Origin: Octopus sinensis
Lineage: Eukaryota
Reading direction: 5' to 3'
NCBI RefSeq assembly: GCF_006345805.1
Contig: NC_043000.1
Coordinates: 125,178,001 to 125,242,000, forward strand
Length of the DNA: 64,000 bases
How positions within the stretch are numbered: the first letter of the stretch is position 1; each line of letters opens with the position of its first letter. The notes below the pieces were generated by a model that saw only the letters and a program-made list of their open reading frames with translations, had not been told where the DNA came from and made no database searches. The translations under genes and the position numbers were made by a program. Of this stretch, positions 1 through 64,000 are shown piece after piece.

Positions 1-80
1 ATATGCAACTATATGCGTGAGAATACATACATAAAACAAAACATACAAATCTTCACATATACATACATACAAACAAAAAT

Positions 81-374
81 ACCCTGTTGTTAATGTTTAA
101 ATTCCAATGAAGGAGCCTCAAATCTTGGTTAGAAACCGACTCTTTCTCTATTGGCAAGAAATCTTGAAATAAAACTGAACCATAACATACATACATACAT
201 GCATACATACATACATAGATACATACATACATACATACATACATACATACATACATACATACATACATACCCTGTTGTTGATGTTGAAATTCCAATGAAG
301 GAGCCTTGGATCTAGGTTAGAAACTGGCTCTTTCTGTATTGGCAAGAAATCTTGAAATAAAACTGAACAATAAC
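81..374 (+). mobile_element. Two tandem ~105-bp repeat units embedded in an (ATAC)n array, likely 3' ends of a microsatellite-targeting non-LTR retrotransposon
   Basis: 81-186 and 270-374 are diverged direct copies (ccctgttgtt...ggcaagaaatcttgaaataaaactgaac..taac), each followed by (ATAC)n. Confidence 0.55.
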
Positions 375-392
375 ATACATACATATATACAC

Positions 393-650
393 GTATGGTT
401 AAAGGAACTACGAAGTGAGTATTGTGCAAATGCCTCTCCCAAAATACATAACATCACTGGTGAAACACTTCTGATGGTTATTAATAAACTGCCAAATGGA
501 AAAATCACCTGGGAGAGACCTGACAGTAGGCTACTGGTAATAAAAGCTCATGGGAAATTCTCATGCGCTTGTTTAATAAATGGACACTTTGTCAAATATA
601 CAAAACTGGTTGATGGTTATATGGACTACTGTTATCACCAACAACAAAGA
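393..650 (+). pseudogene. Degenerate R4/Dong-like non-LTR reverse transcriptase fragment
   Basis: Translation with one frameshift gives ...VINKLPNGK/SPGRDLTVGYW, resembling the K(A/S)PGxDxIxx(Y/F)W motif N-terminal to non-LTR RT domains. Confidence 0.5.
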
Positions 651-761
651 GACCCATGTGGTCATGTGACCCTAGACTCACAAAGCATAAAAATATACAC
701 TCTTCGGGTGGATCATGGAGATGGGATCGGCAAAGCAGAGAAATGGATAGGTATTCAGGTA

Positions 762-1066
762 ATGCTGTATGGTCAAGAACTTTGCTCCCCTACCATGTGG
801 TTTCAGGTTCAGTCCCACTGTGTGGCATCTTGAGAAGTTTCTTTCTCTATAGCCCCAGGCCAACCAAAGTCTTGTAAGTGGATTTGATTGCTGGAAACTG
901 AAAGAAGCCCTCAGGTGTGTGTATGTCTAGTCACGGAGGAAACTTGCCTGACTTGAAACTAAGTAAGGGTTGGTGACAGTAAGGGCATTCGACCATAAAT
1001 ATCTGCCGCAATAAAGTTCATCCAGTTCATGTAAGCATGGAAAACTGGACAGTAAAACAATGACGT
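762..1066 (+). mobile_element. Diverged tRNA-derived SINE (family A head, RTE-like 3' tail)
   Basis: gctgtatggtcaagaactttgct...ggttcagtcccactg head matches the family A copies; tail gggttggtgacag..agggcat...agcatggaaaactggac resembles the RTE 3' end. Confidence 0.6.
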
Positions 1067-3132
1067 TACACATCAACGTACATACACAGCAGGCTTCTGC
1101 ACAGTTTTTGCCTACCAAATTTCATTCATATTGCATTCAAAGACCTGAGGTAACGATAGAAGACACTTGTCCCAGATACCATGCAGTGAAATCATACTCA
1201 GAACTACAAGTATGACATGAACTTCTAAACCACACAATCATTCCAATAATTTCATTTCAATTCTTCTTCTTTGGTAAAGACTTCACCTAAGATCTAAGAC
1301 TTCACTGCTGCTCATAGCATACCAATTTATTCAATTTTATGTCCTTATTTTTACCAATGCATGCAGACCACTTTTTTTTCTTTTGTCTTTGAAAAGCTCT
1401 CATATTAAACACAATATTTGTACCCATCTCTAAGATAATCTTGTTATATATCCAGAAACATTCTCTATTTTGTTAATATATATTTTTTCATAACCTGTCA
1501 CTGCAACAAAAGACTTTTACATTGTATTGTAATTAAGACTAAATTGAAAGTTATGTTCTACCCATCTACATAAAACTAAATCTAGAGAAGCTTAACAACA
1601 AAAATAAATTAGTGTTCTAGTAACCATTTAATAAATTTAAGTAATACATGCGGTGAACCATTGATTGGTTTGTTGGGCCACCACCACCACCACCACCATC
1701 ACCATCACCATCACTCCCCACTCTTTGAGCTCACACATCCATCGAGGCTTTTGTTCAGGAATGCATGTAATTAAAAAATAAATAAATTTTCTCATTCCAA
1801 TATAAAATTATTTTAATACTTTTTTTTAATGTATATATATATATTTATACTTTTTGAAATACTTTTATAGTTTGGTAGGTTGAGTAAAAAGCAAGGCAAA
1901 AACAAATAGATATCACCTAAGTGTTAAAATCATTGGCAAATAAAACAGAAGAGATAACTACATTAGGTTGTACTGCTGATGCATGCCAAGATAAATAGAG
2001 ATATGAGTTAATGGCTGAAGGTACTCTTGGTAGAGGTAAGCCATAGAATTGTTTGGAAGAGGTTGGTGTTGTTGCTGTTGTTGCTTAGCTCCAGGTCAGC
2101 TCTGATCAGACCTATGATCAAATACATTGAAGCTGAGACCACTCACTCTTTTTTTTTTTTTTTTTGCAGATAAGAGAGATTGAGGTCAGAGGTATGTTAG
2201 GGTGGTTATAGCGAACTGAGGACAGCGATTAATGTCGGGGGGGGGGGGGGTGCTGTCTGATGTAAGATATAGATATGAGAGGGTGTTAAAGATGAGGTAT
2301 GGCAATCTTAAGATGTAGCTCAGAAGAGAGGGAGAGCTAACTGGAAGCACAGGAAGGGGTGATTGATGGAAAATAAATGTGTGAAGAGATGATATTGAGA
2401 ATGAGGAATGGAGTTTTAAAGGAAATGGTTCCAGGGAAAGTGGGAAATGACTGATAGCATAGTTAGAAGAGTGATGGATAGGTGGATGTTAGGAAGATGG
2501 GAGGTGGGGAAACCTTGGCAGGAATAGATTGGGTATAAAGCCAGAGTTTAGTGAGTGGATAGACATAAGCATAATGCTTTTAGGACATCATTTTTGTGGT
2601 GGCAGACAAAAGACTTCTTGAAGACATTGAATCACCAATCATCTCAGCCCCATGTCATCTTCACTGCAAAGCTCAGCATCTTGACACCAACCTTCTTTAT
2701 TTCATCCTATCTTTTTCCCAGGCCACCCACTTCTATGTGTGGCATCTACTTTAAGCATTTGGCACTTTTTTATACAGCTGTCATCATTCATATACATCAC
2801 CTAAGTATACAAGCTCAGGCTTCTCTCTTGCACACTACATCTGATTCCTTTTATACCCAATTTTTCTCTCAACTCATTTGCATGTTGTTGCACAGAGAGG
2901 TACATCCAATGGAACATACTAGCTTAATTCCTCTCCAGTCTTTACATGTACTCTGCATTCAGGGCTCATGTTTCACAACTAAATAGCTTTGCCAGCCACA
3001 CCTTCCATTCTGTGAGAGAGATCTTTTGTTCTCAACAGAGGTAATAAATCTCTGAACGTTCTCCAATCATTCTTATTCTCATAACTATACTTTAGGTCAT
3101 GTTGGTAATGGAAACTACATGGCATATATATA

Positions 3133-3179
<47 letters not shown>

Positions 3180-3509
3180 GCTTGAGGAGACCTACTGAGT
3201 CAAGTACATCAATATCAAAATAAAAATCAAATGGAAATTGTATTTGTGATACCTGTACTGATGGCACATAAAAAACACCAACCAAATGAGGCCGATGCTA
3301 GCACTGTCTTGACTGGCATCCATGCCGATGGCACGTAAAAACCAACCAACTGATCGTGGACGTTGCCAGCCTCCTCTGGCACGTAAAAAGCACCCACTAC
3401 ACTCATGGAGTGATTGGCGTTAGGAAGGACATCCAGCTGTAGAAACACTGCCAGATCCAACCCATGCTAGCATGGAAAACGGACGTTAAACGATGATGAT
3501 GATGATGAT
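3180..3509 (+). mobile_element. RTE-type LINE 3' end with (GAT)n tail
   Basis: ggcacgtaaaaagcacc units, ggcgttaggaaggacatccagc, cccatgctagcatggaaaacggacgttaaac(gat)n; same 3' end as the RT-bearing copy at 33.9-35.4 kb. Confidence 0.8.
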
Positions 3510-3520
3510 ATATATATCTA

Positions 3521-3558
<38 letters not shown>

Positions 3559-3634
3559 TATAAATATCGGTTTTTTTTTTTTGGGAAAGCCATAAAAAGC
3601 GGATAAGTAGCATACTTTAAGGAGCAGAGCAGTC

Positions 3635-3801
3635 TATATTATTACTGGTGTAGACTGGTTTATAGGGTTACCCTGCGTTTCTCACCATAAAGAGGTCACA
3701 GGCCAACAGGTGATAATGTCTGAAGATATGCCATAAAGGTACCGTTTATGGTGAGAAACTTAGGGTAACTTTATAAGCCAGCCTACACCAGTAATAATAT
3801 A
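3635..3801. mobile_element. Foldback element near TA tracts containing a type I hammerhead-like motif (3713-3774, + strand)
   Basis: Arms tatattattactggtgtag...tttctcaccataaa / tttatggtgagaaa...ctacaccagtaataatata; CTGAAGA 3720-3726, stem II gccataaa/tttatggt, GAAAC 3755-3759, GTA 3765-3767. Confidence 0.6.
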
Positions 3802-3816
3802 CATATATATATATAT

Positions 3817-4208
3817 AGGAGTGGCTATGTGGTAAGAAGCTTACTTCCCAACAACATGGTTCCAAGTTCTGTTCCATTGCATGGCACCTTGGACAAGTGT
3901 CTTCTGCCATGGCTTCATGTGGACCAAAGTATTGTGAGTGGATTTGGTAGGCAGAAACTGAAAGAAGCCTGTTAAATATTTATACATATGTATGTATTTG
4001 TGTGTCTGTGTTTGTCCCCTCACCATTGCTTGACAACTGATGGTGGTGTGTGTTTATGTCCCCACAACTTAACGGTCCAGCAAAAGAAACCAATAGAATA
4101 TATACTTGGCTTACAAAGAATAATTCTTGGGGTTGATTTCTTCAACTAAAGGTGGTGCTCCAGCATGGCTGCAGTCAAATGACTGAAACAAGTAAAAGGA
4201 TAAAAGAA
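3817..4208 (+). mobile_element. tRNA-derived SINE family A
   Basis: ggagtggctatgtggtaag (A-box-like) head, caccttggacaagtgtctt, internal TA/TG microsatellite, tail gctccagcatggctgcagtcaaatgactgaaacaagtaaaag. Confidence 0.8.
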
Positions 4209-4680
4209 TATATCATCATCACCATCGTCATCATCACCATCATTTAACATGTTTTCTATTGCTGGCATGGGTTAGACAGCCTGATTGGAGCTGGCAAGCT
4301 AGCGTCTTCTTTGGCATGGTTTCCATGGCTGCCCACCCTTCTTAATGCCAACCACTTTATAGAATTTACTGGGTGCTGTTTACGTGGAAATGGCACTAGT
4401 GAGATCACCAAATAACTTCTAAGACAGGACTTTCACTAGAGGGAGGAGTAGTACTGAGGTAGGGTGAATTTATGTCAGATTAAAGCATAATAGAAAGACA
4501 GGAAAAGGTATCTTGTAAGAAATATAGTGTCACCCTTTGTAAAATATTTAGTGTTACCCTTTATGGAGGGGAGCACTAAGCAGTGATAAGTAAAATTGCA
4601 ATGTTATCATCAATTGAATGTGCTTGAAGCACGTTTGAACTGGGAAACAAACTACTCACTGCATTTTGTCATGGATAATA

Positions 4681-5245
4681 TTGGTTGTCCAGAAAGTTTG
4701 TGCTGATTTTTAAAGGAAAGAAAAAGGTCAATAAATACTTGACATTACATTTTTAATCACCTAAATATGAACCATTTTGTTGAACAATGCATCTCCATCT
4801 TTTCTTTAACTTGAAAATACCCTCTTCCCAGAATTGAGGTGGTTTCATGGCAAAGAACTCATCAAAGTATCTTTTTACGTCATCCAAGGAATTGAAATTT
4901 TTACCATTAAGACTATTCTGCAGAGACCTGAATTAGTTAAAATCCAAAGGAGCAATATCTGGTGAATATGGAGGGTGGGGTAACACATCCCAGCCAAGCT
5001 GCAGCAATTTTTGTCTGGTTCCCAAAGCATCAAGTGCCGAAAATGAACTTTCTTATCTTCCAATTTAAAGGCTTACAGAATTAACACAGGTTATAGGAAC
5101 ATAAACCTTCTTCCATGAAAAGATAGCTTAAACTATGCTCTAAATGGAGGTGTGGTCAAATCCTATTTTATGGACTCAACCATGTTCTAAAATAAGTCAA
5201 AAGGTAAGCTACTATAAATCGGCACAAACTTTCCAGGCAACTCAA
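4681..5245 (-). mobile_element. Internally deleted mariner transposon
   Basis: ~28-bp TIRs ttggttgtccagaaagtttgtgctgattt / aaatcggcacaaactttccaggcaactcaa flanked by TA; minus strand encodes MEDKKVHFRHLML fused to LGWDVLPHPPYSPDIAPLD...WEEGIFKLKERWRCIVQQNGSY, typical mariner transposase ends. Confidence 0.9.
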
Positions 5246-5977
5246 TATATCTTGCTTGTTGATAAATGATGTGTATACACATAGATCAGCTTGCAGCTGA
5301 TCTAGGTGTATACACACCATTTGTCGAATATGCATTAAGTATATTCAGAGTTATAACATTGCAATATCATGTTACCCAGTTGGAAAAGAGAAACTGGGGT
5401 GAAGGTATGCCGGGGCATACATGTCTATATGTGTGCATTGGTGCGTATGTATGTGAATCCATTTGAATGTTAATATCCCATAAAATTTCCTCCGCATCAC
5501 CTGAGTGGAACAGTGATATGATGCTTACATTCATTCCTCAGTGACATTACAGCCTGCCTCTGAAAACTTGTGGAATAAAAAATCCCTTACCAAAAAAAAT
5601 TAGGTAAGGGTTGGTAACAGGAAGACTGTCCAGCCATATAATCCATGTTAGCACAGGGAAAAAACAGATGCTAGACAAACAGACAAGTGTGTCTGATTTT
5701 TGTAAGATTTGGCTGCCATTTCTAGCCTTCCATCAACAACATGGAAGAGTTTCCTTACATTAGGTCACTTTTGGAAAGGCATAGTTAGAACAGTTCTGAG
5801 AGCATTAAGCTTCATGAAAATGAAGACCTAATTAGCTAATGGTCTAATGAGTTCTCAAAGATGCATGATAAAGTGGCATGAAGATGCATCAAGATATGCT
5901 GTGCTACGACCCCTTTTAATCATTAGCAGGTTTGACAAACGGATATAAAAACATGGCGTTGAGGGCAGCTGTGCTGG

Positions 5978-6125
5978 TGAAGATGATGAAGATGATGTTG
6001 ATGACAATGATGATGACGAAGACAATGATGATGATGATGATGATGATGACAATGATGACGACAATGATGACGATAATGATGACGAAGACAATGATGATGA
6101 TTATGATGATGAGGAGGAGGACGAC
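5978..6125. repeat. (GAT/GAC)n trinucleotide microsatellite
   Basis: Direct reading. Confidence 0.9.
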
Positions 6126-6459
6126 TTGTGGTTACTGTCGTGGTTGCGGGATTGACGAGGAGGAGAAGCTGGAGAAGAGGAATGGAGAAGGAGAAGAGGT
6201 GAAGGGAAGGAGCTGGTGAAAGAATAAAATAGGAGAGAATGGCACCAGCAATGACGAGGATGAGTTAAAGAATTTGCCATATAGTGATAATAAAACTACT
6301 TGAATAAAACATTGGCGTGTCAAAACGAATCCTCATAAACCTCATATATATTTAAATTTGCAGGGCCAGACAATATTACATTCAGGATATTCAGGGTAAA
6401 ATATCCAAAATGGGCATGAATCATATCCATAAATCAATCAACCCTACGCATAAACAGTT

Positions 6460-6840
6460 CATGCATGCATATATCAATGTATGTATGTATGTATGTATGT
6501 ATGTATGTATGTATGTATGTATGTATGTATGTATGTATGCATGCATACATGCATGCATATGTGTATGCATGTATGTATGTATGTGTGCATGTATGTATGC
6601 ATGTATGTGTGTGTATACATGTATGCATTTAGTATATATGTATACATATGTGTGTGTGTATGTATATACAAATATATATACATATATATATATACACATA
6701 TATATATACATATATATACATATATATATACATATATATACATATATATATATACATATATATACATATATATATGCGTGTAAGTATTTATATATATATA
6801 TGTGCGTGTGTGTGTATATATATATGTGTATGCATAACTT

Positions 6841-6885
<45 letters not shown>
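6460..6885. repeat. Compound (TATG)n/(TA)n/(TG)n microsatellite
   Basis: Direct reading. Confidence 0.95.
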
Positions 6886-7603
6886 TAATGTGTAAACTTA
6901 ATGGACATAAAATGTTCCATTGAGCCTGGTTTCATGGGCAAACCCAGTTTCTGAGTCATCATCCATCATTGATTAACACTTTTACATCCACGCCCTGTTC
7001 TTTATGCCTTTCATAAAATATCAGGGGATATGCAGCATCACAACAGCAATATCAATAATAACAAGAATAATTCTAGGATTTCAAAGAATACTTTTGTATG
7101 TTTTGGTTCAATATATATTTCTATAATTACACTCCGAAAATTCATCTGTTAAAATTTTTCCTATTTTAAAACAATATTTTTGGGGGTTTTTTAATGTGTC
7201 CTTGAAACTAAACCAATTTCCTTCACATGCTGTGTTCAAATTCTAGTGGGGTCACAATTACTGTTGTTCCTTCTGGGGGTCATAAAATAATACCAGTTAT
7301 GTACTGGGGTCATTTTAACTGACCATTCTTCACCCAAAAATTGGAGTCACAGTATCTATATAAGAAATCTGGGTTTTTTTTTCGTTTTCCAATTTTTCCC
7401 ATTATTTTTATGCTCACTTTTACCATTCCAGTATTGGTTTAATGAAACATTTTGATTTCACAGTTTGGCACAAGGCCAGCAATTTCGAGGCAGGGGTAAG
7501 TCAATTACATTGACCCCAGTACTCAACTGGTACTTATTTTATTGACCCTGAAAGTATGAAAGGTAAGATCAATCTCGCCAGAATTTAAAATCAGAACCAA
7601 GCG

Positions 7604-7965
7604 TTGGGCCCCATGGAGGCAAAGGGCTGAGTTCCTTTTGGGCTTCATGGAGGCCTTTGACATTATGTCATGCTTGAGAAGAAAAGACCCTTCAAGCCAA
7701 GGAAAATCGCAGCCATGGCAGATAATGGTGTCACGCAAATGGCACCCATGCCAGTGGCACATAAAAGCACCATTACACTTTGAGAGTGGTTGGCGTTAGA
7801 AAGGGCATCCAGCCGTAGAAAACCATGCCAAATCAGACTGGAGCCTGGTGCAGCCTTCCAGCATATCAGCCCAGTCAAACCGTTCCAACCCATGCCAGCA
7901 TGGACAACAGACGTTAAATGATGACGACGACGATAATGATGATGATGATGAGGAGGAGGATGATA

Positions 7966-8010
<45 letters not shown>
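7604..8010 (+). mobile_element. RTE-type LINE 3' end with expanded (GAT)n tail
   Basis: gtggttggcgttagaaagggcatccagcc...cccatgccagcatggacaacagacgttaaa(tga)n. Confidence 0.75.
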
Positions 8011-8014
<4 letters not shown>

Positions 8015-8530
8015 TGAGAACAGTCAAAATGCTGCAAAGCATTTTACCCAGTATGCTAATGGTTCTGTCAGCTCACCAACTTTGTTGAATGAGATTACAA
8101 AGACACTATTCTGCAGCCAGGTGCCATTTTTTTTCATGCCAACTTCTATTTATTTTCAAATAAGGTACTCTATCACCTGTCTTTGCATGCTGAACTTCTA
8201 AGCTGAAAAATGTTATAACTTTTCATCACTCTTTTGTTGTAATTAATTTACTGTTACCAAGACAAGCAGAATTCCATGTACATTTACCTAAAGAGATTAT
8301 GGACTTCCAGCCAGCATGTCTGAAGAGTTGTTAATATTGCCAATAGCCAGCACCAAATTGTTGGTAATATTCTCATCAATTATATGCTATAATTAAAAAT
8401 ATACTGCTTGACAATATAAATATCTATCTATCTCTCTAACTATCTAGCCATCTCTCTATCTGTTTGTTTGTCTGTCTATCTATCTATCTACCTGTGTATC
8501 TGTCTGTCTATCTATTCATTTATCTCATAT

Positions 8531-8744
8531 CTCTTTACTCTTACTCTTTTACTTGTTTCAGTCATTTGACTGCGGCCATGCTGGAGCACCGCCTTTAGTT
8601 GAACAAATCGACCCCGGGACTTATTCTTTGTAAGCCCAGTACTTATTCTATCGGTCTCTTTTGCCGAACCGCTAAGTGACGGGGACGTTAACACACCAGC
8701 ATCGGTTGTCAAGCAATGCTAGGGGGACAAACACAGACACACAA

Positions 8745-8781
<37 letters not shown>

Positions 8782-8946
8782 CGACAGGCTTCTTTCAGTT
8801 TCCGTCTACCAAATCCACTCACAAGGCATTGGTCGGCCCGGGGCTATAGCAGAAGACACTTGCCCAAGATGTCACGCAGTGGGACTGAACCCAGAACCAT
8901 GTGGTTGGTTAGCAAGCTACTTACCACACAGCCACTCCTGCGCCTA
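8531..8946 (-). mobile_element. tRNA-derived SINE family A, full length, CpG-retaining (young)
   Basis: Reverse complement of aggcgcaggagtggctgtgtggtaag...ggttcagtcccactgcg...gactgaaacaagtaaaagag. Confidence 0.9.
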
Positions 8947-9005
8947 TATATATATATATATAATCTAGTAGCCCTGTGTCGGCAAGACTTGAAAAAATAT
9001 AGATA

Positions 9006-9238
9006 AAAGTGAAAAGGATACAGTGAACTTGCTGTGAGGAGTGGAACATCCGTTTCAGATTCAATCCTTCGTCAGGGGTTAGAGAAAAAGAGAAGTAAGC
9101 CAAACCGAGTTTACATCTTCTCAGCTTGAAACTCTTTTTGACTTTCTTCTCTTTTTCTCTACCCCTTGGTGAAGGACTGAATCCGAAATGTTGGATGTTC
9201 CACTCTGCACAGCAAGTTCGCTGTACCCTTTTCACATT
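9006..9238. mobile_element. Foldback element between TA tracts with minimal hammerhead-like motif in both arms
   Basis: Arms 9006-9095 and 9145-9238 are reverse complements; left arm minus strand reads cccCTGACGAaggattgaatctGAAAcgg, right arm cccttggtgaaggactgaatccGAAAtgttgg. Confidence 0.65.
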
Positions 9239-9306
<68 letters not shown>

Positions 9307-9439
9307 GGCATTATACATACATGCCAGAAGGCATTATACATACATGCCAAACGCTAAGAGGGACAATCAGTCATTTCTACCAAAAATATTACTAATCCTA
9401 CCGAATGCAATTTTTCAAAGTAAGACATTTAAAAATATA

Positions 9440-9485
9440 GACCTGTATCACAGTGATTTCATACTTACGTAATCATCAGCAGGCC
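9440..9485 (-). ncRNA. Type I hammerhead ribozyme motif
   Basis: Minus strand: GGCCTG CTGATGA t tac-gtaa-gta t GAAA tcac t gtga TA CAGGTC. Confidence 0.7.
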
Positions 9486-9839
9486 TGAATGTATTATAAA
9501 TAAACAACGACCCTGCCCCGCTTAAGCCGATCAGCTAACTGATCAACATCAACGAAGCACATGGGTGAGTTTACATATATTACATCCGGGTAAATGGCAA
9601 ACTTTTACGAATTGCATTTCGGGAGAGGAAAAGTTTTTTCGGAATAAAAATTTAGCAATTAAGGACAACTACTTAATAAGGAAAACTTAACAAGAAATTG
9701 TCAGGTAGATAGCGTAAAAACCTCATAAGAGAAAAAATTTCGAAAATAATTATTTCTTATTGAACATATTAATTTATATATAGAGGGCATTATACATACA
9801 TGCCAGAAGGCATATCGTTGTTTATTTATAATACATTCA

Positions 9840-9885
9840 GGCCTGCTGATGATTACGTAAGTATGAAATCACTCTGATACAGGTC
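9840..9885 (+). ncRNA. Type I hammerhead ribozyme motif (one stem III mismatch)
   Basis: ggcctg CTGATGA ttacgtaagtat GAAA tcactctga TA caggtc. Confidence 0.65.
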
Positions 9886-10318
9886 TATATTTTTAAATGT
9901 CTTACTTTGAAAAATTGCATTCGGTAGGATTAGTAATATTTTTGGTAGAAATGACTGATTGTCCCTCTTAGCGTTTGGCATGTATGTATAATGCCTTCTG
10001 GCATGTATGTATAATGCCCTCTATATATAAATTAATATGTTCAATAAGAAATAATTATTTTCGAAATTTTTTCTCTTATGAGGTTTTTACGCTACCTACC
10101 TGACAATTTCTTGTTAAGTTTTCCTTAATAAGTAGTTGTCCTTAATTGCTAAATTTTTATTCCGAAAAAACTTTTCCTCTCCCGAAATGCAATTCGTAAA
10201 AGTTTGCCATTTACCCGGATGTAATATATGTAAACTCACCCATGTGCTTCGTTGATGTTGATCAGTTAGCTGATCGGCTTAAGCGGGGCAGGGTCGTTGT
10301 TTATTTATAATACATTCA

Positions 10319-10364
10319 GGCCTGCTGATGATTACGTAAGTATGAAATCACTGTGATACAGGTC
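10319..10364 (+). ncRNA. Type I hammerhead ribozyme motif
   Basis: ggcctg CTGATGA ttacgtaagtat GAAA tcac t gtga TA caggtc; 6-bp stem I, palindromic stem III. Confidence 0.7.
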
Positions 10365-10655
10365 TATATTTTTAAATGTCTTACTTTGAAAAATTGCATT
10401 CGGTAGGATTAGTAATATTTTTGGTAGAAATGACTGATTGTCCCTCTTAGCGTTTGGCATGTATGTATAATGCCTTCTGGCATGTATGTATAATGCCCTC
10501 TATATATAAATTAATATGTTCAATAAGAAATAATTATTTTCGAAATTTTTTCTCTTATGAGGTTTTTACGCTATCTACCTGACAATTTCTTGTTAAGTTT
10601 TCCTTATTAAGTAGTTGTCCTTAATTGCTAAATATATATATATATATATATATAT

Positions 10656-10736
<81 letters not shown>

Positions 10737-11217
10737 CAGATAGATACTTCCAAACAAACATGATTTTTAAGGAAATCCTAATATTTTTAATGAACTTTTA
10801 AATATTTTCTCAAGACTTTTCCTTGTAAACTGTTTTTAACATTTTCTTATTTTTATCAAAGAATGTATATATGTATTTTAAAGAATGTATATATGTATTT
10901 TAATACTTTTGTGACAACCAGTACTTAACACAACAAAGCTTTACATTTTACTTTTGACAATCTTTTTCTAAAAAAGTGAAACCAGTCAAGTGAATAAGCA
11001 TCTTTAAAATTGCATTTTGAAACCTTCTTTCATATATATATCTATATATATATATCTATATATATATATATCTATATATATATATATATATACACACACA
11101 TATATACATATATTCCCACATGATTGGGAAGCAAGTGTGAAACTGTACTCAAACCTTATCATTGCAAAACAAACTTCCCAACCACACAGCAATGCATACA
11201 TCCATGCAGAAATCAGT

Positions 11218-11641
11218 ATTCTTTTCTACTCTAGGCACAAGACCTGAAATTTTGGGGGAAGGGAGCCAGTCGATTAGATCGACCCCAGTATGCAACTAGT
11301 AATTAACTTATTGACCCCGAAAGGATGAAAGGCAAAGTCAACCTCAGCAGAATTTGAACTCAGAATGTAAAGACAGATGGAATACTGCTAAGCTTTTCGC
11401 CCGGCATGCTAACGTTTCTTATTTCTTTACTACCCACAAGGGGCTAGACACAGAGGGGACAGACAAACGGATTAAGTCGATTATATCGACCTCGATGCAT
11501 AACTTGTACTTATTTAATCAACCCTGAAAGTATAAAAGGCAAAGTCAACCTCAGCAGAATTTGAACTCAGAACGTAGTGGCAGATGAAATACTGCTAAGC
11601 ATTTCACCCGGCATGCTAACGTTTCTGCCAGCTCACCGCCT
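11218..11641 (-). mobile_element. Two adjacent copies of tRNA-derived SINE family B
   Basis: Reverse complement of aggcggtgagctggcagaaacgttagc...gagttcaaattc (B-box)...gcctttcatcctttcggggtc; central block recalls the MetaSINE-type domain (from memory, unverified). Confidence 0.8.
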
Positions 11642-12511
11642 TTATTCAGAAATCAATATTATCAAACCTAAGTCTATAAAGCAGATTTGGAAAAAAGGAG
11701 AGAGAAACACAGAGAGTGGGAGAGAAAGATAAAAAATAACAGAGAGCAAGAGAGGGTGAGAGAGAGAGAGAAAGAGAGAGAGATAGAGAGAGATAATATA
11801 CATGTAGCAGGACTTTAAAAGTTGCTTTTGTGACATCGATTGGGAGTTAGTTGAAGTGTTCTACAGCAATGAAACAAAAGAAATCAGCTTCTTTTCTTGA
11901 GTAAAAGATTACAGCACCTTATTGAGTTATTCTCATTGGGATGGACATATATTGTACATGGATAGATTGGTATCTTTTGTTAGAAACAGATGCTTAAAAG
12001 ATTGATTTCCTGAAGCTTTTTGAGTCAAGGAATCATTTCTCTAGCCCGTTCACATTTATTCAATATTGCGGAACTCAACACAGATATGATACAATACCAT
12101 GAAAAATAACTGTTCTGCATGATTTTCTTTATAAGTCTAAGTATACGCCTGGAATATTATATCCATCTTAGATCTTAACATATATATTTATCTTGAGTTA
12201 TATTTATCTTGAATTTCACATAAAGGAACTTTTTTTTTATATATTCACTATCATTGTTTTACCAGATTTTCATTCCATTGAGCAATATGTAAATGAAAAA
12301 TCTTGCAGTTTCTCACATGGAATGTAGTCAATTATCAGTATCTTACTGGGATTGATCCTGTAGTTTGTTTTAATTTCTCTCATGGAACATTTATATAGAG
12401 TGTTTAAAATTTCATTCTAAGGATAGAGGCCGTCTGTGGTTGCTCATCTTCCTAGAAATGGCAACCAAATTTGAAATTACACCCTACTGTCTAACAAAAA
12501 GGAGGATGCAT

Positions 12512-12979
12512 TTAACCCTTTCATTACTGTATTTATTTTGAGATGATCTGTGTTTCTTTCAATTACTTTAAATATAACAAAGAATTTAGTAAAATAACTT
12601 AGTTATCATTCAGTTAGTGTTAGGAACATAAATGGTGACTAAGATTTGGTGGAAGATTTTTATTCAAAACTTATGAAAACAAGATATTTGTACTCAGAGC
12701 CTGATCCGGTTTCAGCTGGGTTGCTATCGAAAGGGTTAAATTAGTCATTTGTTAATCCTTTTGTTGTCATATTTCTGTTGTGATGCTCTGTGTTTCTTTC
12801 AGTTACTTTAAATATAACAAAGAATTTAGTAAAATGTCTTAGTTATCATTAAGCTAGTGTTAGGAACATAAATTGTGGCTAAGATTAGGTGGAAGATTTT
12901 AATTCAAAATTTATGAAAACAAGACATTTGTACTCAGAGCCAGAGCCGGTTTCAGCAGGATTGGTAATGAAAGGGTTAA
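12512..12979 (-). mobile_element. Dimer of ~225-bp TTAA-flanked (piggyBac-like) MITEs
   Basis: TTAA-CCCTTT...AAAGGG-TTAA termini; two related units (12512-12739, 12752-12979) joined by a 12-bp spacer. Confidence 0.8.
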
Positions 12980-13308
12980 TATTGTGGTTCCAGATACATG
13001 TCTACAAAAGAAACAATAGGTTGGAAAGGCCTACTGTTGTATATTTTTAATAAACTAACCAGAAGTTAAAGAATTATGTCCATAATCTCTTTTAGGACCT
13101 GAGATTTTTATCAAGAGTTGTTGCTTTCAGTCACTGCTTTTCTGAAACACTTTTCTCCAAAGTTAGAAAATACTGCATCCTCAACCCGACCCTTCCCAAT
13201 GTCTACTAATCCTCCACAAACTTCATGAGAGACCCACAACAGAGAACTGCTCCCACTGCACCCACATCTGGGAAAGTACTGCTGCAATATATGTAGACAC
13301 CCTAGACT

Positions 13309-13913
13309 CAGGGTCGTCGCTAAGCTCCTGCAACCCCTGTGGTCGCAGGGGCCTCCACGGTTGATGGGCCCCATGTTAAGATCAAAGTACATAGATGAGT
13401 CATCTATTTACTTTGATTAAGATGTTGAACAAGAATTAAACTATCCATGTTAACTGAAAATTTCAATAAATAAAATGGTAATACAGTGTACCTGCAAAAG
13501 TTCTTGTAAAAATATTACATTGCACCACAGACATGTACCAGACTTTGTGGATTGTCTATGATAGCTATTGAACACAAACTTAATTCTCAGTTTGGTTATT
13601 CTGAACTGATCGATGATTTTGTGAAGCAAAAAGTGCACCATGTTTGTCTTAGAAAGTTGCCTGGATTATAAAAGTGCTCTTATATTCAAATCTGGAAGTT
13701 TTACATATTGAAATTTGTAATAGATCTAAATGAATTTAAATTGTTGTACTTTTAAAGATGTTCTTTAGGATAACATGAAATATTGAACTTCAGATAGAAT
13801 AAAATAAAATATAGCTATGAATAAAAGGTGCAAAGATTATGAATTTTCATTGAAGGAATGGGGCCTCGAAACAAAAGGTTGCAGGGGCCCCTAAAAGTCA
13901 CGTGATGGAGCTG
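13309..13913 (-). mobile_element. hAT-like non-autonomous DNA transposon
   Basis: GC-rich ends cagggtcgtcgc / gtgatggagctg with gggcccc subterminal motifs; imperfect 8-bp TSD cctagact / cctagatc; internal IIDQF..TKLR remnant resembling a hAT transposase C-terminus. Confidence 0.6.
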
Positions 13914-13919
13914 CCTAGA

Positions 13920-14310
13920 TCATGTCCAAAAAGAGGCCATTTGCCTGCTTGGCATGAACCCATACTCAAGCAAACTCCAACCTCTTCTTCACAGATATTG
14001 TCCCCTCTTTCTGCTTTTTCTACCACTACTACAGTGGTCTCTACTCTTTGGAATCAACGGTTCTTGTGTCAGATCTACTCACACACATCAATTCACTTGG
14101 CTCCCCTCTTCTTATCATCATCATCATCATCATCATCATCATGTCTACCTCACACCCCAATTCAAGACTCTGCCCTAACTACTGCTCTCAGATCTTCTTC
14201 CCCACAGTATCTCCCCTCTGGAATGTCTTCCCAAGGGATGTCGTTCCTGCAGCTGTCACACTGGAACTATTTAAGAAGTATATTAACAGCATTAGTCCCT
14301 GTACTGTCAG
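13920..14310 (+). mobile_element. Old CR1/L2-like LINE 3' remnant (probably continues from ~13110, interrupted by the hAT-like element)
   Basis: FFPTVSPLWNVFPRDVVPAAVTLELFKKYIN matches the FFxRxxxxWNxLPxxVVxAxSLxxFK C-terminal motif. Confidence 0.6.
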
Positions 14311-14644
14311 AAGTCCTGTCAAGACTATGAAGACCCTGTGACAGCCGCTTCTTCCAGACGAAACCAATAAAACAAAAGTAGAGATTATCCCCAGATGTTT
14401 TCATCAGAGTAGATTCTATAAAAGGCACCTAAGGGCTAGGGAATGTAGGTAACGATTTGAACAACTGGGGCTTATCTGGGGATTAAACAATGAAATGAAC
14501 ACCATCTACGATATGGATGATGGTGGTTGTTTTATATTGACATGCTAATGTCCATCAGAGAAAGACTGTAGTCACTTCATCTCTATAAATAGCACAGAAA
14601 ACCTGAACTTCCTCAATATAATGTGTACTGGAGAGTGGATATGT

Positions 14645-14709
<65 letters not shown>

Positions 14710-15261
14710 CGTGTGTGCGTGCGTGTGTGTGTGTGAGTGTATACTAGTGCAAAATTTAAATCTGACATTAAATGTAAACATTTATCCAGACATTTAATCT
14801 GATTAGTTCATTTAGTATTTATGAACAAAGACACTAAATGTTTTATTGTTTGGTTGTTGTTACTATTGTTTTTTAACTGTCGGTCAATCCTGATTAAACA
14901 GACCTATGACCAAAGTGATTCTAGCCATGACCATCCCATCTTTTTTGCCAAACAACTAGGAATGCATTATCTAGTATGTCCTTTTCTTTAAAGGAAGGAT
15001 ATCAAGAAGCAATTTGACGGTAATAGCAACCAAATCTCCCTTAACCATATTTTACCCTTTTGTTAAACATATTTCTGTTGAAATACAGAGTAAATGAAAA
15101 TAAATAGTACAAGAAAAAAAAATTCATGTGGGTGTTGTAATGAATATGTTGCAAAAAGAGACGTAACATGAAAGGTTAACTCTTCAGATTTCTACTGGTA
15201 CTCAGAGATGCTCAATTCAGATTATCAGTGTTACCAATCAAAACTTGGAGAGATAACCTTT

Positions 15262-15659
15262 CTTTACTCTTTTACTTGTTTCAGTCATTTGACTGTGGCC
15301 ATGCTGAAGCAGTGCCTTAAGTCGAGCAAATTGACCCCAGGACTTATTCTTTGTAAGCTTAGTACTTATTCTATCGGTCTCTTTTGCTGAACCATTAACC
15401 ATTAAGTTACAGGGATGTAAACACACCAGCATCAGTTGTCAAGTGTTGGGGGGACAAACACAAACACACAAACATATACACACACATACATATATATATA
15501 TATATTTATATACACGACGGGCTTTTTTCAGTTTCCGTCTACCAAATCCACTCACAAGGCTTTGGTCGGCCTGAGGCTATAGTAGAAGACACTTGCCCAA
15601 GGTGCCATGCAGTAGGACTGAACCAGGAACCCTGCAGTTCGTAAGCAAGCTACTTACCA
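15262..15659 (-). mobile_element. tRNA-derived SINE family A
   Basis: Collinear with 8531-8946. Confidence 0.85.
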
Positions 15660-16110
15660 ATACATCTGTATTGTAGCAATATATATATATATTACAGCAC
15701 TCATAGGTATGTTTTGTTTTTGTACTATTCATTCTGAATTATCCATTACACTGATTTTGTTTTGATTAATCTTGAAAGTAATGAAGAATTTAATTACATA
15801 ACTTTGTCATTATTAAGATTAAGCTGGTGTTTAGAACAAAAATTAGAGTGAAATTTTAATAAAAGGGTCTATTTTAGATCACTTTAAAATCAGAAGTCTT
15901 GTATCAGAGAACCAGAAGTTGTCTCAGGTAGATTTATATCAAGAGTTAATAAAGAAAGCTACATTGAAAAATATGGTCAAAGACAGAGCAGTCACAGTTG
16001 GAACGTCTTTGATTTTAGATTTACTTGATTGGGGTTGACCCAAGGCTCAACATCAAAAACAACAACAGTGCAGTTATTGTGGGTTCATAACTCAGTGGCT
16101 GTAGTATACT

Positions 16111-16341
16111 TCTTATTTCTTTATTACCCACAAGGAGCTAAACATAGAGGGGACAAACAAGGACAGACAAAGGGATTAAGTTGATTACATCGACCCCAGT
16201 GCATAACTGGTACTTAATTTATCGACCCCGAAAGGATGAAAGACAAAGTCGACCTCGGCGGAATTTGAACTCAGAACACAGCGGTGGACAAAATATCACA
16301 AAGCATTTCACCCGGTGCGCTAACGTTTCTGCCACCTCACT
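16111..16341 (-). mobile_element. tRNA-derived SINE family B
   Basis: Collinear with 11420-11641. Confidence 0.8.
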
Positions 16342-16527
16342 GCTGGTAGTATACTTCTACCATATTATGGTCCCTTTTTATATCTTCTTGATACTACAAA
16401 AATATAGTTAGACTGTTCCTTAAAAATTTTTTTTTTCTGTATTTGGTTTACAAGATTCTTGGTTTGGTTGTATTTTGGAGTAGTTGTTTAATTATCGGTA
16501 TAAAGACCTTTCCCCAAGATACAATAA

Positions 16528-17242
16528 CCCAGGAAAACCTGGGACGAGGTGGTGAAGCACGACCTTTGAACTTTAGGTCTCACCAAGGAAATGACTAGAG
16601 ACCAAGACCTATGGAAGTATGCTGTGCGTGAGAAGACCCGGCAAGACCAGTGAGAACAGTCAAAATCAAAATCAATCCAAATCAAATCAGATATCAGAAA
16701 GCAGAACCAAAATTGAGGTCGATCAACATCAGTGGAAATTGCAGCTGTGGTTAAGGGAACCATCCAATCGTGGTCGTTGCCGGTGCCGCCCCGTCTGGCC
16801 TCCGTGCCAGTGGCACGTAAAAGCACCATCCGTTCGTGTCCACTGCCAGCCTTGCCTGGCCCCCATGCCGGTGGCACGTAAAAGCACCATTCGTTCATGT
16901 CCGTTGCCAGCCTCGCCTGGCCCCCATGCCGGTGGCACGTAAAAGCACCATCTGCTCGTGTCCGTTGCCAGCCTCGCCTGGCCCCCGAGCCGGTGGCACG
17001 TAAAAGCACCATCCGTTCGTGGCCGTTTGCCAGCTCTGTCTGGCACCTGTGTGGGTGGCACGTAAAAAGCACCCACTACACTCACGGAGTGGTTGGCGTT
17101 AGGAAGGACATCCAGCTGTAGAAACACTGCCAGATCTGACTGGGCCTGATGAAGCCTTCCGGCTTCACAGACCCCAGTTGAACCGTCCAACCCATGCTAG
17201 CATGGAAAACGGACGCTAAGTGATGATGATGATGATGATGAT
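16528..17242 (+). mobile_element. RTE-type LINE: RT C-terminus, 3' UTR minisatellite and (GAT)n tail
   Basis: PRKTWDEVVKHDL*TLGLTKEMTRDQDLWKYAVREKTRQ; about five ~60-bp units centred on GGTGGCACGTAAAAGCACC. Confidence 0.9.
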
Positions 17243-17391
17243 ACTTCATTTACCAGTCTCGCATACTTAAAGCCTGTATTTTGTTTATATGTTTATTAGC
17301 TGTGGGACTTCATCCGAGGATAAGTCCCTGTGGACTTTACATTATTAGGGCTGCTTCTTATTCAAAATTTAATATGGCATTTAATTAATCC

Positions 17392-17601
17392 TGCCTACTA
17401 AAGGCACAGGGCCTACAATTTGAGGGAGGGGGATAGTTGATTACATTGACCCCAGTATTACATTGGTACTTAATATATTGATCCTGAAAGGATGAAAGGT
17501 GAAGTTGACCTTGGTGGAATTTGAACTCAGAATGTAGTGACAGGTGAAATACTGCTAAGCATTTTGTCCAGTGTGCTAATGATTCTGCCAGCTCACAGCC
17601 T
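17392..17601 (-). mobile_element. SINE family B, diverged
   Basis: gaaaggatgaaagg...gaatttgaactcagaa...ttctgccagctcac. Confidence 0.75.
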
Positions 17602-18485
17602 TAGACATGTCATTTAATTAATAGAAAATTACTCTTAAGTTGTTTAATTAATCAAATCTATTAATTGAAGTACATGGTGATTACTAGCAATAATTACTGG
17701 ATCATAGTGAACCCTTGGAAGGCACATCTATATATCATTTAATCAGTTAGAAATAACAGCCAAATCTTCCTCAAACAAGATTTTACTATCTTGAAAAATG
17801 AGCTGTCTGAGATACATATTGTTGAAAGAATATATGTGATGGTCATGGTTTGAAAGCCCTTGATCACAGATCTGCCGGGCTGGGGCCAACCTAGGGTTAA
17901 CTAACAGCTGAATCATAAAAAATAAGTTCAGTCCTTGTTGACAGATATTATTTCATTTTTGTATCAAACTGTATGGACCTTAGTTTTAAAATAGGCACCC
18001 TGTATTACTGTGAGTTTTAAGAGGTGATTAAAAGGATTGTTTATAAAAAAACAGCATGTCCCCAAAGCTCCATCCTAACCCATGCCAGCAAGGAAAAGAA
18101 GATGTAAAGCGATGATGATAATGATGATAGCTGTTGTTGTTTGTGAATTGAATGTTAAAGGTGTTTTCTTAGAGCTAAAGTGTTTGTGTGAAAAGTTTGT
18201 TTTATAAATGGACATTTATAAATAGAAAAGACTGAAGACTTTAATTTTGCAATAAACAATAAACAGATTTCCATAATTATTTTCCTGTGCTTTTTATAGA
18301 AATATGGGAAGCAAACTATATATTACAATTGATAAAATAGATATTGTTTATGCAGAGCAAATTGCTACTAGTATGGTTACTGCCAAGTGAAGAAGTGGAA
18401 GATGATGATAATGATGACGATGACGACGATGACCATGGTCATGATGACAACAGTGATGACAACAATGACGAGGATATAGTAGCAG

Positions 18486-18519
<34 letters not shown>

Positions 18520-19110
18520 GGTGGTGATGAGGAGGAGGAGGAGGAAGAGGAGGACGAGGAGGGGGAGGGGAGAGGGGAGGAGGAGGAGGTGATGATGATG
18601 GTGATGATTCTGATTTGGCATGGTTTCTACAGCTGGATGTCCTTCCTGAACCAAAATCCTTTTTCCTCCCATTTAGCATGTCCAACTATCAAAAGACTGG
18701 GTACCACTGTTTTTGAGCAGTGTTTGTTTAATTCATTGTTTGAGTGACAATTCTGTTCCCCCCCCCCCAAAAAAAAACTACTGAATTTACACAATAAATA
18801 AAATACATCAGAAATATGTTCACACACACAACACAACACACATACTGACACACACACATGCATGCATGTAAAGGTACATACATTCTCAAGTGCTAAATGA
18901 AAATTTTTTAAATGTCATAACATAAATACACTTTTTTATGTTATTTAATTTCCTTGGAAAATTTCAAGTGTTTCTGCATATAAATAATCTGAAGGACAAT
19001 TTCTTCTTTTCTTCTAATTAACCAGTGTCTATGGAAGGATTGGTTGAGTAGCAAACACAATACACAATACCTTGTAGTGTTAAGTTAGTTGTGTACCATT
19101 ACATACAGAT

Positions 19111-20064
19111 TTAACCCTTTCGTTACCAACCCAGCTGAAACCAGCTCTGGCTCTGAGTACAAATGTCTTGTTTTCATAAGTTTTGAATTAAAATCTTCCA
19201 CCTAACCTTAGCCACAATTTATGTTCCTAACACTAGCTTAATGATAACAAAGACATTTTACTAAATTCTTAGTTATATTTAAATTAATTGAAAGAAACAC
19301 AGAGCATCTCAACAGAAATATGACAACAAAAGGATTAACAAATGACTAATTTAACCCTTTCAATGGCAACCCGGCCGAAACTGGCTCTGAGTACAAATAT
19401 CTTGTTTTCATAAGTTTTGAATTAAAATCTTTCACCAAACTTTAGTGGCAATTTATGTTCCTAACACTAGCTGAATGATAACTAAATTATTTTACTAAAT
19501 TCTTTGTTATCATCATCATCATCATCGTCATCATTTAACATCCATTTTCCGTGCTAGCACGGGTTGGACGGTTCGACTGGGGTCTGGGAAGCCAGTAGGC
19601 TGCACCAGGCTCCAGTCTGATCTAGCAGCGTTTCTACAGCTGGATGCCCTTCATAACGCCAACCACTCCGTGAGTGTAGTAGGTGCTTTTTACGTGCCAC
19701 CAGCACAGGTGCCAGGGGAAGCTGGCAACGGCCATGATTGGTTGTTGCTTTTTACATGCCACTGGCACAGAAGCCAGTCAAGGTGGCGTTGGCATCGACC
19801 ATGTTCAGATGGTGCTTTTTATGTTCCACTGGCACAGGTATCACAACTACAATTTCCATTTGATTTCTATTTTGATGTTGATGTACTTGACTCAATAGGT
19901 CTCCTCAAGCACAGCAGGTTGCCCTACGATCCAAGGTAAGCACAGCAGGCCATCCTGCGATCCAAGTACTTTGGATGGACTGGGGCTTCTATGTGAAGCT
20001 GGTGCAGGAAACAGCCATGAACTCACAGAATATCTCAAAATAAATAAAGTAACGAAAGGGTTAA
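19111..20064 (+). mobile_element. TTAA MITE dimer; second unit interrupted by an RTE 3' fragment (19510-20030, minus strand)
   Basis: Reverse complement of 12512-12979 including the caaatgactaat spacer; ends aacgaaagggttaa. Confidence 0.8.
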
Positions 20065-20765
20065 AATCCCATTGAGGTTGACTTTGTCTTTCATCAGTCT
20101 AGGGTTGATGAAATAAATACCAGTTGAATATTTGGACCAGTCTAAATGACTATATCCTTCATACTAATCTCTGACTTTGTTCTTATGCTAAATATCAATA
20201 TTGAGCTGAGTGCCTCTTGCAACTATGTGACATCACTCAAAGCCCTCTGAGTAATATACAAGACTACACAGAGCTTCATATTAGAACTCTAAATAATTTC
20301 AGGACGATGAACCTTGGTATTTCATCTAATTTCATGATTCTACCAAATTGATAGCATCAGTAACAACAATAACATAACCAACAACAACAAGAATCCCCAC
20401 CCCCCACCTTTTTTTTTTTCTTTGAAGGCAATAGAATTTCCATCCAGAAAGGGAATTCATCTCTTATAGAAACCTAATATCATTACTGTCTTAATAGGCC
20501 ATTATGACTTGTGGCTAGAAATTATTCCTGAACACAGAATAACATTATTTGAATTTGAGTGAAAATTAATTTCAAAGAAAATTTCCATAGCTGTTAGTCT
20601 CAGACTTTAATCCAATAAGCTGCTTGGTTCCATCAGTTGTAACAACCATTTTCAGATGTTTCATTTAACTATTGCCTGTATATTTTTGCAATAGAACAAA
20701 TATAAATTTGAATAGAAGTAATAAACCGTGTATTACTGTTCCATGCTATTATTCTTGTCATACAG

Positions 20766-20840
20766 AGCCGTAAGAAGAGGAAAGTCAATGGAAATAAAAT
20801 GCCAATCAATAATGAACATGCCACTAAAACAGCTAATTAA
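20766..20840 (+). CDS. Possible terminal exon SRKKRKVNGNKMPINNEHATKTAN* (unverified)
   Basis: Preceded by ttattcttgtcatacag acceptor-like site in unique sequence; basic NLS-like RKKRK; no partner exon identified. Confidence 0.2.
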   Translation, partial: SRKKRKVNGNKMPINNEHATKTAN

Positions 20841-21104
20841 ATATATTATTTTAATATTTTAAACCTATATTTAGCATATAGATATGTGAGTGGGTGTAAG
20901 CATGTATGTATGAAATATATTTATATATATCATGATCATCATCATTTGACGTCCACTTTCTATGCTAGCATGGGTTGGATGGTTTGACTGAGGACTGGCA
21001 TTTGAATATTCTTCTGAAAAACTTAATCACCAGAACGAACAACCTTTGAATCGATTTAAAATATTATTTTTCCATTACTGAGTTTATATGATTTGTTTGA
21101 TGTG

Positions 21105-21182
<78 letters not shown>

Positions 21183-21207
21183 TAGTAATAATAATAATAA
21201 TAATAAT

Positions 21208-21761
21208 ATGCACTGATGCAGTACCAGGCAGTGGCTCTCATGGCTTCTGATCTTAACTGATTGGAAATGTTATCATGTACATTGTTTTGTCTTGGTATAA
21301 AACATGGGCTACAGCAAATATTCTGTTCAATACCACAGATTCTCTTGTCAGTTGTTTGACCTTAATCAGTTGAGCATGTCCCTTAGTGGCTGACGATATG
21401 TGCATCTCTGATCATGAGCAGAAGTAGTGGGGGAGCACCATAGCCATGTGTTGAGAGGAATTCTTTGGGGCTTGAATAATTCACCCTTGGATACATGAGT
21501 GTTTCGTTCAACGTCCTTAAACAATCCTTATTCAGGGACCTTTTGAGCAAGATGGGCTACTCAACCTGAAGACAATTCTAACTGGGCCCCACCTGCAAGG
21601 TCATGTGCTGTTTAGTTTGATATGAAATCATGCCGCGCACATATGGTTGTGATGCATGTGCCTAGTGCACCCTTATCAGACAGGTAGTCATGAGAGGTAT
21701 ACTAGGCTTCGTATATTTTACCCAAGTGTCACTTTGATGCCATACACTGCTCTCTCACTCA

Positions 21762-21762
<1 letters not shown>
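21208..21762 (+). mobile_element. ~550-bp non-coding insert within a (TAA)n array
   Basis: GC-richer block bounded precisely on both sides by same-orientation (TAA)n; orientation uncertain. Confidence 0.55.
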
Positions 21763-21795
<33 letters not shown>

Positions 21796-21814
21796 TGACA
21801 ATAATAATAATAAC

Positions 21815-21850
<36 letters not shown>

Positions 21851-21852
<2 letters not shown>

Positions 21853-22090
21853 GTGCAAAAGATTGTCTTAACTGGTACATCACACGTATTGAGAAGAGCA
21901 TTGTCGATGTGAGAACTGTTGCTGCTCATGTATTTTAATTTAACTTAAAAAAAAAATTTTTTTTTTAAATGAACGAACTATTGAGTTTGGTTTAATGGCC
22001 TACCAATGTATACTATGAGTTTCTTTGCCCTAGGAGTCGGGAAGACACTCGGCAAGAAATGGAAGCAAATTTGAAAGAAGAAAAAAAAAA

Positions 22091-22129
<39 letters not shown>

Positions 22130-22140
22130 TATTAATAATA
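21851..22140 (+). mobile_element. R4/Dong-like non-LTR retrotransposon 3' end in a (TAA)n array
   Basis: VQKIVLTGTSHVLRRALSM* resembles the QKxxLLGTxxILRxxL C-terminus of RLE-type elements; 3' UTR ends in an A-run then (TAA)n. Confidence 0.7.
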
Positions 22141-22158
22141 ATAATAATGATAATGATA

Positions 22159-22196
<38 letters not shown>

Positions 22197-22593
22197 CATC
22201 ATTATTATTATACCCGTGTTTGTTTTTATATTAAGATTGAAAAAAATTTTGGACCTGAGTCTGCACCTCTTAAGCAAATTCTATTCCACACTTATGTGAC
22301 ATGCAGTAGGACAGAACCCAAAGCTATATGGTTGAGAATCTAAGTTCTTAACCACTCAACCATGCTTGTACCTTGCATCCATGGCTGTGCCTTACAGCTA
22401 TGGAGGCATTGTCTTTTCTCTTGATTAAGGGATAAACAAAACTGGACATGTTAAATTCTATCATTTAGATAGATCTCATCATCTTTGAAACATATTCAGC
22501 TCAGTTGATAAAATGAAAGATCAGCTCATAATAAAATAATGGGAAAGTAATGACTGATTATGAAGATCAACATTATTTCAATATAGGTGCAGG

Positions 22594-22884
22594 CATTTAT
22601 TTTTATTTATGTGCCTGGTTTTCCGGTTTCTATGGCGTATGTGTTCCTCCCAGCTGGACAGAACGCCAGTCCATCACAGCATTACTCAAGAAACAAGAAG
22701 AGAGAGTGAGAGAAAGTTGGGGTGAAAGAGTACAAAAGGGGTCGCCACCACTCCCTGCTGAAGCCTCGTGGAGCTTTAGGAGTTTTCGCTCAATAAACAC
22801 ACACAACGCCCGGTCTGGGAATCGAAACTGTGATCCTCCAACTGCAAGTCTGCTGCCCCAACCACTGGGCTATTGTGCCTCCAC
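22594..22884 (-). mobile_element. tRNA-derived SINE family C inserted in the head of a family A SINE
   Basis: Reverse complement of 26648-26959; aggtgcaggcat occurs on both sides as a probable TSD. Confidence 0.8.
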
Positions 22885-24912
22885 AGGTGCAGGCATGGCT
22901 GTGTGGTTATCTCTTTTGAAAAAACTTGCCTGAGAATCATCTCTGATTCTATGACAGAAACATCCTGTCTTAAAGTGATCTAAATTAAAATCTTTCAAAA
23001 TTTCACTCAAACGAGTTTGAAATACCAGCTTAATTATGACAAATACAGGAAAGAATATGGGATCAGGAGGTACTTTATAACGTTACAGTTCAAGGGAAAA
23101 ACAATTGGGAAAACGTTTTATTATAAGATGTGGGAGGATGAAATAACAGGGATGACGAGAAGATGATGAGTTGAGTTAACAGCAATAAGAGAATTAGAAC
23201 TGAAATGATAGCTTGCCAGTTCAGTGAAAGAGGAAGTCTTAAAATAGTGCTTGTTGGGAAAGACAAGGGGTGGATACAAAATATTGGTGGTGTCATGGTT
23301 AGAATATCGAAGTTTTGACTGTAAGTCGGATTGATTTTATATAACATTATAAAATATCTGTGTTTATACCAACTCCACAATCACGAATATGTAGAGTGTT
23401 TGTTCTTTATGGAAGTATATTTGAGGGGAGAGTCATGGTTGTAGCAGTGATATGTGACCATCGTGAATGGTTAGGAAAGAGAGTAATGTAAATAGTAGGT
23501 TCTGTGGAATCTAGTGATGGTCTGCAATTGTAAATAGTGAGTATAAACAGATCAAAAGTGGAATAAATTGGTTTGCTGTGAGGAAGTAGGAAAAGTTTAA
23601 TGTTTTATGCAGAAATCTTTGTCAGTGAGAATCTATATAAAATGTTTTTTGATGTCACTGAATAAATACATTGGCAGTAGCAGAGAGAGAACAAAAACAG
23701 AAAGTGGTGATGCCTGATGGAGGTAATAGGGGTAGAAGTGAAAATAATGAGCCACAGCAGAGGGGGAGGTCATAAGGTAAAACACTAGATACTAGTGGTG
23801 GGGAAGTTGGGGTAGGGCTTAGCTAACCACTCTTCACTGTGACTTCTAGCATTATCCAGTGTCTGTTGCTTTGTCATTTTTTCATTCCTGCAGGACTTTT
23901 ACACCTAATACCTGATTATCATGCTAGATTATTTATTGAATGATATCACCAATTCTCTTTCTTCTTTCTCACTTTATATCCAGTTAAATACATGTGAGTC
24001 TAATAATACAAGTCAGACCTCATATCCACCTAAAAAAAAAAGAAAAGCTTATTGTCTAGCCCTAGGTCAACTTTAGTTCAGGAGACCTGTGATCAAAAGC
24101 AGTCTACCAACACCTAATTATCTTGCTAGATTCGCTGTAGGATACCTCCAATTCTCCTTCTCATTTATAATATCAAGTTAAATACATTTGAACCCAATGT
24201 AAGTCAGATCTCGTATCTGCCTAAAATAAGGTTGCTGTTTAGCCCAAGACCAGCTTTGATTCAAGATACCTATGACCAAAAGCATTCCAATTTTGATCAT
24301 TCCATTTTTTAAGGGGTATCTAGGTCTTAAAGTTAAGAAAAATTCAAAGTCTTTTTCAAGCCTACATGCACATAAGCTGGACCTTATCCCTTTTCCCATG
24401 GCCTTTAACCCTTCTTATACCAATCTGCAGAAATGACCCTTGATTCTATGATACAATTCATATTTTAAAATTATGTAAGTTAAACCTTTTATCAAAATTT
24501 CATGTTAATCTAAATAAATAATAACAAATTTATTTCAATAATTTCTTCGTTATTTTCAAATTAAGGCAAAATAAGCTCCTAGCAGATTTCTGTGCTTGAA
24601 AAGACATGTTAAGCTAAGTAAAGGTGTGGTTGTCTTTGCATACAGGTTGTCCCCTGCATCTTTCTCCAGCTCAGCATTCCTAACTTGTGGTTGCTGGTGT
24701 CACCTAAAATGTGCCTCTGCCAGTGCCATGTAAATGCACCCATGCCAACGTTGTGTAAGAGTATCCAGTACACTCTGTAAAGTGGTTGGCATTAGGAAGG
24801 GCATCCAGCCATAGAAACTATGTCAAAACAGACACGGAGCCTGGGCAGCTCCCCAGCTGACCATCTCTTCTCAAACTGTCAAACCCATGCCAGCAAAGAA
24901 AACAGATGTTAA

Positions 24913-24977
<65 letters not shown>

Positions 24978-25039
24978 AATGAGGATGATGATGAAAGCAG
25001 TGCATTTTCAACAGAAATAGTGTAACAAAAGGTTTAAGT

Positions 25040-25623
25040 TCTATATTTAAGAGATGAAGAATTATGTACATTATTTACATTCTTTTATTCTTTATTCTTT
25101 TACTTGTTTCAGTCATTTGACTGCGGCCATGCTGGAGTACCGCCTTTAGTCGAGTAAGTCAACCCCGGGACTTATTCTTTGTAAGCCTAGTACTTATTCT
25201 ATCAGTCTCTTTTGCCGAACCACTAAGTTACAGGGATGTAAGCACACCAGCATCAGTTGGGTGGCGGGGGGACAAGTAAAGACACACAAACACATACACA
25301 CACATATATACGTATATACGATGGGCTTCTTTCAGTTTCCATCTACCAAATCCACTCACAAGACTTTAGTCGGCTCGAGGCTATAGTAGAAGGCACTTGC
25401 CTAAGGTGCTACGCACTGTGACTGAACCAGGAACCATGTGGTTGGTAAGCAAGCTACTTACCAGATATTTGTCCTCATCTTGTTTGTTGTTAACACAACA
25501 TTTCAACTAATATACCCTCCAGCCTTCATCAGATGTCTTGGGGAAATTTCGAACCTGAGTTCTCATTCCTAAGGTATTTTTTCCATGATATCATTATTAT
25601 TATTATCATTATTATTATCATCA

Positions 25624-25675
<52 letters not shown>

Positions 25676-25860
25676 CATTATTATTATTATCACTACCTGG
25701 AATCGAACTCAGAATCTTGGGATTAGTGGCCCGTGTTTTTAACCACTACACCAAGACACCTGATGAAGGCTGGAGTGTGTATCAGCCAAAACGTTGTGTT
25801 AACAACAAACAAGATGAGGAAAAATCTCCATCGAATGTAAATAATGTAAATAATGCAAAT
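25040..25860 (-). mobile_element. tRNA-headed, hammerhead-bearing element with inverted terminal duplication, interrupted by a SINE A (25085-25463)
   Basis: 13-bp direct repeat aaaaggtttaagt at 25027-25039 and 25861-25873; arms with CTGATGAaggctg..cagcc(G)AAAcgttgtgtt; tRNA-like A/B boxes at 25698-25752 minus. Confidence 0.6.
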
Positions 25861-26647
25861 AAAAGGTTTAAGTGATTGACAGTATCAGACTCCATCCCTG
25901 AATGAAAAATTAGTCCACTGTGGGGTTAAATTCCATCTCAGGTGATGCAACAGAGCACATTTTTAAATGAGCAGACTGTGGCATCACGAAATGCAATGCA
26001 TCACTCAAGGAAATAATGCACTACCTGGTACAAGAATGGAACCTATGATTTTATGATCATTAGCCCAACACCCTAACCACTTGTCTAATAACTACCTTGT
26101 AATTTGAGCTAAACAGTCACTCAATCTGTAAAAAAATTAGCGACCAATTCTCTTGGAGATCCCATTTTACTGTCTTATTATCATCATCCAGTGTTTTAAA
26201 TCCTGGTTTTGTTCCTGTTTACAGGGATGGCTGGCTCTACCTCAATGCCATAGCAACTGAGGTAGGTAGGTGTAGCTGATCCCAACCTTTGGGCTGGCTG
26301 GTACCCATTCTCCTTTGCTATCATGAGGCTTTTTTGGAGCTGGATTTTCTATGGAGAGAATGCCCTTGCTTACCCCCAACCTCAGTTTCTAGACATGATT
26401 AGTCCCAAGACCAAGGCATCTATCAGGATTTTTAAGAAATATGGTGGAAAACTAGCTCAGATAAGTAGGGATGCTACTCCCTGAGACCCCTTTCAGAGTC
26501 CTATACCTTAGCTTTTACATTCAGCTTACTCTGTCAAATATAATGCTTGTATATTCACATTGTTTTGAGTTAATCAAGCATTATCTTATAACTTCCAGAT
26601 TTCAATGATGTCATTGTTTATTTTTAGAATGACATTGTTGAGTAGGT

Positions 26648-26959
26648 GGAGGTGCAATGGCCCAGTGGTTAGGACAGCGGACTTGCTGTCGGAGGATCGT
26701 GGTTTCGATTCCCAGACTGGGCGTTGTGTGTGTTTATTGAGCGAAAATACCTAAAGCTCCATGAGGCTCAGGCAGGGGGTGGTGGCAACCCCTGTTGTAC
26801 TCTTTCACCCCAACTTTCTCTCATTCTCTCTTCCTGTTTCTTGAGTAACATTGTGATGGATTGGTGTACCGTCCAGCTGGGGGGAACACATACGCCACAG
26901 AAACCAGGAAACCGGGCCCATGAGCCTGGCTAGGCTTGAAAAGGGTACATAAATAAAAA
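26648..26959 (+). mobile_element. tRNA-derived SINE family C
   Basis: ggaggtgcaatggcccagtggttagg (A box)...ggtttcgattccc (B box); block tgtgatggattggtgtaccgtccag recalls the V-SINE domain (from memory); further copy at 48302-48560. Confidence 0.85.
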
Positions 26960-27517
26960 TTGTTGGGTAGGTATGAGAAGCAAGATCTGGCCAATTTGAA
27001 TATAAAACAGGTAAAACTATTCAGGCCAGATATGGTTGTTTTAAATGCTAAAGAATTAAAGTAAGAAGGACACATGGAGTAATCCAGTCCCAACTACACA
27101 AAAAGGATAGGATGATCACAATTAAAATGTTTTGACCATGGGTCTGCTCAAATAAATCTGACTGCAACCACAACAACACCAATGACTACAAAGCAACCAT
27201 GTAATTTTGATATTTCTAATCTCATTTAAAACCTTCAAAATTCATGCAAATTTATGTAAATTCATGTAAATTCATGTAAATTCAAATATTTGTCAACAGA
27301 AAAATATACAATTTTCCTCATCATCCCACTCTCTTATATACATAGGATAAATACAGCTAAACTAATATCATTTTATGTGTGTTCCTTAAGCATAATAATC
27401 TATATCAAATTAGACATTTATTACTTTTCTAATTAGCTGAGATAATTAGAACCCTACATTTTCACAAAATATTCAATTATCTATGGCTTAAGACCTTTTA
27501 ACGAATATACACTACTA

Positions 27518-27574
<57 letters not shown>

Positions 27575-27960
27575 CATACTTACATACATATATTATACAT
27601 ATATATATATACACATACATGTGCATATATGTATGTATGCATGCGTGCATATATGCATGCATGTATGTATGTATGTATGTGTATGTATGTATGTATGTAT
27701 GTATGTATGTATGTATGTATGTATGCATGAATGTATGTATGTATGTATATGAACATACATTTGAATACACATGCATACATATCTAAACATTTATAACTGT
27801 GCGTTAGTAAATTGGATTAATTCTTCAGAACTCAAAATTTTTGTGTGACAAATTTCCTTTTGGCATGTGGTGAACCAATCTACGAGTAAAAAAAAATCAT
27901 ATAAGACACTCATATTCCTAACAATATCTATATCAAGCTCTTGAAAATACAACCAACTAT

Positions 27961-28277
27961 GTCATCATCATCATTTAACGTCCATTTTCCATGCTGGCAT
28001 GGGTTGGACTGTTCGACTGGGGTCTGGGAAGCCAGGAGGTTGCACCAGGCCCCAATCTGATCTGACAGTGTTTCTACAGCTGGATGTCCCTCCTAATGCC
28101 AACCACTCCTAGAGTGTGTGTATATATATATATATATGGCATTAGGAAGGGCATCTAGCTGTAGAAACACTGCCAGATCTGACTGGCCTGGTGCAGCCTT
28201 CGGGCTTCCCAGACCCCAGTTGAACTGTCCAACCCATGCTAGCATGGAAAGCAGACATTAAACGATGATGATGATGA
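27961..28277. mobile_element. Two RTE 3' ends back-to-back in inverted orientation
   Basis: 27961-28116 (minus) and 28138-28277 (plus) separated by ~20 bp TG/TA. Confidence 0.8.
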
Positions 28278-28449
28278 CATATATATATATATATATAGTA
28301 GTAATAATAACAGAAAGGAGGAATTTCGATTATCCCCATGTGGTGAGTTGTAATTTATTAAAGGAAAAAGAAAAAGGAATTAAACTGGTCGATATGTTAA
28401 AAATTATATTAAAACTATGTAATTGTGCATATTTTCCTTTTTAATTTCT

Positions 28450-28480
<31 letters not shown>

Positions 28481-28598
28481 GTGTGTGTATATGTTATGCT
28501 AAGAAGTGTTGCACAGTACTAGAATTTTTGACTCTAGTCAAATATAACAAAATGCACCAAAGTGTTGTTAGAGTATCTGCAGAATTTGAGTCAAGACT

Positions 28599-28814
28599 AA
28601 GGTGACGAGCTGGAGGAAATATTAGCACATCGGGCAGAATGCTTAGCGGTATTTCAACTGCCATTACATTCTGAGTTCAAATTCCGCCGAGGTCAACTTT
28701 GCCTTTCATTCTTTCGGGGTCGATAAATTAAGTACCAATTGTGTACTGGGGTCGATCTAATCGACTGGACCCCTCCCCAAAAACATCGGGCCTTGTGCCT
28801 AGAGTAGAAAAGAA
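28599..28814 (+). mobile_element. SINE family B, full length
   Basis: aaggtgacgagctgg...gagttcaaattcc...tttcggggtcgataaattaagtacc...tgcctagagtagaaaagaa. Confidence 0.85.
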
Positions 28815-28892
28815 ATTGAGTCAAGACTGGTTAGTTTGTGCGGGTATTGAGTCAAATCAAAGCAAATAGTGAATTTTGAAATTATTTAATAA

Positions 28893-29735
28893 TGACACCT
28901 GTGCAGGTGGGCACATAAAAGCACCTGTTACACTCTTGGGTGTTTAGCATTAGGAAGAGCATCCAGCCATAGAAAAACCATGCCAAATCAGACTGGAGTC
29001 TGGTCCAGCCTTTCAGCTTACCAGCTCTGGTCAAACCATACAACTCATGCCAGCATGGATAATGGACGTTAAATGATGATGATGATTTCAGGTTTATGTA
29101 ATACATAATAGGAAGGTCAATGCCAGTGTCACATAACTGGCACACCATGCTGGTGGCATGTAAAATGCACTCTTCAAATGTTGAGCGATATGCCATGTTC
29201 TCATCAAGGCAAGTGAAATTGTAGTCATAGCCAACACCAGTGTTGTGTAACTGGCACTTGTTCCAGTGGCACGTAAGGAGCACCTTTTGAATGTTGGGTC
29301 TTATGGAAGCAATGACAAGTGACCGAGGCCTTTGGCGATATTCCATGCTTGAGATGACCTGTCAAGTCAAGTGAGATTGTAGTCATAGCTGATGCTGGTG
29401 GTATGTAACTGGTACCCATGCCGATGGCATGTAAAATGCACCCACTACACTCATGGAGTGATTGACGTAGAGGGAGGGCATCCAGCTACAGAAGACATGC
29501 CAAGTCAGATTCGAACCTGGTGCAGCTCCTCAGCTTATCAGTTTCCTGTCAAACTATCCAACCCATACCAGCATGGAAAACGGACGTCAAATAATGATGA
29601 TGATAATGACAATGATGATAATGATGATGATGATGATGATGATGGTGGTGGTCGTGGTCGTGGTCGTGGTCGTGGTTGTGATGATGATGATGATGATGAA
29701 GAGGATGTTGATGATGATGATGATAATGATGATGC
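28893..29735 (+). mobile_element. Cluster of RTE 3' fragments with (GAT)n tails
   Basis: Two successive 3' ends (~28893-29087 and ~29115-29600) plus an expanded GAT/GGT tail. Confidence 0.7.
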
Positions 29736-30577
29736 ATCCAAAGAAGGTTTATGCAATGGATGCTTTTCTTATCATATAGTACACAAACCTGAAATAAATA
29801 TATTAGATGATTTCAAAATATTATTATTTGGTTTGACTTCATTATTACAACTATATATTGCTACAGAAGTGATCACACTGACCTCAGTACGTATTTCAGT
29901 TTGGCATTTATTTTATAGCTTTCTGCTTGATGAACTTTGAGACATAGTGGGACACGATACTCGATTTAACAACAAATGTAAACACACACACACACACACA
30001 CACATTAGGTGCAAGAATGATTGTGTGGTTGAGAAGTTTGCTTCTCAACCACATGGCTCCACATTCAGTCCCTCTGCATGGTACCTTAACCAAGTGTTTC
30101 TTACTATAGCCCTAGGACAACCACAGACTTGTGACTGAATTTGGTAGACACAAACTGCAGAAAATGACCAAACAACATGTTTATGAAGAAGAGTTGTTTG
30201 CTTCATACTCTTCATGTGCCGATTCTGACCATAAGAAAGGAACAAATAATACAAAGCATCTGTAGGTCATAACACCTTGGCAACGCCGGGGTGCATTGCT
30301 AGTATAATATATTCACATTATATTTATATATGTGTCTGTATATACATACATACACACATATATATGTGTGTGTGTGTATATGTATATCATGTGATTCACC
30401 AGACTATCAGACATCGTTATACATCACTGGTCACAAAGTACTTTGCATCATTTTAGCTTTTGAATTATGTCACCCTGCAAGCATGTGCACACATACACAT
30501 ACAAAAATCATATACATATATATATGTATATATTATATGTATGTATGCATGTGTATATTCATACATATATGTGCATG

Positions 30578-30610
<33 letters not shown>

Positions 30611-30799
30611 TTGTGTGTGAGTGTGTTTGTGTGTGAGTATAAGTATGCATATATACATTGTCAGTGGCTTCTCCTCATGTCTATTTGACAAAATTTTCCT
30701 TCCTTTCTTGTCTTATTATTTATGTTAATATTTCCAAAAACTAACAAGTCCCATATTTGCATGCAATGCGTCACCACCCCTGTCATATTTGATAGACAG

Positions 30800-31520
30800 A
30801 GTTGGGAGTGGCTGAAGTCAAATGAATCTTTCATCTTTTGTCACTGGTCATCTTCTTCATTTCTGTGATGTTAGTTTTTTCAAACAGTTCTGCAGTAGAC
30901 AAGATGGCATGATGCCAATTTTTTTTTTTTTTTTTTTTCTTTTTGATTTACTGCAGGTTGTCAGGTTGATACTGGTCTTTGTAGTTTAATTTGATCTTTG
31001 AAATGTTGCAGATGACATAATCAGGGTCATTTTCCTGGTGCTGAGTTGATTGACCTGGATCAGGCAGATAAGTCTGATATCAATCATACAGCATACATGG
31101 CCTGTCCATCTGAGCTTATATCTGACGATACTAAGTTCAATACAGTTGACTCTGGCATGTTTTAGAACCATAATAATGGCAATGTAGTCTTCGAATTTTA
31201 TATTCATGTTATGTCTTGTTTGTATAGTCTGGACATGACAGGTTGTTACCTACATGAATTATATCTGTTATTTTAAGTTTTTGTTTCGGAAGGCGAGATA
31301 AAATAATCTTCCAAAAATAATATGGCCAGCATCATTCCTGTTTCTTACATCTTTCTTATAGATGCATAGCATTAATAATTGACACCTTGAGTAGAGGAAG
31401 TTATCTACCAATTCCAGAGAGGTGTTTCAGGTGGTAATGTCAAGATCTGGAAACAGGTTCTTCAAACATATTGCTTTTCTGAATGCTGATCATCTGATCA
31501 AAATGGCATTATGGTTTCTG
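30800..31520 (-). pseudogene. Highly degraded RTE/BovB-like RT remnant
   Basis: KLRWTGHVCCMIDIRL matches the LRWxGHVxRMxDxRLP motif. Confidence 0.55.
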
Positions 31521-31622
31521 GAAGTTGTTAACTGACTGTTTTAACTGTTAACAGAACAGTTACCATATGTTAGCATAAAAGTCAATAAACAGCACTATAC
31601 TGTGAATATATATATATATATA

Positions 31623-31744
31623 CTTTATTAAAAGCAGCAGAAATATCATAAAAGCACTTACTCAGAGTTTCATTTGTTGAATGAACGGGAACATGAAACT
31701 CTGAGTAACAGTTTTTGTAATATTTCTGTTGCTTTTAATAAAGC
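31623..31744. repeat. Foldback next to a TA tract with partial hammerhead-like half (GAAA ctc t gag TA)
   Basis: ctttattaaaagcagcagaaatat...ttactcagagtttcat / atgaaactctgagtaa...atatttctgttgcttttaataaag; related sequence at 61520-61590. Confidence 0.65.
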
Positions 31745-31814
31745 ATATTACTCTACCTCTTGTATTTGAGTACTCTTTTTTCCACTTTGCTTCACATTTA
31801 TGTGCTTACTCCAG

Positions 31815-31842
<28 letters not shown>

Positions 31843-31845
<3 letters not shown>

Positions 31846-32320
31846 TCATCATCATCATCATCATTTAGCGTCCGTTCTCCATGCTAGCATGGGTTGGACG
31901 GTTCAACTGGGGTCTGTGAAGCTGGAAGGCTTCATCAGGCCCAGTCAGATCTGGCAGTGTTTCTACGGCTGGATGCCCTTCCTAACGCCAACCACTCCGT
32001 GAGTGTAGTGGGTGCTTTTTACGTGCCACCTGCACAGGTGCCAGACAGAGCTGGCAAACGGCCACGAACGGATGGTGCTTTTACGTGTCACCGGCACGGG
32101 GCCAGGCGAGGCTGGCAACGGACACGAACGGATGGTGCTTTTACGTGCCACCAAAACGGGGGCCAGACAGAGCTGGCAAACGGCCACGAACGGATGGTGC
32201 TTTTACGTGTCACCGGCACGGGGGCCAGGCGAGGCTGGCAACGGCATGAACGGATGGTGCTTTTACATGCCACCGACATGGGGGCCAGACAGGGCTGGCA
32301 AACGGCCACGAACGGAGCAA
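31843..32320 (-). mobile_element. RTE 3' UTR with ~60-bp minisatellite, young subfamily
   Basis: Very similar to 16800-17242 in opposite orientation. Confidence 0.9.
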
Positions 32321-32763
32321 TGATGGTTGTCGATTCCTTATGCAGAGTTTGAGCACCTCCTGTACCTACACCTTAGAACCATCACGGCAGCTGATGTGGC
32401 TTTTAACTCTGATAATGTTTTGAAAAGAAAACAACATAGATTGCATATTTGATTTGGACCACCAAGAGCTGCAGTTAAGTTCTGATATTTGTGGATCTTA
32501 AAATGTCTTTCGAGGCTTCCATTATATATATACTGTGTTAAATAAATCTGTGTGGAAAGAGGTTGTTCTTTCCTAAGGATATTTATCTAAGCATACACTA
32601 GTTTAGCACCACATCAATTAACGATATTGGGAATTCCACATGTGCCTATATACTAGTGCTTGTCAATGGTTCTTCCCCGATAATTAGTACCTTACACTCT
32701 TAGAGTCCCAGTTGTGGTTATAGATGTTTTCATCCATTCAATATAGGAGAAAAATTTCAAAAA

Positions 32764-33745
32764 TGCAAAGAAAATGGAGAAAGTGTACACAGAATAATCA
32801 GTATATTTATTATAATGATAGACAATTCATGTAGCCTACATTGTTTCGGTTTTAATTACTTAAATCCATATTTATGCAATTAATTTGCAGTATGAATTTG
32901 AAAAAGCAAAAAACATTTGTCAGGGCAAATGTTTCTTTCCAACTGAATTGTAACCTGTGTGTCTTGGATTCCATTCTAAAAATAGCTAGAGGCTGATTTT
33001 GACCTGACTGGACAAGGGACAGGTATAGTTCAGAAGAACTAAGTCAAGTTACTATTCACCCTTTTTAGTGGTGCAAACCAGCTTTTTCAAGTTGGTCATT
33101 TATCATCATCTCTATTCAGTGTATCTGTATAGGTTTATAGACCTCCCTTTACTATTTATACAATCTATCATGTTCACAATATATTTATAAGTTCCTTTTA
33201 TTGGTAAAACATAAATCTAGGTATGAACTTATTTGCTACCTTTTTGCTTATTTATTTTTTGTTTGTAAATATTGCATGAAGCTATATTAGTTGTTACTAA
33301 TATAAATTATTTATATAGATATATTACTTAGTAGCTTGGACTCTTATACTTGTCTATAGATGATTCTTATTTGTAATGTACGTAGCCTCTAGCTATTTTT
33401 AGAACAGAATCTGTCTATTTGACTAATGATATAGATGATTCTTATTTATAATGAACATAGCCTCTAGCTATTTTTAGAACAGAATCCAAGACACGGGATA
33501 CAATTCAACTGGAATGAACTCTCCCTCTGTTAGGATGTATGAAAAAATAACGGTCAATTTTTACCTTGATAAACTTTTGCTCTGATGAAGGTTTTTTGCT
33601 TCATTAAATTCACAACACAAATTAATTGCACTAATATGGATTTAAGTAATTAAAACTGAAACACATGAAGGCAACATAAATTGGCTATTATTGCAATAAA
33701 TATATTGATTATTCTGTGTATACTTTCTCCATTTTCTTCGCATTA
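32764..33745. mobile_element. Old ~1-kb element with inverted arms and hammerhead motif (33577-33674, + strand)
   Basis: 32764-32995 is a diverged reverse complement of 33460-33745; ttgct CTGATGA aggtttt...aaaact GAAA cacatg aa ggcaa; left arm keeps ccGAAAcaatgTAggc. Confidence 0.65.
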
Positions 33746-33913
33746 TATATGTATATGTGTGTGTGGGTGTGTGCACACATGTGTGTGTGTATATATATGT
33801 GTGTGTATGTATGTATGTATGTATGTATGTATTTATGTATGTATGTATGTATGTACGTATGTATATATATATATATATATACACACACACATATATATAC
33901 ATATATACACATA

Positions 33914-35450
33914 TCATCATCACCATCATCGTTTAACATCTATTTTCCATGCTTGCATGGGTTGGACGGTTTGACTGGGGTCTGGGAAGCCAGGAGGCTG
34001 CACCAGGCTCCAGTCTGATCTGGCAGTGTTTCCACAGCTAGATGCCCTTCCTAACACCAACCACTCCCAGAGTGCAGTGGGTGCTTTTCTTACACACCAC
34101 CGGCACAGGAGCCAGAGGGGGCTGGCATCGACCATGATGAGATGGTGCTTTTTCATGTGCCTCCGGCATGGAAGCCAGTCAAGGCGGCACTGGCATCGAC
34201 CACATTCAGATGGTGCTTTTTATGTGCCACCAGCACAGGGATCGCAACTGCCATTTCCATTTGATTTTGATGTACTTAACTCAATAGGTTTTCTCAAGCA
34301 TGGCATGTCGCCCTATGATCCAAAAGGTACTTTTGAGTGGGCTGGTTATGTGACACTGATGTAGATTACAGCTGTGAGCTCACTTTATTTGCTGGGTCTT
34401 CTCAGTAACAGCATATCTCCAGATGTCTCAGCTTTTTGTCATTGCCTCTGTGAGGCCCAATGTTCAAATGGCATGCTTCACCACCTCATCCCATGTCTTC
34501 CTGGGTCTCTCTCTAGCACGGTTTGCTTCTACTGCTTTGGAGTGACATTTCTTCACACAGCTCTCCTCATCCATTCTTAGTACATGACCATACTAGTACA
34601 GACATCTTTCTTGCACACTACATCCAATGCTTCTTAAGTCTACCATTTCTCTCAGGGAGTTTACGCTCAGTCGTGTGTGCACACTGAGATTACACATCCA
34701 GCAGATCATGCTAGCTTCATTTTTTTTTACCCTACGCATGTCCCCCACAGTCATGGCCCATGTTTCACTGCAGTGAAGCATGGCATTTCACACACATGCA
34801 TCGTACAATCTACCTTTCACTTTAAGCGAGAGGCCCTTTGTCACTAGTAGGGATAGAAGCTTTCTAAACTTGGCCCTGGCTATTCTTATTCTAGTGGTAA
34901 TACTCTCTGAGTGTCCACCCCCACTACAGACTTGGTCACCTAGGTAGTGGAAACTATCGACTACTTCTAGTTTCTCCCCTGGCATGTGATGGAATCTGTT
35001 TTCTGAGCATCTGTGGTGTTTATTGCCTCTGTGCATCTGCTATACATGAAAGCTATCTTCCCGGTTAACCTTCCTTTGATGTTGCTGCACCTCTTATGTG
35101 TCCATAGCTTACACTGGGTACAGCTTATGGAGTTTCTACCTACACTTTTTCTACAGATCGAGCAGGGCCATGTAGCTGAAGGGGTGTATGATGTGTTCAC
35201 CTTCCTACTTACTAGAACTTTGGTCTTTGCGACATTGACTATGAGGCCCTTCGATTCTAAACCTTGCTTCCACACCTGAAATTTCTTCTCTAGTTCTTGT
35301 AGAGATTCTGCTATGAGGGCCAGGTCATCAGCATAGAGGAGATCCCAGGCGTAACCTGTCTTGAATTCCTCTCTTATTGCCTGGAGGACTATGATGAATA
35401 AGAGGGGGTTGAGAACTGATCCTTGGTGGACCCCTACTTCTACCCAGAAT
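33914..35450 (-). mobile_element. 5'-truncated RTE-type LINE with RT C-half, PHD-like Cys cluster, 3' UTR and (GAT)n tail; frameshifted
   Basis: WDLLYADDLAL, GLIVNVAKTKVL, CSICRKSVGRNSISCTQCKLWTHKRC, LEVVDSFHYLG, KGRLYDACV, LHCSETWA. Confidence 0.92.
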
Positions 35451-35494
35451 TATTCACTATATACACATAGACAATATGTGACTGCATGTATATC

Positions 35495-35682
35495 ATGTTT
35501 TCTTTCTTTCTCCATCTTCCCTTCCTTGGATCTTTCCTCTTTCTATGTTTCTGATGAAGAGCTCTGCTCGAAACATCAAGTCCTCCTTCTTTCTTTCCTT
35601 TCCTGAGCATCCAATAATACTATACTTGTTCCACTTCCTCGCGTTGTTGTGTTTTCTCTTTGTTCATGTTTGGATTAACCAT
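35495..35682 (+). mobile_element. Short repeat with minimal hammerhead-like core
   Basis: CTGATGA a gagc tct gctc GAAAc at 35551-35574; 3' part recurs at 50755-50830; stem I not evident. Confidence 0.45.
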
Positions 35683-36114
35683 ACATATATATATATATAC
35701 ATATATACACACACACACATGCACATACACACTCACTCACACACACACACACGCACATATGTCATCATTGTTTAACATACATTGTTTATGTATGTATCAT
35801 ATCTATACCATATACATATATAATATACAATATTTGTGTGTGTGTGTGGTATATGTGGGGGGCATGTGTATGTATGAAATAATGTGCCACTTGTGCAAGT
35901 GTCAATGTCATGCAAGCAGTGTCCTTCATTTCCAATCTTCCATGAAAACATGTCTGGTCACAAGGAGTATTACCTTGCTTGAAAACAGATGAAGGTTGGT
36001 GACAGGAAGGACATCTGACTGCTAATCATTTGCCTAAACAAATTCTGTCCAACTGATGCAAGCATGGAAAAGTGGATATAAAATCAATGACGACGATAAC
36101 AACAATGATGATGA

Positions 36115-36146
<32 letters not shown>

Positions 36147-36184
36147 ATGATGATGATGATGATGATGATGACGACGACGATGAC

Positions 36185-36215
<31 letters not shown>

Positions 36216-37774
36216 GTATTTTCAGAGTATTTCCCTTAGGGTTTTATGCTGTTTGGTCATATGAGCATCAACGGAGTCTTTGTATAGACAACATAAATAT
36301 TTTTTCCCATTTTCATTCATCTGATAGAAACCTGAATGACTTTGCTTTGCTGAAGAGATCTAATAAGATTGAAATATGATCAAAGTTGTCCCTGCGTCTG
36401 TTAAAGATTTGTCGATAATTCCCCACCACTCACAGCATTACCTATTTCCATTACATTAATTCATTAAAAAATAAATTAATGGTTTTTGTGTTGTTCCTCT
36501 TGTCATTGTTTGGTTTAGTTAAACTCTTTCATCAATGTTTACCTCTGCTCAATACAACAATTGTCTCACTTAATTATGTTATTGTGCTTTTCACATTTAA
36601 TAAGATTAGCACTTCACTTTTAAAGTCAGTGCTAGATTGCTTTTATTGCTTGTATTTATTAAGGTTGGTATAGAAATGTATTATGAATGGATGAAAAGAG
36701 TGGGTTGTGTAGAAATGGGGGGGGTGTGAGTGGCGTGGGTGGAAGATTATTTATATTCTGGAGGAGACCAAAAGAAGTCTTGAGACAAAGTAGTTAAATT
36801 AGTCTTGAGGTTGAATAAAGGACCTCGTGGGACTGAGACACGGGGGGGGGGACTTTGTGTTATGAAGCTGACCAACCACTGCCAGCCTGGAAGAATATGA
36901 TAAGATGTTGTTATGCAGAGGATGACGACGACGACAACGACGATAACGACGATGATGATGGCAATGATGATGATGATGATGATGACAGTGGTGGTGATGA
37001 TGATGATGATGATGGCAATGACAATGTTGGTGACGAGAAGGTTTAGATAATGATGGTTATGGGCAAAGACAGCAACAATTACAAACAGACACGTACACAA
37101 CATACATATGGACATACACAGTGGGGGGAAAGAAAAGAAAATTTATGGAAAAACAGAGATCAAAGGAATGGCTGAAAGAGATCATAATGAAAACTAAATC
37201 ATCCTTAGATGTGAATCTCATTATAAAACTTTACCCAGATGTAAGATATTGCTGGTTTCGAGGAAATTTGAATGCTTTTCATATGATAAAGGTATTAAAC
37301 GTCAAAGCAAGTTTTTCAATTCATTTCTTCAATGCATTTTGGATCTAAACAGCATTTAGGAGACATCTCCATTCTATTTGCTTTCAGGACACTATTAATA
37401 TTTCCATCAAACTGACTTTATAAATTCAAAGAAGAAACATTTTCTGTGTTTGTAATTATATACAATTCTTACCCGACTGTTCCATCTTTGTCCGTTTCTT
37501 TTGTGTTATTCTTTCAAAGCAACAACTTTTGTGCATCGCAAGAATATTAATTAATTGTGACTTATTGATATTATAAGGTGTTTCCCATGGGGTAGGGTCA
37601 AAGATTAAGATTTCGTATAATTCCACCCCTCCACTCCCTATGGGCCGTTAATTAGTTGTTCATTAAATCTCGCTGTCATCATCATTAACATATCTCGTTA
37701 TTATGGCAGACTGGATTTCGACCAAAGATGTTATTGTTATCAATTAGACACTCTGAATAACGAACACCACGATT

Positions 37775-38465
37775 TGTGTGTGAGCGGGTATTTGTCTGTG
37801 TGTGTGTGTGTCTGTGTGTGTGTGTGTGCTTGTGTGTGTATGAGCATGCATGTGTGTGTGCGTGTGTGTGTGGATGTGTGTGCATGTATCTGTATCTGTG
37901 TATGGTGGTGGTGGTGGTGGTGTGTGTATATGTATCTGTGTATGTCTGTGTGTGTGTGTGTGCACGTGTGCGTGCATGTGTGTGTGTGTGTATGTGTGTG
38001 CATGTGTCTGTGTGTGTGTTTGTGTATGTATGTGTGTGTGCGTGTGTTTGTGTGTATGTGTGAGTGTGTGCATGAACACCTCGTAAGTAGGATAGACAGA
38101 GCTAGATAGAATGTAAGAGAAAGAATGAGTAAGAGTGAGAGTGAGACAGATAGGTAGAATAAAGTGTAAGATGGAGTGAGCAAGACAAAGTGAGACTTAG
38201 AGTGAGTGAGGGAAAGGTACAAAGAGAGAGAGACACTCATACAGAGTACACGAGAGAGAGAGAGAGAGAGAGAGAGAATTAGAGTGAAACTCAGAGAAAG
38301 AATGGGAGAGCATGAGAATAAAACTCAATGAGACTGACAAAATAGACAGACAGACAGACAATGTAAAAGAAAGAGAGAGAGAGAAAGAGTGAGAAAAAAT
38401 GAAAGTGTGACAGAGAGACAGACGGAGAAAGAGGAAGAGAGACAAAGAGAAAGAGAGAAAGAGAC
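37775..38465. repeat. Long degenerate (TG)n then (GA)n low-complexity tract
   Basis: Direct reading. Confidence 0.9.
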
Positions 38466-39035
38466 TGTTCTAGTTTTTCTCTCCCCTTTCAACAGTTCTC
38501 AAGTTAGATGGAAAATGAACAACAGGTTAGAAAGTAGACAGTCACCTGAGCAGTGACAACTTTTTGCTGCTTTTGACTGCTGCTGCACATTCCTCAAAAT
38601 ATATAAAAATAGGTGGAAATATTCAAATGTCTACAATGTTTTCTGGTTTTCTTTATTTCTAAGTGTTATTTGTCACTTCGCTGTGTTTTTAGTATAATTA
38701 CTTTAACTGACAGTTATTATTGTAGTGTAACAATTTGTTTACAACTGAAGTATATTTCAACCCTTTTGATGCCAATGTATCTGGGATCAACTCTGGTTCT
38801 ATGATACAAACTTGCAGTTTGAAGTAATCTAAAATTAAAATCTTCTGTTAAAATTTCACGTTCATTTATGTGAAAATGATTACTGCTATTTCACTAAATT
38901 ATTTATCACGTTCAAAATTATTTGAAGCAAAGGAAGTATGTTTTAACAGAAATATGGAAACAAAAGTGTTAAACAAATGTATTTATATATAATAATAATA
39001 ATAAATAATATGTGTGTGTGTGTGTGTGTGTGTGT

Positions 39036-39325
39036 ACCACAGATACTCAGAAAACAGATTCCATCACACTCCAGGGAGAGAAACTAGAAGTAGTTGATAG
39101 CTTCTGCTACCTAGGTGACCAAGGTAGTAGTGGGGGTGGATACTCAGAGAGTGTTAACACTAGAATAAGAATAGCCTGGGCAAAGTTTAGAAAGCTTCTA
39201 CCTCTACTGGTAACAAAGTGTCTCTTGCTCAGAGTGAAAGGTAGATTGTATGACGCATGTGTGCGAACTGTCGTGACTGTGAAGGACATGCATAGGCTCG
39301 AAAGAAATGAAGCTAGTATGATCCA
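39036..39325 (+). pseudogene. Internal fragment of the same RTE LINE family
   Basis: GEKLEVVDSFCYLGD...RIRIAWAKFRKLLPLLVTK...KGRLYDACVR. Confidence 0.88.
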
Positions 39326-39887
39326 ACAAGTTCAGTTCTTTCTTATCAGAATGGTGAGAGTGAGTTTTCCGAGCTGCTGCACCTTCGTAATCACCATTAG
39401 ACTTCAACTCTTTCCGAATCTCTGCACTGTACTCAAATTGAGACCCAAACTCTCTGAAAGGTTCATATTGGAGCCTCCAGCATGGATGACAAGAAGTACT
39501 GCATGCTGTTTCCAAATTTCTGGCAGAGTGAATAGCATCATGGTGCTGTTTTTCTCACAGAGGGTGTCTAACTAATCCTACCTTACTGTGTAGCTGACAA
39601 AATTGAAAACATACAATGCACATGCATAAAATTAAAATTATATAATAGCACCAATTTACTTATCACACCCTGTATGTATACATACACATATATATATAAC
39701 ATACATATAAGAGGGATGACCACTAAGTGGATATCCATTATGCTAGAAGTCGACCCCCTATGGTCTTACCTATTTCTTTACTACCCACAAGGGGCTAAAC
39801 ACAGAGCGAACAAACAAGGACAGACAAGTGGATTAAGTCGATTATATCGACCCCAGTGCGTAACTGGTACTTATTTAATCAACCCCA

Positions 39888-40305
39888 ACTCTTACTCTTT
39901 TACTGGTTTCAGTCATTTGACTGCAGCTATGCTGGAGCACTGCCTTTAGTCGAGCAAAACGATCCCAGCACTTATTCTTTGTAAGCCTAGTACTTATTCT
40001 ATCAGTCTCTTTTGCCGGACCGCTAAGTTACAAGGATGTAGACACCACACCAGCATCAGTTGTCAAGCAATGTTGGGGGGGACAAACACAGACAGACAAA
40101 CATATACACACACATACATATATATACATATGCATATATATGATGGGCTTCTTTCAGTTTCTGTCTACCAAATCCACTCACAAGGCTTTGGTCGGCCCGA
40201 GGCCATAGTAGAAGACTCTTGCTGAAGGTGCCAGTCAGTGGGACTGAACCTGGAACCATGTGGTTGGTAAGCAAGCTACTTACCACAAAGCCACTCCTGC
40301 GCCTA
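39888..40305 (-). mobile_element. SINE family A (adjacent to SINE B tail at 39770-39887)
   Basis: Collinear with 8531-8946. Confidence 0.88.
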
Positions 40306-40306
40306 T

Positions 40307-40359
<53 letters not shown>

Positions 40360-40566
40360 ATATATATACATACATACATATATATATATATTTATATATA
40401 TATGTATGTGTGCTTATATATATGTATATATATGTATATATATATACATCATATATATATATATATACATATATATACATATATATATATATTATATATA
40501 TATATATATGTGTGCTTATATATATGTATATATATGTATATACATACATATATATATATATATATA

Positions 40567-40781
40567 CTTTATATAATTAAGGGCTCAGTAAAATAATTTA
40601 CTTTGCCACATACTGAAATTTTTAGAAATAGCAGCTAAAAAGTTTCTTTAGCCATTTCTACTACTTTAAGAAGAATCTCCCTGATAGTAGAAATGGCTAA
40701 AGAAACTTTTTGGCTGCTATTTCTAAAAATTTCAGTATGTGGCAAAGTAAATTATTTTACTGAGCCCTTAATTATATAAAG
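40567..40781. repeat. Near-perfect ~95-bp-arm foldback between TA tracts
   Basis: ctttatataattaagggctcag...gccatttctacta / tagtagaaatggc...ctgagcccttaattatataaag. Confidence 0.9.
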
Positions 40782-41777
40782 TAATATTTTGAATACGCCT
40801 TGAACGGTCCTTTTACATACTGAACACTACTTGGTGAAATTAATTAATAACTAATTGATTTTACCCTTAATTATTGATAATTTATATATATATATATATA
40901 AAGGAAATGAAGAAAATGCTGACAAAATAATTTAAGGGAGAGTGTATTTAATTAGGTGAAAGTTCTTTTTACCGGTTGTGCATTTGTTATGCTTATCAAA
41001 AGATATTTTGAGTGAGATAGAGTTCCTTTCTGATTGATTTTTTTCTCTTATCTGACTTTATGTTGGGTTTGCTGTCTCTTATATGTGAAAAAAGAGGCTC
41101 CAGAGTTGTTTAAGATTTGCTTGGTTTCGCGCCTAAAATTTCTTGTGGACAATGGTCAATACAATTTTGATTGGTCATTATAAAGGGGTCATGTGAATGT
41201 TTGAATGGAAGTTGGTGTTGGGGTAAGAAAATAGGCTCCAGAGATGTTAAAATTTGGCTAGTATCTCACCTAAAATTTCTTATTGGTCATAATAAAGAGG
41301 TCACGTGAATGTGGTCATAATAGAGAGGTCACATGAATGTTTAGAATGAATGTTGGTGTGGGTGGTGTATGGAGTTTTCGAAAATAGTGTTGTTGAAAAT
41401 TCTTATTGTTCAGGCTGGTCAGTAGACGTCATGTGGATATTTTGAATAGCTTTTTAGTGCGTAGTTAAGGAGTGTATTTTCCACTTGACTGAATTTGAGC
41501 TGGAAAAGTAAGTTCGTTCAGGACAGGAAGCGCTATATGTATGTATGTGTGCGCGCGCGTGTGTGTGTGTGTGTGTGTGTGTGTGTTTATATGTATGTTG
41601 GGGCGCGCGTGCGTGTATATATGTGTGCGTGTGTGGGTACAATTTTCAATATTTATAACACTCTCCCTTACTTAAATTATTTTGTCAGCATTTTCTTCAT
41701 TTCCTTTTTTTATATATCACAACTCGTGTTCCACATCTCTTTTTTTCAATATCATATCCCCGCACGAGATACAGAAA

Positions 41778-43073
41778 ATGCCTACAAAAACAGAAACCAC
41801 CCTAATCAACTTAAACGAAGAAATCCTACAGGAACTCAAAAACATCAACACCAACCTCTCTGTACTAGTCAACAAATTGGACTCCACTAATGAGGAAACC
41901 ATTACCGGACACAAACCCTCCGAAATCGGCGATAAGCTACAAACTCTGTGTGATACAATCCACACCTTTTTCACCACCACCAACCCAGCCAAAAACAAAG
42001 AAGAACCATGTCAAATTGATTCATACAAACTGAAAAATCGTATAATCCCAGAATGGAACAAATCCCTCAGAGACAGAAAGTTCTCCTTCTGGAAAATGAT
42101 TAGAAACAACAACAAGGCCGAGATATACGAAAAATGGATGAACTCTACCCCTCTAACTCTTCCCCGCAAAATACAATTAAAAGCCATTCCCAATGAACCT
42201 GAACCTCAAAGACGACTTAGGGAAAGAATGGCATTAGAGAGACTGAAAACAGAGATTGAACTTCTCAAATTAAGGGCCCAAACAAATGAGGAAAGAGTCA
42301 AAACAATCGATGAAGAGATCCTCCTCATAATAAATAACAGGGCCGAAAGACTCCACATAGAGAAGATCTCCAATTTATGGAAAGATGACTGCAACAAAGA
42401 GGAACTAAAATCCCTACAACGCTGGGAAAAAAGTGCCACCTGGTTCCTAAACTATGAATCGACTTTCAAAACGGATTACTCTTCCAATAACCCGTTCATA
42501 AAAATGGGAAAACCAGGAACCCAACCACACAACTACTCCGCCAACCCTCCAACCTCGAACAAAAGAAGGAAACAGCATATTGAAGATGTACCTTCTTACC
42601 CCACGTCCATAAGGAGGAACAAGAACCCTGGAAACCCTCACCACCAGAATTACATTAACGAATTTCCCCCTTCAAGGAGACACTATACACAACAACTCAA
42701 CAACTACTCGAATACCTTATTAACAAATAAAAGAGGATTCCACTACCAGGATAGACACAACAACATCCACACCACGAGGGGACAACAAGGTAATTTTCAC
42801 TTTCTCAACTCTCACAATACACAACAAGCCCATACCACTCGATACAAGCACCCACGTAGGTCACTCATATCACCACAATCCAACATGACACAAAGAAACA
42901 CACACCAACACCCGCAATACAGGAACACCCCATTCTATCCACAACCACGAACCCGAACCATATTTCACAACAAGGAATATAACAAACACACAGGACCTCT
43001 TATCACCAACAGACAACCCCTCTACCCCAACCATTTTTTAGACACAGCACACAGATACAGGCAAACAAAATAA
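41778..43073 (+). CDS. PLE ORF1, 431 aa; putative coiled-coil N-half and N/Q/H/R/P-rich disordered C-half
   Basis: Uninterrupted ORF from ATG 41778; heptad-like LINLNEEILQELKNINTNLSVLVNKL and RERMALERLKTEIELLKLRAQTNEERVKTIDEEI. Confidence 0.75.
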   Translation: MPTKTETTLINLNEEILQELKNINTNLSVLVNKLDSTNEETITGHKPSEIGDKLQTLCDTIHTFFTTTNPAKNKEEPCQIDSYKLKNRIIPEWNKSLRDRKFSFWKMIRNNNKAEIYEKWMNSTPLTLPRKIQLKAIPNEPEPQRRLRERMALERLKTEIELLKLRAQTNEERVKTIDEEILLIINNRAERLHIEKISNLWKDDCNKEELKSLQRWEKSATWFLNYESTFKTDYSSNNPFIKMGKPGTQPHNYSANPPTSNKRRKQHIEDVPSYPTSIRRNKNPGNPHHQNYINEFPPSRRHYTQQLNNYSNTLLTNKRGFHYQDRHNNIHTTRGQQGNFHFLNSHNTQQAHTTRYKHPRRSLISPQSNMTQRNTHQHPQYRNTPFYPQPRTRTIFHNKEYNKHTGPLITNRQPLYPNHFLDTAHRYRQTK

Positions 43074-45318
43074 CACAGGACAGGGAAGAGAAACAGAAAC
43101 TAATTAAAGTCATCAATTTAACCAATACAGAACCCAACCCCAACCTTCTCAACTTACTCTCCAAAGGTCTTAAATTCACCCCCCCCCCACGTCCAAACTA
43201 CTACGAAATGAAGGAAGACATTACAGAATTTTGTAGAAAATTACGACTTAGTGAGGAACTATTCGACCAGCACAATGAGGATGAGTCACTAGCTAGAAAT
43301 AAAAGCAACTGCACCCCACCAAAAGGTAGAAATAAAATCCTAGACGAATTCTGTGAGCACATTACAAACTTCCCCTACCAACACTTACACAAACCAAAAC
43401 CCAAACCAAACCTCAACAAGAAAGAGTGGGAAGAATTAAACAAATTAAAAAATGAAAGATCTATCACCATTAAAGAGGCCGATAAAGGAAGTGCAGTAGT
43501 CTTAATGGAGACAGAATACTATATCAACTTAGCACTCTCCACCTTGGAAAATGGAACATATCACGAAAAGGCTGAACACTACAATCAACAGAAAATTATG
43601 AGAAACTTAAAAACCTTGATCAACCCCCACAAAGAAGAACTCACTAACAAAGAATTCAACTTCATCACAAATTTCACTAGTAAAAAAGCGAATTAATAAG
43701 TAAGGCATGCAAGGAAGCCACAAACTCTGTAATAAATGCCCCCTCACCAAATGACCTCAAATTGAGACCTATAATAGCAGGTCCCGCTTGCAAAACCCAC
43801 CGCCTTAGCAACTTCATTGATACCCTTCTCAAGCCCTTCCTCAAACACATTAAAAGCTACATAAGGGACGATCTAGATATGCTCAACCACCTCCCCAATA
43901 CACTTCTTGCTGAACAAACCCTGCTAGTAACATTCGATGTAGTTAATCTTTACTCCAACATCCCCCACAACCTAGGAATAGAAGCTATCCAATTCTGGCT
44001 GGATAATTACTCCAACGAACTCCCACACCACATCAAAAAGGAATTTATTTTAGAAGGACTCAAATTCATCTTAGAGAATAATTTCTTCACCTTCAACAAC
44101 AAATTCTACAGACAGAAATCAGGGACGGCAATGGGAACGAAAACAGCTCCCACTTACGCCAACCTAGTCATGGGATACCTGGAAATCACCCTCTAAAATA
44201 ACGTTCTTAACCAATTTGGCACCACTCTCCACACACACATAGAGAAGAACTGGAAGAGATATCTTGATGACTGCTTCATCCTTTGGCCCGAAACCATCGA
44301 GAAGCTTAAAGAATTTCACACCCTTATAAATGGGCTCAACACAAACATTGTTTTCACAATGGAATACAGACCTCAACAAATTCCCTTCCTCGACATCCTC
44401 ATTAAAATTCACAACAAAAAAATAGAAACAGACATATACTACAAGCCCACAGACTCCAAGCAATACCTCCCTTTCAATTCATGCCACCCTAGGCACGTTA
44501 AAATTAACATTCCCTACAACTTAGCCAAGAGAATTTGCACTATAGTCTCCAATAAAAACACCCGTCTCTTACGTCTACAAGAACTTAAGGACACATTAAC
44601 AAGCAGGGATTACCCCACGTCACTAATTGACAATGGGATCCAACGCGCCCTAAAACTCAGCACACAGGAACTTAGACGCCCTAAACCTGTTACATCGAAA
44701 CCCCATACTCTACCATACATCTCTACACACAACCCCCTCAACAATGAAGCTTTTGACACCATCCTCCAGAACATTCCTGTATTAAAAAAGGATCATAGAA
44801 TGAACCAAATCCTCCTAACACACGAAATCATAAAGAGCAAAAGGCAACCCGAATCATTGAAAACCATCCTAACAAATGCCAAAGTACTGCCAACCACAAC
44901 AACTAAACCCACAGTAAACAAATGCAATAGACCCAACTGTGGTATATGCATCAACCTAATAGAAGGTCCAGAATTCCTTTTTAAACAAGGACGTTTCACA
45001 GTAAAACACAACTTCACATGCGCATCAGAAAACCTAGTATATGTCTTAACTTGCTCGGGCTGTAATGAACACTACATGGGCCAAACTAAAAATAGCCTCC
45101 GCCAACGGATGACTGTCCACAGATCCCAAATAAAAATACAGGAATACAGAAAAATAGCACTTAGTGCACATATTGATACCTGTGCCGCACAACTTCATCC
45201 CAATTTTAGAATCTTTCCCCACTACAAATTTAAAGACAATGCCACTCATACCCAGCGAATAACCATGGAATCCCACCTCATTAATTAATACAGACCACTT
45301 CTAAACACATTCCCCTAA
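43040..45318 (+). pseudogene. PLE reverse transcriptase + GIY-YIG endonuclease, inactivated
   Basis: VINL..LLSKGLKFTP, ITIKEADKGSAVV, LRPIIAG, FDVVNLYSNIP, YRQKSGTAMGT, WKRYLDD (YLDD 44260-44271), IPFLD, YYKPTD, CNRPNCGIC linker, NLVYVLTCSGCNEHYMGQT; lesions: frameshifting deletion near 43685 removing the YGLPKIHK motif, TAA at 44194 and 45286. Confidence 0.93.
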
Positions 45319-46331
45319 CACGAACCCACAACAAACACACTTACACCTGCACACACCCTACACACACTTTTACCCAGATATTAACACCATGACACACGCA
45401 AATATATGGTTCCACACATACACATAATTTGATACGGGTGCAAAACATCCAACACTATTTTTTGGAAATGACTGTAAATATTGACTTCACACAAACACAT
45501 TGCTTCCCGATACAGGCACAAGGCCAGCAGAACTATAAATATTGAAAATTGTACCCAAACACGCACACATATATACATGCGCGCGCGCCCCAACATACAT
45601 ATAAACACACACACATGCGCGCGCGCGCACACACACACACACATACATACATATAGCTTTTCCTGTCCTAAACGAACTTACTTTTCCAGCTCAAATTCAG
45701 TCAAGCGGAAAATACACTCCTTAACTAGGCACTAAAAAGCTATTCAAAATATCCACATGACGTTTACTGACCAGCCTGAACAATAAGAATTTTCAACAAC
45801 GCTATTTTCGAAAACTCCATACACCACCCACATCAACATTCATTCTAAACATTCACGTGACCTCTCTATTATGACCACATTCACGTGACCTCTTTATTAT
45901 GACCAATAAGAAATTTTAGGTGAGATACTAGCCAAATTTTAACATCTCTGGAGCCTATTTTCTTACCCCAACACCAACTTCCATTCAAACATTCACGTGA
46001 CCCCTTTATAATGACCAATCAAAATTGTATTGACCATTGTCCACAAGAAATTTTAGGCGCGAAACCAAGCAAATCTTAAACAACTCTGGAGCCTCTTTTT
46101 TCACATATAAGAGACAGCAAACCCAACATAAAGTCAGATAAGAGAAAAAAATCAATCAGAAAGGAACTCTATCGCACTCAAAATATCTTTTGATAAGCAT
46201 AACAAATGCGCAACCGGTAAAAAGAACTTTCACCTAATTAAATACACTCTCCCTTACTTAAATTATTTTGTCAGCATTTTCTTCATTTCCTTTTTTTATA
46301 TATCACAACTCGTGTTCCACATCTCCTTTTT

Positions 46332-46444
<113 letters not shown>

Positions 46445-46871
46445 TCATATATATATATATATATATACACATATATATCATGAAGTAGAGGTATAGCTTT
46501 TTGCTTGGAAATGCTTTCCAACCACAGTTTTATTTTCAGTACCACTGTGTGATGTCTTTAGTAATTGTCTTCGACGTCAGCCTTGGGCCAAATGATACAA
46601 ACATACATACATACACACATGCAGACATGTTTGTGCATGTGTGTGTATGTGTTTGCTTGTGTTGACATCATGAGATAGTTGCAAACAAGGACCACCATCT
46701 TACAGGTGGTGCCACTCATTTCCAATCTTCCACGGAATCATGTCCAGGCATGAGGAAATATTACCTTGCTTCGAAACAAGTGAAAGTTGGTGACAGGAAA
46801 GGTATATGGCTGCAGAAAATGTGCTGCCACAAATTCTATCTGATCCATGGAAGCATGGAAAAGTGGATGCA

Positions 46872-46873
46872 AA

Positions 46874-46905
<32 letters not shown>

Positions 46906-47217
46906 CGATGATGATGATGATGGTGATGACGACAATGATGAGGATGATGACGATGACAATGATGAGGATGATGATGATGATGATGATGATGACGATGATG
47001 ATGATGATGGTGATGACGACAATGATGAGGATGATGACGATGACAATGATGAGGATGATGACGACGACAACAATGATGACAATGATGAGGATGATGAGGA
47101 TGATGATGATGATGGTGATGACGATAATGAGGAGGAGGATGATGATGATGGAGATGATAACAATGACAATGATAATGATGACAACGATGATGATGTTGAT
47201 GATGATGATAATGATGA
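46872..47217. repeat. Expanded (GAT)n-type tail of a SINE/RTE 3' end with an 87-bp higher-order duplication
   Basis: ggtgatgacgacaatgatgag recurs at 46922 and 47009. Confidence 0.85.
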
Positions 47218-48815
47218 ATGTTGGCTGTTAATTGAAAGTCAGGTTATATACTCTTTCTTAACTTTTCAATAACAAGGTAAGCACATCAAAATGAAAGTAG
47301 ATCTTCAAAGATTCTGAAAATTCCCATCAGGATTTGCTTAATCCATTGGTATTACACTATATTAAATCACGTACAGTGGAATAAGATAATTATTAGAGTA
47401 ACCTAACATCATCATCATCATTGTTTAACGTCTGTTTTCGATGCTGGCATGGGTTGGGCAGTTTGATGGGGTCCAATGGGCAGTGTCAGGCTCTGATGTC
47501 AGATTTGACATGGTCTTTACAGCTGGATGCCTCAGCTAATGCTAACCCCTTTGCTGTGTGTACTGGGAGCAGATTTCAAGACCCCAGCACTAGTGAGTTC
47601 ACTTAGTAAATAACAAGACAAAACAAAGAAAGGGAAAGGTAAAGTTAAAGGGGGAAAACCCTTCAACTGAAGGAGAAAGCATATGAGAGAGGGGAGGTCT
47701 CTAAGCCATTTGTTGAGAGGTTAAAATACGACAGAGGGACAAGCACAGATGTCTGCTATGGAGGAGATGCATGGCTGTACTAAAGCTTCTTTACTAAATC
47801 TAAAAGCTATATTGTCTCACTAAGTAATGTAATTAAGAGATTACGTGAACAAAGACGCATTTACTTGAATGATTATCAGCTGTTTTCTTCTAAAGTTTTC
47901 TTCTAAAGTTAGATGATCTCTAACAAGATCTTACAATGCTTAAGATGGTGCCATCTGTTCAATAATCATGTAGTATTTGTTGCCAAGATTTTGGAATATA
48001 TTCTGCAGGTTTCATTGCCCGGACAAGACTGCACATGTTTGAAACATAAATATAACCATGGTAGTGTAAGAAAGTGGATGTTTAACAACAATGATGAGGA
48101 AGATGAGTGGGAGGAAGTGGTTGTTTTGGTGGTTGTCGTGGTGATATGGCCAATTCTAAAATGACTATGTTTCACTTGTGTACCAGTGTACCAGTGATTT
48201 TATTAACTAAAAGTGGATTGCCACTGACCTTCACCTCCACCCACCCCCACACACACATATACGTTAATGTCTGTTTTTATGTATATTTATATATACACAT
48301 GTGGAGGCACGTGGCTAAGTAGTTAGGGTGTCAGCATCATGATCGTAAGATTGTGGTTTCGATTCATGGACCAGGCGATGTGTTGTGTTCTTGAGCAAAA
48401 CACTTCATTTCACATTGCTCTAGCCCACTCAGCTGGCAAAAATGAGTAACACTGCAATGGACTGGTGTCCTGTCCAGCTGGGGAATACATATGCCATAGA
48501 AACCGGGGAAACTGAGCCCATGAGCCTGGCTAGGCTTTAAAAGGGTGTATTTATATATTTTTTATACATACACATATAAGCAGTCAAACAATAAATTAAA
48601 GGATCATTGAATAACTTTCATTAGTGTAGCATATACATTTTAGAATAACGTATGCATTTACACAGAAAAGGTTGAGATTTACTTCAAAATTTCTGCCATA
48701 TTTCTTTGTAGTCTAATGTATATTATACATACATATATATCATCATCATATATATGTGTTTGTGTATGTGTGTGCATGTGAGTATGTGAGTATGTGTATG
48801 TGTATGTATGTATAT

Positions 48816-49517
<702 letters not shown>

Positions 49518-49537
49518 ATATATATATACATATATAT

Positions 49538-49764
49538 ACTCTTTACTCTTTTACCTGTTTCAGTCATTTGACTGTGGCCATGCTGGAGCACTGCCTATAG
49601 TCGAGCAAATGAACCCCAGAACTTATTCTTTGTAAGCCTAGTACTTATTCTATGAGTCTCTTTTGCTGAACCACTAAGTTACAGGGACGTAAGCACACCA
49701 GCATCGGTTGTGAAGCGATGTTGGGGGAACAAACACAGACACACACACACATATATATGTATGT

Positions 49765-49810
<46 letters not shown>

Positions 49811-49969
49811 CATATGACAGGCTTCTTTCAGTTTCCATCTACCAAATCCACTCACAAGGCTTTGGTTGGCCCGAGGCTATAGCAGAAGACACTTGCCCAA
49901 GGTGCCATGCAGTGAGACTGAACCTAGAACCATGTGGTTGGTAAGCAAGCTACTCACCACACAGCCACT

Positions 49970-49972
<3 letters not shown>
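49538..49972 (-). mobile_element. SINE family A
   Basis: Collinear with 8531-8946. Confidence 0.88.
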
Positions 49973-49989
<17 letters not shown>

Positions 49990-50008
<19 letters not shown>

Positions 50009-50380
50009 GCATATATACATACATACATGCATGCACATACCTACATATAGATGTACATATACATGCTTGAACAACATGAAAACGTGAACAACATGAAAAA
50101 CGAGAGCATAAAAAGCAAAAACACGGAAACGAACTTTTTTTTTTCGAACAATGCAAGAAACAGAAAACTGAGACAGGCAACACAAAGAATAATCCTTTTA
50201 TGTTCTTTATGTTGCCTGTCTCGTTTTTCTGTTTGTTTCTTTCGTTGTTCAAAAAAAAGTTTTCTATGTTTTTGTTTTTCATGTTGTTCACGTTTTTTTT
50301 ACATCCTGTACCCATATGCATGTGCATATACATATATATGTAGGTATGTACACGTATGTATGTATATATGCATATATATA
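49990..50380. repeat. Foldback element (~190-bp diverged arms)
   Basis: aacgtgaacaacatgaaaaac...gagacaggcaaca / tgttgcctgtctc...gtttttcatgttgttcacgtt. Confidence 0.75.
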
Positions 50381-50440
50381 AGAATTAGATTCTTCTAGTA
50401 CCTCGAAAATTTAATATACAATTATTCATAATTGTAGTGT

Positions 50441-50531
50441 CCTACGCTGATGAGAAAAGAAGTTGGGTAAGACATAATTATCTAATTCTTATGCTTTCCT
50501 AGAACTTAATTTCGAAACGTACGCCCGTAGG
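50441..50531 (+). ncRNA. Type I hammerhead motif with long stem-loop II; cleavage triplet mutated (GCC)
   Basis: cctacg CTGATGA gaaa.aagtt...aactt.tttc GAAA cgtacg CC cgtagg. Confidence 0.65.
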
Positions 50532-50923
50532 TGACTTAAAGTTGTATGATGGATTGCCGTCATTTCTTTCTCTCTTGCCTGTCTGTGTTTGCCTTTCAAG
50601 TGCTGTGGTTTTACTGAGATCTCCCTTTTAGTAGAAAGAATAGCTATAACTCTTTGACTGCTATTTCTAAATTCGGTGTGTGGTGAGGCAAGTCGTTGCT
50701 AAACCCTTAATTACTTAGTATTACTATGCATATATATATATATATGTGTGTGTCCAATAACACTATACTTGTCCCACATCCTCACATTGTTGTGTTTTCT
50801 CTTTGTGTTTTCATGTTTGGATTAACTATATATATTATTTATATTATTATATGTGAACGCCACACATCTGTTTCCAGGTACATATATATGTACATTTATA
50901 TATGCATATATATATATATATAT

Positions 50924-50957
<34 letters not shown>

Positions 50958-50994
50958 ATATATATAATATATGTATATGTATGTATGTATGTAT

Positions 50995-51031
<37 letters not shown>

Positions 51032-51032
51032 C

Positions 51033-51348
51033 TGAGTAACGAAGATGTACAGGCATCAATTCATTATGGCTGTTTCAAATGACTCCTTTAATTAATTAAT
51101 GAAAACATTGCTTCATTTGAAAGAAATCATTCTTGACTTCAAACATAAAGGATACGACCATTTCCTTAACGTATTCACATCAATAATGGAACTCAAAATA
51201 CTAGCATTGTTTCTTTTGTCATATCTGTGGCAAAAGAAACAATGTAAATATTTTGAGTTCCATTATTGGTGTTAATATTTAAGGAAATGTTAAAGGAGTC
51301 GCTTGAGATACCTGTAATGAATTGACACTTGTACGCCTTTGTTACTCA
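51033..51348. repeat. Nested foldback element after a TA tract
   Basis: tgagtaac...gactccttt / aaaggagtc...gttactca with inner arms aataatggaactcaaaata...cattgtttcttttg / caaaagaaacaatg...tattttgagttccattatt. Confidence 0.75.
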
Positions 51349-51619
51349 TTCATATTTTATTCTGGAATCTGCACTTCGGAAATACTATAGAAAGTACCTT
51401 CATAAAAAGTACATCTCTGAATTTCTAAGAGCAGATATCTTCCTTTAGCTGGGTTGCATTTTCTGCACACATGGTAGGAATATCAGGTACAAAGACCCCT
51501 GCATGGAATCTGGATATTCAATATTCAATAAATATTGTTTGGGTGTGTGGATTATACTGACCAAGTAAGGTGCCTCAATTTAAGTACCTAATTCAATGGA
51601 ATCTTAATTATATATATAT

Positions 51620-52357
51620 TGGACCTCATAGAAGCAAAGTGGCCAAGTTCCTTTTGAGTGTTGGGCCTCACAGAGGCAAAGTGGTTGAGTTCCTTTCAAG
51701 CATTGGGCCTAACTGAGGTAATGACTGAGGCCTTTGACATTATATCATGCTTGAGAAGAAGACCTATCAAGCTGAGCAAAATCACAGTCATGACAGATAC
51801 CGGTGTCACACAAATGGCACCTGTGCCAGTGGTACGTAAAAGCATCCATTACACTCTTGGAGAGATAGGCATTAGGAAGGGCGTCCAGCCATAGAAAACC
51901 ATACCAGAACAGACTGGAGTCTGGTGCAGTCTCCCAGCTTACCAGCCCTGGTCAAACCATCCAACTCATACCAGCATGGACAACAGACGTTAAATGATGA
52001 TGATGATACATATGTGTGTGTGTGTATATGTGTGTGCGTGTGTGTGTATATATATATATATATGCCAGCACTGCCTTGGCTGGCTTCCATACTGGTGGCA
52101 TGTAAAAAGCATCAACCGATCATGGCCGTTGCCAGCCTCCTCTGACCCCTGTGCCAGTGGCACGTAAAAAGCACCCACTACACTCACGGAGTGGTTGGCA
52201 TTAGGAAGAATATCCAGCCATAGAAAACCACACCAAAACAGGCTGGAGTCTGGTGCAGCCTCCCAGCTTATCAGCCCTGGTCAAACCATCCAACCATTGC
52301 TAGCATAGAAAACAGATGTTAAATGATGATGATGACGATGATGATGGTGATGATGAT
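51620..52357 (+). mobile_element. Two RTE 3' ends with (GAT)n tails
   Basis: ~51620-52007 and ~52064-52357. Confidence 0.75.
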
Positions 52358-52362
52358 ATATG

Positions 52363-52395
<33 letters not shown>

Positions 52396-52411
52396 ATGTG
52401 TGTGTATAAAC

Positions 52412-52453
<42 letters not shown>

Positions 52454-52455
52454 AC

Positions 52456-52530
<75 letters not shown>

Positions 52531-52990
52531 GTATATATATATGTATATATATATATATGTATATATATATATACACACACACATATACATGCCTGTATGT
52601 TCCTATATGGAAAAGCAATTGATCATTTAATTCAAGAATTGCTCGATATTCTTTTATTAATTTTTACAAAGGAAAGGTTGACTGACTTCAAAGGTTTAGA
52701 TATCATCAGACTTCAAAATTATTACCAGCTTTTTCCTCATAAAAATCTGTGTGTGTGTGTGCACAAGCAGCATATGTTAGAAAAAATAATCTAAAATATA
52801 TCTCGAACAGTTAAACTATAGTTTGTAATGCTCATGTAGCGGAAAGTAAACAAATGCCAACACATCTTGTAATTTTCTTTGCAAACGAGAAAATATGGAG
52901 ATTGCCCTGTCATGTATAATGGCAATTTCACCAGACCTTAAAAAGGACCAATACTTCCTTGGCCTTTTGCATACAAAGTAAACTTTATAG

Positions 52991-53487
52991 TACCGTAAAT
53001 CCTCGAGTATAGTCCACCCTTAAGTATAATACGCAGGGGATTTTTAGGGGGTTGTACCTCTGAAAATCTTAAACTTTGTGTATAATATACACCCCTTCTC
53101 TAACTTGAATCGTGCATATTAAGCCAGCAATACCTAGTCAAACAAACACTTCCACACATGCGTAATACAATAATGGTGATGTTCTTAACTGTTATATGGG
53201 GATGTAAATATGTTTGCAAATTGTTTTTTTGTTATATGTTATTCTGTGTTCTGAATACTTTTATTTTAATATAAATGTTGCTTACTACAAGTTATGGATG
53301 ATTCTTTTATGACTTCATTGCTTTCAGGCTTAGCTTAAGGTATTTTTGTGCCCGACACCACAAAATGCATCTGAATAAACATTGCCGGACCCAAATAGAG
53401 ACTTGGACATTGTCTAGAAAATATCTTTCATTTTTGACCTTTAAATTATGGGTAAAAAATGCGGATTATACTCAAAGATTTACGGTA
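52991..53487. mobile_element. pogo/Tigger-like MITE
   Basis: TIRs taccgtaaatcctcgagtata / tatactcaaagatttacggta. Confidence 0.75.
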
Positions 53488-53888
53488 ATCACTATTTAAG
53501 TTAGCTACAAACCAGATTTTAGCTGAAATGGCTAGACTAAGTTGCATAATGTACACTGACTGGTAGTGTGATTAAATACTTTGTAAATACTTTCATGCAG
53601 AAACAGCATGTACTGGAAAATCTAATATAAATTTAATCTGATTAAACATAAATTTGTAATGGCGATACTGTAGAAAGTAATAAAATGTGAATACAAGTAA
53701 ATTTGTACATATACACACATTATAGCTATATAAAGATATGCATACAAACACACACACATAATATAATATTATATTACATTATATATTATCTATATATATG
53801 CACATATATATGTGTGTGTGCATATATATAGATAATATTATCTATCAATATATCTATATCTATCTATCTATATATCTATCTATCTCTC

Positions 53889-53922
<34 letters not shown>

Positions 53923-53951
53923 TATATATATATATATAATATATATATATA

Positions 53952-54055
<104 letters not shown>

Positions 54056-54069
54056 TATATATATGTATA

Positions 54070-54570
54070 TATATACATGTGTATGCGTTTGTGAGTTATA
54101 TATGTCTAGAAAGTTTAGATAAAAATTAGCAACAAAATAGCATTAATTAATCATTCAATTTCACTTAATTATACTTATAATTAATTACAGAAGTTTATTG
54201 TTTATGATGAAGAATATTTTAAACAGCCTCATTAATTAGCAAACTGTAATATAACTAAATTTGTGTAACCGTGTACTTAAGAAGTCCCTTTCACAACTAT
54301 ATAGTCTTCAGTTCAATTCTGGTTTATGGCACCTTGATCACATGTTGTCTACTATAGTCTTGGCTTTACCAATGCCTTACGAGTAAAATATGGAATATTT
54401 ATATAGATGCTGCTATGGCTGTATGGTATGAAGTTTGGTTCCCAACTATATGGATCCAGGTTCAGTCTCACTGCAAGAGACCTTGGACAAGTGTCTTCTA
54501 CTATAACCACAGGCCCACCAAAACCTTGAGAGTGAATTTTGTAGATGGAAACTGAACTGAAAGAAGCCTG

Positions 54571-54619
<49 letters not shown>

Positions 54620-54937
54620 ATATATATATATACATGTATATTTATGTGTGTGGTGTGTGTCTTGGACTTGGACATCATGTAATAGTCGTAAAGTGATTGC
54701 CATTGTCATACAAGTAATGTCATTTATTTCTAATGTCCTGCAAGAACATGGGAAAATATTACCTCGCTTAGAAACATGTGACAGTAATGGCATCCAGCTG
54801 TAGAAAATCTGACTCAAAGAATTCCACCTCATCCATGGAAGTATGGAAAAGTAAATATTAAAATGATGATATGTATGTGTGTATGTATGTATGTATGTAT
54901 GTATGTATGTATGTATGTATGTATGTATGTATATATA

Positions 54938-54992
<55 letters not shown>

Positions 54993-55555
54993 TATATATA
55001 TTATATATATATAATATATATATATATATATTATATATATATATATATGTATATATATACATGTGTATGCGTTTGTGAGTTATATATGTCTAGAAAGTTT
55101 AGATAAAAATTAGCAACAAAATAGCATTAATTAATCATTTCAATTTCACTTAATTATACTTATAATTAATTACAGAAGTTTATTGTTTATGATGAAGAAT
55201 ATTTTAAACAGCCTCATTAATTAGCAAACTGTAATATAACTAAATTTGTGTAACCGTGTACTTAAGAAGTCCCTTTCACAACTATATAGTCTTCAGTTCA
55301 ATTCTGGTTTATGGCACCTTGATCACATGTTGTCTACTATAGTCTTGGCTTTACCAATGCCTTACGAGTAAAATATGGAATATTTATATAGATGCTGCTA
55401 TGGCTGTATGGTATGAAGTTTGGTTCCCAACTATATGGATCCAGGTTCAGTCTCACTGCAAGAGACCTTGGACAAGTGTCTTCTACTATAACCACAGGCC
55501 CACCAAAACCTTGAGAGTGAATTTTGTAGATGGAAACTGAACTGAAAGAAGCCTG

Positions 55556-55608
<53 letters not shown>

Positions 55609-55900
55609 CATGTATATTTATGTGTGTGGTGTGTGTCTTGGACTTGGACATCATGTAATAGTCGTAAAGTGATTGCCATTGTCATACAAGTAATGTCATT
55701 TATTCTAATGTCCTGCAAGAACATGGGAAAATATTACCTCGCTTAGAAACATGTGACAGTAATGGCATCCAGCTGTAGAAAATCTGACTCAAAGAATTCC
55801 ACCTCATCCATGGAAGTATGGAAAAGTAAATATTAAAATGATGATATGTATGTGTGTATGTATGTATGTATGTATGTATGTATGTATGTATGTATGTATG
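54070..55900. repeat. ~990-bp near-identical tandem duplication including a SINE A variant
   Basis: 54070-54930 vs 55055-55900; differences seen are mostly homopolymer/microsatellite length. Confidence 0.92.
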
Positions 55901-55927
55901 TATGTATGAATGTATGTATGTATGTAT

Positions 55928-56083
55928 TTGTGGATTAACAATGCCACCAATGGTTTCATGTAATAAAAATTTTACAACTTTTCATGCATTCTAACTAAGA
56001 ATCTTGGTAATCAGCCTCCATATTGGATGAAAATTTGTTAAATTTGTGCATGAAATCATTGGTAGCATTATATTAATCCACAA
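55928..56083. repeat. Diverged foldback with partial hammerhead-like half (GAAA cca t tgg TA)
   Basis: ttgtggattaa..aatgccaccaatggtttcatg / catgaaatcattggtagcatt..ttaatccacaa. Confidence 0.6.
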
Positions 56084-56137
56084 ATAATAAAGATATTTCT
56101 TCATCTAATGCATGTGTAGATATATATATATATATAT

Positions 56138-56408
56138 CATGATCATCGTCGTCATTTAACATCCACTTTCCATGCTAGCATGGGTTGGATGGTTCAACTG
56201 GGGTCGGGGAAGCCAGGAAGCTGCACCAGGCTCCAGCCTGATCTGGCAGTGTTTCTACAGCTAGATGCCCTTCCTAACGCCAACTATTCCATGAGTGTAG
56301 TGGGTGCTTTTTACGTGTCACTGGCACAGGGGCCAGAGGGGGCTGGCAATGGCGACAATTGGTTGGTGCCTTTCACATGCCACCGGCACAGACGCCAGTC
56401 AAGGCAGA
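56138..56408 (-). mobile_element. RTE 3' end
   Basis: Same 3' UTR as the other copies. Confidence 0.8.
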
Positions 56409-56723
56409 GCTATATATATATATATATATATATTATAAATTAATTAATAAGGGGGAGAGAGAATTAGATGCTAATTTAATAGTATATCTATTCAACACCA
56501 AGTGGCCTCTAGTGCTCCGAGAAACCTGGATTATTATAATATTATATAATATATTATAATATTTTTACAAAATAAATATAAGAGAGTGGTCACTATATGG
56601 CTCACTCTAGCACCAGTTAATCCAAAAGGTTTCAACCACAAAAATACATGTTTCCCATGAAAGTCAGTACGATTGTTAGCTCACACGGACAGGGCAAATA
56701 AAAAATAACAAAAATACAGATTA

Positions 56724-56805
56724 TTTTGGGACAATTGTTTCGCTATTAATGAATTAAATGTAATTTTACTTACAAAAAAATCCACTTGTAGCTCGTCAGC
56801 CAAAA
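56724..56805 (-). ncRNA. Type I hammerhead ribozyme
   Basis: ttttgg CTGACGA gcta...tagc GAAA caattg TC ccaaaa on the minus strand; copy at 57259-57339 lacks one A of GAAA. Confidence 0.8.
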
Positions 56806-57825
56806 CTATCTGGATGAAATCCACTCAATCACACGCCAGATTTTACCATAAAGATAAATACGCGTGTGGTTCAATTGATTACATCCGACGTTATAATTCA
56901 AATGCCCCAACTAACAGCGCGCCAAACTTTCACGGAAAACAATACAGCATTTAGAAATAAATGCAGCATAATTAATTAATAATAAGGGTGAGAGAATTAG
57001 ATGCTAATTTAATAGTATATCTATTCAACACCAAGTGGCCTAGTGCTCCGAGAAACCTGGATTATTATATATTATATAATATAATATATTATAATATTTT
57101 TACAAAATAAATATAAGAGAGTGGTCACTATATGGCTCACTCTAGCACCAGTTAATCCAAAAGGTTTCAACCACAAAAATACATGTTTCCCATGAAAGTC
57201 AGTACGATTGTTAGCTCACACGGACAGGGCAAAAAAAAAATAACAAAAATACAGATTATTTTGGGACAATTGTTCGCTATTAATGAATTAAATGTAATTT
57301 TACTTACAAAAAAATCCACTTGTAGCTCGTCAGCCAAAACTATCTGGATGAAATCCACTCAATCACACGCCAGATTTTACCATAACGATAAATACGCGTG
57401 TGTTCAATTGATTACATCCGACGTTATAATTCAAATGCCCCAACTAACAGCGCGCCCAACTTTCACGGAAAACAAATACAGCATTTAGAAATAAATGCAG
57501 CATAATTATAATTAATTAATAAGGGTGAGAGAATTAGATGCTAATTTATAGTATATCTATTCAACACCAAGTGGCCTAATGCTCCGAGAAACCTGGATTA
57601 TTATTAATATTATAATATATTATAATATTTTTACAAAATAAATATAAGAGAGTGGTCACTATATGGCTCACTCTAGCACCAGTTAATCCAAAAGGTTTCA
57701 ACCACAAAAATACATGTTTCCATGAAAGTCAGTACGATTGTTAGCTCACACGGACAGGGCAAATAAAAAATCAAAAACAAAAATACAGATTATTTTGGGA
57801 CAATTGTTTCACTATTAATGAATAG

Positions 57826-57907
57826 TTTTGGCTGACGAGCTACAAGTGGATTTTTTTGTAAGTAAAATTACATTTAATTCATTAATAGCGAAACAATTGT
57901 CCCAAAA
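57826..57907 (+). ncRNA. Type I hammerhead ribozyme, canonical core, GUC site
   Basis: Stem I ttttgg/ccaaaa, CTGACGA 57832-57838, stem II gcta/tagc, GAAAC-aatt-GTC; predicted cut after 57901. Confidence 0.85.
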
Positions 57908-58358
57908 ATCTGTATTTTTGTTATTTTTTATTTGCCCTGTCCGTGTGAGCTAACAATCGTACTGACTTTCATGGGAAACATGTATTTTTGTGGTTGAAAC
58001 CTTTTGGATTAACTGGTGCTAGAGTGAGCCATATAGTGACCACTCTCTTATATTTATTTTGTAAAAATATTATAATATATTATATAATATTATAATAATC
58101 CAGGTTTCTCGGAGCACTAGGCCACTTGGTGTTGAATAGATATACTATTAAATTAGCATCTAATTCTCTCACCCTTATTAATTAATTATAATTATGCTGC
58201 ATTTATTTCTAAATGCTGTATTTGTTTTCCGTGAAAGTTTGGCGCGCTGTTAGTTGGGGCATTTGAATTATAACGTCGGATGTAATCAATTGAACCACAC
58301 GCGTATTTATCGTTATGGTAAAATCTGGCATGTGATTGAGTGGATTTCATCCAGATAG

Positions 58359-58439
58359 TTTTGGCTGACGAGCTACAAGTGGATTTTTTTGTAAGTAAAA
58401 TTACATTTAATTCATAATAGCGAAACAATTGTCCCAAAA
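58359..58439 (+). ncRNA. Type I hammerhead ribozyme, canonical core, GUC site
   Basis: Same motif; predicted cut after 58433. Confidence 0.85.
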
Positions 58440-58590
58440 TAATCTGTATTTTTGTTATTTTTTATTTGCCCTGTCCGTGTGAGCTAACAATCGTACTGAC
58501 TTTCATGGGAAACATGTATTTTTGTGGTTAACCTTTTGGATTAACTGGTGCTAGAGTGAGCCATATAGTGACCACTCTCTATATTTTATT

Positions 58591-58621
<31 letters not shown>

Positions 58622-58629
58622 ACTATATC

Positions 58630-59014
58630 ATGGAGGCAATGTTACCAATGCTGGTGTTGCAGAACTAGCAACTGTGCCAGTGGCACATAAAATTACCTTT
58701 GGAGCACTGGGCCTCACAGAGGCAATGACAAATGACCAAGACTTTTGGCAATGTGCTGTACTTGAGAAGGAAGATCCATGAAGATCAGTGAAATCATAGT
58801 CGTGACAGACATACTGTTGTCACACAAATGGCACCCGTGCTAGTGGCATGTAAAAACATCCAATACACTGTTGGAGTGATTGACGTTAGGAAGGGCATCT
58901 GGCCATAGAAAACCATGCCAAATCAGACTGGATCCTGGCGCAGCCCTTCAGATTACCAGCACTGGTCAAACCATCCAGCCAATACCAGCATGGACAATGG
59001 ACGTTAAATGATGA

Positions 59015-59048
<34 letters not shown>

Positions 59049-59143
59049 GGTGGTGGTGGTGGTGGTGGTGGTGATGATGATGATGATGGTGGTGGTGGTG
59101 ATGATGATGATGATGATGGTGATGGTGATGATGATGATGATGA
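58630..59143 (+). mobile_element. RTE 3' end with GAT/GGT tail
   Basis: gacgttaggaagggcatc...ccagcatggacaatggacgttaaa(tga)n. Confidence 0.75.
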
Positions 59144-59732
59144 CATATGTGTGTATGTTTATTAGTCAATGAGCGAAAAAGGGAAGACATGTGTAGGGAC
59201 AAGTTTTATGACTGAGATAGGGAACCAGGAGGAGGAGGAGGAGGAGGAGGAGACGGTGGTGGTGGCAGCAGCAGCAGTGGAAGAGGAAGGAGAGGAGGTA
59301 GCAGCAGAGGAGGAAGTAGTAGCATAGGAAGAGGAAGAGGTTTTAAAGGAATTCCCCAACAGAAACTCAAACTGAAGAAAATGTGACCACTTCTGCTTCT
59401 ACTGAAGACATTCCATCAAAACTCAACCGAAATTGTTTACACATAAAATGTGATTAATTTTCATGTCATGCTTAAATCACAAACCTTTCCCAGCAGAATG
59501 AAACAAAGAGCAAGCCAAAACCCCTTGTTTTGATTTTTTTTCTTTTATCTACCAAATCTCAGGAACAAGGCATGCTAATGTGTGATTTTTAACTATATTC
59601 TCCAAATCATTTAAATCTAAAGAAAGTGGTGCACGACACCATTATAAGATTGGCACTATAAATCAATTTATGGATGCTGAAGTGAAATATATACATACAC
59701 ACATATATATATATATATATAAATATATATAT

Positions 59733-60153
59733 AGGTGCAGGAGTGTAAGAAGCTTGCTTACCAACCACATGGTTCCAGGTTCAGTCCCACTGTGTGGCAC
59801 CTTGGGGAAGTGTATTCTACTATAGCTTCAGGCCAACAAAGCCTTGTGAGAGGATTTGGTAGTAGATGGAAACTGAAAGAAACCAGTCGTATATATGTAT
59901 ATGCGTGTGTGTGTGTGTGTGTGTGTGGTGTGTGTGTGTGTGTTTGTGCGTCTGTGTTTGTCCCCACAACATTGCTTGACAACCGAACCTGGTGTGTTTG
60001 CATCCCTGTAACTTAGCAGTTTGGCAAAAGAGACCGATAAAATAAATACTAGGCTTACTAAGAATAAGTCCTGGGGTTGATTTGCTCAACTAAAGGCGGT
60101 GCTCCAGCATGGCCACAGTCAAATGACTGAGACAAGTAATAGAGTAAAGAGAG
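59733..60153 (+). mobile_element. SINE family A
   Basis: Collinear with 3817-4208. Confidence 0.85.
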
Positions 60154-60172
60154 TATATATATATATATATAT

Positions 60173-60205
<33 letters not shown>

Positions 60206-60243
60206 CTGTAATATAATATGTGACAATTATTCGGTTTGCATTA

Positions 60244-60303
60244 ATAAAACTCTGAGTTTCAGATGTCGGGGCAGAAATCTGCTCTGGCATCTCGTCAGTT
60301 TTC
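60244..60303 (-). ncRNA. Hammerhead-like motif in a short element between TA tracts
   Basis: Minus strand: aaaa CTGACGA gatgccagagcag..ctgccccgacatc t GAAA ctc a gag TT; stem I weak. Confidence 0.55.
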
Positions 60304-60522
60304 AAGGAGTTTATAATGGCAACCGAATAATTGTCACATATTATATTACAAATAAATTCCTCTATTTACATAATATCGAGATCTCATTCATTCTTTGTTG
60401 TCATACCATACTATTAATATATGTATAATATATATATATATATATATGTATTATATATATATATATATTGTATATATATATATACATATATATATATACA
60501 TATATGCATATATATATATGTG

Positions 60523-60554
<32 letters not shown>

Positions 60555-60619
60555 ATATATATTATATATAATATATATATATACACATATATATATATAT
60601 AATATATATATTATATATA

Positions 60620-61178
60620 TCATCATCATCGTTTAACGTCCGTTTTCCGCGCTAGCACGGGTTGGATGGTTCGACCAGGGTCTGGGAAGCCAGGGGCTGC
60701 ACCAGGCTCCAATCTGATCTGGCAGAGTTTCTACAGCTGGATGCCCTTCCTAACGCCAACCACTCCGCGAGTGTAGTGGGTGCTTTTTACGTGTCACCTG
60801 CACAGGTGCCAGGGCGGTCCGGCATCAGCCATGATCGGTTGGAACTTTTAACGTGCCACCGGCACGGAAGCGAGCTTAGGCGGCGCTGGCAACGGCCACG
60901 TTCGGATGGTGCTTTTTATGTGCCAGCGGCACAGAAGCCAGTCGGGGCGGCACTGGCTGGCATCGGCCACGTTCGGATGGTGCTTTTTATGTGCCGCCGG
61001 CACAGAAGCCAGTCAGGGCGGTGCTGGCATCGGCCACATTCAGATGGTGCTTTTTATGTGCCACCGGCACAGGAGCCAGTCGAGGCGGCACTGGCATCGG
61101 CCACATTCGGATGGTGATTTTTATGTGCCACTGGCACAGGAGCCAGTCAGAGCGGCGCTGGATGGCATCGGCCACGTT

Positions 61179-61182
<4 letters not shown>
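60620..61182 (-). mobile_element. RTE 3' UTR with about six minisatellite units
   Basis: Repeated ggcatcggccacgttcggatggtgctttttatgtgccaccggcacag. Confidence 0.9.
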
Positions 61183-61226
<44 letters not shown>

Positions 61227-61590
61227 TACTTGGAGGAAACGAAACGAAACGACGCGAGGGTGCTCAGTCACACAGTAGTGTAATAAACAAAATATACGCA
61301 TACATACATACATATATGCACATACCCACATCCACATGCACACATACATGCACATATATATATATATATATACACATATATATGAGTTCAGGACACCACA
61401 AACAGACGCAGAACCCAACGAGAAACGAAAACGCAAAAACAAACAGGGAACGGACCCCCATTAACAATGAAAAAACAGAGCACAAGACAAACAACACAAG
61501 GAAAATTCCCCCTCTTCAGCTGCAGCAGAAAATTTTACAAAACCCGTTACTCTGAGTTTCCCGTTGCCGGTGAACAGCAACGAGAAACTC

Positions 61591-61661
<71 letters not shown>

Positions 61662-61873
61662 CATATTATTTCTACTTACCTGTATGTATTCATTCATTCA
61701 TTTATATATATAAAATGATAATTAATTCCCTTTACATTTTTCATCGAGGTAGTTACAAAACTGAAATTTCAAGATTCAATTTCCATTTCTTAATATAGTT
61801 TCAAATTTAATAAAAGTGGAAATTTGCAGCTTAAAATATTCTTGTCTTTTTACTTCTTGAAATACTTTCTCCC

Positions 61874-61944
<71 letters not shown>

Positions 61945-61981
61945 CATCATCATCATTATTATTATTATTATTATAATTATA

Positions 61982-62032
<51 letters not shown>

Positions 62033-63714
62033 CATCATCATTGTCGTCGTCATTTTACGTTTCAATATTCATTTGTAAATTATGAATGAAGTGAAACCCA
62101 CTTCCAGAATAATTAGCAAATGTAGTAGAACTAAATTATCTGATGCTTCTTCGATTTTTGTATTTCCTTCTTAATGCTTTGGTTTCCTACTTTCACACAT
62201 GCAAATTGGTTAATAGCTAATGTATGGTTTTTTGACGGGTAACAAATGCAAAAAAAAAATTATCGAGGCACTGGATTTCTTTTGCTACAACTTGCTCAGT
62301 TCTTAGTGTTCTGAGTTTGAAGCTTTGGTCAAAATAAGAAAATAAAATCTATGAAAGTAATGATGGTGCATCCATTATAATCATTTTAAAGCTCACTTTG
62401 CCATGCTAGCATGGATTGTCGTTTGTTCCTTTCCAAGCCATTACTGGCTCATAAGGCAGCGAGCTGGCAGAATCATTAGCACACCAGGTGAAATATTTAG
62501 TGGTATTTGGTCTGCCACTACATTCTTTTAACGTCCACTCTTTTATGCTTGTGTGGGTCAAACAGAATCTATGTAGGTGGATTGTCAAAGGTCAGGCATC
62601 CTTCCTGTTACCAACCCATGCCCGTTTCCAAGCAAGATATTATTTCTCTCAATGACCAAACTTGGACAAGTATACCATAGCCCTGAACCAACCAATGCTA
62701 TGGGAGCAAGCATGGCTGTGTGGTTAGAAAGTTTTCTTCCCAAACACATGGTTTGAGGGTCAGTTCTAACACATGGCACCTTGGGCAAGTATCTTCCATT
62801 ACAGCTTCAGCTGACCAAAGACTTGTAGGTAGATTTTGCAGGCAAAAACTGAATATTTTGTTGGATATTAGAAATGAATGACACTGCTTATATGACAGTG
62901 ACACTCTTTTATAACTATTATGTGAGTGTTGTTTTAGTTGAATTCTCTATGCCCTACCTGGCTGGGACTTAGGAAGGACAGCAAAATGGAGAAGGAATTA
63001 GAAAATATTTCACCATTGACAAGGCTGAGACATGTAAGAGAACGACCAAAGCTGGGAACAAAGAGGTAATCCTTAGCAAATCCTAAAATAAAATAGTTCC
63101 TGGATGATTGGAGTGTTATGTGGTGGATGGATAATAGAAGGGGTAAAAGAACCCAGATAATCCCTTGATTGTATCAATACACTGTGCTGCATCACTGAAG
63201 GGAATGATACCATCAGAACAAGCCAAATTCATTTTGATCTGTGACCAACAGCTGATGAAGGGCGTGTCCCACAGTGCATGATATATATAAAATATTGAAC
63301 CTCTTTCCAATAAAAATTATGTTTCCAGCTATTGAGAAGAGATCAATATCAGATACAAGGTCAGCTGACACCATGTGCATTATTTTATTGGTTTTCAGTT
63401 TTCGTAGTAATAACAGCTCAGCTGAAATTGGAGACAATGCCATCTGCAAATATGTGTTTGATGTAGAGATAGTTAGAAAGACATACCTTATTAAATTCAT
63501 TTCAAAAAGCTTGCCTCCATCTGAAGTTCTGCTCGAATAATAACATAACATAAAATAATTGTATTATTCATACTTTTGTGGTGTTTACATAAACAAATTT
63601 TAGTTTTGCATTCGTTTCTCTCTAATTGCGCAAGAGAGCCAAAGGCACTGACTCAAAGTGATGTTCTCTCTCACTTAATTTTTATCTTCGTCAATAAAAC
63701 AGGAATCCACATAA

Positions 63715-64000
63715 TCATAACAATCATCATCGTCATCATCATTACAACTGCCGCCACCACCACTGTCGTCGTCGTCATCATCATCACAACCAATGCCGAG
63801 GTCCAGTACCACTAACACTACCACAACTGCCACCACCATCCTCCTCCTCCTCATCATCATCATTATCATCATCATCATCATTTTATCAACCACCATTGCC
63901 ATCTCCACTACCACAACTTCTACCACTACTGCCACCACCACCACCATCACAACAATCACAACCATCATCATCGTCATCGTTGTTGTCATCATCCTCATCA
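63715..64000. repeat. (CAT/CAC)n low-complexity tract
   Basis: Direct reading. Confidence 0.9.

Follow-up and report, generated by a model that had tools for sequence, protein, structure and literature searches.

Fixed, complementary ends in two-armed insertions of a 479-nt hammerhead retrozyme from Octopus sinensis

The window analyzed here, a stretch of 64,000 nucleotides from Octopus sinensis, contains a hammerhead-bearing repeat inserted as two oppositely oriented arms whose outer ends are fixed and complementary. This pair of ends, overlooked in the first-pass annotation, is the footprint of Penelope-type integration. We judge it likely that the insertion belongs to a young, protein-free retrozyme and was primed twice on one RNA, probably a circle, by a borrowed Penelope-type RT-endonuclease. 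Neither the element nor its ribozyme is of a new kind, and the U·U apposition in the ribozyme had been described before. The added value lies in insertions that can be counted and that thereby document how tandem and inverted copies are built by Penelope-type enzymes.

The 479-nt element and its family

The whole element occupies 9304-10633, with (TA)33 on its left and (TA)n(TAGA)n on its right, and is organized as follows.

9239..9303, no strand: left (TA)n target tract (TRF period 2, 33 copies)
9304..9813, minus: arm A, 3' end at site A into the TA tract, 5' end at unit position 112
9440..9485, minus: type I hammerhead fold, intact, predicted cut 3' of A17 at 9446
9813..9815, no strand: head-to-head arm junction, unit position 112 to 415, with one untemplated base at 9814
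9815..10633, plus: arm B of 1.7 units, running from unit position 415 (5' end) to site B, where its 3' end meets TA
9840..9885, plus: hammerhead fold whose helix III palindrome is broken by a private G>C at 9874; cut predicted after 9879
9880..10358, plus: 479-nt monomer, predicted cut site to cut site, 33% GC
9976..10022, plus: internal 23-nt duplication immediately before site A
10011..10155, plus: read-through copy of the A-to-B segment inside the arm (anchors 128 nt apart)
10319..10364, plus: type I hammerhead fold, intact, predicted cut after 10358
10632..10746, no strand: right target tract, (TA)n then (TAGA)n

Ribozyme strands had been described as pointing outward from a central inversion with TA flanks, and this is the arrangement found, with a minus arm (9304-9813), a plus arm (9815-10633) and TA on both sides. 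The 479-bp period reported for the array is likewise the repeat period of the element. The bases at 9296-9303 can be assigned either to arm A or to the TA tract. Both element ends merge into TA tracts, where a target-site duplication would be masked, and no LTR layout is seen in the element or in the loci examined. Protein coding is absent from the element, which is low in GC (33%) and lacks an RT plus GIY-YIG open reading frame. A coding remnant in the unit was considered and rejected, since the longest open frame is 55 amino acids.

The annotation also saw no likeness between this unit and the 534-nt unit at 56-58 kb. Local alignment bears this out (z=-0.1, with 105 of 200 shuffles scoring equally high), and kinship of the two is rejected. 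As read from its sequence, the 534-nt hammerhead family (56420-58590) has two different outer ends that lie about 135 nt apart in the unit, and one of its four hammerheads is missing an A of GAAA.

The genome is 2.7 Gb in size and rich in microsatellites. The 32-nt hammerhead motif is not a chance pattern in it, because there are 1,291 exact copies and none of the reversed control. A 22-nt pattern outside the ribozyme has 1,722 genomic matches. With 39 of 1,093 candidates scored, at least 132 matches at 94-100% identity are found, spread over many contigs. These counts mark the 479-nt repeat as both young and abundant.

Description of the repeat as an independent family holds relative to the family at 56-58 kb. 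The unit nonetheless forms part of a broad clan made up of sister subfamilies. Older sisters account for 373 pattern matches, and their flanks are 62-90% identical to the unit. A more distant relative of 478-479 nt (L071-L090) is an older and more abundant hammerhead family with 4,987 candidates. Its helix III has the same geometry but different palindrome letters, and its distant likeness to the unit outside the ribozyme is not equaled in any of 300 shuffles.

Insertion ends and their pairing

Examination of 84 loci reveals how these insertions end. The sample consists of the 37 best matches, 27 clusters on contig C1 taken in position order (three more were already within the first set), and 20 of the 22 C1 clusters that carry the flank pattern without the exact motif, two being left out. 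Counts omit the second copies of local duplicates L107 and L162. Each arm holds from 1 to 13 units. The 3' ends, relative to the ribozyme strand, fall at two sites, A and B, which are 128 nt apart and each run into TA. The 5' ends, 106 in all, are scattered across the unit.

Two-armed insertions are present at 56 of the 84 loci, and all are arranged minus-then-plus with 3' ends outward. When ends are typed by anchors, 50 of these loci pair A with B, none has A/A or B/B, and six have one untyped end; coarser end typing gives 51 of 56 as A+B. Either site can be on the left (A in 26 and B in 24 of the 50). Single-armed copies (n = 28) end at A in 21 cases and at B in 5, with 2 untyped. The same rule is seen when two-armed loci of sister subfamilies are read by eye, where A pairs with B in eight of eight. 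At most junctions the arms overlap by 0-5 nt (mode 2) or are separated by a few additional bases.

These ends are difficult to reconcile with a satellite that spreads by recombination plus local inversions, which is the least credible of the explanations weighed here. Such a repeat would have nearly identical tandem units, as is the case, but the units are dispersed on many contigs, their outer 3' ends are fixed where their 5' ends vary, and each insertion has a single inversion, always with the same polarity. The satellite reading is refuted by the A/B end rule.

The segment between A and B contains sequence blocks that are conserved among sister subfamilies, and is a candidate protein-binding and priming signal. 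A conserved structure for this segment is unsupported (1 of 24 predicted pairs covaries), and the 14 nt shared by site B and L069 are, on a rough estimate, a chance match. At L019:2018-2075, the 5' end of an A arm meets, in head-to-head orientation, the final ~50 nt of another repeat family. This other family likewise ends in TA, as seen in L035 and L060, and the locus is a possible two-template insertion.

Across 39 loci of the first two sets, both arms carry the subfamily-diagnostic variant at 175 sites, compared with 4 sites where only one arm does. Shuffled arm pairs yield 249 discordant sites on average and never fewer than 165. This distribution argues that both arms derive from one template lineage rather than from two independent insertions.

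Shared haplotypes would also be explained at once if a single cDNA or antisense RNA folds back and self-primes, the endonuclease trims the copy at the other site, and central deletions reshape the arms. Self-priming of this type has been proposed for Penelope inversions (PMC3846280). In 4 of 50 insertions both arms stop at the same unit position, as expected of a hairpin, and some of these stops are at short palindromes. However, fold-back requires that the second arm nest in the first, and 12 of 50 arm-length pairs lie in the band that is thereby forbidden, which is as many as independent arms predict (11.3; 6-16). Arm lengths are also uncorrelated (rho 0.15, p 0.28), and fold-back leaves unexplained why the copy never reaches the site of the first arm. 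Later deletions at the inversion center could shift arm lengths. The fold-back origin of the second arm is thus weakened rather than eliminated, because such deletions could explain some of the lengths and four insertions are hairpin-like; we regard it as improbable. Arms that stop within a few bases of one unit position, in excess of chance, were noted at L145, L150, L162, L176 and L178, with the shared stop at short palindromes in L145 and L150.

Overall, the insertion record favors a model in which a single RNA, probably a circle, is primed twice, at two fixed sites.

Ribozyme folds and the form of the template

Three type I hammerheads are located exactly where they had been placed, at 9440-9485(-), 9840-9885(+) and 10319-10364(+). 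They are the only matches on either strand of the window to a descriptor with a short helix III, intact GAAA, a stem I of at least 5 bp and a stem II insert of at most 45 nt; the longer stem II insert of the motifs at 56-58 kb puts them outside this descriptor. The reported 6-bp stem I (with one G·U), U·U followed by a 3-bp stem II, GUAA loop and AUA site are all present. Core sequences are CUGAUGA and GAA, helix III is AUCAC-U-GUGAU, and A17 is at 9446, 9879 and 10358. An Rfam scan of the window gives no hammerhead among the 150 listed of 295 matches, which are microRNA models driven by microsatellites.

Stem III was described as a palindrome. This is true of the copies at 9440 and 10319, but the copy at 9840 reads UCAC-U-CUGA due to the private G>C at 9874, which weakens the predicted dimer helix from -8.5 to -5.7 kcal/mol. 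The monomer MFE fold mispairs the core, pairing it with helix III, and two unit copies are predicted to co-fold into a dimeric hammerhead. As a circle, the monomer is predicted to be highly self-paired (z=-7.0 versus 60 shuffles). The locus at 9304-10633 would itself be a poor source of monomer, since in its single tandem pair the mutated ribozyme is the upstream one.

The U·U that led stem II to be called non-canonical is indeed there, but it is a minor and known state of a pair that varies among sister subfamilies. Pair 10.1-11.1 is U·U in this unit and A-U or canonical G-C in the sisters. A10.1-U11.1 is found in the third set of loci, the C1 clusters without the exact motif, and some older sister subfamilies carry a long stem II. 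A U·U at the base of helix II has been described in the axolotl ribozyme HHR_Amex2, whose monomer reaches 22% cleavage and whose dimer cleaves more (PMC7229834).

The annotation had proposed covariation across genomic copies as a check on the fold. Among 11 aligned homologues, which are hand-picked and related, 162 of 165 cells are paired, and 7 of 15 pairs change on both sides, including five of the six in stem I. Several of these hammerheads came from a pattern that fixes the core and helix III, such that only stems I and II count in the comparison. The hammerhead fold appears to be under selection, because these pairs are double-changed and 0 of 500 shuffles reach the observed covariation score; slid structures come nowhere near it. 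Helix III and the cut junction are intact in 234 of 248 copies. The center base of helix III varies. Within the young family, 1 of 46 hammerhead columns varies compared to 48 of 433 in the flanks, a comparison that is biased by locus selection and for which the covariation across sisters was therefore substituted.

Copy number, covariation and folding together support the proposed retrozyme family with a 479-nt monomer, the predicted cut sites and the need for a dimer. Self-cleavage of the unit RNA and the existence of RNA circles are predictions from these models. Eight of nine predicted Xenopus retrozyme dimers failed to cleave (bioRxiv 10.64898/2026.07.22.740005).

Of the sequencing runs carrying the 479-nt unit, none is listed as an RNA source, and contigs from runs guessed to be RNA cover it in a form that reveals neither strand nor ends nor circles. 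In runs X2, X6 and X19, the differences from window positions 9150-10800 and 10034-10512 are mostly A>G and T>C (37 of 43 in X2). These changes are clustered in single contigs and include hammerhead adenines; X9 and X15 show no such excess. If these runs are RNA, as guessed, the clusters could reflect A-to-I editing of double-stranded transcripts.

The units within each insertion also speak to the form of the template. Thirteen locus-unique variants are fixed in every covering unit of their locus, and 11 of these are out of register. Where a variant is limited to a single A/B pair, it is out of register in four cases and in register in one. Both arms are longer than 479 nt in 25 of 50 insertions, and L141 and L156 have arms of 10 and 13 units. 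Both the fixed variants and the long arms are what would be expected if one circular monomer were copied repeatedly. Units could also be made alike by gene conversion, assembly polishing or a homogeneous uncut multimer. The 5' ends show no significant enrichment at the cut (positions 1-20 contain 8 of 106, with 4.4 expected, p 0.08), which fits a circle and, equally, an uncut multimer. An excess of 5' ends at positions 401-440 (21 of 106) was dropped as confounded by the choice of loci with an intact motif.

The absence of a 5'-end pile-up is one reason to consider Penelope-type double priming on an uncut linear multimeric transcript, in which the U·U-weakened hammerhead would be slow or dispensable and no circle would form. 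Insertion in vitro by an anole element is independent of ribozyme cleavage (PMC11167929), which also agrees with this arrangement. Nevertheless, we consider it unlikely. The 11 of 13 fixed variants that are out of register call for a step from one unit to many, truncating copies alone cannot sustain arms of the length found at L141 and L156, and the hammerhead stems covary. Template jumping on cut linear monomers would also explain the fixed variants and long arms; against it, 234 of 248 copies preserve a precise junction. Copying of a circular monomer remains the preferred reading.

Proposed Penelope-type machinery and known systems

The proposed pathway begins with transcripts of tandem arrays, in which pairs of hammerheads would swap palindromic helix III strands and cut after AUA. 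A host ligase might then close the 479-nt monomer into a circle. A Penelope protein, probably a dimer, would bind the A-to-B segment and nick both strands of a (TA)n tract. One DNA end would prime at A and the other at B, 128 nt downstream; the footprint of this step is seen in the loci, and its enzymology is conjectural. Site A is probably the default start because single-armed copies end there in 21 of 28 cases. Each enzyme would copy toward the 5' side of the RNA for an independent length, often passing the ribozyme and exceeding one unit, as the arms attest. The two cDNAs would finally be joined head to head via microhomology or a few untemplated bases, which are the features present at the junctions. 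In a more specific version, somewhat less likely than not, a protein dimer would coordinate the double priming: it would bind one small RNA circle and assign the fixed upstream start A to whichever DNA end comes first, leaving the fixed downstream start B for the other, and two RTs would then roll round that circle.

GIY-YIG elements are numerous in the genome, with at least 147 matches among 150 of 5,029 candidates. A young Penelope family encodes a 781-aa RT plus GIY-YIG frame with a CxxPxCxxC motif, and by this motif alone it would be classified as Neptune-like. It ends in (TA)n at two sites 37 nt apart, and its end motif has 640 exact matches. Among the first 100 of these matches, all eight inverted pairs within 5 kb combine a short end with a tailed one; among the first 30, short ends make up 20 of the 21 unpaired terminal ends. 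One pair of ends 15 kb apart was left out of the count and fits the rule too. Thus, this autonomous family obeys the same end rule as the 479-nt retrozyme. Against taking it as the helper, its tail measures 37 nt instead of 128 nt, scans found no canonical hammerhead in it, and its likeness to the unit is weak (2 of 300 shuffles score as high).

No helper carrying the 479-nt unit was found among 40 GIY-YIG loci examined (from 5,029 candidates). Pieces of Penelope protein beside L020 and L177 are not clean chimeras with the unit, and a hammerhead repeat beside the full-length element L062 is a separate non-coding family. It might still be supposed that the units are merely the 3' ends (pLTRs) of truncated autonomous Penelope elements. 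Their architecture, target and tail rule are Penelope-like, and retrozymes derive from pLTRs (bioRxiv 10.64898/2026.07.22.740005). However, the arrays run unit after unit with no reading frame, and Penelope protein pieces are near only 7 of 84 loci, none of them running in sense directly into the unit. This explanation is very improbable, and a borrowed enzyme acting on a protein-free retrozyme is preferred.

Several other elements in the genome are worth recording. Other hammerheads, with a perfectly palindromic helix III, are found at L067:7010-7065 and L069:5155-5240 beside a 775-aa Penelope-like frame, on the opposite strand. The window contains a broken Penelope-like element at 41200-46340 (+) with RT motifs, an inverted front arm, a TA tract at its 3' end and a GIY-YIG match (E 6e-4) that is below the Pfam cut-off. 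Both this element (41676-43696) and the 781-aa family (L061, L062, L064) have a separate upstream frame of about 465-479 aa, which has no Pfam match above cut-off. It overlaps the RT frame in another phase, whereas Penelope elements are described as single-ORF.

In the open-access literature searched, no paper was found that reports the strict pairing rule or the 479-nt family; bioRxiv supplements may list the family. Metazoan non-LTR retrozymes are the closest relatives in composition (PMC7229834; bioRxiv 10.64898/2026.07.22.740005). Like them, the element consists of non-coding, low-GC tandem units with one type I hammerhead each, a dimer-type helix III and a predicted self-paired circle. 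The unit of 479 nt exceeds the 170-400 nt of the retrozymes in PMC7229834 and is within the 51-972 bp of the bioRxiv set. Circles and cleavage were shown for published metazoan retrozymes, whereas here they are predicted from sequence. Penelope elements have been proposed as helpers and ancestors of non-LTR retrozymes, and neither source, in the portions covered, describes two-armed insertions with complementary ends. The pairing rule adds footprint evidence that animal retrozymes ride Penelope machinery, beyond co-occurrence and pLTR likeness.

In the form of its insertions, the element resembles endonuclease-bearing Penelope-like elements (PMC8557442; PMC3846280; PMC11167929). Shared features include partial tandems, an inverted 5'-truncated front copy, microsatellite or AT-rich targets, a 'tail' at one end only, and two internal RT start sites. 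It differs in that the unit has no RT or endonuclease gene and its tail is 128 nt rather than 30-40. In these papers, the tail is called optional and inversions are ascribed to self-priming or left unexplained, whereas strict end pairing and non-nested arms are counted here. How tandem and inverted Penelope insertions arise is treated as an unsettled question in PMC8557442, and PMC3846280 attributes them to self-priming.

A Penelope protein from the anole, which starts at two internal RNA sites, cuts both strands and extends them. In that system ribozyme mutants still insert and no strand preference of the start sites was observed in vitro, two points that count against the proposed pathway (PMC11167929). 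The A+B pairing, single haplotype and non-nested arms provide sharp predictions for that assay, and a 479-nt template is small enough to be made as a circle. Circular templates have been proposed for Penelope (PMC4209133). The minimal pLTR hammerheads (min-HHR) of that report are likewise type I with a palindromic helix III and predicted dimer action. Unlike them, the present ribozyme has a 6-bp helix I, a helix II of four positions, which is the canonical size, and 5-bp palindrome arms. It also has no extra base between 9 and 10.1, and carries U10.1·U11.1 instead of G10.1-C11.1.

If true, coordinated double priming by a protein dimer would explain, in retrozymes and autonomous Penelope elements alike, why there are tails, inverted front copies and tandem arrays. 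It would then take the place of self-priming, and the 128 nt from A to B would serve as a loading signal that is portable.

In L1 twin priming, both target strands prime on one RNA, creating a 5' inversion that is joined by microhomology. As reconstructed here, the present element shares the priming from two strands, the single RNA and the microhomology-joined 5' inversion. It differs from L1 in that the second site is fixed and located 3' of the first, and the first cDNA is not stopped there.

Follow-up and report, generated by a model that had tools for sequence, protein, structure and literature searches.

The window analyzed here, a 64,000-nt stretch of the Octopus sinensis genome, contains a decayed EN+ Penelope-like element (PLE), probably of the Neptune type, in which an upstream reading frame, ORF1, overlaps the reverse transcriptase (RT) frame at a -1 offset and carries a slippery heptamer, U UUU UUA, within the overlap. 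The overlap, the heptamer and its in-phase position are conserved across a large clade of related elements. On the basis of these features, we consider it highly probable (about 85%) that a programmed -1 frameshift at the heptamer leads a fraction of ribosomes to synthesize an ORF1-RT-endonuclease fusion. In this model, most ribosomes would terminate ten codons past the heptamer and release free ORF1 of 431 aa, and a minority would slip back one base at the heptamer to produce a fusion that, in an intact copy, would measure about 1,190 aa. The ratio of ORF1 to fusion would be set in a gag-pol-like manner.

The element encodes an RT of the PLE type, bearing the N-terminal motifs GxKF and DKG, and its pseudo-LTRs lie in inverted arrangement (Table 1). 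Its GIY-YIG domain (PF01541) scores below the curated cut-off in the decayed window copy; the domain was also found in the related loci L015 and L016 and in many RT relatives. The linker between RT and endonuclease (EN) fits the Neptune pattern CX2-5CxxC, a feature common to Nematis too; judged by eye, the long gap between its CxxC and the next cysteine is like the Neptune rows and unlike the Nematis rows of a published alignment (Fig. S2, PMC8557442). The abstract of that study calls canonical EN+ PLEs single-ORF elements (PMC8557442), whereas the window element instead has two overlapping ORFs, a separate conserved ORF1 and an RT frame at -1. An Rfam scan of the window returned only repeat-driven matches and no hammerhead ribozyme. 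By eye, a possibly decayed hammerhead-like core lies near 46190-46213, and an intact-looking core was seen in L010, one of ten loci scanned. Named relatives of the element clade come from octopus, argonaut, mussels and oysters. Trees were built by FastTree from sequences of the present analysis only, and their deep branches are tentative.

Table 1. Features of the Penelope-like element, in window coordinates.
Feature	Position	Strand	Evidence
5' inverted pseudo-LTR, adjoining a (TA)n run	40890..41657	-	Inverted copy of 45534-46303; blastn self-comparison, 772 nt, 95.7%
Short repeat, in direct orientation, of the element's 3' end (46225-46342), immediately 5' of ORF1	41641..41757	+	119 nt, 92.4%
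ORF1, 431 aa, intact; ATG 41778, TAA 43071-43073	41778..43073	+	Translation; 553 relatives
N-terminal part of the RT frame, at -1 relative to ORF1; IKEADKG motif	42983..43696	+	Translation; best match an Octopus sinensis protein (59%)
Slippery heptamer T TTT TTA in ORF1 phase; G at 43041 next	43034..43040	+	Sequence; conserved in relatives
Ten unstructured codons and ORF1 stop TAA; candidate collision spacer (putative function)	43041..43073	+	Folding; spacing counts
VINL...LLSKGLKFTP motif in RT frame	43109-43183	+	Translation
RT middle part, frame lost in window copy; premature stop at end	43684..44196	+	Pfam RVT_1, E 3e-5
RT C-terminal part	44197..45318	+	Translation
Cx4CxxC linker	44923-44949	+	Translation
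GIY-YIG endonuclease	about 45034-45156	+	Pfam GIY-YIG, E 6e-4
3' pseudo-LTR region, (TA)n at end	45534..46342	+	blastn self-comparison

The junction is arranged as originally predicted. ORF1 ends CAT TTT TTA GAC, nine further codons and TAA, so that the heptamer is in ORF1 phase and exactly 30 nt before the stop. The -1 frame, reported as open from 42983, remains so to 43696 and codes KVINL...LLSKGLKFTP; its first ATG, at 43208, lies beyond this conserved motif. The T6 run at the heptamer is the only one in the coding sequence, which spans 3.5 kb (41778-45317) with a T fraction of 0.20, and T TTT TTA is one of only two X XXY YYZ heptamers that lie in phase within ORF1; its occurrence is therefore beyond chance. 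The other, G GGA AAA at 42506, was set aside because the -1 frame leading to the RT opens only at 42983.

An offset of this kind might be a private mutation of a dead copy from a family with one long ORF. The window copy is indeed dead downstream of the junction and has other private lesions: a net 34-nt deletion near 43685, where the main contigs of other copies lack the deletion and have extra bases; a private stop at 44194-44196, a sense codon in those contigs; and an additional early stop at 45286-45288. A sister group (L002, P0238 and others) also has a single ORF with an in-frame N-terminal domain. However, that domain has no profile match to ORF1 (hhalign probability 0.3%), and all eight ORF1-bearing loci recovered from relatives share the -1 layout, which refutes the idea. 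In contigs from sequencing runs, the source of other copies of the element, four runs cover the junction (42691-43177) with no frame-changing indel and with one in-frame 3-nt deletion in a single run. Three contigs from three runs cross the heptamer gap-free (X3 record 26, depth 1646; X2 record 21; X19 record 11). A contig from a diverged family matches only at 43022-43061, with 255 loose letters on either side. The chance of a private offset is thus negligible.

The coding phase of the T run is preserved among ORF1 proteins, of which 553 relatives were found (representatives of 50%-identity clusters, E<=1e-3). Among the 73 long homologues (340 aa or more, including the query), 61 have the dipeptide FL within their last 45 residues (60/72 without the query), against 4/73 and 5/73 in control windows and a mean of 6.5 (maximum 14) in 2000 shuffles; 12 have no FL. 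None of the 61 has K, E, Q, M or W, whose codons cannot end in T, immediately before FL; these five make up 22% of tail residues, and their absence has P 3e-7, ignoring kinship. The product of the other phase of T6-AG, FFR or FFS, occurs in 0/73. Shorter homologues (n=79) were excluded from the main count on length alone. A late FL is present in 18 of them, three at exactly 10 codons from the stop and two at fewer; the latter two (P0087, P0098) appear truncated, their ends lying in the core or close to it. No in-frame ORF1-RT fusion was found among the best 150 of the 553 ORF1 matches (longest 496 aa), nor in a weak search of proteins of 869-2480 aa.

DNA loci were searched with an RT alignment as the seed because the ORF1 alignments (A1, A2) were too divergent. 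The metagenome scan covered 17 of 64 parts, and the viral contigs searched contained no relative. Eight of the 73 fetched loci matched the ORF1 profile, and every one has T TTT TT(A/G) in phase with the RT at -1; L016 and L019 share this arrangement. With near-copies merged (L011 into L008, L050 into L010), these loci and the window constitute nine families, six with U UUU UUA and three with U UUU UUG. L017, which is related to L009, is decayed and lacks one T, and L013 is too short. Conservation of the heptamer and the -1 offset across families supports the putative frameshift; neither of the counter-cases raised with the original prediction, a continuous frame in other copies or RT expression explained by splicing at 43041, was encountered. 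Two hallmarks of programmed -1 sites are thus present: the in-phase X XXY YYZ heptamer and a downstream frame open in 9/9 families.

The composition of the overlap also bears on termination-reinitiation, by which ribosomes that have completed ORF1 would resume translation in the -1 frame, at the stop or close to it, with the U run acting as a tether at fixed distance. Termination-reinitiation is known for SART1 and LINE-1 ORF2. Such a process would not need the RT frame to be open from heptamer to stop, yet this interval contains 0 stops in 118 codons across the nine families, compared with 66 among the 868 codons upstream (P about 1e-4). The RT frame closes 0-3 codons 5' of the heptamer in five families. 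The RT-frame codon across the stop is ATA, GTA, CTA or TTA in 11 junctions and never ATG, and UGGGA, the core motif of TURBS, is absent from the 110 nt before the stop in 14/14. Eight of nine families lack any ATG ahead of the conserved RT motif; in L015 and L016, 60-65 codons separate the heptamer from the motif, again with no ATG. Reinitiation draws some support from the 10-codon spacing to the stop, from the correspondingly placed RT-frame ATG in L019, from a close sub-clade (P0003, P0006, P0014) that has Trp at the position of the window's stop and can place an ATG in the RT frame, and from called starts upstream of the motif in 36 of 76 close RT proteins. The Trp-for-stop sub-clade and the L019 ATG suggest that some lineages may initiate RT separately. 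P0154 and the loose contig ends bear comparison with the RT-frame ATG of the Trp sub-clade. As a general explanation of the junction, reinitiation seems unlikely.

Splicing was the alternative attached to the original prediction: a 3' acceptor at TTTTTTAG would link an upstream exon to the RT frame. PLEs are described as retaining introns in the published text consulted (PMC8557442), a codon beginning with G follows FL in 45/61 proteins (Gly being the most frequent residue there, 24/61), and TTTTTTAG is present in five of nine families. The other four have TTTTTTGT or TTTTTTAT: the T run is not followed by AG, and the nearest one downstream ends 13-76 nt further along. An acceptor would be free of ORF1 phase, yet the run is held in one fixed phase, and in HIV-1 too the G that follows the heptamer is conserved and functional (PMC4373837). 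With splicing from the 5' UTR, 43208 would be the first ATG remaining, and the invariant L..GLKF.P motif would be lost. Three eukaryotic gene models (P0201, P0202, P0161) do fuse ORF1 to RT; these are read as automated predictions spanning the junction. Among 15 of the 19 joints in the contigs, none falls at 43041, but contigs drop rare forms and this count is given no weight. On the other evidence we regard the acceptor proposal as very unlikely. Polymerase slippage on T6, in which an extra base in some RNAs would give in-frame read-through, is less probable still. It has the conserved homopolymer run in its favour but no need of codon phase, which is nonetheless fixed; runs of six are short for polymerase slippage, and unrelated lineages have the non-homopolymer heptamer G GAT TTT, or A AAA AAC, at like junctions.

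The protein specified by ORF1 consists of a conserved, all-helical N-terminal region of about 240 aa and a low-complexity tail rich in N, Q, R, H and T. Its predicted structure comprises six helices, with pLDDT of 94-99 for residues 81-240 and below 50 in the tail. No Pfam family was detected in the window protein and none recurred among 74 members; an atlas search gave no usable match, and fold searches returned generic helical matches only, the single match at E 4e-4 having a TM-score of 0.13. Pfam and fold searches likewise gave no match to Gag. With its predicted helical core and disordered basic tail, the free ORF1 product is presumably an RNP or structural protein.

The stimulator in the window family is not local RNA structure. 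As originally noted, no stimulatory hairpin is apparent, since positions 43041-43110 fold at 0 kcal/mol (z +0.5). No hairpin or pseudoknot begins 5-9 nt past the heptamer, a crude scan of the window junction revealed no pseudoknot, and the best long-range duplex in the window was equalled or beaten in 22 of 30 shuffles. Only two of the nine families, L007 and L019, have a significant hairpin. U6A slips unaided: alone, it gives 4-6% -1 shifting in reticulocyte lysate (PMC3458567).

The distance from FL to the stop is at least 10 codons in 64/64 proteins and exactly 10 in 20, in tails only 10% alike; 19 of these 20 fall within one clade and hence are not independent. Exactly 10 codons also separate heptamer and stop in two of four unrelated PLE lineages, L021 and L037 (the latter with A AAA AAC), which were examined after the 10-codon idea had been recorded. 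Spacings of 12, 17, 19 or 20 codons occur in other families, some of them free of structure (L015, L008/L011), and the association of exact spacing with lack of structure is not significant (1/7 vs 3/6, P 0.27). A terminating ribosome is suggested as the roadblock because 10 codons correspond to about one ribosome length; in the favoured step, the following ribosome would be held on the heptamer by one that is terminating at the ORF1 stop. We tentatively raise the possibility, to which we give somewhat less than even odds, that PLE lineages with unrelated ORF1s and different heptamers share a natural, structure-free -1 signal with the heptamer exactly 10 codons, one 80S length, before the ORF1 stop, where the ribosome that runs into the terminating one would slip. 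Eukaryotic termination may be too quick for ribosome queues, which counts against the collision step.

A bacterial precedent exists in E. coli, where a stop-stalled ribosome is described as stimulating -1 slippage of the trailing ribosome, with a peak at a 9-codon spacer (PMC6815119). As in the PLE, the bacterial collision sites, in the sections of the reports consulted, place the slippery sequence one ribosome length before the stop with no RNA structure (PMC6815119; bioRxiv 10.1101/2024.09.11.612453). The E. coli case is synthetic and that of Salmonella ugtL is a +1 shift, whereas the PLE would offer a eukaryotic -1 signal that is both natural and conserved and has a 10-codon spacer. In SARS-CoV-2, a nearby stop is described as letting the pseudoknot refold, a different mechanism (PMC8168617). 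HIV-1 gag-pol has the same heptamer, usually followed by G, and the same logic of a structural ORF and a fused polymerase, in the excerpts consulted (PMC4373837, PMC3458567); it differs in its stem-loop stimulator, and the PLE ORF1 is unlike Gag.

ORF1 frameshifts in PLEs have already been mentioned in print. The type with a pseudoknot reportedly corresponds to Athena/Terminon, as Arkhipova et al. are said to have described in 2017. Among the PLE types in the legend to Fig. 1 of Craig et al. 2021, ORF1 is 'separated by a frameshift with a pseudoknot', the legend leaving the clade unnamed (PMC8557442). Like these types, the window element has a helical or coiled-coil ORF1 that a frameshift would link to its PLE RT; it differs in having an endonuclease and, in common with most of its relatives, in lacking a pseudoknot or hairpin. 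In the literature text searched, no description of a frameshift in an EN+ PLE or of the 10-codon spacing was found.

A large clade of EN+ PLEs therefore departs from the single-ORF description, having a gag-pol-like layout and an ORF1 family that is absent from Pfam. As a result of the two-ORF -1 arrangement, gene callers yield RT proteins with truncated starts. The relatives provide a natural spacing series, both with and without hairpins, and the question of the stimulator is now open to direct testing. Known eukaryotic -1 signals mostly rely on RNA structure or a bound protein. If the collision step is true, the terminating ribosome would represent a -1 stimulator of a new kind, the ORF1:RT ratio would track ribosome load and termination speed, and retrotransposition would be tied to translation load.

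The Penelope-like element (PLE) in the window carries an intact ORF1 and a reverse transcriptase (RT)-endonuclease region in the -1 frame, and these meet at a slippery heptamer, T TTT TTA. Sequence comparison confirms the feature and shows that it is conserved across a clade. All coordinates in the original prediction were correct when checked against the sequence and its translation, and the heptamer is the sole T6 run within the 3.5-kb coding region of the element.

Features of the Penelope-like element in the window
Feature	Positions	Length	Remark
Whole retroelement	40890-46342		bounded by (TA)n runs
Inverted pseudo-LTR, 5' end		772 nt	95.7% to 45534-46303
Direct repeat of the element's 3' end		119 nt	
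ORF1	41778-43073		intact
Slippery heptamer	43034-43040		ORF1 phase

The RT-endonuclease region matches RVT_1 and GIY-YIG in Pfam and has a Cx4CxxC linker upstream of the endonuclease. Among named RT proteins, those of Octopus sinensis (59%), Argonauta, Mytilus, and Saccostrea are closest, so a cephalopod host is probable. The window copy is dead because of a private net 34-nt deletion near 43685, a stop at 44194-44196, and a further early stop at 45286; the main contigs of other copies lack the first two. An internal duplication of ~140 nt (74% identity) is carried by the pseudo-LTR at 45823-46099 and 41090-41366. By eye, an open frame at 39009-39575 (+) resembles a decayed LINE-type RT C-terminal fragment. 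Long near-perfect inverted repeats occur outside the element at 9264-10540 and 56509-58529, including one of 550 nt at 97% and several of 150-230 nt at 96-100%.

A private indel could in principle have produced the -1 offset. This reading was rejected, as contigs of other copies from four sequencing runs, compared over 41650-45400, contain no frame-changing indel in 42691-43177. Three contigs from three runs cross the heptamer without gaps at that place, insertions at 43179-43181 sum to +3 in three runs, and a contig of a diverged family in one run matches 43022-43061 only.

Both the heptamer and the offset are kept in relatives. The RT alignment brought in at least 73 loci; all eight that matched the ORF1 profile among the loci listed have T TTT TT(A/G) in ORF1 phase and RT at -1. 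Two further loci (L016, L019) share this phase and frame, on contigs that start too near the junction to include the ORF1 core. With two near-copy pairs collapsed and the window added, the loci represent nine families. Across these, 118/118 overlap codons are open in the RT frame, compared with 66 stops in 868 upstream codons (P about 1e-4), and the frame closes 0-3 codons 5' of the heptamer in five families. Eight of the nine have no ATG upstream of the conserved RT motif (VINL...LLSKGLKFTP in the window), which lies 14-65 codons past the heptamer, and in four no AG follows the T run. The RT tree included six of these loci plus the middle RT piece of the window, and all of them fall in one starred 14-row clade. 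The neighbouring group consists of single-ORF elements, whose N-terminal domain gave no match to ORF1.

Of 11 junctions, six end ORF1 with TAA and five with TAG; TGA does not occur. One apparently intact element (L011:71-5354; ORF1 434 codons, RT-endonuclease 784 codons) is arranged as a head-to-tail tandem, with a second ORF1 and junction after the RT-endonuclease. The PLE RT loci L001-L006 come from contigs assigned to bacterial genome bins and are probably misbinned host DNA.

The same signal is traceable in proteins as Phe-Leu (FL) near the ORF1 C-terminus. Among the 73 of 152 homologues with a length of at least 340 aa, FL occurs within the last 45 residues in 61. Two control windows further upstream gave counts of 4 and 5, and shuffling gave 6.5 on average. 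FL is preceded by H, S, R, N, P, Y, D, or L and never by a residue without a T-ending codon; FFR/FFS, the other phase, is absent from all 73. As read from these sequences, the pattern is that of T TTT TTx in a single phase. ORF1 itself, by sequence similarity, belongs to a large protein family without a Pfam name: phmmer found 553 cluster representatives (50% identity), 211 at E<=1e-10, with no recurrent Pfam family among 74 members, and matches among the best 150 of the 553 are at most 496 aa long. Structure prediction gave six helices, with residues 81-240 forming a confident core and the tail disordered; a fold search gave no convincing match. A weak search of longer proteins found no ORF1-RT fusion, and the ORF1 profile was matched by 3/120 RT matches, all eukaryotic gene models crossing the junction.

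Four observations, namely the fixed phase, a -1 frame open from the heptamer onward, missing start codons, and the absence of a constant AG, jointly indicate programmed -1 frameshifting by tRNA slippage on U UUU UUA/G, to which we assign a probability of roughly 85%. Slippage would yield free ORF1 plus a minority ORF1-RT fusion, calculated at ~1,190 aa in an intact copy (421 + about 772). Some start codons count against frameshifting: L019 and one close sub-clade have, or may have, an ATG ahead of the motif, and called starts of RT proteins lie upstream of the motif in 36/76 and inside or after it in 38/76. Prokaryotic gene callers write M for GTG and TTG as well. U6A is reported to slip at 4-6% without a stimulator (PMC3458567), and the following G, likewise present in the window, is described as conserved and functionally relevant in HIV-1 (PMC4373837).

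As originally predicted, there is no obvious stimulatory hairpin: nothing folds 3' of the window heptamer, and a significant hairpin was found in only two of the nine families (L007, L019; z about -4). Between FL and the ORF1 stop there are at least 10 codons in 64/64 proteins, and 20 of these have exactly 10. A geometric model would place 25-35 proteins under 10 and about 2 at exactly 10; the ten intervening residues are only 10% alike. Since 19/20 exact cases fall within one 24-row clade that includes the window, they reflect one length inherited and preserved along long branches and do not count as 20 events. At the DNA level, five of nine families have this spacing. The closest sister families (P0003, P0006, P0014; contig ends loose at 43061) encode Trp at the place of the window's ORF1 stop, which can create an RT-frame ATG. 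They terminate 20 codons past FL, double the usual spacing; as they form a single group, this may be chance.

The same -1 layout was seen, after the spacing idea had been noted, in four more distant lineages whose ORF1s are unrelated. Two of the four (L021, L037) have a spacing of exactly 10 codons (P about 0.007, assuming a chance of 0.035 each) and lack structure; in L023 and L025 the stop is at most 2 codons away, and a hairpin or a possible pseudoknot lies 7-8 nt downstream. The ORF1s of L021:1827-3758 and L023:1650-3473 (607-643 aa) end in a GDS(L)-like domain, recognized by eye and without a Pfam match, directly 5' of T TTT TTA G; in L023 the stop is 1 codon on, and 1/40 shuffles gave an equally good pseudoknot. 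L025:3567-3610 and L064 have an ORF1 of 630 aa and a G GAT TTT heptamer, with the stop 2 codons on and, 8 nt downstream, a GC-rich hairpin or pseudoknot; their RT ORF ends without an endonuclease and is followed by a separate GIY-YIG ORF (L064:4261-5451). The RT ORF of L037:1215-1270 also lacks an endonuclease, and its A AAA AAC junction overlaps telomere-like CCCTAA/CCCAAAA repeats.

In E. coli reporters, a stop-stalled ribosome is reported to stimulate -1 slipping of the trailing ribosome, best with a 9-codon spacer (PMC6815119), and a comparable mechanism has been put forward for the +1 shift of Salmonella ugtL (bioRxiv 10.1101/2024.09.11.612453). Eukaryotic disome fragments are given as 60-64 nt (PMC12086091), hence about 30 nt per ribosome. 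Together with the spacing data, these values fit a tentative model, somewhat doubtful at present, in which a ribosome terminating at the ORF1 stop acts as a roadblock that stimulates slippage. Such a roadblock leaves the structure-free families with 12-20 codons unexplained, and spacing and absence of structure are not significantly associated (P 0.27). A nearby stop plays a different role in the system described in PMC8168617.

Canonical PLEs with a GIY-YIG endonuclease (EN+) are described as single-ORF (Craig et al. 2021, PMC8557442), and the Fig. 1 legend of that paper states that a frameshift with a pseudoknot can separate ORF1. The window element, in contrast to the single-ORF form in print, has ORF1 and RT-endonuclease joined at -1. 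We take the legend's wording to concern the endonuclease-less Athena elements. Single-ORF EN+ PLEs are set against two-ORF elements without the endonuclease in PMC6431247, esterase-bearing ORF1 proteins are described in Repbase Penelope-like elements (PMC3905857), and the available portions of PMC5408684, PMC3846280, PMC5718144, and PMC4209133 do not mention a PLE frameshift. A literature search, with two key PLE papers outside its reach, found no account of an EN+ PLE frameshift or of 10-codon spacing. The window signal shares the -1 logic of gag-pol but lacks the usual RNA stimulator; the junction would represent a gag-pol-like -1 frameshift in an element type described as having a single ORF.
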